Shown here one piece after another: positions 1 through 64,000 of a stretch of DNA of 64,000 nt. The stretch lies in assembly GCF_009914755.1 (NCBI RefSeq), contig NC_060929.1; one strand, 5' to 3'. The notes under the pieces are model-generated. The model worked only from the letters and a program-made list of their open reading frames with translations, was not told where the DNA came from and ran no database searches. This DNA comes from the human T2T-CHM13v2.0 reference genome, Homo sapiens. Position numbers and translations under genes: made by a program. Within the stretch, counting starts at the first letter, position 1. Every line of letters begins with the position of its first letter.

Positions 1-1778
1 ATGTCTTTGAAGGGTGAGAGGTGGCCCCTGAATCACAGGGAAAGCTGGGCATTGGGAATGCCCGGCTTTCCCAGAGCAGACATTACCTAAAAATGAGAAA
101 CTGTGTTTGGTGGGCTAGACATTATTTCATGTTATTCTGTTCGCTATCTCTATGAATTCACGAGTCAGCAAGGGTAGGAAAGAGAGGTGAGGAAGACAGA
201 AGAGCGAGCATGCAGTGCGCCCTCCATGGGATCACTGAGGACAGCTGACTCCTTCTTCTGAGGGAAGGGCAGCATCACAAAGGGGATAGAAATGGAATTC
301 GGCCTGTGTCTCAATTTTGTAGGTCTGGCACCTGCTTACAGCCTTGATTTTAACTGAACCAATCTAGCTGTCCTTCCTTCACTCACTCCTTTCAATAAAT
401 ATTGAGGGTCAAGTATTTGTGAGTACTAGGAAATGCAAGGTCAGGAAGATGAACTTTGTTTCCCAAAGAGCCTGCTGCAAACAGGGAAAGCACATAGGTG
501 ATTATATTAGGAGAACCTGTGAGTAGAAGCACAAAGTTCCCCCAGAGCATTTGCACCAGCCCTCCATATTGTCACTCACCAAGAGACAGGCAGTGTTTCT
601 TATTTCAAGAATGAAAGCATCTTTTGGGAACTTTTTTGTACTTCCACGTTTGTACTTCCAAATTCATTGTTTTTGAGGAACATAATCAAGTAGCATAATG
701 TCAAGCTGCTGCCTAAATTAAGATCTCTTCCTTCATTTCACTCTCACCACAAAATCAGTGATTACAATCAAATAAACAATTACCTTTGTCTGGTAAAATC
801 TGCTTTTAATTAACCTATGTTTGTTCCTCACTGAAAATGCCTCCATGAAGAGTGCACCTAGTGAGTCCTTCTGCTCCAGTACCTTGAAGAACAGACAGGC
901 AATAAGCAAATGGCCTAATGGCCCCATAGCTCCTCCATTCTCAAGACCATAAATCTCAAAAAAATCAGGTCTGCACATGCAGAACCAGAAACCGGAGCTT
1001 GCCATAGGCTGCTTTTGAGGACACAGAGTTGTCTGGAGAATGGGAGAAAGGGAAGACTGGCTGTGAAGGATGGAAGAGGCTCTATAAGAAGAATCAAGAC
1101 TTTAATCTGCCTGGTTATAAAGGTATTATGTCAGCTTCATAAGGTGTTATAATGACATTTTTCCTAATCTCTTGACATTTTCACATCATTAGAAACAATA
1201 AATCTCTTCCTGATGAGTCACACATTGTCCAAAAGCCATGGTCACTTTGAAGTTTCAACCAAAAGAGGAAATTTTATCAACAATACAAACAGCCCAGACT
1301 TGAGCAGACATTTATCCAAAGAAAATATACAAATGGCCAAAAGCACATGAAAAGATTCTCAACATCAATAATCATTAGAAAGAGCAAATCAAAACCACAA
1401 TGAAATAACACCTCACCGCCCATCAGGATAGTTGTAATCAAAAATACAGAAAATAACAAATGTTGGTGAGGACGTGGAGAAATCGGAGCCCTTGTGTGCT
1501 GTTGGTAGGAATCTAAAATGATTTGGCCACTATGGAAAATAGTATGATGGTTTTTCAAAATGCTAAAAATAGAACTACCATATGATCCCACAATTCCACT
1601 TCTAAGTATTTAACCAAAACAATTGAAAGCAGAGTCTTGAAGAGAGATTTGCACATCCATGTCTGTAGCAGCACTATTCACAATAGTCAAAAGGGAGAAG
1701 CAACCCAAGCGTCCATTGACAGATGAATAAATAAACAAAATGTGTCACAAACACACAATGGAATATTATTCAGACTTA

Positions 1779-2138
<360 letters not shown>

Positions 2139-2944
2139 CTACAATATGGATGAACTTGGAAGACATTATGGCCAAGTGAAATAAGCTAGTCACAAAAAGG
2201 CAAGTACTGTGAGATTCCACTTCTGTGAGGTACTACAGAACTGGACACTTAAAAATGATTAAGATGTTAAATTTTATGTTATGTGTATTTTTACCACAAT
2301 TTTTTTAAATCAACAAACCAAAGAATAAAAATATAAAAAGAGAAAATATGCTGGCATTAACTATTAAATACCACATGTTTAGCTACCAAGGATTCTTTTG
2401 CTCCATGCATCCCCAACCCAGCTTCTTCTCCCCTTCATGCCATCATGGCCTGGCTGTTATGTGGGGCAATAAGAAGATATGGAGATGGAGATAGAAATGG
2501 AGAGAGACAGTGAGACAGAGACACACAGAGAGAGAAATATCTGTATCCCTCTCTTCTATGTGAATAATAGGACTTGAATGGGATTAAATACTTATCCAAA
2601 GGAGCCTGAGACTTTTACCAACCAGATTAATATGAAAATCACTAGACTTGGTTAACTTACCATAAGTGACTGACATTTTATGAGCAGGCAACATCTTGAT
2701 TCCCCTCACCCCATGTCTGGAGAAAAAGATTCAAAGAAGCAAGTTGATGGCAGTTTTAGAAAACAGCAAAGTACTCCCATATTTGTATTTTACTGAATGA
2801 AGACTACTCAACTATGAGTCTAGGTTTATGCCCCGGCATACGAATGATCTTTGGGATTTAGTCTGCAATTAGGAAAAGCTGCTGGCACTTGGTGGTAATA
2901 GTTGGTCACATTCATGTGTGCTAAAGAGATGGCAGACTCTATAG

Positions 2945-3156
2945 CAGGAGTTTTCAACCAGGAATGACTTCACCCCCTAGGAGATGTCTGACAGTATACA
3001 GAGACATTTCTAGTTGTCACAGGTTGGAGGTTGCTACTGGCATCTGGTGAGTGAGCCAGTGATACTGCTAAACCTCCTACAACACATAGGACAGCTGCCT
3101 ACAACAGAAAATGATCTGAGCCAAAATGTCAGTAGTGCTGGGGTAGAGAAACTCTG
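2945..3156 (+). mobile_element. MER20 hAT-Charlie DNA transposon
   Basis: caggagttttcaacc...gttgtcacaggttggaggttgctactggcatc...aaatgtcagtagtgctggggtagagaaactctg. Confidence 0.85.
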
Positions 3157-3926
3157 CTGCAGATGAGATTCACCAGAAACGGGGACAACTGCAGTTTCCC
3201 GCTTTGGTTCCTGTATTAAAATAGCTAAGTGAATATGAAAAATAAAATGGTCACATAAATCAGCTACATAGAGAAGTCTGGTCCTCTGCTAGGGAGGTTG
3301 AGGGGCAGCAGCTTCTCTATCAAGTCCACCCCTACTGCGGCCAGCTTTCCCAGCCAGACTCAGCCAAGCATCTGCCATGCAGCAGCAGGCTAACCTTGCT
3401 TGTTCTATTTTGGAGTTGCAGAGGCCAACAGAGCAGCTAGCCTGCTGAATGATTCCTCAATGAACCTGATTCTGAAAGCCCTTTTCTCACCCTACCTGAG
3501 CTTCCCTGCTGGGCACTCCTACACAGTCAACTCCTCCCTCCAGGAAGCAAGATCCTCCCAGAGTTCAACAGCTTGTCCTAAAGCTTACATTTATGGCTGC
3601 CTCTTGCAAGCCTAGGGCTGAATCTAAATGGCCATTAAGAAGGCATAATCCTCTCCTGCAGAATTCCTATAAGAATTATCAGCAGAATAGCAGAAGTGTG
3701 TAGGGCAGGGACACATTTAGCTGCAAGCATATTTCAATATTATGGTCTCAGGTTTGAGAGCTCTGTTTATACTGTGTAAACAACTTTCTGGGTACAAATT
3801 AATATTCTGAAGATTAACAATTAACTGTCCTTTATCCTGAATTGATCTAATACTCGAGATCAAATTGATCACCAAGCTTGAAGAGAACATGACTTTTGAA
3901 TATTCTGAATTCCTGCTTGCACCTAC

Positions 3927-4228
3927 CAATCGTTTCTGTAATAATTTTATGTCTATCACAACATAGGATCAGCAGAAGCCAGTAAGTAGGACCTAGATTC
4001 CTGAGAGGCTGGGGATTAATGCAAAGACCTGTGACCTTGTATCTGCATATGTTCTGTATTTTTTTTTTCAATTTTGTGGGAGTTTTCACTAAATTTCTTG
4101 GTATTCAGAAAGGATCCTTGAAGATATTAGGAATCATTGCTTTAGAGTATATGCAATTACTTCAGTGGAAATGTGATTTCAAATTTATTCTCAGCAAATT
4201 TGAAGAAACAACAGCCCACTCAGCTCCT
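3927..4228. repeat. Inverted repeat, left arm (partner 4954-5252)
   Basis: Reverse complement of 4954-5252 aligns along about 300 bp with about 29 mismatches (hand count) plus a poly-T length difference; ORF-track peptides 4019..4252(+) and 4843..5148(-) are near identical. Confidence 0.97.
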
Positions 4229-4304
4229 CTGTACCCAGACTGTAGAATCTGATCTACAGCAGGGTTTCCCTACCCCAGCACTACCGACACTTTGGCTCGG
4301 ATCA
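4229..4304 (-). repeat. Inverted copy of the MER20 end plus its unique flank (3112-3187)
   Basis: cagggtttccctaccccagcactaccgacactttggctcggatca matches rc(3112-3156) at 40/45; similarity continues into the flank (gaatctgatctacag vs gaatctcatctgcag). Confidence 0.85.
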
Positions 4305-4953
4305 GCTTCCAAGTTTTAGAAGAAGTTGGGAACGTGGGAACTACTCTATGTCTTCTAAGTGTTTCTGGCAATCTGCTCTCCATCTTCTGGCCACTCTATG
4401 CTTTCTCCACTGTAATCACAAGCCAGCCCTTCCCATGGTAAACAAGACCACTCATTAAAAGAATATTATTTATTCGCCCCTTTAGCATAGCACTAGAGTT
4501 CCATCAGACCTCTACATTCCACCAGTTCAAAGAAGAAAAAATATGTATCTCCATGTAAATGCATCACCCCACAAAAAAAAAATAAGATTTAGGTTGACTA
4601 TTTCTCTCCAACAAATTTCCCCATCATTTTCTATCTTCTGAAGATGGGCAAAAAGTTGTTATTGAATTTCTTCCCTTGTTTTATTTAATTTGAACTCGAA
4701 TTTAAATGCAGTGGTTCCCCAAGAAACTGTTACAGCCTGAGGTTTTCATAGCCAGTTTCGAGCTACAAACTCAAGCTTATCTACAAATGTACATTTTTAA
4801 ATAATACTGAAATAGAACTTACAAACTGAGATTCTAGTGTTTTCACAAGGACGATTTATTAGTAAACAAATAAAAAAATTGAGAAAGTAAAGTTTTGTGT
4901 ATGAAAGTAAGTACACTGTTCCAGAAACGCCATCCCTCTGAATGTGTTAGGTA

Positions 4954-5252
4954 AGGAGCTGAGTGGACTGATGTTTCATCAGATTTGCTGAGAATAAATT
5001 TGGAATCACGTTTCCACCAAAGTAATTGCATATCCTCTAGAGCAATCGTTCCTAATTTTTTCAAAGATCCTTTTTGAATACCAAGAAATTTAGTGAAAAC
5101 TCCCACAAAATTGAAAAAAATGCAGAATATATGCATATAGATGCTCACAGGTCTTCACATTGATCCCCAGCCTCTCAAGAGTCTGGGTCCTACTTACTGG
5201 CTTCTGCTGATCCTATGTTGTGATAGACGTAAAATTATTACAGAAACGATTG
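4954..5252. repeat. Inverted repeat, right arm (partner 3927-4228)
   Basis: See left arm; spacer 725 bp. Confidence 0.97.
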
Positions 5253-6024
5253 TCCCATGCAAACATCCTAGAACTTGCTCACTGCTCCTATTAAAACTTC
5301 ACAGATAACTGTGCCTACATCTTATCTGCCTATGTTAGAAAATAAATGTCCTCTTCTTTTTCTTCAGTCTTCATACATAGTCTACTATTGATGTTTTATG
5401 CCCTATAAATTTACCTTTCTAATACTCTCTAATTAAATCTAAAAACTGCTTGCCTTCTTCTTAAGCATACGGTTGAGTTGTGAGAACCCATAGACTTCAT
5501 GAAGGGCCTTTCTATATGCAAACAATAAATGTGATAACTGATCATTCCCACCATTGGGATGATTATCTACATAAATCTTAAGTGCACCATTGAAAGCCAT
5601 ATTAAATCATCCTGCTGGTCCATTGCATTGTGGGAGATAAGTCAGCACTTTTACATCTTTAACTGAACTGCAGTATCCCAGGAAATTCACACCCTCGTCT
5701 GCAAAAATCTCCCAAAGAAATCCAGGCCAAAATTGAACCATGCCAATTCTCACCGATCTTGTAGGCATAAGAATGCAATGTCCTGCTGCTTCCCTAGTCC
5801 CTTATATCATGAAAGGTGCTTCCACAATAAACGTTATGCACTTTTAAGAGGCATTTTCTAATTCCTAAGCGCTCTAAAAAAAAAAAACTTCGTACTGACA
5901 GATCAAGAAGACTGTGGGCGGTTTGGTCATTCTTCTTTTCCTGCCTCTGGCACACCTCACCACCTACATATTTTCATGCATCTGGCTTTGGATCATAGAA
6001 TCCTAGACATTATTTGGGTGGCAT

Positions 6025-6490
6025 GGATTCATGAACACCCATAAACTTGGATGGGGGAAAAAATGACATCTTTATTTTCACTAACTTCTAACTTAAATTT
6101 AGTATTTCCTTCAAATATGAATGCAGGCAGCAAACCTAGTCTCAGAGACTTTATGGCCAAGAGAAATCACAGATATTTTCATATCACATTAAGCTTGTGC
6201 AGGTATCTCAAAATATTTACTCTCATCACTATTTCAAAATTTCAGTCGCTGTTAGAGCTGCCATGAGAGCTTGCTGTTTAATGTGGTAATAAAGCCCATA
6301 TATCACAACCACTAAATCCCCAATTTGAGGTATATATATATTTGATTATTATATTTAACCATTATATTATAATTGGTTTCCTTAGCAATTCTATGTATTT
6401 TATTTTATGCATTTAAAAACATTATTTGGAGAAAGAGTCCGTGGCCCTTATCTGATAGCCAGAGGTCCAGGGCACAAAGAAGATTTGCTT
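6025..6490 (+). mobile_element. hAT-Charlie DNA transposon relic (Charlie4a-like)
   Basis: gatgggggaaaaaatgacatctttattttcactaac...agaaatcacagatattttcatatcacatt...ggtccagggcacaaa. Confidence 0.65.
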
Positions 6491-6663
6491 TCTTCCCTGA
6501 CTCATCACAGCCACATCCTCCAGTACCCTGCATTGTTTTCAATATACTACTTTAAGGAGCCCTGGATACCTCCTGTGTGCCCTGTGTTGTAGGGGGCTAT
6601 TCCTGTTTGGCCTCTACAGATGAGATATTCTGAGCAGAAGGTCTGTCCAGGTGACCTTATCTT

Positions 6664-6997
6664 TTTTTTTTTTTTTAACTTTTGCAAATCTTGTTTATTA
6701 TAGAAAGATTATAGTGGTTAAAAAGCTTCCAGTTTTATAAGTTGACCTCAAAACAGTGTAATTGTGTGTGTGTGTGTTTTCTTTTCTTTAAATTTTTTTT
6801 ATAATTATAATTTTTATTTTTAATTCAGGGGATGTATGTACAGGTTTGTTACAGGAGTATATGGCTTGATGCTGAGACTTGTGGTGCCACTGATGCTGAG
6901 CATAGCACCCAATAAATTTTTAAACCTTGACCTCCTCCTCCCCCCCGCCCCCTAGTCGTTCCCAGTGGCTATTGTTCCCATCTTTATGTCCATGAGT
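6664..6997 (-). mobile_element. 5'-truncated older primate L1 (L1PA13-16/L1PB-like 3' end) with 3' transduction and TSD
   Basis: L1 3' UTR at about 6815-6997; TSD caggtgaccttatctt (6648-6663) / caggtgagctcatctt (6998-7013); T15 at 6662-6676. Confidence 0.85.
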
Positions 6998-7284
6998 CAG
7001 GTGAGCTCATCTTGATAGTCACCCCTTGTGACTTTTTTTCCACACCTTACAGGGGAAATGGCATGGTTCTCCAAAGGCCTCCCAGTCATTAGCAGGAATG
7101 AATGAGGGCCCTTGGAGAACATTTCATCTGCCTCCTAGTTACAGTCAAGTCAATAGAATTCCAGAGAGCAACACAATGGCCTGCCTCAGATTCCCACAGA
7201 TAGTGAATTGCCCTGACTAGTTAATTAGAAAGTTCTTTTCTATATATTACACATGCACAAATACAATGACTAGCATTTCAGTGT

Positions 7285-7612
7285 ATTTTTTATTTTTTTA
7301 ATTGACACATAATAGTTGTATTATGTATTATGGGATACAGTGTATGATGTTTCAATGCATATATACAATGTGTATTTAGCATATATACAAGGTATTTAGC
7401 ATATCCATCACCTCAGACATCCGTCACTTCTTTGTGGCAAGACCATTCAGAATCCTCTCTTCTGTCTTCTTTGAAATATATACCATAGCATTGTTTACTA
7501 TCCTCACCCTACTATGCCATAGAACACCAGAACACATTCCTCCTATCTAACTGCAACCTTGCACCATTGACCAATCTCACTCCATCATCCCTCCTCCCTA
7601 ACCCCCAAGCCT
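7285..7612 (-). mobile_element. L1MA 3' end fragment
   Basis: ttaattgacacataatagttgta...agcatatccatcacctca...agaacaccagaacacattcctcctatctaactg. Confidence 0.8.
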
Positions 7613-7624
7613 CACACGACTAGT

Positions 7625-7830
7625 GTTTTTTCATGCTCATTGTTTACCAGGTACTGTTCTAAGTGCTTGACATGTTAACTCCTTTCATTATCACAGTGGC
7701 CCCATTAGGTAAGTTCTATAATTATTCATATTTTAAAGATGAGGAGATAGAGGAAGAGAGTGGTTAAGAGACTTCCTAGTCTACATCAAGCAGTGATGAA
7801 GCCAGGATCCACATCAGGCTGTCACTTTTC
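7625..7830 (-). mobile_element. MIR SINE
   Basis: ccaggtactgttctaagtgctt...attttaaagatgaggagatagagg core. Confidence 0.65.
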
Positions 7831-8810
7831 CCCCAGCCCCTTTACTGTCCTGCCTCCCAACCCGCTACCACCACAGAGCAAGTGGAAGCTGATTAAAAAA
7901 CAAACAAACAAAAAATAAAACCACCTCAGCACCAAACTGAGCAGAGGCAATCCCCCCAAGGTCTCTTTGGCTTGCAGAGATCAAACAGTTTTCTCATCAT
8001 CTTGTAAAATAGGGATACAAAGGCCTACCTTTCAGGGGTGGTCTGAAAGTTAAATAAAACACATGTATCAAGTGCTAAGTGTGTTCAGTGCATAAGTTCC
8101 CCAAAACAGTAGTTATTACAATATTTGCTATTATTTTTGTCAAGATGTACACAAAAGATAGTGGACAAAGAAGAGATGGATGATGAATAACAAACCTTCA
8201 GGGATATGGGAATGAGCAGAAAATCATGGTCAAAGTATAAGAGAGGTCATGCAATCCAACCCACATTTATGCCAGTCTACTGGGCCCCTCCAGGCTCCTG
8301 AGGTTTAAAATTGACCTATTGCCTCTGTCTTCCCCTAGATTTGTCCCTGCACGTGTTTCCCTTCCTTCGTGAAAGTTGCCATATTGGCCTTCTTTCACCC
8401 GCTTTCTTACCTCCCTCCTCCAAGTTCCATCCACAAATCCTGTCAACCTGCCCCAGAAATATCTCAAACAGTTCAAAACATAATTCAAGCACTGAATTTA
8501 ATTCCCTTTCAAAATTAGCTCCAGGTGACCAAAGAAAATCCATATGGATGCTGGAAAATTGGAAAGGTTGAAAACGACATTTAAATGATATTCAAGGATT
8601 TCCCACATGGAAAGCAAGACCAGCCAGAATAGGAGTCTCTGGCCCACAACCACCAAATGCAAGGGGAAACCCACATGGCAACAAGTAGCAGGGAGCCTCA
8701 GCAAAGCCACCCAGCACTTCCTGGCTTGGGAAGTGTGAGGGATGTCAGTCTGTTTTGACTATTTCACCTCCTCACCTCCTTCTTTGAGGGAACTGTGCCT
8801 ATTCCACTGG

Positions 8811-9615
8811 TGTAATTGCACAATGGGTTCTTCTTGTCCTCTGCACAAATAAACCCGTTCACTGAGACAGCATCATTGCAGCAAAGAAAGAGTTTAACAC
8901 AAGCCTGACCAAGCAGAAGGACAGGAGTTTTTTATTACTCAAATCAGCCTCCCTGAGAACTCACAGGCTATGGTTTTATGGATAATTTGTTGGGCAGGGG
9001 GCTAGGGAATGGGTGTTGCTGACTGGTTGGGGATGAAATCTTACGGGTGTGATAAATGGTCCTTGTGTGCTGAATCTGTCTCTGGGTGGGGGCCACAGGA
9101 ATGGTTGAGTGATGAGCCACAGGTCTGGGTGGGGTCAGTTAGTTGCCAGAATGCAAAAGTCTAAAAAATATCTCAAAAGACCAATCTTAAGTTTCACAAT
9201 AGTAATGTTATCTACAGGAACCATTGGAAATATCACAAATTTTGTGACCTCTGGCCACGTGATTCCTGAGCAGCAAGGGATTACAGAAAGACAAGCAAGA
9301 GGACAACAGCTGGTTAATGTTTATCTACACCTACATCTTAGCAGAATCTAGTTCCCTCCCATAATCCCAATCGTGTGGCCTTTCATTTGTCTTACAAAGG
9401 TAGTTTCAGTCCTCAACCAAAGAGAGGATCAGTTTTAGGAAGGGACCATTATCATCCTTGCTTAAAAGTTAAATTATAAACTACATTTCTCCCATGGGTA
9501 GCTTGGCCCATACCCAGGTATAAGCAAGGCCAGCCAGCTGTGAGACTAGAAGCAAGAGGAGGGTCAGTCATGCTAGATATATCTTGCTGTCACAATCTTT
9601 GCACAGGTGGTTTCA
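8811..9615 (-). mobile_element. Solo ERV1 LTR (LTR8 family)
   Basis: tgtaattgcacaatgggttc...tattactcaaatcagcctccc...atctttgcacaggtggtttca; TG...CA ends; 4-bp TSD ctgg/gtgg. Confidence 0.85.
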
Positions 9616-10609
9616 GTGGGGCTCCCAACCACAGGATTTGCCATACCCTAACCACAGAGGTGGGTATGAGACTGAGGTAGGTCAAATAGACTTTCCCTCC
9701 TGAGAATTCAACCTTGGTTGAGACACAGAGGGATGAGAAAGGGTAGCTGAACCACTGTAATAACACCAAGATCTCCAGAACTGCACTATGTCTGGCTCTC
9801 CCATGGCCCATGGTCCATCTTCCTTTGATTTTATAAGATATCTCAGTGCTCCTGGTGTTTATTTCACTATTATGCTTCATAACACATGTGTACACTACAT
9901 ATATCCTTCAATAATACATAAATCAATATTTCATAATCAACATTAAAGAATAAAAGAGCCAAAACAAGAGAATTTTAAAATATCTGCTCTCAGATAGTGG
10001 GGATAGGACTTGCTACAGACTCGAATGAAAGGAAAGAATTATGTGCTAATTCTGCTAAGGAAAATGGAAACCATTAAAATGCCTTAAAAGAACTAAAGAA
10101 ATGAAAACTCTAACCAGGTAAGAAAGGGAGTTAGTGGGATCTCAGTGAGGTTGAAGGCTCCACACCTCTTACACTTAACTAAAACATTGAACCCTATGGA
10201 CATGGGCTGCTGGATCATCTCATTGAAGGATGTGGTCTAGGAGACCCAATAGTTTCTTTATAGGCAACCATTAAAAAGACCAGCATGTCTATTTCATCCA
10301 CAGGAAGACCCGAGCATCCAAGGCATGAATCACACAACAAATTCTCTTCAAGAAAAGCAACGAGGTTCCAAGATGGCTGAATAGGAACAGCTCCAGTCTA
10401 TAGCTCCCAGTGTGAGTGATGCAGAAGATGGGTGATTTCTGCATTTCCAACAGAGGTACCAGGTTCATCTCACTGGAGCTTGTCAGACAGTGGGTGCAGT
10501 CCACAGAGTGTGAGCCGAAGCAGGGGCATCGCCTCACCTAGGAAGCACAAGGGGTCAGGGAATTCCCTTTCCTAGCCAAGGGAAGCCGTGACAGACGGTA
10601 CCTGGAAAA

Positions 10610-10792
10610 TCAGGACACTCCCACCCTAATACTGCGCTTTTCCAATGGTATTAGCAAATGGCACACCAGGAGATTATATCCCACACATGGCTCTGAGGGT
10701 CCCATGCCCATGAAGCCTCGCTCAGGGCTAGCACAGCAGTCTGAGATCAAACTGCAAGGTGGCAGCAAGGCTGGGGGAGGGGCGTCCACCAT
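10610..10792 (-). other. L1 antisense ORF0 homolog (60 aa, C-terminally shortened)
   Basis: MVDAPPPALLPPCSLISDCCAS...GPSEP...EKRSIRVGVS matches primate L1 ORF0p; ATG retained. Confidence 0.8.
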
Positions 10793-11366
10793 TGCTGAGG
10801 CTTCAGTAAGTAAACAAAATGCCCGGGAAGCTCGAACCGGGTGGAGCCCACCGCAGCTCAAGGAGGCCTGCCTGCCTCTGTAGACTCCACCTCTGGGGGC
10901 AGGGCATAGCCAAACAAAAGGCAGCAGAAACCTCTGCAGACTTAAATGTCCCTGTCCGACAGCTTTGAAGAGAGCAGTGGTTCTCCCAGCATGGAGTTTG
11001 AGATCTGAGAATGGACAGACTGCCTCCTCAAGTGGGTAACTGACCGAAAAACAGCCTAACTGGGAGGCACCTCCCAGTAGGGGCCAACTGACACCTCATA
11101 CGGCCGGGTGCCCCTCTGAGATGAAGCTTCCAGAGGAAGGATCAGGCACCAACATTTGCCATTCTGCAATATTTGTTATTTTGCAGCCTTAGCTGGTGAT
11201 ACCCAGGCAAACAGGGTCTGGAGTGGACCTCCAGCAAACTCCAACAGACCTGCAGCTGAGGGGCCTGACTGTCAGAAGGAAAACTAACAAACAGAAAGGA
11301 CATCCACACCAAAATCCCATCTATACGTCACCATCATCAAAGACCAAAGGTAGATAAAACCACAAA

Positions 11367-12390
11367 GCTGGGGAGAAACCAGAGCAGAAAAGCTGAAAAT
11401 TCTAAAAATCAGAGCGCCTCTTCTCCTAGAAAGGAACGCAACTCCTTGCCAGCAATGGAACAAAGCTAGATGGAGAATGACTTTCACGAGTTGAGAGAAG
11501 AAGGATTCAGACGATTAGTAATAAGAAACTTCTCTGACCTACATGAGGATGTTCGAACCAATCACAAAGAAGATAAAAACCTTGAAAAAAGATTAGATGA
11601 ATGGCTAACTAGAATAAACAGCATAGAGAAGACCTTAAATGACCTGATGGAGCTGAAAACCACAGCACAAGAACTACGTGATGCATGCACAAGCTTCAGC
11701 CGCCGATTAGATCAAGTGGAAGAAAGGGTATCAGTAACTGAAGATCAAATGAATGAAAAGAAGCGAGAAGAGAAGTTTAGAGAAAAAGGACTAAAAAGAA
11801 ATGAACAAAGCCTCCAAGAAATATGGGACTATATGAAAAGACCAAATCTACATCTGATTGATGTACCTGAAAATGACAGGGAGAATGGAACCAATGTGGA
11901 AAACATTCTGCAGGATATTATCCAGGAGAACTTCCCCAACCTAGCAAAGCAGGCCAACATTCAAATTCAGGAAATACAGAGAATGCCACAAAGATACTCC
12001 TCGAGAAGAGAAACTCCAAGACACATAATTGTCAGATTTACCAAGGTTGAAATGGAGGAAAAAATGTTAAGGGAAGCCAGAGAGAAAGGCTGGGTTACCC
12101 ACAAAGGGAAGCCCATCAAACTAACAGCAGATCTCTCTGAAGAAACTCTACAAGCCAGAAGAGAATGGGGGCCAATATTCAACATTCTTAAAGAAAAGAA
12201 TTTTCAACCCAGAATTTCATATCCAGCCAAACTAAGCTTCATAGTGAAGGAGAAATAAAATCCTTTACAGACAAGCAAATGCTGAGAGATTTTGTCAGCA
12301 CCAGGCCTGCCTTACAAGAGCTCCTGAAGGAAGCACTAAACATGGAAAGGAACAACTGGTACAAGCCACTGCAAAAAGATGCCATTGTAA
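11367..12390 (+). pseudogene. L1-a ORF1p remnant (start ATG changed to CTG, stop and frameshift)
   Basis: ORF 11470..12258 has ENFPNLA, TPRHIIVRF and REWGPIF motifs. Confidence 0.95.
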
Positions 12391-12453
12391 AGACCATCGA
12401 TGCTAGGAAGAAACTGCATCAACGAACGAGCAAAATAACCAGCTAACATCATA

Positions 12454-16261
<3,808 letters not shown>

Positions 16262-17129
16262 ACAATGAGAACACTTGGACAAAGGATGGGGAACGTCACA
16301 CATCAGGGCCTGTTGTGGGGTGGGGGGAGGGGGAAGGGATAGCATTAGGAAATATATCTAATGTAAATGACAAGTTAATGAGTGCAGCACAGCAACATGG
16401 CACATGTATACATATGTAACAAACCTGCACGTTGTGTACATGTACACTAGAACTTAAAGTATAATTTTTTTTAAAAAAAAAAGAAAGGAAAAGCAACATC
16501 TTTCTGCTTAGGATGAGAGCCTAATATACTTGGAATGATAAAACTTCTTTTTCAGTGAGTATCATTTTACCCTTGGAACCTTCCAAGGTTTCAAGGTATT
16601 TTAACACGCAAGTATTTTAAGTATTTTAAGGTAGATTACACACATCTTAACACCTACCCTATAACACTTGAGCACACACAGTGTGATGCCTTAATATGTT
16701 AGTTTAAGTTATAAACTAGGCACAGCCAGTGGCCTGATGGAGACTCCCTAGCCAGTCAGCAGGTCACCAGCAAATCCACACACCAGAGAGGGCTACAGTA
16801 AGAGCGTGAGCCAGGCACATCTTCATCAACATCAAAGGCTTTTCTAACTGACCTAGTGAAGACCAGTGGTTTCTGTTGGTGGAATTAATGGTATTCAAGT
16901 TGTATGATAGAGTAAGATATTTCAGTAAATATCCCCACACTTCATGAACAGCACAAGCATCCCAGGAAATGATGCCACTCAACATTTAATGTCCCAAGAG
17001 TCCCAGGTCCCCCACCAAGTCAGGAGCAGTCTGGACTGCAGATACCATCATATCTACCTTAGATGAACCTGCCACGCAATCGGTCAGACTACGCACAAGA
17101 CAGAGAACATACAAAAAATGACCAGTATA

Positions 17130-17235
17130 GGAGATAACGCATATGTTAATTAGCTCAATACAGCCATTACACAATTTATACATATTTTAAAACATCATGT
17201 TATACATGACAAATATGTACAACTTTGTGAATTTT
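17130..17235 (+). mobile_element. L1M extreme 3' end fragment
   Basis: gcatatgttaattagctcaatacagccatt...tacatattttaaaacatcatgtt. Confidence 0.6.
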
Positions 17236-18196
17236 TTAGTTACTTTTTTTAAGAAAACAGAATAGGGACTTCACTGAGCTCACAGGCTTGATAATAAGTG
17301 TTCATTACATGTCCAGATGGAGGGAAGAGTTTGGTCAGCCACGTGCTTTGCCTATAACCTGGTTGTGCCACTGTCTTCCACCTAAAAGAACCTGAGAGTT
17401 TCTGATAATCAAACAGGAAAGCTCACCACAAAAGGTTAGAATAGCAATGCCTTTATGTTACATTAAATAATAATCTGCATATGTTCAGTATTTATAGTGT
17501 TTAGGGATAATTTTGTCTATAAAAACCAACAGATTAGCTTTATGATTCCATTAAAATGTACTTATTTTCTACTTGAGATTTTAAGCTGAAAGATTTAAGG
17601 GTCTTGTCTAGGTTTGTACACAGCATTGGATGCTTAAGATAACTTGAGATTTACTATATTCATAAGATTAATTTATTACATTACCTACAGAGGGGAAATC
17701 AAATATATTATATTTATAAATGCAATAAAAATGTTTAAAGGAATTTAATTAACCAAGTTGTAAATGGGGCTGATTATTTAAGGTAGTTTTCTCTGTTCAG
17801 CTGGAACACTAAGAAAAGCGCCCTTGAACAGGATTGCTGAAATTCACTGGATTTATAAAAAGAACAATAAGATTTATAAGTGGCACTTCTATGGGCTTAA
17901 GGAAAACAAGACTTTTTAATTTATTATTTGAATAAATTGTAAACGAATTCATAATAAAAGTCCAAAATAAATGTAAATCATTCCTTTCGGGGGGGAAATT
18001 ACCTTAAAGACCAAAAAACTCACAGCAACAGATCAGAACTATGAATCATTATTAATTGAGATGTTGGCATTATTCTCCCACAGAAAGAATCACAGCATTC
18101 TACAACAGTTGTTGCCCAACTCTTTTGATTATGCACCCCTAATAGTAAAAGAACTTTGAAAATGTATCTGTAATATATGTATATTTATTGACACAT

Positions 18197-18623
18197 TGTG
18201 ATGGGCACTGCCACGCACTGCCCAGAGTCCCCAGAGAAGGACATGTTGCCCTGTGCTGTGGGCAGAGAGCCCCCAGTGATCAGTTCTTCAGGGATGCTGC
18301 AACTGCAGAGGGCCACCTGGATGAATGCATGTCCCTCTCAAGACAGCCTATATGCAGTGACTCATCCGTGCAGGTATATAAAGGCCTGGCCACCTGGGCC
18401 CAGCTCTAGAGAGCTCTGAAGGGCCATTCTAGCTCCCATGCTCTGCATGGCGTTGACCCAGGCTGTCACAGAGCCTGTGTCACAGATGGACCTCTCCTTC
18501 TGCTCCACCCTGATTCCTTCTGTCCTTCGTACAGATGTCAATGCCCAGGATATGCCCTAGCAAACATCCCACATGCTCCACTCCTTCCCAGAGTCTACTT
18601 CCCAGGAAACCCAACCTGTAACA
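18197..18623 (+). mobile_element. Solo ERVL LTR (LTR16 family)
   Basis: tgtgatggg...ccacatgctccactccttcccagagtctacttcccaggaaacccaacctgtaaca. Confidence 0.7.
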
Positions 18624-18773
18624 CAAACTACATATGCAAACATCTCAATTACTTTGTTAAACATTAGCAAAGCTTAATATCTTTATGATTTGAATACCTC
18701 AGCCTCGGAAATGGTAGTGAGGAGACCAGAATGCTAATGAGCCATAAAGTATGGATAATTGAGAGATTACCCT

Positions 18774-18982
18774 TGTCATAGTCCATTATGGCTGCTATAA
18801 GAAAGTATCTCACGAGGTAATTTATAAAAACAAATTTATTTCTCACACTTCTGAAGACTGAGAAATCCAAGACAAAGATCCACTGCCAGATCCACTGTCT
18901 AGTGAGGGCTCGCTTTTTGCTTCAAAGATGGCACATTCTAGGTTCCCTCACTTGGCAGGAAGGGGCAAAGAAACTCCCTCAA
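18774..18982 (-). mobile_element. MaLR LTR fragment (MLT1A/MSTD-like), cut at the L1 boundary
   Basis: tgtcatagtccattatggctgctataag...aaatttatttctcacacttctgaagactgagaaatccaag. Confidence 0.75.
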
Positions 18983-19943
18983 ACACCCAGAGGGCAGGGC
19001 ATGCGGCCCCACCAACCCCTACCACTGATAGTCAGGTGGGAATGCCAGAGCTTCCAGCCCAATGATCTTGCTTCTGTGTGAACGCAGCTAGAGGCCACAA
19101 CTTCCTGTTGTCCCAGGAGAAACTCAATGGCAGAGCATGCTACCTCGCCCACTCCCTCCACAGATAGCCAGGTGGGTGGGCAACACCTGCTACAGCTTCT
19201 GGCCCAGTGGTCCCACTTCTGTGTGAACTCAGCCAGTGGATACAGCCTCCTATTGTACCATGAAGCACCCAGACAGCAGGGCAGGTGCCTCCATCCACCT
19301 CTACCACAGGTAGTCAGGTGAGCCATGCCTGCTAGAGCTTCCAGCCCAACAGTCCTACTTCTGCCTGAATTTGCCAAGAGGCACACCTTCCTGTTGCCCT
19401 GGGAACACCAGGATGGCAGGGTAGGCAACTCTCCCCACCCTTGCTTCCTACAGCCAGAAGGGCCACACCCACTAGAGCTTCCAACCCAGTGGCCCTACTT
19501 CTGCCTGAGCTCTGCCAGAAGGTACAAACCTGTGTTTCCCCAGGAAGCAAACAAACATCAGATTAGGGCCAATCTAGGAAGGATAAGGCTTATCTGCCAA
19601 CTGTGGACCCTGCTTGAGAGAGTCTCATGGACCAAAACACCCAACAAAAAAACATGGGCATGGAGACAGTAATTGGAGGGGGCTCCTCCAAAGAGCCTGT
19701 AGCAGACTAGAACTGAAACCAGTCAACCAAACCCACCTTACACCATCATCAAATCCCCAAGGGCATCAAAGAAGCAAAAAGCAAAAAAAAAAAAAAACTA
19801 TCCAATTTATCTTTGAAGGATAGCAACTTCAAAGATTGAAGGAACATCAGGTCACACAAATCAGAAAGAACCACAGCAAGAACTCTGGCAACTCAAAAAG
19901 CCAGAGTGGCTTCTTTCCTCCAATGACCACACTAGTTCCCCAG

Positions 19944-20289
19944 TGTATTAGTCCATTTACACACTGCAATAAAGAACTACCTGAGACTGGGTAATTTATG
20001 AAGAAAAGAGGTTCAACTGAATCACAGTTCTGCAGGCTTAACAGGGAGCATGGCTGGAAGGCCTCAGGAAACTTATAATCATGGCAGAAGGGGAAGGGGA
20101 AGCAAGTACATCTTTACTGTGGCAGAGCAGGAGAGGGAGAGAGAGAGAGAGAGGAGGGGGAAGTGACAAACACTTTTAAACCATCAGCTCTCATGAGAAC
20201 TCACTCACTATCACTAAAACACCTCCCACCAGGCCCCTCCTCCAATTCGACATGAGATTTGGGTGGGGACACAAATCCAAATCACATCA
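19944..20289 (-). mobile_element. MSTA-like MaLR solo LTR with internal deletion
   Basis: tgtattagtcc...gagactgggtaatttatgaagaaaagagg...gggtggggacacaaatccaaatcacatca; perfect 5-bp TSD cccag. Confidence 0.9.
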
Positions 20290-23029
20290 CCCAGCAAGGG
20301 TTCTTAAACAAGCTGAAGTGGCTGAAATGACAGAAATAGAATTCAGAATATGGATAAGAATGAAGATCTTTGAGATTCAGGAGAATGTCAAGACTCAATC
20401 CAAGGAAGTTAAGAATCACAATAAAATATTACAGGAGCTCATAGACAAAATAACCATTATAAAAAAGAAGCAAACTAATCTAGTAGAGCTGAAAAATATA
20501 CTATAAGAATTGCATAATGCAATCACAAGTATTAACAACAGAACAGACTAAGCTGGGGAAAGAATCTCAGAGTTTGAAGACTGGCTGTCTCAAATAACTC
20601 AATGAGACAAAAATAAAGAAAAAAGAATGAACAACACCTCTGAGAAATACAGAATTATGTAAAGAAACCAAATCGATGATTCACTGGCATCCTCAAAAGA
20701 GATGAGGAGAAGGCAGGCAATTTGGAAAACATATTTCAGGATAGCATTTATTAAAACTTCACTACAGAGGCCAACATTCAAATTCAGGAAATGCAGAGAA
20801 CCCCTGTGAGGTTATACAAGAAGAGCATCCAGAAGATACATAATCAGATTCCACAGGCTGAAATGAAAGAAGAATCATTAAGGGTAACTAGAGACAAGGG
20901 ACAGGTAACCTACAAAGGGAATCCCATCAAGCTAAGAGTGGACCTTTCAGCAGAAATGCTGCAAGCCAGAAGAGACTGGGGGTCTATATTCAGGATTCTT
21001 AAAGAAAAAATGTTTAACCAATAATTTCATTTCCAGTCAAACTAAGCTCCGTAAGTGAAGGAGAAATAAGATTCTTTTCAGACAAGAAAATGCTGAGGGA
21101 ATTTGTTACCACCAGACCTGCCTTACAAGAAATCCTGAAAGGAGCAATAAATATGTAAAGGAAAGACCATTACCAGCCCCTACAAAAACACACTTAAGTA
21201 CATAGACAGGTGACACTAAAAAGCCACCACACAAATAAGTCTGCATAATAACCAGCCAACAACACAAACACATGATCAAATCCACAAAAATCAATATTAA
21301 TCTTGAAAGTAAATGGGCTAAATGCCCCAATTAAAAGGCACAGAGTGGCAAGCTAGATAAAAAAGCAGGGCCTAATGGTATACTGTCTTCAAGAGACCCA
21401 TCTCACATGCAATGACATCCATAGCCTCAAAATAAAGGGATGGAGAAAACATATCAAGAAAATGGAAAACAGAAGAAAGCAGGGGTTGCAGTCCTAATTT
21501 CAGAGAAAACAGACTTTAAACCAACAAAGATCAAAAGAGATAAAAAGGGGATTATATAGTGGTAATGGGTTCAATTCAACAAGAAGATCTAACTGTTTTA
21601 AACATACACACAACTAACACAACAACACCCAGATTCATAAGGCAAGTTTTTAGAAATCTATGAAGAGACTTATATTACCACACAGTAATAGTAGGTGACT
21701 TCAACACCTCAATGACAGTATAAGACAGATCACTGAGACAGAAAGTTATTTGGGACCTGAACTCAACACTTGACCAAATGGACCTAACAGACATCTAAAG
21801 AACTCTCCACCGAAACACAATAGAATATACATTCTTCTCAACACCACATGGCACACACTCCAAACTCGACCACACCATCAGACATAAAACAATACTCAGT
21901 AAATTTTTTAAAAAATGAAATCATACCCAACCACACTCTCAGACCACAGCACAATAAAAATAGAAATCAATAGTAAGAAAATTACTCAAAAGCATACAAT
22001 GTGGGGGGCGGTTCCAAGATGGCTGAATAGGAACAGCTGCAGTCTATAGCTCCCAGTGTGAGCGACGCAGAAGACGAACGATTTCTGCATTTCCAATTGA
22101 GATACCAGGTTCATCTCACTCGGGATTGTCGGACAGTGGGTGCACAACAGTGGGTGCAGCACACCGAGCGTGAGCCGAAGCAGGGTGAGGCAGTGCCTCA
22201 CCCAGGAAGCGCAAGGGGTCAGGGAATTCCCTTTCCTAGCCAAGGAAAGGGGTGACAGACAGCACCTGGAAAATCAGGTCACTCCCACCCTAATACTGTG
22301 CTTTTCCAACGGTCAGCAAATAGCACACCAGGAGATTATATCCTGTGCCTGGCTCAGAGGGTCCTATGCTCACGGAGCCTCACTCATTGCTAGCACAGCA
22401 GTCTGAGATCAAACTGCAAGGGGGCAGCGAGGCTGGGGGAGAGACGCCCACCACTGCTGAGGCTTGAGTAGGTAAACAAAGCGGCCAAGAAGATCAAACT
22501 GGGTGGAGCCCACCACAGCTCAAGGAGGCCTGCCTGCCTCTGTAGACTCCACCTCTGGGGGCAGGGCATAGCCAAACGAAATGCAGCAGAAATCTCTGCA
22601 GACTTAAATGTCTCTGTCTGACAGCTTTGAAGACAGTAGTGGTTCTCCCAGCACGCAGCTTGAGATCTGAGAACAGACAGACTGCCTCCTCAAGTGGGTC
22701 CCTGACCCCCGAGTAGCCTAACTGGGAGGCACCCCCCAGTAGGAGCAGACTGACACCTCACATGGCCGGCTACCCCTCTGAGATGAAACTTCCAGAGGAA
22801 TGATCAGGCAGCAACATTTGCTGTTCACCAATATTCCCTACTCTGCAGCCTCTGCTGCTGATACCCAGGCAAGCAGCGTCTGGAGTGGACCTCCAGCAAA
22901 CTCCAACAGAACTGCAGCTGAGGGTCCTGACTGTTAGAAGGAAAACTAACAAACAGAAAGGACATCCACACCAAAACCCCATCTGTACGTCACCATCATC
23001 AAAAACCAAAGGTAGATAAAACCACAAAG

Positions 23030-24036
23030 ATGGGGAAAAAACAGATCAGAAAAACTGAAAATTCTAAAAATCAAAGCACCTCTCCTCCTCCAAAGGAATG
23101 AAGCTCCTCACCAGCAATGGAACAAAGCTGGATGGAGAATGACTTTGACGAGTTGGGAGAAGGCTTCAGACGATCAAACTTCTCTGAGCTAAAGGAGGAA
23201 TTTCGAAGCCATGGCAAACAAGTTAAAAACCTTGAAAAAAGATTAGATGAATGGCTAACTAGAATAACCAATGCAGAGAAGTCCTTAAAGGACCTGATGG
23301 AGCCGAAAACCACAGCACAAGAACTATGTGATGAATGCACAAGCTTCAGTAGCTGATTCGATCAACTGGAAGAAAGGGTATCAGTGACGGAAGATCAAAT
23401 GAATGAAATGAAGCAAGAAGTTAAGTTTAGAGAAAAAAGAATAAAAAGAAATGAACAAAGCCTCCAAGAAATATGGGACTATGTGAAAAGACCAAATCTA
23501 GGTCTAATTGGTATACTGAAAGTGACGAGGAGAATGGAACCAAGTTGGAAAACACTCTGCAGGATGTTATCCAGGAGAACTTCCCCAACCTAGCAAGGCA
23601 GGCCAACATTCAAATTCAGGAAATACAGAGAATGCCACAAAGATACTCCTCGAGAAGAGAAACTCCAAGACACATAATTGTCAGAATCACCAAAGTTGAA
23701 ATGAAGGAAAAAATGTTAAGGGCAGCCAGAGAGAAAGGTCGGGTTAGCCACAAAGGGAAGCCCATCAGACTAACAGCTTATCTCTCTGAAGAAACTCTAA
23801 GGCCAGAAGAGAGTGGGGGCCAATATTCAACATTCTTAAAGAAAAGAATTCTCAACCCAGAATTTCATATCCAGCCAAACTAAGCTTCATAAGTGAAGAA
23901 GTAAAATACTTTACAGACAAGCAAATGCTGAGAGATTTTGTCAGCACCAGGCCTGCCTTACAAGAGCTCCTGAAGGAAGCACTAAACATGGAAAGGAACA
24001 ACTGGTACAAGCCACAGCAAAAACGCCAAATTGTAA
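23030..24036 (+). pseudogene. L1-b ORF1p remnant
   Basis: atggggaaaaaacag start; fragments 23117..23356 and 23473..23883 with stops and frameshifts. Confidence 0.95.
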
Positions 24037-24099
24037 AGACCATTGATGCTAGGAAGAAACTACATCAACGAATGAGCAAAATAACCAGCTAACATCATA

Positions 24100-27920
<3,821 letters not shown>

Positions 27921-30554
27921 ACAATGAGAACACATGGACACAGGAAGGGGAACATCACACAGCGGGGCCTGTTGTGGGGTGGGGGGAGGGGGGAGGGATA
28001 GCATTAGGAGATATACCTAATGTAAATGACGAGTTAATGGGTGCAGCACACCAATATGGCACATGTATACATATGTAACAAACCTGCACGTTGTGCACAT
28101 GTATTCTAAAACTTAAAGTATAATAAAAAATAAAAATAAAAAAATAAAAAATAAAAAAAAGCATACAATGACATGGAAATTAAGCAACCTGCCCCTGAAT
28201 GACTTTTAAGTAAATAATAAAATTAAAGAAGAAATCAAGAAATTCTTTGAAACTAATGAGGACAAAGATAAAACATACCAGAATCTCTGGGACATAACTA
28301 AAGCAGTGTCAAGAGGAAAGTTTATAGCACTAAAAGCCCACATCAAAAAGTTAGAAAGATCTCAAATTAACAATCTAACATCAGAACTAGAAGAACTAGA
28401 GGAGCAAGAGCAAGCTCACCCCAAAACTAACAGAAAACAGGAAACAACCAAAATCAGAGCTGAACTGAAGAAGATTGAGAAGCAAAAAAAAAAAAACGTA
28501 TTAAAAAAAGAGATTAATGAATTTAAGAGTTGGTTCTTTGAAAAAATAAGACAGAGAAACCACGAGCTAGACTAAAAAATTTTTTAAAAGATTCAAATAA
28601 ACACAATTAGAAATGACAAAAGGGACATTACCACTGACCTCACAGAAATACAAAAAAAAAATCAGGGACTACTATGAATATATGCAGACAAACTAGAAAA
28701 TCTAGAAGAAACAGATAAATTCCTGGACACATACAACTTCCCAAAGCTGAACCAGGAAGAAATTGAATCCCTGAACAGACCAATAACAAGTTCTGAAATT
28801 GAATCTGTAATAAAAGCGTACTAACCAAGAAAAGCCCAGAACCAGTTGGATTCACAGTAGATTTCTACTAGATGTATAAGGAAGAGCTAGTACCATTCCT
28901 ACTGAAACTATTCCAAAAAAAATTGAGGAGGGGGAACTCCTCCCTAACTCACTCTATGAGGCCAGAATGGCAGAAACACAACAAAAAAAGAAAGCTTCAG
29001 GCCAATTTCCTTGATGAACACAGATGCAAAAATCTTCAACAAAATACTAGCAAACCAAATCCAGTAGCACATCAAAAAGGTAATCGACAACGATCTAGTA
29101 GCCTTTTTCCCTGGGATACATGGTTGATTCAACATATGCAAATCAATAAATGTGATTCATCACATAAACAGAACTAAAAATAAAAACTGTGATTATCTCA
29201 GAAAAGACTTTCAGTAAAATTTAACATCCATTCATGTTATAAGCTCTTAACAAACTAGGCATCAAAGGAACACACTTCAATATAATAAGAGTCATCTATG
29301 AGTAAGCCACAGCCAACATACTGAGTGGGCAGGAAACATTCTCCTTGAGAACCAGAACGAGACAAGGATACCCTCTCTTACCACTCCTATTCAATACAGT
29401 ATTGGAAGTGCTGGCCAGAGCAATCAGGCAAGAGAAAGAAAAGGCATCCAGAGAGAAAGAGAGTATGTCAAAGTATCCCTGCTTACAGAAAACATGATTC
29501 TATCTCTAGAAAACCCCATAGTTTCTGCCCATAATCTCCTTGATCTGATAAACAACTTCAGCAAAGTTTCCGGATACAAACTTAATGTACAAAAATCAGT
29601 AGCATTCCTATACACCAAGATCCAAACCAAGAGCCAAATCACAAATGAAACTGCATTCACAATTGCCACAAAAAATAAAATACCTAGGAATACACCTAAC
29701 CAGGCAGGTGAAAGGCCTCTACAACAAGAATTACAAAACACTGCTCAAAGAAATCAGCAAAAACACAAGCAAATGGAAAAACATTACATACTTATGGACA
29801 GGAAGAATCAATATCACTAAAATGGCCATTGTGCCCAAGACAATTTACAGATTCAATGCTATTTCTATCAAATGACTGATGACATTCTTCACAGAACTAG
29901 AAAAACTATTAATATTTTAAAATTCATATAGAACAAAAAAAGCCCAAATAGCAAAGGCAATCCTAAGCAAAAATAAGAAAACTGGAGGCATCATGTTACC
30001 CAACTTCAAAGTATACTACAGGGTACTGGTAACCAAACAGCATGGTACTTGTACAAAAATAGACACATAGACCAAAGGAAGTGAACAGAGAACCCAGAAA
30101 TAATGCTGCACACCTATGACCATCTGATCTTCGACAAACCTTACAAAAATAAGCAATAGAGAAAGCATTTCCCATTTAATAAATGGTACTGGGATAAATG
30201 GCTAGGTATATATGCAGAGATTGAAACTGGACCTCTTTCTTTTGCATCCAAAAAATAACAAATGTATACTTTAATTTCTAAAATAGGTGTCTTGACATGT
30301 GCACAACTGTATTTTCCTAGTGCAAACTTTCCCATCGATTATTATAATTTTTAAAAATTATACTTTAAGTACTAGGGTACATGTGCACAATGTGCAGGTT
30401 ACATAGATGTATGTTTCATGTTGGTGTGCTGCACCCATCAACTCGTCATTTACATTAGGTATTTATCCTAATGCTATCCCTCCCCCAGCCACACACCCCA
30501 CAACAGGCCCCAGTGTGTGATGTTCCCCGCCCTGTGTCCATGTGTTCTCATTGT

Positions 30555-33500
30555 TCAGCTCCCACTTATGAGTGAGAACATGTGGTGTTTGGTTTTCTGT
30601 CCTTGTGATAGTTTGCTGAGAATGATGGTTTGCAGCTTCATCCATGTCTCTGCAAAGGACATGAACTCATCCTTTTTTATGGCTGCATAGTATTCTGTGG
30701 TGTATATGTGCCACATTTTCTTAATCCAGTCTATCATTGATCAGCATGTGGGTTGGTTCCAAGTCTTTCCTATTGTGAAGAGTGCTGCAATAAACATACG
30801 TGTGTCTTTATAACAGCATGATTTATAATCCTTTGGGTATATACCCAGTAATGGAATGGCCAGGTCAAATGGTATTTCTAGTTCTAGATCCTTGAGGAAT
30901 CGCCACACTGTCTTCCACATCAGTTGAACTAATTTACACTCCCACCAACAGTGTAAAACTATTCCTATTTCTCCACATCCTCTCCAGCACCTATTGTTTC
31001 CTGACTTTTTAATGATCGCCATTCTAACTGGTGTGAGATGGTATCTCATTGTGGTTTTGATTTGCATTTCTCTGATGACCAGTGATGATGAGCATTTTTT
31101 CATATGTCTGTGGGCTGCATAAACGTTTTCTTTTCAGAAGTGTCCATTCATATCCTTTGCCCATTTTTTGATGGGGTTGTTTTTCTCTTGTAAATTTGAG
31201 TTCTTTGTAGATTCTGGATATTAGCCCTTTGTCAGATGGATAGGTTGCAAAAATTTTCTCCTATTCTGTAGGTTGCCTGTTCACTCTGATGGTAGTTTCT
31301 TTTGCTGTGGAGAAGCTGTTTAGTTTAATTAGATCCCACTTGTCAATTTTGGCTTTTGTTGCCATTGCTTTTGGTGTTTTAGTCATGAAGTCTTTGCCCA
31401 TGCCTATGTCCTGAATGGTATTGCCTAGGTTTTCTTCCAGGGTTTTTCTGGTTTTAAGTCTTACATTTAAGTCTTTAACCTATCTTGACTTAATTTTCAT
31501 ATAAGCTGTAAGGAAGGGATCCAGTTTCAGCTTTCTACATGTGGCTAGCCAGTTTTCCCAGCACCATTTATTAAATAGGGAATCCTTTCCCCAGTGCTTG
31601 TTTTTGTCAGGTTTTTCAAAGATCAGATGGCTGTAGATGTGTGGTGGTTATTTCTGAGGCCTCTGTTCTGTTCCATTGGTCTATATCTCTGTTTTGGTAC
31701 CAGTACCATGCTGTTTTTGTTACTGTAGCCTTGTAGTATAGTTTGAAGTCAGATAGTGTGATGCCCTGGCTTTGTTCTTTTTGCATAGGATTGTCTTGGC
31801 TATGTGGGCTCTTTTTTGGTTCCATATGAACTTTAAAATAGATTTTTCCAATTCTGTGAACAAAGTCATTGGTAGCTTGATAGGGATGACATTGAATCTA
31901 TAAATTACCTTGGGCAGTATGGCCATTTTCATGATACTGATTCTTCCCATCCAGGAGCATGGAATGTTCTTCAATTTGTTTGTGTCCCCTTTTATTTCAT
32001 AGAGCAGTGGTTTGTAGTTCTCCTTCAAAAGGTCCTTCACATCCCTTATAAGATGGATTCCTAGGTATTTTATTCTTTTTGTAGTAATTGTGAATGCGAG
32101 TTCACTCACGATTTGGCTCTCTGTTTGTCTGTTATTGGTGTATAAGAATGCTTGTGATTTTTGCACATTGATTTTGTATCCTGAGACTTTGCTCAAGTTG
32201 CTTATTAGCTTAAGGAGATTTGGGGCTGAGACGATGGGGTTTTCTAAATATACAATCATGTTATCTGCAAACGGAGACAATTTGATTTCCTTTTTTCCTA
32301 ACTGAGTACACTTTCTTTCTTTCTCTTGCCTGACTGCCCTGGCCAGAACTTCCAACGCTATGTTGAATAGGAGTGGTGAGAGAGGACATCCTTGCCTTGT
32401 GTCAGTTTTCAAAGGGAATGCTTCCGGTTTTTGCCCATTCGGTATGGTACTGGCTGTGGGTTTGTCATAATAGCTCTTATTATTTTGAGATATGTTGCAT
32501 CAATACCTAGTTTATTGGCAGTTTTTAGTATGAAGGGCTGTTGAATTTTGTAGAAGGCCTTTTCTGCATCTATTGAGATAATCATGTGGTTTTTTTCCTT
32601 GGTTCTGCCTATGTGATGGATTACATTTATTGATTTGTGTATGTTGAACCAGCCTTGCATCCCAGGGATGAAGCCAACTTGATCATGGTGGATAAGCTTT
32701 TTGATGTGCTGCTGGATTCCTTTTGCCAGTATTTTATTGAGCATTTTTGCATTGATGTTCATCATGGATAATGGCCTAAAATTCTCTTTTTTGTTGTGTT
32801 TCTGCCAGGCTTTGGTATCAGGATGATGCTGGCCTCATAAAATGAGTTAGGAAGGATTCTCTCTTTTTCTGTTGTTTGGAATAGTTTCAGAAAGAATGGT
32901 ACCAGCTTCTCTTTGTACCTCTGGTAGATTTCGGCTGTGAATCCATCTGGTCCTGGAATTTTTTTTATTTGTAGGCTATTAATTATTGCCTCAATTTCAG
33001 AACCTGTTATTGTTCTATTCAGAGATTCAACTTCTTCCTGGTTTAGTCTTGGGAGGGTATATGTGTGCAGGAATTTATCCATTTCTTCTAGATTTTCTAG
33101 TTTATTTGCAAAGAAATGTTTATAGTATTCTCTGACGGCAGTTTGTATTTCTGTGGGGTCAGTGGTGATATCCCCTTTATCATTTTTTATTGCATCTATT
33201 TGATTCTTCTCTCATTTCTTCTTTGTTAGTCTTGGTAGCAGTCTATCTATTTTGTTGATCTTTTCAAAAAACCAGATTCATTGATTTTTTTGAAGGGTTT
33301 TTCATGTCTCTTCAGTTCTGCTCTGATCTTAGTTAGTTCTTGCCTTCTGCTAGCTTTTGAATTTGTTTGCTCTTGCTTCTCTAGTTCCTTTAATTGTGAT
33401 GTTAGGGTGTCAATTTTAGATCTTTCCTGCTTTCTCTTGTGGGCATTTAGTGCTATAAATATCCCTCTACACACTGCTTTAAATGTGTCCCAGAGATTCT

Positions 33501-34353
33501 GGTATGTTGTGTCTTTGTTCTCACGGGTTTCAAAGAACATCTTTATTTCTGCCTTCATTTCATTATTTACCCAGTAGTCATTCAGGAGCAGGTTGTTCTG
33601 TTTGCATGTACTTGAACGGTTTTGAGTGAGTTTCTTAATCCTGGGTTCTAATTTGATTGCACTGTGGTCTGAGAGACAGTTTGTTGTGATTTCTGTTCTT
33701 TTGCATTTGCTGAGGAGTGCTTTACTTCTAACTATGTGGTCAATTTTAGAATAAGTGCGATGTGGTGCTGAGAAGAATGTATATTCTGTTGATTTGGGGT
33801 GGAGAGTTCTGTAGATGTTTATTAGGTCTGCTTGGTGCAGAGCTGAGTTCAAGTCCTGGATATCCTTGTTAACCTTCTGTCTTGTTGATCTGTCTAATAT
33901 TGACAGTGGGGTGTTAAAGTCTCCCATTATTATTGTGTGGGAGTCTAAGTCTCTTTGTAGGTCTCTAAGGACTTGCTTTATGAATCTGGGTGCTCCTGTA
34001 TTGGATACATATATATTTAGGATAGTTCACTCTTCTTGTTGAATTGATCCCTTTACCATAATGTAATGGCCTTCTTTGTCTCTTTTGATCTTTGTTGGTT
34101 TAAAGTCTGTTTTATCAGAGACTAGGATTGCAACCCCTGCTTTATTTGCTTTCCATTTGCTTGGTAGATCTTCCTCATTCCCTTTATTTTGAGCCTATGT
34201 GTGTCTTTGCACATGAGATGGGTCTCCGGAATACAGCACTCTGATGGGTCTTGACTCTTTATCCAATTTGCCAGTCTATGTCTTTTAATTGGGAGCATTT
34301 AGCCCATTTACATTTAAGGTTAATATTGTTATGTGTGAATTTGATCTTGTCAT
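30555..34353 (-). pseudogene. L1-c ORF2p remnant
   Basis: GDFN, SDH and RQGCPLSP motifs; catalytic FADD changed to FADN; frameshifts. Confidence 0.95.
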
Positions 34354-34416
34354 TATGATGTTAGCTGGTTATTTTGCCCATTAATTGATCCAGTTTCTTC
34401 ATAGTGTCAATGGTCT

Positions 34417-35438
34417 TCACAATTTGGTATGTTTTTGCAGTGTCTGGTACTGGTTGTTCATTTCCACGTTTAGTGCTTCCTTCAGGAGCTCTTGTAAGGC
34501 AGGTCTGGTGCTGACAAAATCTCTCAGTATTTGCTTGTCTGTAAAGTATTTTACTTCTTCACTTATGAAGCTTAGTTTGGCTGGATATGAAATTCTGGGT
34601 TGAAAATTCTTTCTTTAAGAATGTTGAATATTGGCCCCCACTCTCTTCTGGCTTGTAGAGTTTCTTCAGAGAGATCTGCTGTTAGTCTGATGGGCTTCCC
34701 TTTGTGGGTAACCCGACCTTTCTCTCTGGCTGCCCTTAACATTTTTTCCTTCATTTCAACCTTGGTGAATCTGACAATTGTGTGCCTTCAGGTTGCTCTA
34801 CTCAAGAAATATCTTTCTGGTGTTCTCTGTATTTCCTAAATTTGAATGTTGGCTTGTCTTGCTAGGTTGGGGAATTTCTCCTGGATAATACCCTGAAGAG
34901 TGTTTTCTAATTTGGATCCATTCTCCCCATCACTTTCAGGAAGACCAATCAAACATAGATTTGGTCTTTTCATATAGTACCATATTTCTTGGAGGCTTTG
35001 TTCATTTCTTTTCACTCCTTTTTCTCTAATCTTGTCTTGTCACTTTATTTCATTAATTTGATCTTCAATTACTGATATCCTTTCTTCTACTTGATCGAGT
35101 CAGCTACTGAAGCTTGTGCATGCGTCACGAAGTTCTTGTGCTGTGGTTTTCAGCTCCAGCAGGTCATTTAAGGTCTTCTCCACATTGTTTATTCTAGTTA
35201 GCCATTTGTCTAACCTTTTTTCAAGGTTTTTAACTTCCTTGCTATAGGTTGGAACATGATCCTTTAGCTTGGAGAAGTTTGTTATTACCAACCTTCTGAA
35301 GCCTACTTCTGTCAACTCATCAATCTCATTCTCTATCCAGTTTTGTTCCTTTGCTGGCCAGTAGCTGTGATCCTTTGGAGGAGAAGAGGCACTCTGGCTT
35401 TTGGAATTTTCAGCTTTTCTGCTCTGGTTTCTCCCCAT
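34417..35438 (-). pseudogene. L1-c ORF1p remnant
   Basis: MGRNQSRKAENSK start, in-frame stops, REWGPIF motif. Confidence 0.95.
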
Positions 35439-36042
35439 CTTTGTGGTTTCATCTACCTTTGGTCTTTGATGATGGTGACCTACAGATGGGGTTTTGGTGT
35501 AGATGTGCTTTTTGTTGACGCTGATGCTATTCCTTTCTGTTTGTTAGTTTTCCTTCTAACAGTCGGGCCTCTCAGCTGCAGGTCTGTTGGAGTTAGCTGG
35601 AGGTCCACTCCAGACCCTGTTTGCCTGGGTGTCACCAGCAGAGGATGCAGAACAGCAAATATTTCTGCCTGGTCCTTCCTCTGGAAGCTTCATCCCAGAG
35701 GGGCACCTGCCTGTATGAGGTGTCTGTCAGCCCCTACTGGGAGGTGTCTCCCAGTCAGGCTACATGGGGGTCAGGGATCTACTTGAGGAGGCAGTCTGTC
35801 CATTCTCAGAGCTCAAATCCCATGCTGGGAGAACCACTGCTCTCTTCAGAGCTGTCAGACAGGGACGTTTAGGTCTGCCGAAGCTGTCTGCTGCCTTTTG
35901 TTCTGATATGCCCTGCCCACAGAGATGGAGTCTACAGCAAGGCAGTAGGTCTTGCTGAGCTGTGGTGGGCTCCACCCAGTTTGAGCTTCCTGGCCTCTTT
36001 GTTTACACTGTGAGCACAAAACCGCCTACTCAAGCCTCAGCA

Positions 36043-36183
36043 ATGGTGGATGCCCCTCCCCCCGCCAAGCAGCAGCATTGCAGGTTGATGTCATACTGCT
36101 GCGCTAGCAGTGAGCAAGGCACCGTGGGGCTGGGACCCACCGAGCCAGGCACAGGAGGGAATTTCCTGGTCTGCCGGTTGTGA
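36043..36183 (+). other. L1-c antisense ORF0 homolog (46 aa, truncated)
   Basis: MVDAPPPAK...CCAS...GPTEPG resembles ORF0p. Confidence 0.65.
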
Positions 36184-37729
36184 AGACTGTGGGAAAAGCA
36201 TAGTATTTGGACAGGAGTGTACCATTCCTCCAGGTACAGACTGTCACAGCTTCCCTTGGCTAGGAAAGGGTAATACCCTGACCCCTTGCACTTCCTGGGT
36301 GAGGTGACACACTGCCCTGCTTCAGCTCGCCCTCCATGGGCTGCACCCACTGTCCAACCAGTCCCAATGAGATGAACCAGGTACCTCAGTTGGAAATGCA
36401 GAAATCACCCTTCTTCTGTGTTGATCTCGCTGGGAACTGCAGACCAGAGCTGTTGCTATATGGCCATCTTGGAACTCTGAAATGGACCTCTTTCTTACAC
36501 CACATACAAAAATAAACTCAAGATGGATTAAAGACTTAAATGTAAAACCTAAAACTATAAAAACCCAGGAAGATAACCTAGGAAATACCATTCTGAATAT
36601 AGGACTTGGCAAAGATTTCATGACAAAGATGCTGAAAGAAATTATAACAAAAACAAAAATTGATGAATGGGTTCTAATTAACCTAAAGAGATTCTTCACT
36701 GCAAAAGAAACTATGAATTGAGTAAAGAAACAACCTATAGAATGGGAGAAAATGTTTGCAAACTATGCAAACAGGTGATGGCATCTTAGACTCAACAAAA
36801 TACACAAGCATGTGTAAATCCATTTTAATCCACAACCTGGGAGTAGGGAGTTAATATTGTACATGCCTCAATCAAGAATCTACCCTCTTGGAGCAATTCC
36901 TTAGTATTTGAAAGATCCTTTCAGAAGTCGACAACCTAGAACTATTCAACCAAGAGCTATTCAACTATTACACTCTGAATCAGAGAGTTTGTTTTGCTAG
37001 AAATAATTTTTTGTTAGTAAAATGAATGGTTTCAAGGTATCTGAATTGGCTAGAAATATTTTCCAGGCACCTGTGCTCAGGCATGGCCAGGGCACAAAAG
37101 TCTCACTAGCAGTCTAACACCAGGCCTATGATGACATTAAGTCTTTGGATTCCACAGAATTGCTAAGAATTCTGCTGCGTGCTTTAACTTTCAAAGAGGC
37201 TACGGACAGAGAGTGGAAACTTCGCTGGGCTCCCAAGACAGGTTTTCTGCTTCCTTATTAAACAAAGCTTTTTGGCAATGAGGTGGGCAGAATTCATTCT
37301 AAGACTTGCTTTCTTTGTCAACACTTGGTAATAAGGTGATGGAGGATGAGAAGGAAAGCCCTCACCTACCTCTGCTCTTGGGAGGCAATCTATATCTCCC
37401 AAAATCACTGGACAAGTGTGAAGGCCAAACTGACCCATCTGCAGCTGGAAGCCTGCCCAGTTCCTGACCTCCGGTCACCACCGTCACCAAAGTCACTTCT
37501 ATTAGCCACCCAGGGTACAACTGATTCAAGAACTGTAACTCAAGTCATGAACCTCTGCAATCATGAAAACCTCTCTTCTTCGCACAAATATATGAATAAA
37601 ATGACATTGGCACAAGTTCAGCTTGTAGAAATTCATTTAATGTTGCCTCAGGTAATTAGTTTATTTGGTCTGTCAAAGTGACCCAAAGCTTATCCATTTG
37701 GAGTCTCTGTTATGAACAGACATATAGTA

Positions 37730-37742
37730 GTTGCTAAGCAAC
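37730..37742. promoter_or_regulatory. RFX X-box-like palindrome in unique sequence
   Basis: GTTGCTAAGCAAC; motif match only. Confidence 0.4.
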
Positions 37743-38240
37743 ATCATGCATTGTTGTTTCCTCATCCAATTTAAAATTTTCAATTCACAGTAAAGGTCTT
37801 CAGAGAAAAGTTATTGTGCAGGGTGGGCCAAATACCATTTTTCACTGTAGCCCATTCAATTTAGAAAAGAAATTACAGCGTACCATTTAATCAACATAAA
37901 ATGATTTGTACAGAACATTTAACATCTTCTTGAAATGCAGCTGTCTTCTTTTACTAATCAGATCTACTTAATTTATTTTAAACTTTCCCAAGGAGATTTT
38001 TTCTCCTTCAATCCTTGACCCTTCCTCCATTCCCTCAACTTTCAAGCCAATTTGCAGATACCCGTTAGCATGGGAACTGGGAGACGTGGGAAGGAAGATT
38101 TGGAAATATAAGATATACTCTTCTTATCTTGTAGTTTAGTCATGGGAAAGGAGTCTCAAGTAGTTGAGTCATTCTAATGAGTCACTTACATGAAATTCCA
38201 ACTTTATTATAAAGAAGACTTATTTAACATAGTAGTTTCT

Positions 38241-38594
<354 letters not shown>

Positions 38595-39349
38595 CTAATA
38601 ATACCTGGTATTACCTTCAAGTATCTTGAAAAAGTGTCTCTGAGGTTCCCTCCCAAAGGATAGAATGTCACATTTTTTCATTTCGCCAGTAATATTTCTT
38701 GGCATTAAGATTAACTTTTTGGCAAAACTCCTTGGCAAGGAAATACATTTTCACAAAATACACAAAGCCATTTCTGCATAGTGACCCTCTCATTGCATGT
38801 TGAGTGTATTGAAACATCAAGTGAATCAAAATGGATTAAAATACACTCTTGATTATCACAATTTCTTGGAATGTGGAACAATCTAGAATTGAAACCTTGC
38901 AAATTTAGGCTAATGGAAGAAAAGAACTATGAACATGAATAAATGGACAAAATAAGTGGAATATTTTAAAGGAAATATAATTTTGTTACCATAACAATAT
39001 GGAGAAAATCTGATTATCTCAGCAGTAAAATAGCTCCTAGGACAAGATTGATTTTTATTGGCTTAAAACATTATTAAGTTTCTTGGTTTGTGTGTATATG
39101 GTGGGAGGATATTCCCCAGGTAATATGTTTAAATTACAATAGAAGAGGGAACCAATAAGTTACTGGGGGTTGGGGGGAGGTCAGTTTATTCTTGACTTTA
39201 GGATTTGTTTTCATTATAGAGGCTTTCATTTTAGGGGACAGAGTATGGGAACAGGTAGACACATGAGAAAAGAAACTTTAGAGAAACAGTCCAGGGATTT
39301 AACTGAGGGGGTTTACTAAAGTTTGCTGTAGGTATGGCCCCACACTCTC

Positions 39350-39770
39350 CTCCCTAGTGATGCAGCTGAGCATGCTGTTTAAGGAACCAAAAATACCTGG
39401 GTTCAATTCTCAGCTGTGCTGTCATAAACCTATGATCTTGGACTAATCACATATACCTTTCTGTACCTCAACATTCCCATTTGTAAAATAGGAATGAGGA
39501 TGGTAATACCTCAAAATGTAGTTATGCAGATTAATGGGTTAATCCACAACAGATTCAGCTTCCTGGGCTTATGATCTCTGCAGTCCCACAGGGCCTCGTG
39601 CTTAGTATGGTCTCCTTCTTGGTTTAATGCTCTGCTGTCATCTTGAAATTCCTAATCAGTTTAGAACAAGCAAGAAAACTTTGACCTGGGCCCCACAAAT
39701 TCTGTAGCATGCCCCTAGATACATAAAATATTCAGAACAAATCCTGGCCCATCATCAGTGCCAGATGTTG
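39350..39770 (+). mobile_element. MIR interrupted by a MER91-like hAT-Tip100 element (about 39555-39716)
   Basis: cctgggttcaattctcagct...tgtaaaataggaatg; ttggtttaatgctctgctg...gggccccacaaatt. Confidence 0.55.
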
Positions 39771-40140
39771 TCTTTATTCTCCTTCTCCCACCACAATTTT
39801 TGTTTTACTTCCCAGTACTCAGATCTAATAGTGACGCTAAAATTTAGGGGGTAAAAGGAGAGCAGGAGGTTGATAGAGGAGCCAGTCTGCTGCACAAAGT
39901 ACTCACTTCTGCAGTATCCCACCAATGAATGAGGCAGGATAAAAACAGGGGCTACCCAAGGGGATCCAGAAAATCTGGGTTATTTTACTTGCAAGTTTGG
40001 ATAGAAACTACATAGGCTGGTAAAACATGCATTGATGGAGAAGTCTTCATGAATCAAATTTAGTGAGTAGCTAATAGTATGTCAGCTATTATTTAAATCA
40101 ATTATTTACATGTAAACAAGTACTTTAAAAGTACAAGACA

Positions 40141-43100
40141 ACTTCTGGTTCCAAAATGGCAGCATAGAAACAAGCTGGCTTCACTTCTCCACACCCCCTG
40201 ACAGAAAACCAAAAACCAAATGTATAGCACCAAGTTTATCACCAACAATATTCCAGAACTCAAATGCAAGGAGACAGTTCCTGGGGTCACAGAGAAGTGA
40301 ATAAACTCCAAGAAGACAGTAAGAGAATCAGACTTTCATGTCCAAGATGCCTCTTGCCGCAGTTTATCCAGCACCAAATGTGTGGAATAATTCCCCACAA
40401 CTCAGAGTTTCTACACTGGAAAAAGTGAAATCAAGGTAGAAAACCACCTTCCGCACCATCTTGGGTTCCCTGGGAGGAGACTTGTCCCTGCCCCAACCCA
40501 CAGAAGCACTGGAGTATCTGAAAGGAGAAATGTCCCTGAGGACAGCCAGAGACAAATGGGGGAGCCCTGAAAACTCTGCTCTGTAGATAGGCCAAATCAG
40601 AATGGCTGTTGAGCAGCACCACAACGTAGGGGATTTGTTCTATGAGTCCCTCAGGCAGGAACCCCTACCCAACCTTCCCATGCTGCCAGAATATCTGAGA
40701 CCTCCCCCACCTAAGATGGGTGGAACTCTGATTCTTTTCTAGGACTGAGGCAAACCTGGGCTTAACCACCATCTAGTGTTGAAAATGAGGCAGTAACATA
40801 GTGGGGGTGGTGGGAGAGAGAAAATCTGCAGGAAAATTAAAAAGAAACTCTAAACACATCCAACAAAAAAACAGTACAAGCCAGACAAAGAAGATTAGAA
40901 TGAATAACTATTCAATCCAAAGGCACAGATGTACATCCAAAAGGACCAAGAGAAAAAGAGAACCATGACTTCCCCAAAAGGACAAAGCAAGGTACAAGTG
41001 ACTGACCCTAACAAGACAATGAAACATAAGCTTTCTGACCAAAAATTCAAAATAGCACTTTTAAAGAAATTTGGTGATCTCTAAGATAACACAGAAAGGC
41101 AATTCAGAAGTCTATCAGAGAAATTTAACAATGAGATTAAAATAATTTTTTAAAAATCAAACAAATCTTAGAACTGAGAGACACATTGGCTGAAATGAAC
41201 AATTTATTAAAGTCTCTCAACAGCAGGATTCGTCAAAGAAAAGAAAGAATCAGTGAACTTAAAGACAGGCTATTTGAAAATATATAGAGAAGAAAATTTA
41301 AAAAAACGAATGAAAAGAAACAAAGATCACCTAAAAATATAGAACATTACCTCAAAAGACCAAATCTAAAAATTATTGGTATTCAAGAGCAAGGTGAGTA
41401 GGATCCAAAGGTAGAAAGTTTACTCAAAGAAATAATAACAAGAAACTTTCCAAAACTTGAAAAAGAGATACATATGAGGCACAGAAAGGTCAGAGAACAT
41501 CAAACAGATTTGACCCAAGTGAAACTACCCTAAGGCATATAATAAACAAACTCTCAAAGGTCAAGGACATATAGAAGATCTCAAAAGCAGCAAGATAAAA
41601 AGCAAATAACCTAAAGAAACTCCAATGCATCTAGCAACAGACTTCACAACAGAAACCAAACAGGCCACAAGGGACTCGGATGACATTTTCAAAGTGATAT
41701 TAAAAAAAAAAATAAGAACACTATCATCTGAGAATACCATATCCAGCAAAGCTATACTTCAAATATGAAGGAGATGGAAAGTCTTTTCCAGACAAACAAA
41801 AGCTGAGAGAATTCACTACCACCAGAACCATTTTACAAGAAACACTAAAGGGATTTCTGCAATTGGAGAGAAAAAAAAACCCACTAACATGCAAAAAGAA
41901 AACATTTGAAGGTATAAAACCCACTGGTATTAAGTACATGGACAAACCCAGACTAATGCAATACTGTAATTGTGGTGTGTAACCCACTCATATTCTAGTA
42001 TGAAGACAAAAAGACAAACCTATCAAAAATAGTGATAGCAACAGCAATGTGTTAAGAGATAGGTAATATAAAAATATGTAAATTAAGTCAAAATATAGGG
42101 GTGGGATGGAGTTAAAGTGTAGAGTTTATTTTTCTCATTGTTTGTTTATTTCTATTATTTTCTTTGTGATCTAAGTAAAGTTACCAACTTTTTAAAATAA
42201 CTTGTTTTATCTATAAGATGTTTTTGTAAGCCTCATGGTAACCACAATGCAAAAACCTATGGTATATTCACTAAAAATGAAAAGCAATGAATTAAAACAT
42301 ACTTTCGGAGAAAAATCACATAACTACAAATGAAGACAGTAAGAAAGGAAGAGAGAAGTTACAAAACAACCAGAAAACAAGCAACAAAATTGCATTACTA
42401 AGTCTTCACTTATGAATAATAACACTAAATATTAATGGACTCAATTCTCCAATTAAAAGACACAAAGTGGCAGAATGGATAAAGAAACAAGACCCAACTA
42501 TATGTTACCTACAATAAACACATTTTACCTATTAAGACACACAAACACTGAAGGGGAAAGGATGAAAAACATATTCCATGTAAGTGGAAACAAAAAAATA
42601 GCAGGAGTAGCTATACTTAGATAAAATAGACTACAAATCAAACGTAAAAAGAGACAAGGTCATTATATAATGAAAGACGTCAGTTCAGTAAGAGGATATA
42701 ACAACTTTAAATATTTCTGCATCCAACACCAAAGCACTCAAGTATATAAAGCACATATTAATATCTAAAGGGAGAGAGAAACTGCAATACAATAATAGTA
42801 GGGGACGTTAACATCCCACTCTCAGTAACGGGCAGATCATCCACACACAGAAAGTGAACAAAGAAATATTGGAGTTAAACCACACACTAAACCAAATAGG
42901 CCTAACTGACATTTACAGAACATTTTACCCACCTACAGCAGAATACACATACTTTTCATTAGCACATGACACATTCTTCAAAATAGACCATATCTTAGGC
43001 CATAAAACAAGTCTCAACAAATTCAAGCATGGGAAGATGGGCGGGGGGTGAGGGATGAGAAATTACTTAAAGGATGCAATGTGTAATATTTGGGCAATGG

Positions 43101-43912
43101 CTATTCTAAAAGCCCAGAATTCATCACTATGCAATATACCCATGTCACAAAATGACCCTTGTACCCCCTAAACCTATAGAAAGAAAATTTTTTGAAAAAA
43201 AATCAAGAAAGTAGAAATCACATTAAGTATCTTTTCTGGGGACAATGGAATAAAACTAGAAATCAATAACAAGAGGAACATTGGAAACTACACAAATGCA
43301 TAGAAACACATAGAAATTCAACAACATGATCATGAACAACAAATAGGTAAATGAAGAAATTAAGAAGGAAATTTTAAAATTTGTATGAAACAAATGTAAA
43401 TACATTTGTGTTGAAACAAATGCAAATGGAAATACAACATACCAAATTCTACAGGATACAGAAAAAGTGGTACTAAGAGGGAAGTTTATAGCAGTAAACA
43501 CCTATATCAAAAGGCAGACAGACTTCAAATGGATAACTTAATAAGGTACCTCAAGGAACTTGAAAAACAAAAAGCAAACCAAATCCAAAATTAGAAAAAA
43601 ATGAAATAACAAGAATCGGAGCAAAAATAAATGAAATTAAGACTAAAAAAAATACAGATCAACAAAATGAAAAGTTGATTTTTTAAAAGATAAATGAAAT
43701 TAAAGCTTTTGCTAGACTAAAAAAAAGAGAGAAAACCCAAATAAATAAAATCAGAAAAAGATGTAACAAATGAGACCACAGAAATACAAAGAATCATTAG
43801 AAACTATTATGAAAAACTATACACCAAAAAAATTGAAAAACCTAGAAGAAATGGACAAATTTTTGAACACATATAAGCAACAAGATAGAACCATGAAGAA
43901 ACAGAAAACAAT
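40141..43912 (+). mobile_element. Old L1M 5' half (5' UTR, ORF1, ORF2 endonuclease region), 3'-truncated
   Basis: acttctggttccaaaatggc start; degraded ORF1/ORF2 (LTDIYRTFYP, KIDHILGHK). Confidence 0.85.
43028..43195 (+). mobile_element. Short L1PB/L1MA1-like 3' end nested in L1M
   Basis: gggtgagggatgagaaattac...aaaagcccagaattcatcactatgcaatatacccatg; TSD-like aaattcaag/aaaatcaag. Confidence 0.75.
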
Positions 43913-46900
43913 TAGACTATTATTTACTATAGTCACCCTGTTGTGCCATCAAATAGTAGGTCTTATTCATTCTTTCCAACTTTTTTTTACACATCCCACC
44001 TCACCTCACCCCCATTCCCCAACTAACCTTCCCAGCCTCTGGCAAACATCCTTCTACTCTCTATGTCCATGAGTTTAATTGCTTTGATATTTAGGTCCCA
44101 TAAATAATTGAGAACATGTGATGTTTGTCTTTCTATGCCTGGCTTATTTCACTTAACATAACGATCTCTGGTTCCATCCATATTGTTGCAAATGACTGAA
44201 TCTCATTCTTTTTTATGGCTGAATAGTACTCCATTGTGTATATGTAACAAATTTTCTTTATTCATTCATCTGTTGATGGACACTTACGTTGCTTCCAAAT
44301 CTTAGCTATTGTGAACAGTCCTGCAATAAACATAGGAGTGCAGATGTATCTTTGATATACTGATTTCCTCTCCTTTGGATATAAACCCAGCAGTGGGATT
44401 GCTGGGGCCATATGGTAGCTTTATTTTAGTTTTTTGAGGAACCTCCAAACTGTTCTCCATAATAGTTGTACTAATTAATATTCCCACCAACAGTGTACAA
44501 GGATTCCCTTTTTCCACATCCTCATCAATATTTATTGTCTTTTGAACATGAACCATTTTAACTGGGATGAGATGATATCTCATTGTAACTTTGGTTTGCA
44601 TTTCTCTGATGATCAATGACGTTGAGCACCTTTTCATATGCCCGTTTTCCATTTGTATGTCTTATTTTGAAAAATGTCTATTCAAATCTTTTGCCCATTT
44701 TTTTGATCAGATTGTTAGGTTTTTTTTCTTACAGAGTTGTTTGAGCGCCATATATATTCTGGTTATTAATACCTTGTCAGAAGTGGGGGTAGTTTGCAAA
44801 TATTTTCTCCCATTCTCTGGGTTTTCTCTTCACTTTGTTGATTGTTTATTTTGCTGTGCAGAAGCTTTTTAACTTAATGTGATCCCATTTGTCCATGTTT
44901 GCTTTAGTTGCCTGTGCTTGTAGGGTATTACTCAAAAAATTTTTACCCAGAGTGGTATCCTGGAGATTTTCCCCAGTGTTTTTTTGTAGTAGTTTTATAG
45001 GCTGATGTCTTGGATTTAAGTTTTTAATCCACTTTGATTTTTGTATATGGCAAGAGATGGAGTCTAGTTTCATTCTTCTGTATGTGGATATCTAGTTTTC
45101 CCAGGACCATTTATTTAAGAGACTGTCTTTCTCTAGTGTATGTTCTTATATAACGGTTGTCGACAATGAGTTCACTGCACATGTGTGCATTTATTTCTGG
45201 GTTCTCTACTCTGTTCCATTGGTCTATGTGTCTGTGTTTATGCCAATGCCATGCTGTTTTGGCTACTATAGCTCTGTAGTATAATGTGAGGTCAGATAAT
45301 GTGATTCTTCCGGTTTTGTTCTTTTTGCTTAGGATAGCTTTGGTGATTCTGGGTCTTTTATGGTTCCATATAAATTTTAAAATTTTTATTTGTGTGAATA
45401 ATGTCATTGATATTTTGATAGGGATTGCATTAAATCTGTAAATTGCTTTGGGGAATATGGACATTTTAACAATATTGATTTTTCCAATCCATGAACATGT
45501 AATATTTTTCCATTTTTGGGTATTCTCTTCAATTTCTTTCAAAAGTATTTTATAGTTTTTATTACAGAGGTTTTTTTACTTCTGTGGTTAATTCCTAGGT
45601 ATTTAATTATGTTTGTGGCTATTGTAAATGAGATTACTTTTTTGTTTCTTTTTCAGATTATTCACTATTGGCACATAGAAATGCTACTGACTTTTTTTTG
45701 TATGTTGATTTTGTATCCTGCAACTTTGCTGAATTTGTTTATCAGTTCTAATAGTTTTTTGGTGGAGTCCTTAGTTTCTTCCAAATATAAGATTATATCA
45801 CCTGCAAACAAGGATAATTTGACTTCTTCCTTTCCAATTTAGATGCCGTCTATTTCTTTCTCTTGTCTGATTGCTCTAGCTAGGACTTCTAGTACTACGT
45901 TGAATAACACTGGTGGAAATGGGCTTCCTTGTTGTGTACTAGATCTTAGAGGAAAGGCTTTCAGTTTTTCCTCATTCAGTATGATACTAACTGTCGGGTT
46001 GTTGTATATGGCCTTTGGTTATGTTGAGGTATGTTCCTTCTATACCCAGGTTTCTGAGTGTTTTTTACATGAAGAGATGTTGAATTTTACCAAATGCTTT
46101 TTCAGCATTAATTAAAATGATCATTTGTTTTTTGTCCTACATTCTATTGATATAATGTATCATGTTGATTTATTTCCATATGTTGAACCATCCTTGCATC
46201 CCAGGAACAAATCCTACTTGGTCATGATGAATGATCTTTTTAATGTGTTGTTGAATTTGGTTTGCTAGCATTTTGTTGAGGATTTCTGCATCAAAATTTA
46301 TCAGAGATATTGACCTGTACTTTTCTTTTCTTGATTTGTCTTGTTTGAGCATCAGGGTAATACTGGCCTTGTAGAATTAGTTTGAAAGTATTCCCTCCGC
46401 CTCTATTTTTTGGAAAACTTTGAGCAGGATTGGTATTAGTTCTTTAAATGTTTGGTAGAATTAAGCAGGGAAGCCCTGGGGTCCTGGGCTTTTCTTTACT
46501 GGGAGACATTTTATTCTGACTGCAGTCTCATGACTTGTTATTGAACTGTTCAGGTTTTGGATTTCTTCCTGGTTCAATCTTGGTAGATTGTATATATCTA
46601 GGAATTTGTCCATTTCTTCTAGATTTTCAAATTTATTGGCATATAGCTGCTCATAGTAGCCACTAATGATCCTTTGAATTTCTCTGGTATCAGTCATAAT
46701 GTCTCCTTTTTCATCTCTGATTTACTTCAATCTTTTTTCTTAGTCCAGCTAAAAGTTTGTCAATTTTAACTTTTCAAAAATCCAACTTTTTGTTTCACTG
46801 ATGTTTTGTATTGTTTTCTTCATTTTAAATTAATTTTATTTCTGCTCTGATCTTTATTATTTCTTCTACTAATTTTGGGTTTCGTTTCCTCTTGCTTTTC

Positions 46901-49900
46901 TAGTTCTTCCAGATGCATCCTTAGGTTATCTATCTGAAGTTTTTCTTCTTTTTTGATGTAGGCACTTATACTATGAACTTTCCTGTTAGTACCACTTTTG
47001 CCATATCCACATGTTCTGTTAGTCGTTGGATGAAATGTTCTGTAAATATTAATTAGATCCATTTGATCTATAATGCAGAGTAAGTCTGATGTTTCCTTAT
47101 TGATTTTCTGTCTGGAAGATTTGTCAAATGCTGAAACTGGGGTGTTACAGTCTCCAGCTGTTATTGCATTGGGGGTCATCTCTTTATCTCTAATAATATT
47201 TTCTTTAAATATCTGGGTTCTCCCATGTTAGGTGCATATATGTTTAAAATTGTTATATCCTCTTGTTGAGTTGACCGCTTTATCATCCTATAGTGACCCT
47301 CTTTGTCTCTTCTTATGGTTTTTTGTCTTGAAACTTATTTTTTCTGATACAAGTATAGGTACTCCTGCTTTTTGATTTCCATTGACATTGAATATCTTTC
47401 TATCCCTTTATTTTTAGTCTGTCTTTATACATGAAGTGCATTTCTTGTAGACAACAAATCAAATGGGCTTGTTTTATCCATTTGGCCTTTGTATGTCTTT
47501 TTGGTTGGAGAGATTAGTTCATTTACATTCAGTGTTATTATTGATAAGTAAGGAGTTACTCTTGTTATTTTGTTATTTGTTTTCTGGTTGTTTTGTGGTC
47601 TTCTCTTCCTTTTTTTTCCTCCATCTTCCTTTTAGTGAAGGTGATTTTCTCTGATGGTATGATTTAGTTTCTTGCTTTTTATTTTTTGTGTATCCATTGT
47701 ATTTTTTTTTTTTTTTTTTTTGGTTTGTGATTACCATGAGGCTTGCAAATTCTATCTAAAAACCCATTGTTTTAAGCTGATAACAACACTGTTGGCATAA
47801 ACAAAAAGAAAACCAATAAAAGCTCTACACCTTAATTTTCTTCCCCTGCTTTTTAATTTTCTGTTGTTTCTATTTATATCTTATTGTACTGTCTGTCTTG
47901 AAAAGTTGTAGTTATTTTTGGTTGGTTCATCATTTAGTCTTTCTACTTGGGATAAGAGTAGTTTACACAACACAGTTACAGTGTTATAATATTCTGTGTC
48001 TTTCTGTGTATTTACTATTAGCAGTGAGTTGTGTGCCTTCATTCGGTGATTACTTACTGCTCATTAACATCCTTTTCTTGCCGACTGAAGTACTCCCTTT
48101 AGCACTTCTTGTAGGACAGATGAAACCCCTCAGCTTTTGCATGGAAAAGTATTTCTTTCTCCTTCATGTTTGAAGGATATTTTCACTGGACATACTATTC
48201 TAGGGTAAAAGGTTTTTTCCTTCTTCAGCACTTTAAATACTTCATGTCACTCTCTCCTGGCCTGTAAAAAGTCAGATGCTGGAAGTACTGGACCTCCACT
48301 GTATGCTATTTCTTTCTTTTTTTAATGCTGCTTTTAGGATCGTTTCTTTATCCTTGACCTTTGAGAATTTGATTATTAAATGCCTTGAGGTAGTCTTCTT
48401 TGGGTTAAGTCTGCTTAGTGTTCTATGACACCAAACCTTAGGTATCTAGGTTTGGGAAGTTCTCTGTTATTATTATTTTTTAAGACACTTTCTACCCCTA
48501 TCTCTTTCTCTACTCCTTCTTTAGGACCAATAACTCTTAGATTTGCCCTTTTGAAGCTATTTTCTAGATCCTGTAGGTGTGCTTTATATTTTTTTCCTTT
48601 TGTCTCTTCTGTGTATTTTCAAATAGTTCACTGTTTGCAAATAATAGAATTAGTCTTTAAGCTCACTGATTCTTTCTTCTGCTTAGTCAATTCTGCTATT
48701 AAAGGACTCTGATATATTCTTCAACATGTCAACTGCATTTTTCAGCTCCAGAATTTCTGCTTGATTCTTTTTAATTATTTCAATCTCTTTGGTAAATGTA
48801 TCTGATAATTTCTAAATTTCTTCTGTTATCTTGAATTTGAGTTTCCTCAAAACAGCTATTTTGAATTCTCTGTCTGAAAGGTCACATATCTTTGTTTCTC
48901 CAGGATTGTTCCCTGGTGATTTATTTAGTTTATTTGGTGAGGTCATGTTTTTCTGGGTTGCCTTGATACTTGATGTTCATCTGTGTCTGGGCATTAAAGA
49001 GTTAGGTATTAATTGTAATCGTCACAGTCTGGGCTTGTTTTCACCTGTCATTCTTGGTAAGACTTTTCAGATAGTCTAAAGGACTTGGGTGTTATGATCT
49101 AAGCTATATCTGCTTTAGGGGGTACCTCAAGCCCAGTAACACTGTGGTTCTTGCAGACCCATTGAGGTACCACCTTGATGGTCTTGAACAAGATCCGGTA
49201 GAATCTGCCTGGATTACCAGGCAAAGACTTGTTCTTTTCTCTTAGTTTCTCCCAAACAAACAGAGGCTTTCTCTCTGTTCTGAGCCACGTGAAGCTTGGC
49301 ATAGAGTGACACTAGCACCCCTGTGGCCACCACCATTAGGACTGCACTGAGTTTTGCCCAAGACCTGTAACCACTCCCTGGCTACTGCCTAGGTTCTGCC
49401 AAGGCCCTGGGGCTCTGCAATCAGCAGGTGCCAAAGTCACCCAGGCCTGTGTCCTTCTTTTCAGGATGGCAAGTTCCCCTCAAGCTCCAGACAGGTCCAG
49501 AGGGGCTATCCAGGAGCCAGGGACCAGAGTCAAAAACCTTAGAAATCTATCAAGCGTTCTATTGTGCTGCAGCTGAGCTGGCACTCAAACCACAAGATGC
49601 AGTCCTTCCTACTCTTTCCTCCTCTTTCCAAAAGCAGAGGAGCCTTGCCCCACTGTGGTGGCCATTGCCACCCCTGGCAACAAGGAGTACTGCCAGACTA
49701 CTGCCAATGTTCCCATAAGGCCCCAAGGCTCTTTAGTCAGCTCGTGGTGAATGCTGCCTAGCCTGGGACTCACCTTTCAGGGCACTGGGCTTCCCTCTGA
49801 CCCAGAGCAGGTCCAGAAATGCCATCCAATAGTCAAGTCCTAGAATCAGGGAGTCCAAGAGCCTGCTTGCTGCTCTAAGCACCTGTGGCTGAGCTGGTAC

Positions 49901-50977
49901 CTAAGGTGCAAGACAAAGTCCCCTTTACTTTTCCCTCTGCTTTTCTCAAGCAGAAGGAGTCTTGCCCTATAGCTCCCCCAACTGGTAATGTACTGAGTCT
50001 CACCTGAAGCCAGCAAGTCCAAGGCTCACCCAAGGCCCTCAACATAGTACCTGGGTATGGCTGTTGGTTATCCAGGGCCCAAAGGCTCTTCAGTTAGCAG
50101 GTGATGAATACTGCAAGGACTGAGTTCTTCTCTTCAAGGCAGTGGGTTCCCTCCTGGCCCAGAGTGTGTCTAGAAATGTTGTCCAGTAGCTAGGGCCTGG
50201 AAAAGGGGCCTCATGACTCTGCCTGGTACCCTATTCTGCTCTAGCTGAGCTGGTATCCAAGATGCAAGACAAAGTCCTCCCCACTCTTCCCTCTCCTCCC
50301 CTCAAGCAAAATGAAGGGGTCTCTTTTCGAGTAGGTGAGCTGTGCAGCCAGCAGTTAGGGGAGGGGTGATGCCAGCACTTCCTCAGCCACCCCAGCTGTT
50401 GTCTCAGTAGCTTATGTGTCCCCCCAGGCCACTGGCTCTGGGCCCAGGACTCACCTAGAAGTTGCAGTCCCTGTGGCCTACACTGCCTTTCAAGCTTATC
50501 TGGGGCCCCAGAGTATTTTAGCTCATGGTGGTGTGGCTTGCAAGAACCCAAGTTCTGACTGCTGGGATCAGTGATTCCTCTGTGGCTAGGGCTGGTTTAA
50601 ATGTCCCATCAGTGGGCAGATGTCAGCTGAGTTTGTTCCAGTTTTCCTCTTTGCTGTAACAGGACAGCACTAAGTCCAATGCCTCACAATTGCTGCACCC
50701 TCCCTCCCCCAGTGCACAGAAATGGTTTCCACACCTCACCTCACTGCTAGATGGTGGGGGATGGGGGATGTCAGCAATTCAAGACTGTTTTTTCTGTCTC
50801 TTCAGTGCCTCTTTCAGCAATATGAAGTTAAAACAAGGTACTGTGAGTGCTTACCTGATTTTTGGTTCTTATGAGGTTTTTTTTTTTGTGCGTAGATAGT
50901 TGTTAAATTGTTGTCCTTGTGGGAGGGAATGATCCATGGAGTCTTCTATTCTGCTATATTATTCCACCCCTCTCCCC
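43913..50977 (-). mobile_element. Near full-length L1MA2/3-like element with internal deletions
   Basis: 3' UTR ctatagtcaccctgttgtg..., minus-strand ORF2 fragments, tandem-unit 5' UTR at 49400-50330, 5' end ttctattctgctatattattccacccc. Confidence 0.88.
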
Positions 50978-52214
50978 ATTAAGTATTCTGAATATCAGGT
51001 GTATCCTATCATTCACAGGGAAAGAGAACCATGGAGGCCCACGTGCTTTTATGTCTAAATAGGTACACTTTATTCATGAATCAGGCAAACTCCTAAATAA
51101 TCTTTTCTTATACTACTTTGGCAAATATAGCTTCAAATGACTCAGAAGGCCAAACTTCAAGTTTAAGGATTCTTTAAGCTCTCAAAATTGCTCATGTGCC
51201 AGCCTATGTATGACCACTCCCGCCCTCTCATCCAAGCTTCAATCACTGCTTCTATCTATAAACAGCCAAACTTGAGCCACCCTCAGGGCTGGGGGACACA
51301 TGCACCAGAGGTACAGGTACCCTCTACAGGACAAATCTGAGAAAGACATCTATACAGGGCTTGGAAGAAAATCTGTGTGGACAGGGAATACCAGGGCCTT
51401 GGATACCCAGAATGAGATCAAGAAAGTCAGGTAGGGGGTAAAGGTGAGAACCGCCTTTTTGTTCACAGACTGCTCACCTGGTGCAGAGGAGCATGGTTGG
51501 AATGGGGTTACAACAGGGGCTCTCTAAGTATAGGATGAACATCATCCCTGAAATCTTGGTTACCCTTTGAGTCTGTATTCTGAAGGGTCAACTTAAATTA
51601 AATTTTGCTTCATCTACATATTACTATACAGTTATAAATTCCAAATTATAGTTGGCTTTGTGTATACAGGCATCTAAATTTTCTAGACTCAAATTTATAC
51701 CCCCAACTGTGCTCCCAATTACCCCCTCCAACTCCTACCCAGCCATCCTCCAATTCTTTCCAAATATTCCCAGCCAGCAATCTTCAATGCCACTCCTAAC
51801 ATGCTCGACAGCACTGTCTCCCTCAAACCCCTCAGTAAACATTTCAGATGAGCTGTTCATTTACTCTCTTTTCAGTGATGAGATCATGGCACATTTTCCG
51901 GGAACAAATGGGTTAATTTATATTGCTGTACTACTACCTAAAATGAAAATATTAGAAACCTATCTATTATAAATATGAAGGTCACGACAAAAAAGAGAGA
52001 GAGGGATGTCATCATAGCAAATGGAGCTCATGAGTATTCTAAATATAGCCTTAGTCAGGACTTGTACTAAGAGTCTAGGGACCTTTTAGAAAATCATTTT
52101 TCTCGTGTTGCTGCCCTTTGTATCTGACAAATATTGATTTCAGTTATGTTTTGAATAACAATGAAAACAGTGCCTTAGATAGAACTTTAGTCATAAACTA
52201 TTTAACACCTTAGA

Positions 52215-52500
52215 AAGTTGAAAGAACTCTGGACTTACAGTTCTGAGGCTGGGTAGTATCTTTTTAGCAGCTGGATGTACCTCAGGCAAGCTCCTCAATC
52301 TCTCTTTCCTACATTGTAAAGAGTCATAGAATTTTGGAGTGGAAGACACCTTTCAGATAATCGAGTCTAATAAGCCAATTTTACACTTGAGAAAACTGAG
52401 GCTTGAAGTTATTACATAACAGTCTAACGTCACATAGGTCATTGGAGAAAGGTTGCAAGTTTCCACTAAAAATGGTTTGGATGCAGTCACTGATGGGGCT
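52215..52500. mobile_element. MIR fragments
   Basis: ggcaagctcctcaatctctct...tgtaaa; attttacacttgagaaaactgaggc. Confidence 0.6.
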
Positions 52501-55089
52501 CTTTTAGTCTAAAAGTCATTGCTTTTTAATATCAGATCATTTCAGTAACATTTCTCAATTAGCACAAGCATAGTTCTCACTAAATACACTCTTTCTGTTA
52601 AAAAAATTGTTCTGTAAAAAAATCAGTTTTTTTTCATTAATTAGGAAATCAAGAGAATAATAGAAAGAACTAAGAGATAAACCAAGGAGGGAGCCTGAAG
52701 AATTGAGTTCTGGGTCCTGTTCTAGAACATTCCATCATGGACTTTGGATAGGTATTGTCAACTGACCTCAGTAATTTGTCATTGTACTTGAATGGGACCA
52801 GCAATGACAAAAGTCCTTGAGAGGCTGAGACGAAGACAATAAAAATCTTCCCTTGGAAAGAATCCTAGCATTTTTGTCAGAAGGAACAAAATAGAATGAG
52901 GTGGGTGTATATTTTGATGAAAAATAATCTGATCAATCATACACAGAAGGACCATAAACATGTGACACTATCTTAGTACACATTTCCAGGACACACACAC
53001 CAAAGGAGAATGCCCGTAACCGGTGTGCTGACATTTTAAAGTAGGAAAACAGCTTTAATTAACACTCTTTGCTAAGCCCTTCTAAAAAGCCAACCTTTCC
53101 AAAATAAATCTTTAGTAATACACTGTTAATAGTTTTTAGAATTTCTGAGTGTTAAAATTTCAAAAGTGTTTATAAGGAGAGGTATGGCCATCAGGTACTA
53201 TCTGGAGAATATATTTAATTAAGAATGGCTAATAATATTAAGGCCATGACTGAGCTGTCTGTAACACCAGGTATCAGGGTGAAAACTGATCCTTGTTATG
53301 TTAGCATGAAATGTAGGTAATAGAGCAAGAAATGTCTATAATCGGGACTGTTAGCCACAGAGCCCAAAATGGTCATGGTTAACTGGCCTGTCTCGAGCGC
53401 GGTCTTTCTGCCGGAAGCACTCAGCATCCTGCCTTTAGCCTGGCCCTGGCTGACACACTCCTCCTCATCCCCGTGGGCCCACTGAAAGCCTGCCCTTGCT
53501 GGGCAACCTGCCAGGACTGCATCCTTCTATTGACTCCTTCTCACACTGGCCTGTAGTGGCCCGTTTGCTTGTGTGCATTTCCCATTTGACTGAGGTAGGC
53601 CCTCCTACGGCAAGGGCTGTGTCTTGTTTACCATTTTATCCCCAGGGTGCAGCAGAGGACTCCATATAGCAAGAGGTCAAGAAACATTTGTTGGATGAGT
53701 ACATGGTATGATGACCATCCTGGTTGTAAGAATGAGGATGCATTCCCCTCTTTTTTCCTATGAAAGGAATAGACCCTCACTTTAGCTAGTTTATTCAAGA
53801 GTTTTTATAAGGAGAAGGTTCCACAGGATTCTTCAGAAATGACAGCTTGTAACTAGAAAATGACCAAGAACTGGGAGAGCTTTGTCTTCCTCTCTTCTTT
53901 ATCCGCCTTTCTCCCCTTGCATGCTCCATTCTCCTGCTCCTCACCACAGAGCAGCTTTCTTATTCTTGTCATCACAGTACACCTGGCTGCCTCAAGCTCA
54001 ATTCCACATGACCTTCAGTTCTGTTGCTTAAAAGCACTGATGTAAAGCACGCAGATGTCCCAAGTCCACCAGGCTTAAAATCCAATGTACTCACTGCAGA
54101 AGGTAGGTAAAAGCCTACCACAGTGAAACATTTCTTTGTGTCTTCCCATCAAGGGGGAACCAGCCAAAACCCTTTGCCTCACATTTGCCTCCAGTCGCCT
54201 TCTAGACCAAGATGGCAGGCACCAAGACTCGGTTCCTTCTCTCACCTCAGCCCTGACCCCACCTGCAAAGAGCCACAGCCATATCTGTGCCTCTGTTCCA
54301 TGCATCCTCTCCGCACCCTCACAGAAGAGAAGGATACAACACTATGGCATTATTTGGATGTTGCCTGATAGGGCAAAAAGAAGCCATCAAGGATGAGGAA
54401 TATTTTGGTGGTCAGGCCACTAGTCTCTGATGCTGTGACATGTGTCCAGAAAGTGGTACTAATAGGAGACTCAGTCTCCTTATTCAAGCTTTCTGATTTG
54501 TGGTGTTAAGAACCAGAATCCTGGAACCACCCACTAGCTTCCCTCTGCAAATGGCCATCATGGCCCAAGAATAAGTCAAACCTGGAAGGATTGTGAGTCT
54601 CATTTCTTGCATTTTGAGGCTACAATGTCTGAAAGGTCCTCAGGCTTAGGGACCATGACTACTCACCACTGCAAGGAGCTATTATGATGGCCACTCTACA
54701 ACACCTAGAGACTCCTACTAGCAGGTTTTGAAACCCATAGTCCAATGACAGCCTCTGTGTCATTCAATTACATTTATGAGAAAAAAAAAAAAAGGCTACC
54801 TAGGTACAACTTCTGCGGAGGTAAACTTCCAGAGAAGGTAGCATGGGCTTATTGATACTCCAAACATGTCTGTCAAACATGTACTTACATATCTAAAAGT
54901 AGATAGTTCCCTGGGCAAGAAGATCCTCTGGCAGACCACTGACATTGTGAAAGGTAGTACTTAGGGAAAGTTACCCTAAACACAGGCACCCAGGGAGAGT
55001 TCACTAAACACTAACTAGTACTGAAATGTTCAGTTCACTGAGGTTCTCTACACTAGTTCCTGGTAGAAGTAACTAACCATTACCAGTAT

Positions 55090-55430
55090 CTCATTCATCT
55101 CTCATTTTGGCTAATGGAAGACTGCACAACTCGGCCCTTTGCATTTGGGAACTGGAGGGCCATCAGACTATTTTCTGGCCAATGGATTGATCTGAGGTAG
55201 CAAATAGCTCCAGTCTCTCTTCCCCTGCTGTGGCCACCTAGAGGTCCATGTGTTCCAGGTGGTGCAATCAAACGATGGTGAAGACACCATCAACCTGGGC
55301 CACAGATGACTGTCTAGGCACTATCATTCACCCGTCCTTGAATATGCAGTATATTGAGAATAAACTCTTATGTTAAGCCATTGAGATGTTGGGGTTATTT
55401 TTTAGTGCATGAAACCAAGCCTGTTCCCAT
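55090..55430 (+). mobile_element. Old MaLR LTR (MLT1-type) fragment
   Basis: ttctggccaatgga...gagaataaactcttatgttaagccattgagatgttggggtta. Confidence 0.6.
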
Positions 55431-56199
55431 TAAAACACTCAATCATCTCAATTAAGTTCCAGGTGAATCAAGCCCAGTCCTTAAGCCAACAAAAAAGGTT
55501 TGCAGGTCTTTGACCTTTGAGCCACCTTTCAGAATTAAGAGGACTTCTGGTTCTTCCAGAATTGGGAAAGAGAGAGTACCATGAACCATAAGATTATGAA
55601 ACATAATTCTATAGGAGCTGAATGTACAACAGCACTTGAGACTCTGCCAATTAATTTAGGACTGGAGAAACCAACCATGACTAATCAACCCAGAGCATGC
55701 CAGACCACAGCCACGAATGCTCATAAGAACGATCTTCACATTCAGATCAGTGGGCCATGCAACTCAATAATTTCTTTCAGACAATGACACAAAATTGCCT
55801 CCCCACTTTTCTGCCTTAAACTGAACACTGCTCTGACCTAATTTCCTACAATTTTGTTTCCAGTCACTTTTTTACCCTCAAACAACCTTATAATTGCGAT
55901 AATGAGGCACATTAGAGCCCACAGAAGTTTTTAAGGGGAAATTAGATCAGTTCAGGGTATTGCCCTCCCAAATTAAGGTAATTATCTTGAAATTCAAATG
56001 CCACAACCAGAATTCAGAGCATCCTACTCACACCCATGTCACTCCTCATCATATCCACTGTGTTGTCATTAATAATTGTCATTCCAGAAACAAGCATGCC
56101 ATCAGCCAAGGCAGGGGAAATCACAGTGTTCTCTTTAATTCAACTCCACACAAACATGGCAGCCCAGAAACCTTAGGATCCAGCAAGCATCTTGGTCTC

Positions 56200-58385
56200 A
56201 CTTGACCCTAGGGACTGCACTAAACACTTTCCGTGAAACACTCTACTGCCTTTTCCTAGCAATAGGACTGACTCGTGGTCCTCCTCCTACCACTGTGACC
56301 ACTCCTTCTTGGTCTCCTTAACGGAGACCTCCCCTTACCTCCCCTTAGTTATTGACATTCCCCAAGGGCCCATTCTCAGTCCATTGCTTTTCCTGTGCTC
56401 TCCTCGAATAATCTTACCTACTCTCATCTACCAAATACAATGATGCCCAAACTCCCCTCCTGAGATCTCAACTCATATACCTTCTGCACCTCTCCACCCA
56501 GATATTCCACAGACACTTCAGAACTACATGCTTGAAATAAACTCATCACTCTCTCCCAACCTCTTTCCTCATTGGTGTTCTCTATTCTGTTCAGATGACG
56601 TACTGGTGGAATGTGTACCTCCAAAAGACATGTCCACACGGAAACTCAGAATGTAAACTTACTTGAAATAAGCGTCTTTACAGATGTAATTAAGTTTAGG
56701 ATCTCAAGATAAGATTATCCTAAAGTTGGGGTGGGCCCTAATCTAATGACTGATGCCCTTCGAAGAGGAAGACAGAGGAAAATTTGAGACATACAAAGGA
56801 GACGGTCACATGAAAACAGAGGCAGAAATTGGAGGGGTGCATCTACAAACCAAGCACACCAAGGATTTCTGGAGCCACGAGAAGTGGAGCAAGAAAGAGG
56901 CATTGGTTCATGAACACAAAAATACAGTTAGATAGAAGGAATAAGATAAGATCTAGTGTTCTGTAGCACAACAGAGTGACTAGAGTTAACAATAATTTAT
57001 TGTATATTTCAAAATAACTAGAAGGATGGAATTGGAATGTTCCCAACATGAATAAATGATAAATGCTTGAGATGACAAATATCCCAATAAGCCTGGTTTT
57101 ATCATTACATATTGTATGCTTCTATCAAAATTTCACATGTACCCCATAAATATGTATAACTTACGTATCCATAAAAATTAAAAATATAGAAAAAAGTTTT
57201 TTAAAGAAGGGGAACAGGACAGAGATATGGAGTGGATTCTCCCTCAGAGCCACCACAAGGAACCAATCCTGCGGATAATTTTGTTTTTTGGACTTCTAGC
57301 CTCTGGAACTGTGAGACAATAAATTTCTGTTGTGTTACGCCCCCAGGTCATGGTAATTAGTTACCGTAGCACAGGGACCCTAACACAGATGCCTGCCTCC
57401 AGCCATCTAAAACCTGGCAGACACCTTCCTCTCACTCCCTTCCCATTCCCAAGCAATCGCCAAACCTTGCTGGCTTTTCCTCCAACACATTGCCCACACC
57501 TGCCCTCCTATCCCACAAGTCTCCACCATCCTATTGAAATCCTCACCATCCTTGCCTGGAGTCCCATCAGAGCCTCTGCCCTGATCTCCTAGGCCTCGAT
57601 CTCTCTCTCTCAAGTCCAGCCTTTACACAGACATCAGAAATACCTTCTTAAACAGAAAGAAGAGAGCCCTAAAGTAGTGCTTACAGCCCTTCCCTGCCTG
57701 GCCCCATGCACTCCTCCAGCCTCATCTCATTCCACTACTCGTTCCCATGACCCCCTGGACAGCACCTCAAACTCCTCCAGTACCTGAATTCCTGAGGTTG
57801 TTTCTCACCTCCTTGCATTTGCTCAGGCTTTCCCTCAGATCGGGATCACCTGTCTTTACCCCAAACCCTCTACATCCTTTTTACCTAAATAGCTCCTCAG
57901 TACTCATTTTTAATATTCCAGCAGGTATCACCTCCCCTAACAATCATCCTCCCCTGGCTGGGACCCAAACACATCCAAGAGTGTTGGCCATAATACTTAC
58001 CATTTAGGCACCAATCGAGCACTGCTAATGCTGGCCACAACACTGGGCCAGGGTCCTGAGGCAACCTTATCCCCTGCGGCCTCACCAGGTTTAACCCTAT
58101 CATTACTGATTCTGGTGGTGGAGCAACTGGAGCAGCCATACCAATGCATGCTCTCCAAATATCAGCTGTCTCCATTTATAATGTTATATCTACCAAATTG
58201 CATTATAATTACTTCTGTGTCTATCACCCCAGTAGGCTAGAAACTCCTCTAGGGCAAGTGTGGAGGTCTTAATTCATCTTTGTATCCCTAACAGCCAGTA
58301 AGCACAATATCTGTCAAAAGTAGATGTTCTATGAGGCTTAGCTAGGTGCACAAATCTGAGTGAATTGATGAGTGAATGAACACAT
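56200..58385 (+). mobile_element. L2 LINE relic hosting nested MLT1 and L1MA
   Basis: Pyrimidine-rich L2 body; ends ttcatctttgtatccc...tgagtgaatgaa. Confidence 0.65.
56599..57387 (+). mobile_element. MLT1C/B-like solo LTR interrupted by an L1MA 3' end (about 56903-57200)
   Basis: ctttacagatgtaattaag...gaactgtgagacaataaatttctgttg...ctaacaca; TSD gatga/gatgc; insert has tacagttagatagaaggaataag and an A-rich tail. Confidence 0.85.
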
Positions 58386-59396
58386 GAGTGCACAGAATAT
58401 AACAAGAAACTATTAGCTCCCATTAAATTAGAATAGAGGAGTGTGAGTTGTAGCAGAAAGATTTTGTGTTGATTCGAGGAAACGTTCTGGCAACATAGGA
58501 CATGCCCTGAAACTCATGCAGCTGAGTGCTCCCAGATGGAGGGTTCATTCCTGAGGTCCTAACTGAGTTGCTGACCTCTGCCCAGCTGGTTCCGAGGAGC
58601 ATAGAGGCAGTGCACTCCCCAAGAAGGAAGCATCAGGTGACCTATTAGCGGGAGCAGAAGTACAGCGCTCACAGCCTTGCATCCTGGATTGGGCAGTGAT
58701 CCAGGCATGAGGGCAGGAGGAGGATGGTTAACACAATCGGGGTTTTGCCAAGCTTGGCTGCTTGGCAGTGGAGGCTCATTTTTTACCTTTGTGGGTAGCA
58801 CATCAACTATGACCCATGTTTGGATGCTTATAACTTGTCCTCCTTCCCTAATATGTCATAAAAAGAAACTCCTGGGGAATTTTAAGGAGTGAGAAAATGC
58901 CGAGGTCCCATCTAGAGGCACTAGATGATCCCCTGAGACTGTCATGAGGCCTAAATTGTCCATGAAAGTTTAGCCACAATTACAGGATTTAGCAAATTTC
59001 ATCTACACATATTTGCATAATAATACTTGCAATTACCTAGTAAAAGAGATACGCTAAATGCCTCAGAATGGAAGCTTGGAGCTCAGTGAACAGTAGAACA
59101 AGGCATACCTGACCAGGTGGCAACATGGAGATGAGGTTATCTGTGAGACTAAGGAGGAGGTACTGGGGCCAGCTGACCACCTAGCACGTCACAGGGTGAC
59201 ATGGCCTACATGAAAACCTACTTTAAAACAACCTTGATATAAACTATGTGATGTGGTTGTACAAAGGTATAATCTCAATACGGTTGCACAAACTTATATT
59301 CTAACCTGTACTCCAGCGGTGCTTAATTAGCATTTAAATGCTCCTATCAAAAACAACACGAGAGAGGTTAGTGACCAGAATGAGAAGCTGTTAAGA

Positions 59397-59920
59397 ATTT
59401 TTTTATTGTGTAATATACATAACACAAAATTTACCATGTTAACTAGTAAATGTACAATTCAGTGGCATTAAATACACTCATATTGTTAGGAAAACATCAC
59501 CATAATCCATTATCCAGAACATTTTTCTTCTTGCAAAACTGAAACTTTGTATCCATTAAACAATAACTTCCCATCACCCTGTCTCCCCAGCCCCCAGCAA
59601 CCACCACTCTACTCTCTGCTTCTATGAATTTGACGACTCTAGGTACCTCATGTAAGTGGAGTCACACAGCATTTGACCTTTGTGACTGGCTTACTTCACT
59701 TAACACATTTTGAAAGTTCATCCATGCTGTAGCACGTGTCAGGATCTCGTTTCTTTTTAAAGGCTGAGTAATATTCCATTCTATAGACAGACCCCATTTT
59801 GTTTATCCATTCCTCCATCAATGGACATTTGTGTCACGTCCGCCTTTTGGCCATTGTGAATGATGTTGCTATGGACATGGGTGTGCAAATATCTGTTCAA
59901 GTTCCAGATTTTGAGTCTTT
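59397..59920 (-). mobile_element. L1MB-like 3' UTR fragment
   Basis: ttattgtgtaatatacataacacaaaatttacc...gactactctaggtacctc...gatggacatt. Confidence 0.8.
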
Positions 59921-60507
59921 TGTATTTTGTTTCTGTTTGTTGGTTGGTAAAATCAATGATATTTGAGACTGATGGTTGGTGGGGCACATGCATAGCGCTC
60001 CCTGCCTGTGCAGAAATGGTCCGTAGAAACCAGGCAGGGCCAGCAGCCTGTGCCAGAAGAGCAGAGCCCTGGCCTGGAGGTCCATAGACCCAGGTCCCTG
60101 AGCTGAGCTGGCCATAGGACACCACAGGCCCCCAGCCAGAGCCTTACTTGCAAGTCAAGGCCTGCAGCCTGAGGACAGGAAGAGGGCGACACCCGTCTCC
60201 CTTCTTGGTTACCTCCTGCAAACCACAAGGGCCTACCTCTATTTACCCAGATTGGCTCAGGCTAGCCCATGACACAGAGAGAGCACCATATCAGTACACC
60301 ATGGGTTAAATGAGATGGTAAATGAAGTGAGTACACACACAGCCCCTAGAACATTCCAGGAACTTAGTTAAGTGCTCACCAAATCCAAGCTATGATGTGC
60401 CAGCATAGCAGTAAGGCAAAGGTGTGATCCAGGCAGGTATCAATGTCACAGTTAGGGATGGGAGTCAGAAGATGCCAGGTCAGGGGCAGGAGGACAGACA
60501 GGACAAG

Positions 60508-61123
60508 TGTACAGGTTTCCTATGGCTGCTGTAACAAATGATCATGAACTTACTGGCTTAAAACAAATTTATTCTCTTACAATTCTGAAGATCATGATTC
60601 TGTAATGGGTCTCACTTGGCTAAAATCAAGGTGTCCGCTGGGCTGCATTCCTTCCTGGAGGCTCTGAGAGGAGAACTTGTTCTTTCCCTTTTCCAGAGGC
60701 TGCCTGCATTCCTTGGCTCATGGCTCCTCTTCCATCTTCAAAGCCAGCAACCAACCAGGTCTTTCTCACATTGTGTCACTCTGGTTTCCTCTTATACCTT
60801 TCTCTTCTACTTGTTATCACACAGTCCTGCCTCAAGATGGGTTTGGGCAAGAACATAATTGCCCCAAGTCCCTGACATAAACGGGTGTAGTATGCGCATA
60901 TAACCTGCATCCTCCACATTGTCATCAATAGTGACAGAACCCTTGGGATAACACTGGGCCCACCCAGATAATCCAGGCTAATCTCCCCATCTACTGGTAT
61001 GAAACCTTAATTCCATCTGCAACCTCCATTCCCCTTTCTCATGTAACCTAACATATTAATATGTACCGGTTCCAGGGATTAGGATGTGTACATCTGGGGT
61101 GGGGGTCTTATTCTGCCTTCACA
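60508..61123 (-). mobile_element. MLT1C/D-like solo LTR containing a foreign insertion of about 120 bp
   Basis: tgtacaggtttcctatggctgctgtaacaaa...gggcccacccagataatccagg...ttattctgccttcaca. Confidence 0.85.
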
Positions 61124-62235
61124 AGTGATCTGGCAAAGGCAATACTGGGAGATCCCCGGGAGAGAGTCTGAATCAGGCAGCAGAACTCCAAGTATCAGGG
61201 AGAAGTATAAGAATCTAGCCTGGCCTTCCAAGAGCAAAGCAGAGTGTGAGGTCTGAGTTAATGGGGCATTATCATAGCAAAAACAGTGGCCTAGGAAGCC
61301 AAACAGGGGCCCAGCTGGTGAGACTGGGGTACAAGTGGAAACTTAGTCTTGAGAACAAGGTAGAAGGACATTTACAGTAGCAAGGGCAGGATAAGAGCAG
61401 CATTTCCAGCAAGGCTGATGGAATGTGTGGTTGTCTAAGAATGTAATCAATTATTAGAGCAGCCTCAAATTGTCCTGACTTTGAAGCAAGGCCGATCACA
61501 TCTTAAAGTTAGAAGGCAAGAGTTTGTGGGAAACAGCACATTCTGGTTATGAGCCCCATGTTCAAGGGCAGAAGGCTGTTGGGGTATCAAACCCAACCAA
61601 CAGGACAAGGGGAGGACAAGTACGATGGAGGACACAAACTCAGTGAAACAAGGAGATGAACCAATACACACAGGGCATGCTGAGGGGTGAAAAGCCAACG
61701 GCAGCCACTCAGCTACCCAGCTCGAGCTTTGCTGCAGAAGCATGCAAGCTGCCAGTCAAAACCCACCCAGACAGCAGAGGAGGACTGTAGAGGGGTCCTG
61801 GGAGAGAAAGCAAAGAACAACGTGGACAAGAGTTATCCAATGTGAATTTAATTCCATTTCTGCTGTGCAGCCAGTGATGTGAATTTCTTTGCCATCTCTT
61901 CAGAAAATCTAAGGCCAAGTATCCCCTTCTCATTAATGCAAGGTCCCATCAGATCTGCTTGGTGGATGCTTGGAAACACCCAGTCCTGCTTCAAGATGGG
62001 CTGGGGCTCGAGGACATAATTGCCCCACAGTCTCTTATGTCACCAAAGGGAGACAACTTACAGACACAACTTGCAGTTGTTCCTCAGTATCTGCAGGGGA
62101 GTGGTTCCAGGACCCCCAGAGATACCAAAATCTGCAGATGCTCAAGTCCCTGACATAAAATGGGGTAGTATTTTCATATAACCTTCATCCACCTATGTAC
62201 TTTAAACCATCTCTAAATTGCTTATAATACCCAAT

Positions 62236-62607
62236 TTTATGGTAGATGCACCTGACAGCAATAACTTGACTTGAGCATATCCTGAGAATGACTGTGTATG
62301 GCAGATGCACCTGAGCATGTGTTCAGCATTCTGAGCTAAGGATTCCGGGAGTGAACAACCCAGAGATCAATTCCTTATCTATGAGGAGCATCTGAGCCCC
62401 TGACCCGACCCATAGTATTATATATAAGCTGCATGTGTTCTGTAAGTGGTTGTGGTTCTCCTGCCCAGCCCGCCACCACTGGACTCTCTCCCTGTGTATA
62501 AGCCCCCCTATAAAAACCCATGACTCATTTGCTGCCTCTGAGTCTCTTCTTCAGACTCTTGAACCTAGTGCTATCCCCACTGCAGTCAATAAAGGTTCAG
62601 CACAACA
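62236..62607 (+). mobile_element. Solo ERVL LTR (LTR47-like)
   Basis: gatgcacctgacagcaataactt...gagctaaggattccgggagtg; perfect 5-bp TSD ccaat. Confidence 0.8.
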
Positions 62608-62656
62608 CCAATACGATGTAAATGCTATGTAAATAGTTGTTATACTGTATTGTTTT

Positions 62657-63116
62657 TGTTAGGTTCAAGTTCAGTTCCAGCCCATGTTGAGGTCTGAAGG
62701 GAGTGGGTGGATGAGTGGCAAACAGTTCAAAGAGCACTGGGTTGGGGGCGTAGGTAGGTGAAATATGGCTTTATTCAGCAGCTTTCTCATCAGCAGCTCT
62801 CTTACACTGTCCACTCTGTATCAGCTGCTTGAGCTGGCTGCTCCCACACACAGCTGCGCAGCCGGCTCTCCCTTACCTTCAGGGTCAGCAGCTTAACTCT
62901 CTCTGGGCACAAGTGCACCTGTACAGTGTCAGCAGCGCAATTATACCTTTTACAGACAATAATGGCTTAGAGCCAAGTGATGGTCTTCCAACATTATGGC
63001 TACATAGCTGTGATAACAAGTGGAGTTAGACGCCTGTGTTCTAAACTCGCTGAGTTATGCAGGATATTTACCTCAGCCCATGCCCACTTGGCCGCAGGGC
63101 AGCCATGTTCCTTACA
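62657..63116 (-). mobile_element. Solo ERVL LTR (LTR18-like)
   Basis: Minus strand begins tgtaaggaacatggctgc; TSD gtttt/gcttt. Confidence 0.8.
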
Positions 63117-64000
63117 GCTTTTAATTTGTATTTTGTATTGTTGTATTATTTAACATCTTCAATCCATGATTGGTTGAATTTGTGGATGCAGAATCTGCAG
63201 ATACAGAGGACCAACTATACAAGAAAGTCAAATAAGCATAGAGTATGAAAAGGGACCTCTCTCCCCTTTTTATTCTCCTTTTGGGCTTAGATTCTGTTTT
63301 TTTCTTAAGGGACCTTCAGCACTGTTTTGTTTAAGCTGCCGAAAGCCCTGTGGTCCTGTGTTGTAATTAGTTTTAGCCATCAGCAGAAAGCACCTTTGTT
63401 TCATATCTCCAAAGTCAAAACCAATCAATACACCCTACACTTTATTCCTCCCCTGGTCAATCAGAAGGTCAACTGGAAAGAAACTCTCCACCCTGGGGAT
63501 GATGGACCCTAGGACCACAAAGAAAGCAAAACGCATGCTGCCTTCTTCCACTTTCCCCTGAGAAGCTGTCAGAGGTGAACGAAAGGGCACTGCCGAGGAT
63601 GGTAATAATGAATGTTACAAGTGAACCTCAAAAAGCGGGTGCTAGGACCCAGATGAAGCTCCAACACATGTTTCCGCATTGGTGGCTTTTCACAGCCTGG
63701 GGCCTCACTATTAAAAATGAATATATTAATTGGATCACAGCCAGCCCTTTTAACTAAAAGTTTCCGATTTGCAATTTAATAAACTGCTGCCACAGTGACT
63801 AGTTAATGAAAACTAGAGCATTAAGACCCCCCTCAAACACCTCCTTGCCAGCCTTATAGAGCTGGTTATCAACAGCACCCATTTTAAACACCGAGCCTCA
63901 TTTCAGAAAGCCTCAAGATCACGTATGGTTTGCCATGCAAGAATTACTACTACAAAATGATTTTAAGTCTGCTTATAAGGTACAACGCTGCTTAAATCCA

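What the first reader, a model, noticed from the sequence alone, without database searches (positions are those of the whole stretch)
10362..36477. All three L1PAs carry the same non-consensus changes; a further set links L1-a and L1-b
Seen in all three (a / b / c): ADLSEET instead of ADLSAET (about 12139 / 23788 / 34665), gtcagcacc instead of gtcaccacc (12298 / 23944 / 34511) and DPFLTA instead of DPFLTP (15291 / 26959 / 31506). Seen only in a and b: RRETPRH for RRATPRH (12011 / 23660), ggtacaagcc, catcaacga, caatcaagagaaa, ccactactcaat and tggactaacaaaatg (16092-16096 / 27751-27755). Consensus states are recalled from L1HS/L1PA. The a+b and b+c sharing patterns conflict with a single tree, and the middle element is the hub. 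Inference: a conversion network spreading mutations stepwise along an L1 cluster over about 26 kb, also between direct repeats.
Basis: partly seen in the sequence, partly recalled or inferred. Interest (0 to 1): 0.72.

Follow-up and report, generated by a model that had tools for sequence, protein, structure and literature searches.

The report
Neighbouring dead L1s swapped short patches
Three separately inserted, long-dead L1 retrotransposons lying within 26 kb on human chromosome 5 share mutations found almost nowhere else in the genome, which is best explained by repeated short copy-and-paste repair (gene conversion) between neighbours, a known process seen here in unusually clear form.

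Summary
Three full-length L1PA copies sit at a 10364-16465 (+), b 22010-28124 (+) and c 30353-36475 (-). Their flanks differ; a and b have their own target-site duplications, and c belongs to another, older subfamily.

Against panels of their closest relatives on other chromosomes, every pair shares far more "private" states than expected:
- a+b: 9 observed, 1.5 expected.
- a+c: 8 observed, 2.3 expected.
- b+c: 12 observed, 2.3 expected.
- All three: 5 further states.

Exact genome-wide counts show these are not subfamily states:
- The ADLSEET 20-mer occurs 4 times in 3.1 Gb, 3 of them here.
- A b+c deletion-plus-substitution 21-mer occurs only in b and c.
- Other compound variants occur 3 to 11 times.
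- No other locus carries two of 12 variants compared (13 searched).

Each type carries a few diagnostic states of the other type, in patches under 100 bp. One 252-bp stretch is 1.2% diverged between b and c, against 6.4-6.8% to a.

Best reading: repeated short-tract non-allelic gene conversion, probably in both directions (confidence 0.72). The "hub, stepwise" detail is not established, because a and c also share states directly. For a+b alone, a parent-daughter origin is not excluded. This is a clear instance of a known process, so interest is moderate.

The parts
10364..16465 (+). L1-a, full-length dead L1PA copy ('A-type' subfamily), 6102 bp
   Evidence: Self-BLAST and three-way alignment. 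Flanked by GAAAAGCAAC on both sides. Longest stop-free stretch is 447 aa.
22010..28124 (+). L1-b, full-length dead L1PA copy, same subfamily as a, 6115 bp
   Evidence: A 14-bp target-site duplication, AAAAGCATACAATG, on both sides. As close to the a-like panel majority as a itself: 176 against 194 private states.
30353..36475 (-). L1-c, full-length dead L1PA copy of another, older subfamily ('C-type'), inverted, 6123 bp
   Evidence: The 39 best non-self matches of its 5' 2 kb share no locus with the 39 best of a. 26 diagnostic sites separate the two panels across the two regions compared. No target-site duplication of 7 bp or more was found.
20605..21997 (+). 5' part of an older L1 into which b inserted (3' part at 28157-30241)
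   Evidence: It matches a 11779-13171 at 73%; the continuation matches a 13162-15287 at 75%. Together with b's target-site duplication this shows that b is a separate insertion.
28157..30241 (+). 3' part of the older L1 split by b
12131..12150 (+). Two-base variant (12138 T, 12140 A; ADLSAET to ADLSEET) in a; same word in b at 23780-23799 and in c at 34656-34675 (minus)
   Evidence: A at 12140 is in 0 of 29 a-like and 0 of 8 c-like copies; T at 12138 is in 0 of 29 a-like and 1 of 8 c-like copies. The 20-mer has 4 hits in the genome, 3 of them here. The fourth, on chr3, is a C-type copy.
12288..12304 (+). 12298 G (GTCAGCACC) in a; also in b (23934-23950) and c (34505-34521, minus)
   Evidence: 0 of 29 and 0 of 8 panel copies carry it. 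The 17-mer has 31 hits genome-wide, 3 of them here.
15277..15294 (+). 15291 G (DPFLTA) in a; also in b (26945-26962) and c (31503-31520, minus)
   Evidence: 0 of 26 a-like copies carry it. The 18-mer has 57 hits, 3 of them here.
23889..23909 (+). b+c-specific 3-bp deletion (a 12249-12251) plus the adjacent substitution (a 12255 G); same word in c at 34546-34566 (minus)
   Evidence: The deletion is in 0 of 29 and 0 of 8 panel copies; 12255 G is in 1 of 29 and 0 of 8. The 21-mer has exactly 2 hits in the genome, b and c.
26714..26965 (+). b side of the least-diverged b-c stretch (a 15046-15297; c about 31500-31752)
   Evidence: 3 differences in 252 bp (1.2%) between b and c, against 6.35% a-b and 6.75% a-c over the same stretch. 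15 of 18 variable sites have b=c; scan-statistic p = 0.0018, one of 12 tests.
25858..25881 (+). b+c compound variant (a 14201 G, 14204 A); c at 32584-32607 (minus)
   Evidence: 0 of 14 a-like copies carry it. The 24-mer has 3 hits genome-wide, 2 of them here.
27141..27160 (+). b+c compound variant (a 15479 C, 15487 C); c at 31305-31324 (minus)
   Evidence: Absent from 15 a-like and 6 c-like copies. The 20-mer has 5 hits, 2 of them here.
16088..16102 (+). a+b compound variant (16092 C, 16096 C); b at 27747-27761
   Evidence: Carried by 1 of 28 and 0 of 28 panel copies. The 15-mer has 11 hits, 2 of them here; the reversed control word has 6.
15299..15315 (+). a+c compound variant (15299 G, 15308 G); c at 31482-31498 (minus)
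   Evidence: 15299 G is in 0 of 15 a-like and 1 of 8 c-like copies; 15308 G is in neither panel. The 17-mer has 7 hits, 2 of them here.

Best explanation
Three L1 copies inserted independently. c came first, from an older subfamily. Later a and b arrived from a younger one, b landing 2.2 kb from c in inverted orientation and a 5.5 kb upstream of b in direct orientation. In the germ line, DNA breaks in one copy were then repeatedly repaired using a neighbouring copy as template (non-allelic, intrachromosomal gene conversion without crossover). Because the copies were only about 90-97% alike, the copied patches were short, mostly under 100 bp and at most a few hundred. Each patch carried whatever private mutations or subfamily states the donor had. 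The result is a mosaic in which every pair, and in four places all three copies, share mutations that are otherwise almost absent from the genome.

Shown here: independent insertion, the different subfamily of c, the excess and genome-wide rarity of the shared states, other-type patches, and one b-c stretch of low divergence.

Inferred: the repair mechanism itself, its germ-line timing and the number of events. About 10 patches per pair is of the order expected from published conversion rates for nearby duplicates.
For: Independent origin.
- Homology between the copies ends at the L1 ends.
- a and b each have their own target-site duplication, and b is nested in an older L1.
- The 39 best non-self matches of c's 5' 2 kb share no locus with the 39 of a.

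Excess sharing. States shared by a pair and by no other of about 30 aligned copies:
- ab 9 against 1.47 expected (Poisson P 2e-5).
- ac 8 against 2.30 (P 3e-3).
- bc 12 against 2.31 (P 6e-6).
- Allowing one other carrier: 18, 17 and 23 against 3.2, 4.5 and 4.6.
- Five states are shared by all three and absent from 26-29 a-like panel copies.

Genome-wide rarity (exact word counts, total hits / hits here).
- 4/3
- 2/2
- 3/2
- 5/2
- 7/2
- 11/2
- 22/2
- 23/2
- 25/2
- 31/3
- 34/2
- 57/3
- 83/2
- Over the first 12 lists, 27 of 284 hits lie in this window, and no other locus holds two different variants within 8 kb.

Other-type patches.
- b has C-type states at 11622-3 beside the shared private 11621, and at 15138 and 15308.
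- a has a C-type state at 12045.
- c has A-type states at 11699, 12147 and 15111.
- Totals: a 3 of 26 and b 4 of 26 diagnostic sites, against 20 of 684 in a-like panel copies.

Low-divergence stretch. b-c is 1.2% diverged over 252 bp, against 6.4-6.8% to a.

Polarity hint. The only other genomic carrier of the ADLSEET word is a C-type copy on chr3 (16 of 19 diagnostic sites). It also carries 12598 A, 12514 C and 12045 G, and shares 7 further non-majority states with c alone. This points to c as donor to a and b.

Published rates. Non-allelic conversion in human duplicates has an estimated mean tract of 250 bp and 2.5e-7 per site per generation, slowing with divergence (10.1101/135152, abstract). 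Sharing of non-diagnostic mutations between Alus, elevated within 10 kb, is described in PMC6598467 and PMC8230782 (passages).
Against: - Overall similarity is not raised. b is only about 20th of 30 fetched loci in identity to a's 3' 1066 bp (93.07%). It is not among the 40 scored matches of a's 5' 2 kb.
- Only one stretch of reduced divergence survives correction. A first maximal-segment test was marginal (p 0.02-0.08), and no tract is detectable for a-c.
- The shared sites of the three pairs are tightly interleaved (for example ac at 11736 and ab at 11738). This demands many very short patches.
- No GC bias was found: shared W>S 13 to S>W 11, against private 134 to 185, Fisher p = 0.29.
- Donor polarity conflicts inside the b-c stretch: 15111 is A-type in c, while 15138 is C-type in b.
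- Panel copies were picked as the best matches, so they carry fewer private mutations than a, b or c. The expected counts may therefore be too low by up to about twofold.
- Panel depth is only 10-17 copies between 13901 and 14900.
- Some unlinked panel pairs also share many unique states (up to 4.2 per kb among a-like copies and 18 per kb among c-like copies). Small source lineages therefore do exist.
- c's 3 of 26 other-type states do not exceed the c-like panel (18 of 200).
Confidence: 0.72

Rival explanations
1. Common descent for a and b. One is the retrotransposed daughter of the other, or both come from one very small source lineage, so a+b (and a+b+c) states were inherited rather than converted. 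Only exchanges with c need conversion.
For: The a+b pair-specific states are spread evenly from 10932 to 16096, as inheritance predicts. a and b belong to the same subfamily. No a-b tract of low divergence can be attributed to a-b exchange, since the one significant window reflects c's local divergence. Unlinked panel pairs with many shared unique states show that small lineages exist.
Against: A daughter landing 5.5 kb from its parent, or two of two lineage members landing 11.6 kb apart, has a prior near 1e-5 if insertion sites are random (inference). No other locus carries two of the tested a+b variants. This rival does not explain the ac (8 against 2.3) or bc (12 against 2.3) excess, so conversion is needed anyway. 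No 3' transduction of the other copy's flank is visible.
Confidence: 0.13
2. The shared states are diagnostic states of an L1PA subfamily, or of an intermediate subfamily, and differ only from the L1HS consensus that the reader recalled.
For: 11663-4 (CA) in all three copies is indeed the C-type state (6 of 8 c-like copies). 12357 and 12363 are polymorphic in the a-like panel (7 and 3 of 29). 75 of 77 a=b, c-different sites in the 3' 1066 bp are simply the panel majority.
Against: 13 exact word counts give 2-83 hits, against more than 11,600 candidate L1 matches per query. The key states are absent or nearly absent from both the a-like (15-29 copies) and c-like (6-8 copies) panels. Variants do not co-occur elsewhere.
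Confidence: 0.03
3. Chance parallel mutation at hot sites in three old, decayed copies.
For: Some coincidences are expected, at 1.5-2.3 pair-unique and 3.2-4.6 near-unique states per pair. Several shared single sites have mismatches right beside them. Single-base variants recur 22-83 times genome-wide.
Against: Observed counts are 3.5 to 6 times the expectation in all three pairs. Compound variants and a shared deletion with 2-11 hits in 3.1 Gb cannot be coincidence.
Confidence: 0.04
4. Segmental duplication: the three L1s are DNA-level copies of one ancestral insertion.
For: They lie close together and are all full length.
Against: Homology stops at the element ends. a and b have different target-site duplications, and b sits inside another L1. 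The 5' 600 bp of c are only 78-80% identical to a and b, and c matches a different set of relatives.
Confidence: 0.01

Closest known systems
Homogenisation of neighbouring Alu elements by non-allelic gene conversion (Aleshin and Zhi 2010, read only as cited in PMC6598467 and PMC8230782)
   Same: Dispersed, independently inserted retroelements share non-diagnostic mutations with near neighbours. The rate is reported as elevated within about 10 kb. Partial, mosaic conversion occurs between subfamilies in both directions.
   Different: Here the elements are 6-kb L1s, not 300-bp Alus. Three copies of two subfamilies are involved, about 8-11% diverged. The evidence is a single locus resolved site by site rather than a genome-wide correlation. 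The original paper was not available.
Non-allelic gene conversion between human gene duplicates (Harpak et al., 10.1101/135152, abstract read)
   Same: Short tracts (mean 250 bp) at a rate above point mutation, slowing as the copies diverge. That fits about ten small patches per pair and little effect on overall divergence.
   Different: Those copies arise by duplication and start identical. Here the partners were never identical, and one pair crosses subfamilies. The GC bias reported there is not detectable here.
L1 gene conversion reports (Burton et al. [quoted passage not shown]
   Same: One L1 sequence is replaced in part by another.
   Different: As recalled, those cases concern replacement of an old element by a young active one. 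Here three old dead copies exchanged micro-patches locally.
Conversion spreading linked mutations among ISX transposable elements on the Drosophila neo-X (PMC4384637, search listing and abstract start only)
   Same: Mutations spread between dispersed copies of a transposable element by non-allelic conversion.
   Different: That case is driven by selection for binding sites. No function or selection is evident here.

Membership tests
Non-allelic (interlocus) gene conversion between dispersed repeats | The copies arose independently, not by duplication of a segment | tested here: met
   Flanks are not homologous. a and b have their own target-site duplications, and b is nested in an older L1. 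c belongs to another subfamily.
Non-allelic (interlocus) gene conversion between dispersed repeats | The partners share derived states that are absent from the family at large | tested here: met
   Pair-unique states: 9, 8 and 12 against 1.5, 2.3 and 2.3 expected. 13 word counts give 2-83 hits genome-wide.
Non-allelic (interlocus) gene conversion between dispersed repeats | Mosaic structure: conflicting groupings, and other-subfamily states in patches | tested here: met
   The ab, ac and bc classes are all in excess. Other-type states: a 3 of 26 and b 4 of 26, against 20 of 684 in the panel. c, at 3 of 26, is not above its own panel.
Non-allelic (interlocus) gene conversion between dispersed repeats | Tracts of locally reduced divergence between donor and acceptor | tested here: inconclusive
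   One b-c stretch: 3 differences in 252 bp, scan p = 0.0018 among 12 tests. None for a-c. The a-b window is explained by c's local divergence. The first segment test was marginal.
Non-allelic (interlocus) gene conversion between dispersed repeats | GC-biased transmission | tested here: inconclusive
   Shared W>S 13 to S>W 11, against private 134 to 185; odds ratio 1.63, p = 0.29.
Non-allelic (interlocus) gene conversion between dispersed repeats | The pre-conversion state is visible at the orthologous locus of a related species | not testable with these tools
L1PA subfamily-diagnostic states | The state is carried by most copies of a subfamily genome-wide | tested here: not met
Segmental duplication | Homology extends beyond the repeat into the flanks | tested here: not met
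Small source lineage or parent-daughter pair (a and b) | Other members carry the same combination of variants, or one copy carries transduced flank of the other | tested here: not met
   No co-occurrence of two variants elsewhere. No transduced flank. The hypothesis itself is not excluded for a+b if the lineage has only these two members.

The most novel reading that the evidence does not exclude
Micro-patch conversion between neighbouring L1s may be pervasive rather than a curiosity of this locus.
- In this cluster, 10-22% of the states absent from the a-like panel are shared with a neighbour: b 26 of 118, a 22 of 149, c 25 of 244.
- Among 257 hits of 12 rare L1 words elsewhere in the genome, 11 pairs lie within 50 kb, where 0.19 would be expected at random.

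If most of those pairs are independent insertions rather than duplications or young siblings, then substitutions in clustered L1 remnants are not independent. That would bias L1-based clocks, mutation spectra and subfamily calls.
Probability: 0.25. Interest if true: 0.55.

Novelty: new member of a known kind. Interest (0 to 1): 0.4.

Why it matters
Old L1 copies are widely treated as independent neutral records: for dating insertions, for defining subfamilies and for measuring mutation rates and spectra. This locus shows, site by site, that copies a few kb apart can trade private mutations and subfamily-diagnostic states for a long time after they die. That includes exchange across subfamilies and between inverted as well as direct repeats. 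Here a tenth to a fifth of each copy's apparently private states are shared with a neighbour.

The process itself is known, best from Alu and from gene duplicates, so this is a clean example rather than a new principle. Its practical use is as a test case for a genome-wide measurement in complete (T2T) assemblies. One b-c patch may be only a few million years old, so it could also date such events when compared across apes.

Tried and rejected
- Segment and scan tests. A maximal-segment permutation test on the three-way site patterns gave only marginal segments. A fixed-width scan gave one convincing b-c window and nothing for a-c.
- GC bias. Comparing shared with private states showed no significant bias.
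- chr5:10.033 Mb copy (L077). It holds the a+b word at 13165-13184, but of the four a+b states listed there it shares only 13170 and 13172, not 13927 or 14168. So it is not treated as a further member.
- ORF2 part of the chr3 ADLSEET carrier (L079). It shares none of the b+c rare states and no c-only state, so it gives no polarity for the ORF2 patches.
- Close pairs elsewhere. Four other close pairs that share the 12011 word were checked at the predicted L1 3' junction.
  - In one pair (chr2 122.45/122.49 Mb) both junctions were found, and the flanks differ.
  - In the other three pairs, one member had no L1 end at the predicted place.
  - The chr2 pair differs at only 7 of 939 sites and belongs to yet another subfamily. 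It may be young siblings and says little about conversion.
- Panels. The a-like panels therefore consist of different copies for the 5' and 3' halves. c-like copies cover only a 11520-12460 and 14560-15760.
- Denominator. The majority form of each word was not counted, to avoid very long listings. The number of first-look candidates (11,612-12,044) stands in for family size.
- Unavailable sources. Aleshin and Zhi 2010 is not held.
- Subfamily names. Names such as L1PA5-8 were not assigned, because no reference library was available. 'A-type' and 'C-type' are defined by the panels only.


Full report
ANATOMY

The region holds three full-length L1PA copies:
- a at 10364-16465 (+).
- b at 22010-28124 (+).
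- c at 30353-36475 (-).

Homology between them stops at the element ends. Further points on origin and state:
- a is flanked by GAAAAGCAAC on both sides.
- b is flanked by a 14-bp duplication, AAAAGCATACAATG. It splits an older L1 whose halves lie at 20605-21997 and 28157-30241.
- No duplication of 7 bp or more was found for c.
- All three are dead. Their longest stop-free stretches are 447, 334 and 259 aa.

Over 6018 ungapped columns:
- 5153 are identical in all three.
- c alone differs at 389, b alone at 199 and a alone at 246.
- All three differ at 31.
- Pairwise divergence is 7.9% (a-b), 11.1% (a-c) and 10.3% (b-c).

With three sequences alone these counts are only branch lengths. Conflict can appear only after the states are polarised.

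THE OBSERVATION

There is one nuance: b reads AYLSEET rather than ADLSEET, but carries the same two-base change.

REFERENCE COPIES

The window's own genome could be searched.
- The 3' 1066 bp of a drew 11,709 candidates, of which 40 were scored.
- Its 5' 2037 bp drew 11,612 candidates, of which 40 were scored.
- From these I used 28 copies covering a 13901-16465 and 29 copies covering a 10364-13900, all on other chromosomes or far away.

b is unremarkable in overall identity:
- It ranks about 20th of 30 fetched loci in the 3' part, at 93.07%.
- It is not among the 40 scored in the 5' part.

The 5' 2 kb of c drew 12,044 candidates. Its 39 best non-self matches share no locus with the 39 of a. 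So c belongs to another subfamily, and its best matches are somewhat less similar to it (85-90% against 87-91%). Eight c-like copies were fetched for two regions, a 14560-15760 and a 11520-12460.

MOST SHARING IS ORDINARY; A RESIDUE IS NOT

In the 3' 1066 bp, 75 of 77 sites with a=b and c different simply carry the panel majority. Only 16092 and 16096 are a+b states that the panel lacks.

Over the whole element, counted against the panel majority:
- Private states: a 194, b 176, c 352.
- Shared non-majority states: ab 36, ac 26, bc 42, abc 20. Many of these sit at CpG or polymorphic sites.

Restricting to states absent from the a-like panel leaves 34 shared states: ab 9, ac 8, bc 12 and abc 5. 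The private states under the same filter are a 127, b 92 and c 219.

As a null, I compared each of a, b and c with every panel copy. States shared by a pair and by nobody else:

| Pair | Observed | Expected | Poisson P |
|---|---|---|---|
| ab | 9 | 1.47 | 2e-5 |
| ac | 8 | 2.30 | 3e-3 |
| bc | 12 | 2.31 | 6e-6 |

Allowing one other carrier, the counts are 18, 17 and 23, against 3.2, 4.5 and 4.6.

Caveat: the panel copies were chosen as best matches, so they are less decayed than a, b and c. The expectation may therefore be low by up to about twofold. Even so, the excess remains.

GENOME-WIDE COUNTS

Exact words spanning the variants were counted in the 3.1-Gb genome.

| Variant (a coordinates) | Shared by | Total hits | Hits here |
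|---|---|---|---|
| 12138+12140 (ADLSEET 20-mer) | abc | 4 | 3 |
| 12298 | abc | 31 | 3 |
| 15291 | abc | 57 | 3 |
| 3-bp deletion plus 12255 | bc | 2 | 2 |
| 14201+14204 | bc | 3 | 2 |
| 15479+15487 | bc | 5 | 2 |
| 15201+15203 | bc | 25 | 2 |
| 15299+15308 | ac | 7 | 2 |
| 16092+16096 | ab | 11 (reversed control word: 6) | 2 |
| 13168-13172 | ab | 22 | 2 |
| 13927 | ab | 23 | 2 |
| 12011 | ab | 34 | 2 |
| 14795 | ab | 83 | 2 |

- Over the first 12 lists, 27 of 284 hits lie in this window, and no other locus carries two different variants within 8 kb.
- With one search added, I compared its hit list by eye with the earlier ones. Two different a+b words lie 7.2 kb apart on chrX at 55.78 Mb. 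Their order and spacing do not fit one element, and one such coincidence is not unexpected (my estimate is about 0.2).

Caveat: the tool warns that counts for repeats are lower bounds. The lists showed no sign of a cap (up to 83 rows). The majority forms were not counted.

SUBFAMILY-DIAGNOSTIC SITES

With both panels, 26 sites separate the a-like ('A-type') from the c-like ('C-type') copies in the two regions.

Other-type states:
- b has C-type states at 11622-3, directly beside a b+c private state at 11621, and at 15138 and 15308.
- a has a C-type state at 12045.
- a and b both have CA at 11663-4, the C-type state. This site may be a decayed CpG, which weakens it.
- c has A-type states at 11699, 12147 and 15111.

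These patches are bounded by unconverted diagnostic sites less than 100 bp away.

Totals:
- a 3 of 26 and b 4 of 26, against 20 of 684 in a-like panel copies.
- c 3 of 26, not above its own panel (18 of 200).

States absent or nearly absent (at most one carrier) in both panels include:
- bc: 14703, 14860, 14915, 15080, 15166, 15203, 15349, 15479, 15487, and the 12249-51 deletion with 12255.
- ab: 12011, 12424, 14755, 14795.
- ac: 11736, 11788, 11833, 15299, 15308.

TRACTS

Between a 15046 and 15297, b and c differ at 3 of 252 sites (1.2%). Over the same stretch a-b is 6.35% and a-c 6.75%. There, 15 of 18 variable sites have b=c, with scan p = 0.0018 among 12 tests.

If divergence scales with time, and a and b are roughly 20-30 million years old, this patch would be only a few million years old. 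The ages and rates are recalled, not tested, and the uncertainty is wide.

Elsewhere no tract stands out:
- Nothing for a-c.
- The a-b window at 11931-12026 reflects a local burst of changes in c.
- An earlier segment test was marginal.

The shared sites of the three pairs interleave closely. This means many short patches, roughly ten per pair after subtracting chance. That is of the order expected from the published rate and tract length for nearby human duplicates (10.1101/135152, abstract).

POLARITY

The only other carrier of the ADLSEET word lies at chr3:173.40 Mb.
- It is C-type at 16 of 19 diagnostic sites.
- It has T at 12147, and also carries 12598 A (a b+c state), 12514 C (an a+c state) and 12045 G.
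- It shares 7 non-majority states with c alone, against 1 with a alone and 3 with b alone.

This suggests the variant belonged to c's source lineage and was copied from c into b and a.

In ORF2 the same chr3 copy shares none of the b+c states. It has the C-type T at 15111, where c has the A-type G. This hints at transfer from b to c there, while 15138 points the other way. Direction is therefore mixed and unresolved.

RIVALS

- Segmental duplication and subfamily states are excluded as above.
- Chance explains a minority of the single-base sites only.
- A parent-daughter or two-member source lineage could explain the evenly spread a+b states. It needs a very unlikely local landing, finds no other member, and leaves ac and bc unexplained.
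- The 'hub' idea is weakly supported at most. b takes part in the two richest pairs and lies between the others, but a and c share states directly.

COMPARISON WITH WHAT IS KNOWN

- Sharing of non-diagnostic mutations between neighbouring Alus, mosaic conversion between Alu subfamilies in both directions, and a rate that rises within 10 kb are described in PMC6598467 and PMC8230782 (passages read).
- Conversion parameters for duplicates are in 10.1101/135152 (abstract).
- For L1 I saw only a reference entry to Burton et al. 1991 (in PMC5640379).
- Four full-text searches turned up no study of rare-variant sharing between neighbouring old L1s. Most subscription papers are not in the library, so this is not proof of absence.

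VERDICT

This is a new, well-resolved member of a known kind.

Noticed in passing
genome places listed (outside the window): Rare L1 words tend to occur in close pairs elsewhere too. There are 11 pairs within 50 kb among 257 non-local hits of 12 words, against 0.19 expected at random, plus one more pair (chr9 81.65/81.68 Mb). At the predicted 3' junction, one of four pairs checked had both junctions with different flanks. In the other three, one member had no L1 end at the predicted place. The chr2 122.45/122.49 Mb pair differs at only 7 of 939 sites and is of another subfamily.
   Followed up: partly
chr5:10033470 (about 49.5 kb beyond the window's end), locus L077: A further L1, 88 kb downstream of b, holds the a+b word at a 13165-13184. 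Of the four a+b states listed there it shares 13170 and 13172 but not 13927 or 14168.
   Followed up: yes
chrX 55778086 and 55785296 (outside the window): Two different a+b variant words lie 7.2 kb apart on the same strand, in an order and spacing that do not fit one element. This is probably coincidence.
   Followed up: no
window 36463-36765: Directly beside the 5' end of c lies a fragment of another, older L1 on the plus strand. It is 78% identical to a 15252-15556, so c also landed in or next to older L1 sequence.
   Followed up: no
window 11931-12026 in a; c about 34780-34875: c carries a dense local burst of differences here: 17 of 18 variable sites are c-specific. This is more than its average, and the cause was not examined.
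   Followed up: no
window 16466-16482: The 3' end of a is followed by TTTTTTT and then an A run, rather than a plain poly-A tail.
   Followed up: no
alignment (panel copies, other chromosomes): Some unlinked panel pairs share many unique states, up to 18 per kb among c-like copies and 4.2 per kb among a-like copies. This points to small source lineages or duplications within the panels.
   Followed up: no

What the first reader, a model, noticed from the sequence alone, without database searches (positions are those of the whole stretch)
22002..36477. Inverted neighbours L1-b and L1-c share private mutations, including a frameshift: probable local gene conversion
Seen: L1-b (+) and L1-c (-) have different TSDs and clearly different 5' UTRs and 3' UTR diagnostics, so they are independent insertions. 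They nonetheless share (b / c positions): an ORF1 3-bp deletion gaagaagtaaaa (about 23898 / 34555), an ORF2 1-bp frameshift gctattatgac giving '[11 protein letters not shown]' (about 25995 / 32469), RTKEKNH (25867 / 32598), SELAFTI (26368 / 32097), GRISI, aagcactgggg (26871 / 31594), aaccagaaaa (27017 / 31448) and aacagcttctccacag (27147-27155 / 31310-31318). L1-a has the usual state at nearly all of these sites. Knowledge: L1 mobilises mainly in cis, so an RT-domain frameshift is unlikely to be inherited from a shared source element. Inference: repeated short-tract non-allelic conversion, perhaps helped by fold-back pairing of two 6-kb arms only 2.2 kb apart.
Basis: partly seen in the sequence, partly recalled or inferred. 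Interest (0 to 1): 0.8.

Follow-up and report, generated by a model that had tools for sequence, protein, structure and literature searches.

The report
Neighbouring L1 copies exchanged short patches
Three separately inserted, dead L1 retrotransposons lying within 26 kb on human chromosome 5 share mutations that are otherwise very rare in the genome, including a reading-frame break, which is best explained by short copy-and-paste repair between nearby repeats, a process already known from Alu elements.

Summary
L1-b (22002-28156, +) and L1-c (30242-36480, -) have different target-site duplications and are separate insertions into one older L1.

In 1.47 kb of ORF2 (b 25850-27320) they share 12 alleles that are rare among unlinked copies. 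323 of the 324 other pairs share 0-5; the exception is a probable segmental duplication.

Exact-word counts in the whole genome confirm rarity:
- The frameshift word occurs 12 times, against 3021 for the normal word.
- Four other b/c words occur 3, 5, 28 and 51 times. One normal counterpart occurs 4429 times.
- By my reading of the printed lists, no unlinked locus carries two of these words.

- The ORF1 "3-bp deletion" is the common state in the seven unlinked copies displayed. L1-a has the unusual extra bases.
- L1-a is also involved. It shares genome-rare alleles with b (words found 3 and 14 times) and with c (7 times).
- Fold-back pairing of the inverted arms is therefore not needed.
- The pattern is a mosaic of at least 7 short patches, not one tract.

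Best reading: short-patch non-allelic gene conversion among neighbouring L1s. This is a known kind of process, so interest is moderate.

The parts
22002..28156 (+). L1-b, full-length L1PA-type element between its target-site duplications (21988-22001 and 28157-28170)
30242..36480 (-). L1-c, full-length older L1PA-type element between its target-site duplications (30226-30241 and 36481-36496). The L1-homologous part is 30339-36475. A further 97 bases (30242-30338) lie between the A-rich tail and the duplication.
10362..16487 (+). L1-a, full-length L1 with target-site duplication GAAAAGCAAC (10352-10361 and 16488-16497). It also shares rare alleles with b and c.
20605..21997 (+). First piece of the older host L1 (73% identical to b) into which b and c inserted. 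It continues at 28171-30241 and 36477-36765.
28171..30241 (+). Middle piece of the host L1, forming most of the 2.2-kb spacer between b and c. It is not the donor: it matches 2 of 17 shared rare sites.
25867..27155 (+). Stretch of L1-b ORF2 holding 12 rare alleles shared with c, plus the shared frameshift
31310..32598 (-). The matching stretch of L1-c ORF2
25991..26001 (+). 1-bp deletion (TTT to TT) in the RT domain of L1-b
32464..32474 (-). The same 1-bp deletion in L1-c
26943..26962 (+). 20-base word with a C-to-G change shared by a (15275-15294), b and c (31503-31522). It occurs 56 times in the genome.
27746..27762 (+). 17-base word with two changes shared by b and a (16087-16103). It occurs 3 times in the genome.
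31482..31498 (-). 17-base word with two changes shared by c and a (15299-15315). It occurs 7 times in the genome.

Best explanation
After three L1 elements had inserted independently within 26 kb, homologous repair between them (non-allelic gene conversion) copied short stretches from one copy into another. Each stretch was tens of bases to about 100-200 bases long. Mutations that arose privately in one dead copy, including a 1-bp frameshift in the reverse-transcriptase domain, thereby came to sit in a neighbour.

Shown: independent insertion; rarity of the shared alleles; their excess and clustering; the mosaic arrangement.

Inferred: the repair mechanism; its early timing, when the copies were more alike; and the direction. 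The direction looks like c to b in two patches, where b carries older-subfamily alleles. It is possibly b to c in one patch.
For: 1. Independent insertions with different TSDs, nested in one older L1.

2. In b 25850-27320, b and c share 12 alleles that are rare (at most 8%) among the other copies. 323 of the 324 other pairs share 0-5; the exception, L028/L030 with 21, has a common truncation point and looks like a segmental duplication. A crude chance expectation is 0.54, giving Poisson P about 7e-13.

3. Exact-word counts in the whole genome:
- Frameshift 25-mer: 12, against 3021 for the normal 26-mer.
- RTKEKNH word: 3, against 4429 for the normal word.
- Double-change 21-mer at b 27140: 5.
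- SELAFTI word: 28.
- AAGCACTGGGG word: 51.

4. Reading the printed lists by eye, I found no unlinked locus in two lists. The four unlinked carriers of the two rarest words are 55-79% identical to b over the region. They hold 2, 3, 3 and 5 of the 12 substitution sites, and none has the deletion.

5. By my reading of the alignments, 8 of the 12 changes are transversions and none is a CpG transition. Parallel mutation would favour transitions.

6. In a tree of the region, b sits in a younger clade (99% support) and c outside it. The two are not sisters, yet c's most identical sequence is b.

7. At 52 subfamily-diagnostic columns b is young-type at 49 and c old-type at 43. Two of b's three old-type alleles (24764, 26806) lie beside shared rare alleles.

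8. L1-a shares rare alleles with b. The count is 15-17 over the whole length, against 2-7 for a paired with the seven unlinked full-length copies. Two were checked genome-wide (3 and 14 copies). L1-a also shares rare alleles with c (11-12; one word occurs 7 times).

9. Two younger-subfamily copies added later carry the common allele at nearly all these sites.

10. Print: gene conversion among Alus acts within about 10 kb and falls with distance. I saw this as passages in PMC8230782 and PMC6598467, both citing Aleshin and Zhi 2010, which I did not read.
Against: - No contiguous tract is visible. Shared rare alleles are interleaved with subfamily-diagnostic differences, so at least 7 separate patches in 1.3 kb, or one heteroduplex with patchy repair, must be assumed.
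- Identical-run lengths do not single out the pair: b/c reaches 104 bases, unlinked pairs up to 137.
- Present identity (87.9% overall) is low for homologous repair, so early events must be assumed.
- The last 0.8 kb, where homologous sites are closest, has 0 shared rare alleles, though b has only 11 rare alleles there.
- The background pool is small: 20 chr1 copies chosen by one exact 26-mer, plus 10 deletion carriers, with two rearranged loci dropped. It lacks young subfamilies. Only 9 variant words were checked genome-wide.
- No outgroup species and no raw reads were available.
Confidence: 0.8

Rival explanations
1. b and c (and a) descend from one rare source lineage that already carried these variants, including the frameshift. 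That lineage would have been mobilised in trans or recombined before insertion.
For: - L1 lineages can be mosaic (recalled, not checked here).
- b and c share alleles over more than one region.
- One old unlinked element (L031) carries 5 of the 12 states.
Against: - Reading the printed lists for five b/c words by eye, I found no other locus with two of them.
- The unlinked carriers fetched are 55-79% identical to b.
- b and c fall in different clades and differ at 41 of 52 diagnostic columns.
- The 5' UTR and ORF1 show little b/c sharing: 1 shared allele in 22030-23300.
Confidence: 0.05
2. A third L1, nearby or since lost, donated the same patches to both b and c. They would then resemble each other without direct exchange.
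For: - Both copies sit inside an older L1 that covers the same ORF2 positions.
- That host matches the b/c allele at 2 of 17 sites.
Against: - The host and a second old L1 in the window (44096-46908) differ at most sites: the host at 15 of 17.
- L1-a has the common allele at 11 of the 12 sites.
- This is still gene conversion and only changes the donor.
Confidence: 0.07
3. Independent parallel mutation at the same sites in two neighbours, with no transfer.
For: - The 1-bp deletion lies in a run of three T and recurs in unlinked copies of varied age (10 other exact matches).
- Unlinked pairs do share 0-5 rare alleles in the region.
Against: - The pair shares 12 rare alleles against a mean of 0.99 for other pairs.
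- By my reading, 8 of the 12 are transversions and none is a CpG transition.
- Each checked word has a genome frequency of about 0.07-1%.
Confidence: 0.02
4. An assembly or polishing artefact in T2T-CHM13 moved bases between the inverted copies.
For: None from the calls.
Against: - The copies are only 88-92% identical, so long accurate reads should place uniquely (inference).
- The shared alleles are single bases flanked within 2-100 bases by many differences, which is unlike a collapsed or mis-polished stretch.
- The same kind of sharing involves L1-a, 11.7 kb away.
Confidence: 0.04

Closest known systems
Non-allelic gene conversion between neighbouring Alu elements (Aleshin and Zhi 2010, as described in PMC8230782 and PMC6598467)
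   Same: - Non-diagnostic (private) mutations are shared by separately inserted neighbouring copies.
- The effect is reported within about 10 kb. Here homologous b/c sites in the patch region are 4.2-6.7 kb apart and a/b sites 11.7 kb apart.
   Different: - The elements here are 6-kb L1s of different subfamilies, now only 88-92% identical.
- Several patches lie within one element pair.
- Three partners are involved.
- A coding frameshift is among the transferred changes.
Interlocus gene conversion between segmental or gene duplicates (concerted evolution)
   Same: - Short tracts.
- Dependence on distance and identity (PMC6598467, passage seen).
- Conflict between the tree and the shared variants.
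   Different: - The copies are not duplicates of one locus: TSDs differ and flanks are unrelated.
- Overall homogenisation is slight, and the copies remain in different clades.
Inverted segmental duplication or palindrome with arm-to-arm conversion
   Same: Two 6-kb inverted arms with a 2.2-kb spacer, sharing variants.
   Different: - The arms arose by two insertions, not by duplication.
- Identity is 88%, not near 100%.
- A direct-orientation neighbour takes part as well.

Membership tests
LINE-1 (L1) retrotransposon copies | Reverse-transcriptase domain in ORF2 | tested here: met
   RVT_1 (PF00078) matches at E 7e-20 and 4e-19 on the two sides of the frameshift in b.
LINE-1 (L1) retrotransposon copies | Target-site duplications flanking a full-length element with an A-rich 3' end | tested here: met
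   TSDs were found for a, b and c.
Non-allelic gene conversion between dispersed repeats | The copies arose independently, not by duplication of one locus | tested here: met
   TSDs differ, and the host L1 is continuous across each insertion point.
Non-allelic gene conversion between dispersed repeats | The copies share derived variants that are absent or rare in unlinked family members | tested here: met
   The pair shares 12 rare alleles against 0-5 in 323 other pairs. Genome counts are 3-51 and 12, against 3021 and 4429 for normal words.
Non-allelic gene conversion between dispersed repeats | Local conflict with the family tree (mosaic structure) | tested here: met
   b and c lie in different clades in the region that holds the shared alleles. 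b carries old-type alleles at 24764 and 26806, next to shared rare alleles.
Non-allelic gene conversion between dispersed repeats | Statistically long identical fragments (GENECONV-type test) | tested here: inconclusive
   The longest b/c runs are 104, 84, 75 and 73 bases. Unlinked pairs reach 137. GENECONV itself was not run.
Non-allelic gene conversion between dispersed repeats | The pre-conversion state is seen at the orthologous locus in an outgroup species | not testable with these tools
   No primate genomes other than this assembly were held.
Inverted segmental duplication | Homology extends beyond the repeat into the flanks, and the TSD is shared | tested here: not met
   b/c homology ends at the L1 ends. 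The TSDs differ.
Shared L1 sub-lineage (subfamily) | Other genomic members carry the same combination of variants | tested here: not met
   By eye, no unlinked locus appears in two of the five printed word lists. Four fetched carriers hold 2-5 of 12 sites on a much more diverged background. Exact-word searches miss mutated members.

The most novel reading that the evidence does not exclude
Short-patch, multi-partner exchange between diverged full-length L1s lying within tens of kilobases may be common across the human genome.

Supporting hints:
- Of the 12 genomic carriers of the rare ORF2 frameshift word, 4 lie in two inverted neighbour pairs. These are b/c here and a pair 39 kb apart on chr8, which also shares 16 further rare alleles.
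- Carriers of other rare words also sit in close pairs on chr4, chr5, chr6 and chr12. Those pairs might instead be segmental duplications.

If the process is general, 'private' mutations of old L1s are not independent. Divergence-based ages, subfamily calls and source tracing would then be biased near other L1s.
Probability: 0.4. Interest if true: 0.55.

Novelty: new member of a known kind. Interest (0 to 1): 0.4.

Why it matters
- It is a clean, checkable case in which inactivating and other private mutations of dead L1 copies moved between separately inserted neighbours of different subfamilies.
- It shows that sequence divergence of an old L1 from its family is not purely a clock when another L1 lies within about 10-15 kb.
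- It gives a simple recipe for a genome-wide test in complete assemblies: rare non-CpG alleles shared by neighbours, checked by exact-word counts.
- It has no evident gene-level consequence. No gene is annotated in the window.

Tried and rejected
- **Host L1 as donor.** Rejected: it matches 2 of 17 sites.
- **a/c 'private' 9-bp ORF1 insert.** This was an artefact of mafft --add --keeplength. The insert word occurs 1243 times genome-wide and is present in sampled copies. All counts in the report come from the re-made alignment (onward), except where searches are named.
- **Whole-length shared-rare counts.** These do not single out b/c (18, against 16-18 for same-subfamily unlinked pairs), because the 5' half has few background copies. 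Region-wise tests were used instead.
- **Identical-run lengths.** No signal.
- **CpG flagging.** It marked almost nothing and was not relied on. CpG status of the 12 sites was read from the alignments.
- **chr6 neighbour pair (L035/L036).** Fetched to test generality. It proved to be two copies of one younger subfamily, so it is uninformative.
- **A larger random sample.** It could not be fetched.
- **Literature.** Searches turned up no paper on exchange between neighbouring L1s specifically. That is three full-text searches of the held library, not proof of absence. Work that I recall on L1 conversion was not seen here.
Full report
**What is there**

The window is human chr5:9920001-9984000 and has no annotated gene. 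It holds three full-length L1 elements:
- L1-a, 10364-16465, + strand.
- L1-b, 22010-28139, + strand.
- L1-c, 30339-36475, - strand.

Overall identities are a/b 90.9%, b/c 87.9% and a/c 87.0%.

Each element has its own target-site duplication:
- b: AAAAGCATACAATG at 21988-22001 and 28157-28170.
- a: GAAAAGCAAC at 10352-10361 and 16488-16497.
- c: a 16-base match with one mismatch (14 bases exact) at 30226-30241 and 36481-36496.

b and c are both nested in one older L1, which is 73-80% identical to b. Its pieces at 20605-21997, 28171-30241 and 36477-36765 continue across each insertion point.

**Checking the observation**

The 1-bp deletion (TTT to TT) lies at b 25991-26001 and c 32464-32474. 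It gives [11 protein letters not shown] in both copies. It splits the Pfam RVT_1 match at profile position 106 of 205.

One item is wrong. The ORF1 '3-bp deletion' is the state of all seven unlinked copies displayed, and L1-a carries three extra bases. Only the adjacent G at b 23901 is rare.

**Is the sharing more than chance or subfamily?**

The assembly could be searched directly. Exact-word counts were:

| Word | Count |
|---|---|
| 25-mer with the deletion | 12 (b, c and 10 others) |
| Normal 26-mer at that site | 3021 |
| RTKEKNH word | 3 |
| Its normal form | 4429 |
| Double-change word at b 27140-27160 | 5 |
| SELAFTI word | 28 |
| AAGCACTGGGG word | 51 |

Reading the printed lists by eye, I found no unlinked locus in two of these lists.

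I fetched the 10 other deletion carriers and 20 copies from chr1 that carry the normal 26-mer and aligned them. Two rearranged loci, L005 and L006, were dropped from all counts.

In b 25850-27320, 26 copies are covered. There b and c share 12 alleles that are rare (at most 8%) among the rest. That is 12 of b's 34 rare alleles and 12 of c's 70. The 324 other pairs have a mean of 0.99. Their maximum is 5, apart from L028/L030 with 21. That pair has the same truncation point and looks like a segmental duplication.

By my reading of the alignments, eight of the twelve changes are transversions and none is a CpG transition.

The four unlinked carriers of the two rarest words are old or partial elements, 55-79% identical to b over the region. 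They hold only 2-5 of the 12 sites.

**Shape of the sharing**

It is not one tract.
- A tree of the region puts b in a younger clade (99% support) and c outside it. Yet c's most identical sequence is b.
- At 52 columns that separate the younger from the older copies, b is young-type at 49 and c old-type at 43.
- Such diagnostic differences lie between the shared rare alleles. At least seven separate patches are therefore needed between b 25867 and 27155, each at most about 100-200 bases.
- Two of b's three old-type alleles (24764 and 26806) lie next to shared rare alleles, which suggests transfer from c to b there.
- c is young-type at 27120, next to the shared pair 27147/27155, which hints at the opposite direction there. 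Direction is therefore not settled.
- Identical-run lengths do not distinguish b/c from unlinked pairs.

**L1-a takes part**

- All three copies share a C-to-G change in a word found 56 times in the genome.
- a and c share two further changes within 18 bases. That word occurs 7 times.
- a and b share 15-17 rare alleles over their length, against 2-7 for a paired with the seven unlinked full-length copies.
- Two a/b words were checked genome-wide and occur 3 and 14 times.
- In b 23300-25850 the a/b pair has 11 shared rare alleles. Relative to how many rare alleles each copy has, this is the highest of the pairs printed (my arithmetic on its top ten of 171 pairs).
- Adding two copies of a younger subfamily did not change these counts materially.

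Because a and b are in direct orientation, fold-back pairing of inverted arms is not required.

**Mechanism**

The best-supported reading is short-patch non-allelic gene conversion among neighbouring L1s.

The transfer itself is inferred from the pattern. So is its timing: probably early, when the copies were more alike than the present 88-92%.

Homologous b/c sites in the patch-rich stretch are 4.2-6.7 kb apart, and a/b sites are 11.7 kb apart. For Alu elements, conversion of non-diagnostic mutations among neighbours within about 10 kb is in print. I saw passages in PMC8230782 and PMC6598467, both citing Aleshin and Zhi 2010, which I did not read.

Three full-text searches showed no paper on neighbouring L1s specifically.

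**Rivals**

- **Shared source lineage.** Disfavoured by the absence of other carriers of the combination and by the clade difference.
- **Third donor.** Not excluded, but the host L1 matches only 2 of 17 sites.
- **Parallel mutation.** Very unlikely on the counts.
- **Assembly artefact.** Unlikely at this divergence, but untested, since no reads were available.

**Limits**

- The background sample is small.
- It was chosen by one exact word, so young subfamilies are missing from it.
- A larger sample could not be fetched.
- Only nine variant words were verified genome-wide.
- Exact-word searches miss mutated carriers.
- No outgroup genomes were available.

**Verdict**

The gene-conversion reading is supported, the fold-back idea is not, and one listed variant is not private. 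This is a new instance of a known kind of process, so interest is moderate.

Noticed in passing
L007 (G000:C8:97158500-97165200, -) and L008 (G000:C8:97195800-97202500, +): A second inverted pair of full-length L1s, 39 kb apart and 89.4% identical. Both carry the same rare ORF2 1-bp deletion as b and c. They also share 16 alleles that are rare in the pool, spread over their length.
   Followed up: partly
G000:C4:191297370/191303464; C6:6011284/6085669/6164902; C6:87037696/87047370; C5:109367230/109395563; C12:33669134/33723899: Carriers of two rare L1 words (56 and 51 copies genome-wide) occur in close pairs or triplets far more often than random placement would give (my estimate, not computed in a call). 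They could be segmental duplications or local exchange.
   Followed up: partly
L035/L036 (G000:C6:87032500-87039100 and 87046000-87052500): Two full-length inverted L1s with non-homologous flanks, 92.8% identical. They share 86 alleles that are rare in my pool. This mainly reflects a shared younger subfamily absent from the pool, so the pair says nothing about conversion.
   Followed up: yes
G000:C5:10033470-10033492 (about 49 kb beyond the window end): Another L1 88.6 kb downstream of b carries the rare 23-base word shared by a and b (14 copies genome-wide).
   Followed up: no
L028/L030 (G000:C1:46753387-46759812 and 46962979-46969404): Two 5'-truncated L1 copies with the same truncation point. 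They share 21 rare alleles in 1.47 kb, which suggests a segmental duplication about 210 kb apart.
   Followed up: partly
window 30242-30338: L1-c has 97 extra bases between its A-rich tail and its target-site duplication. Part of this stretch resembles the end of an L1 3' UTR. It could be a 3' transduction or a tail rearrangement.
   Followed up: no
window 25490-26910: L1-b ORF2 is open for 176 codons before and 305 codons after the frameshift and keeps the FADD motif. L1-c has FADN at that place.
   Followed up: partly
window 11514-11524 and 35282-35292: a and c carry a 9-base ORF1 insert that b lacks. The word occurs 1243 times genome-wide, so it is a common family state. It looked private only because mafft --add --keeplength dropped it from the added copies.
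   Followed up: yes
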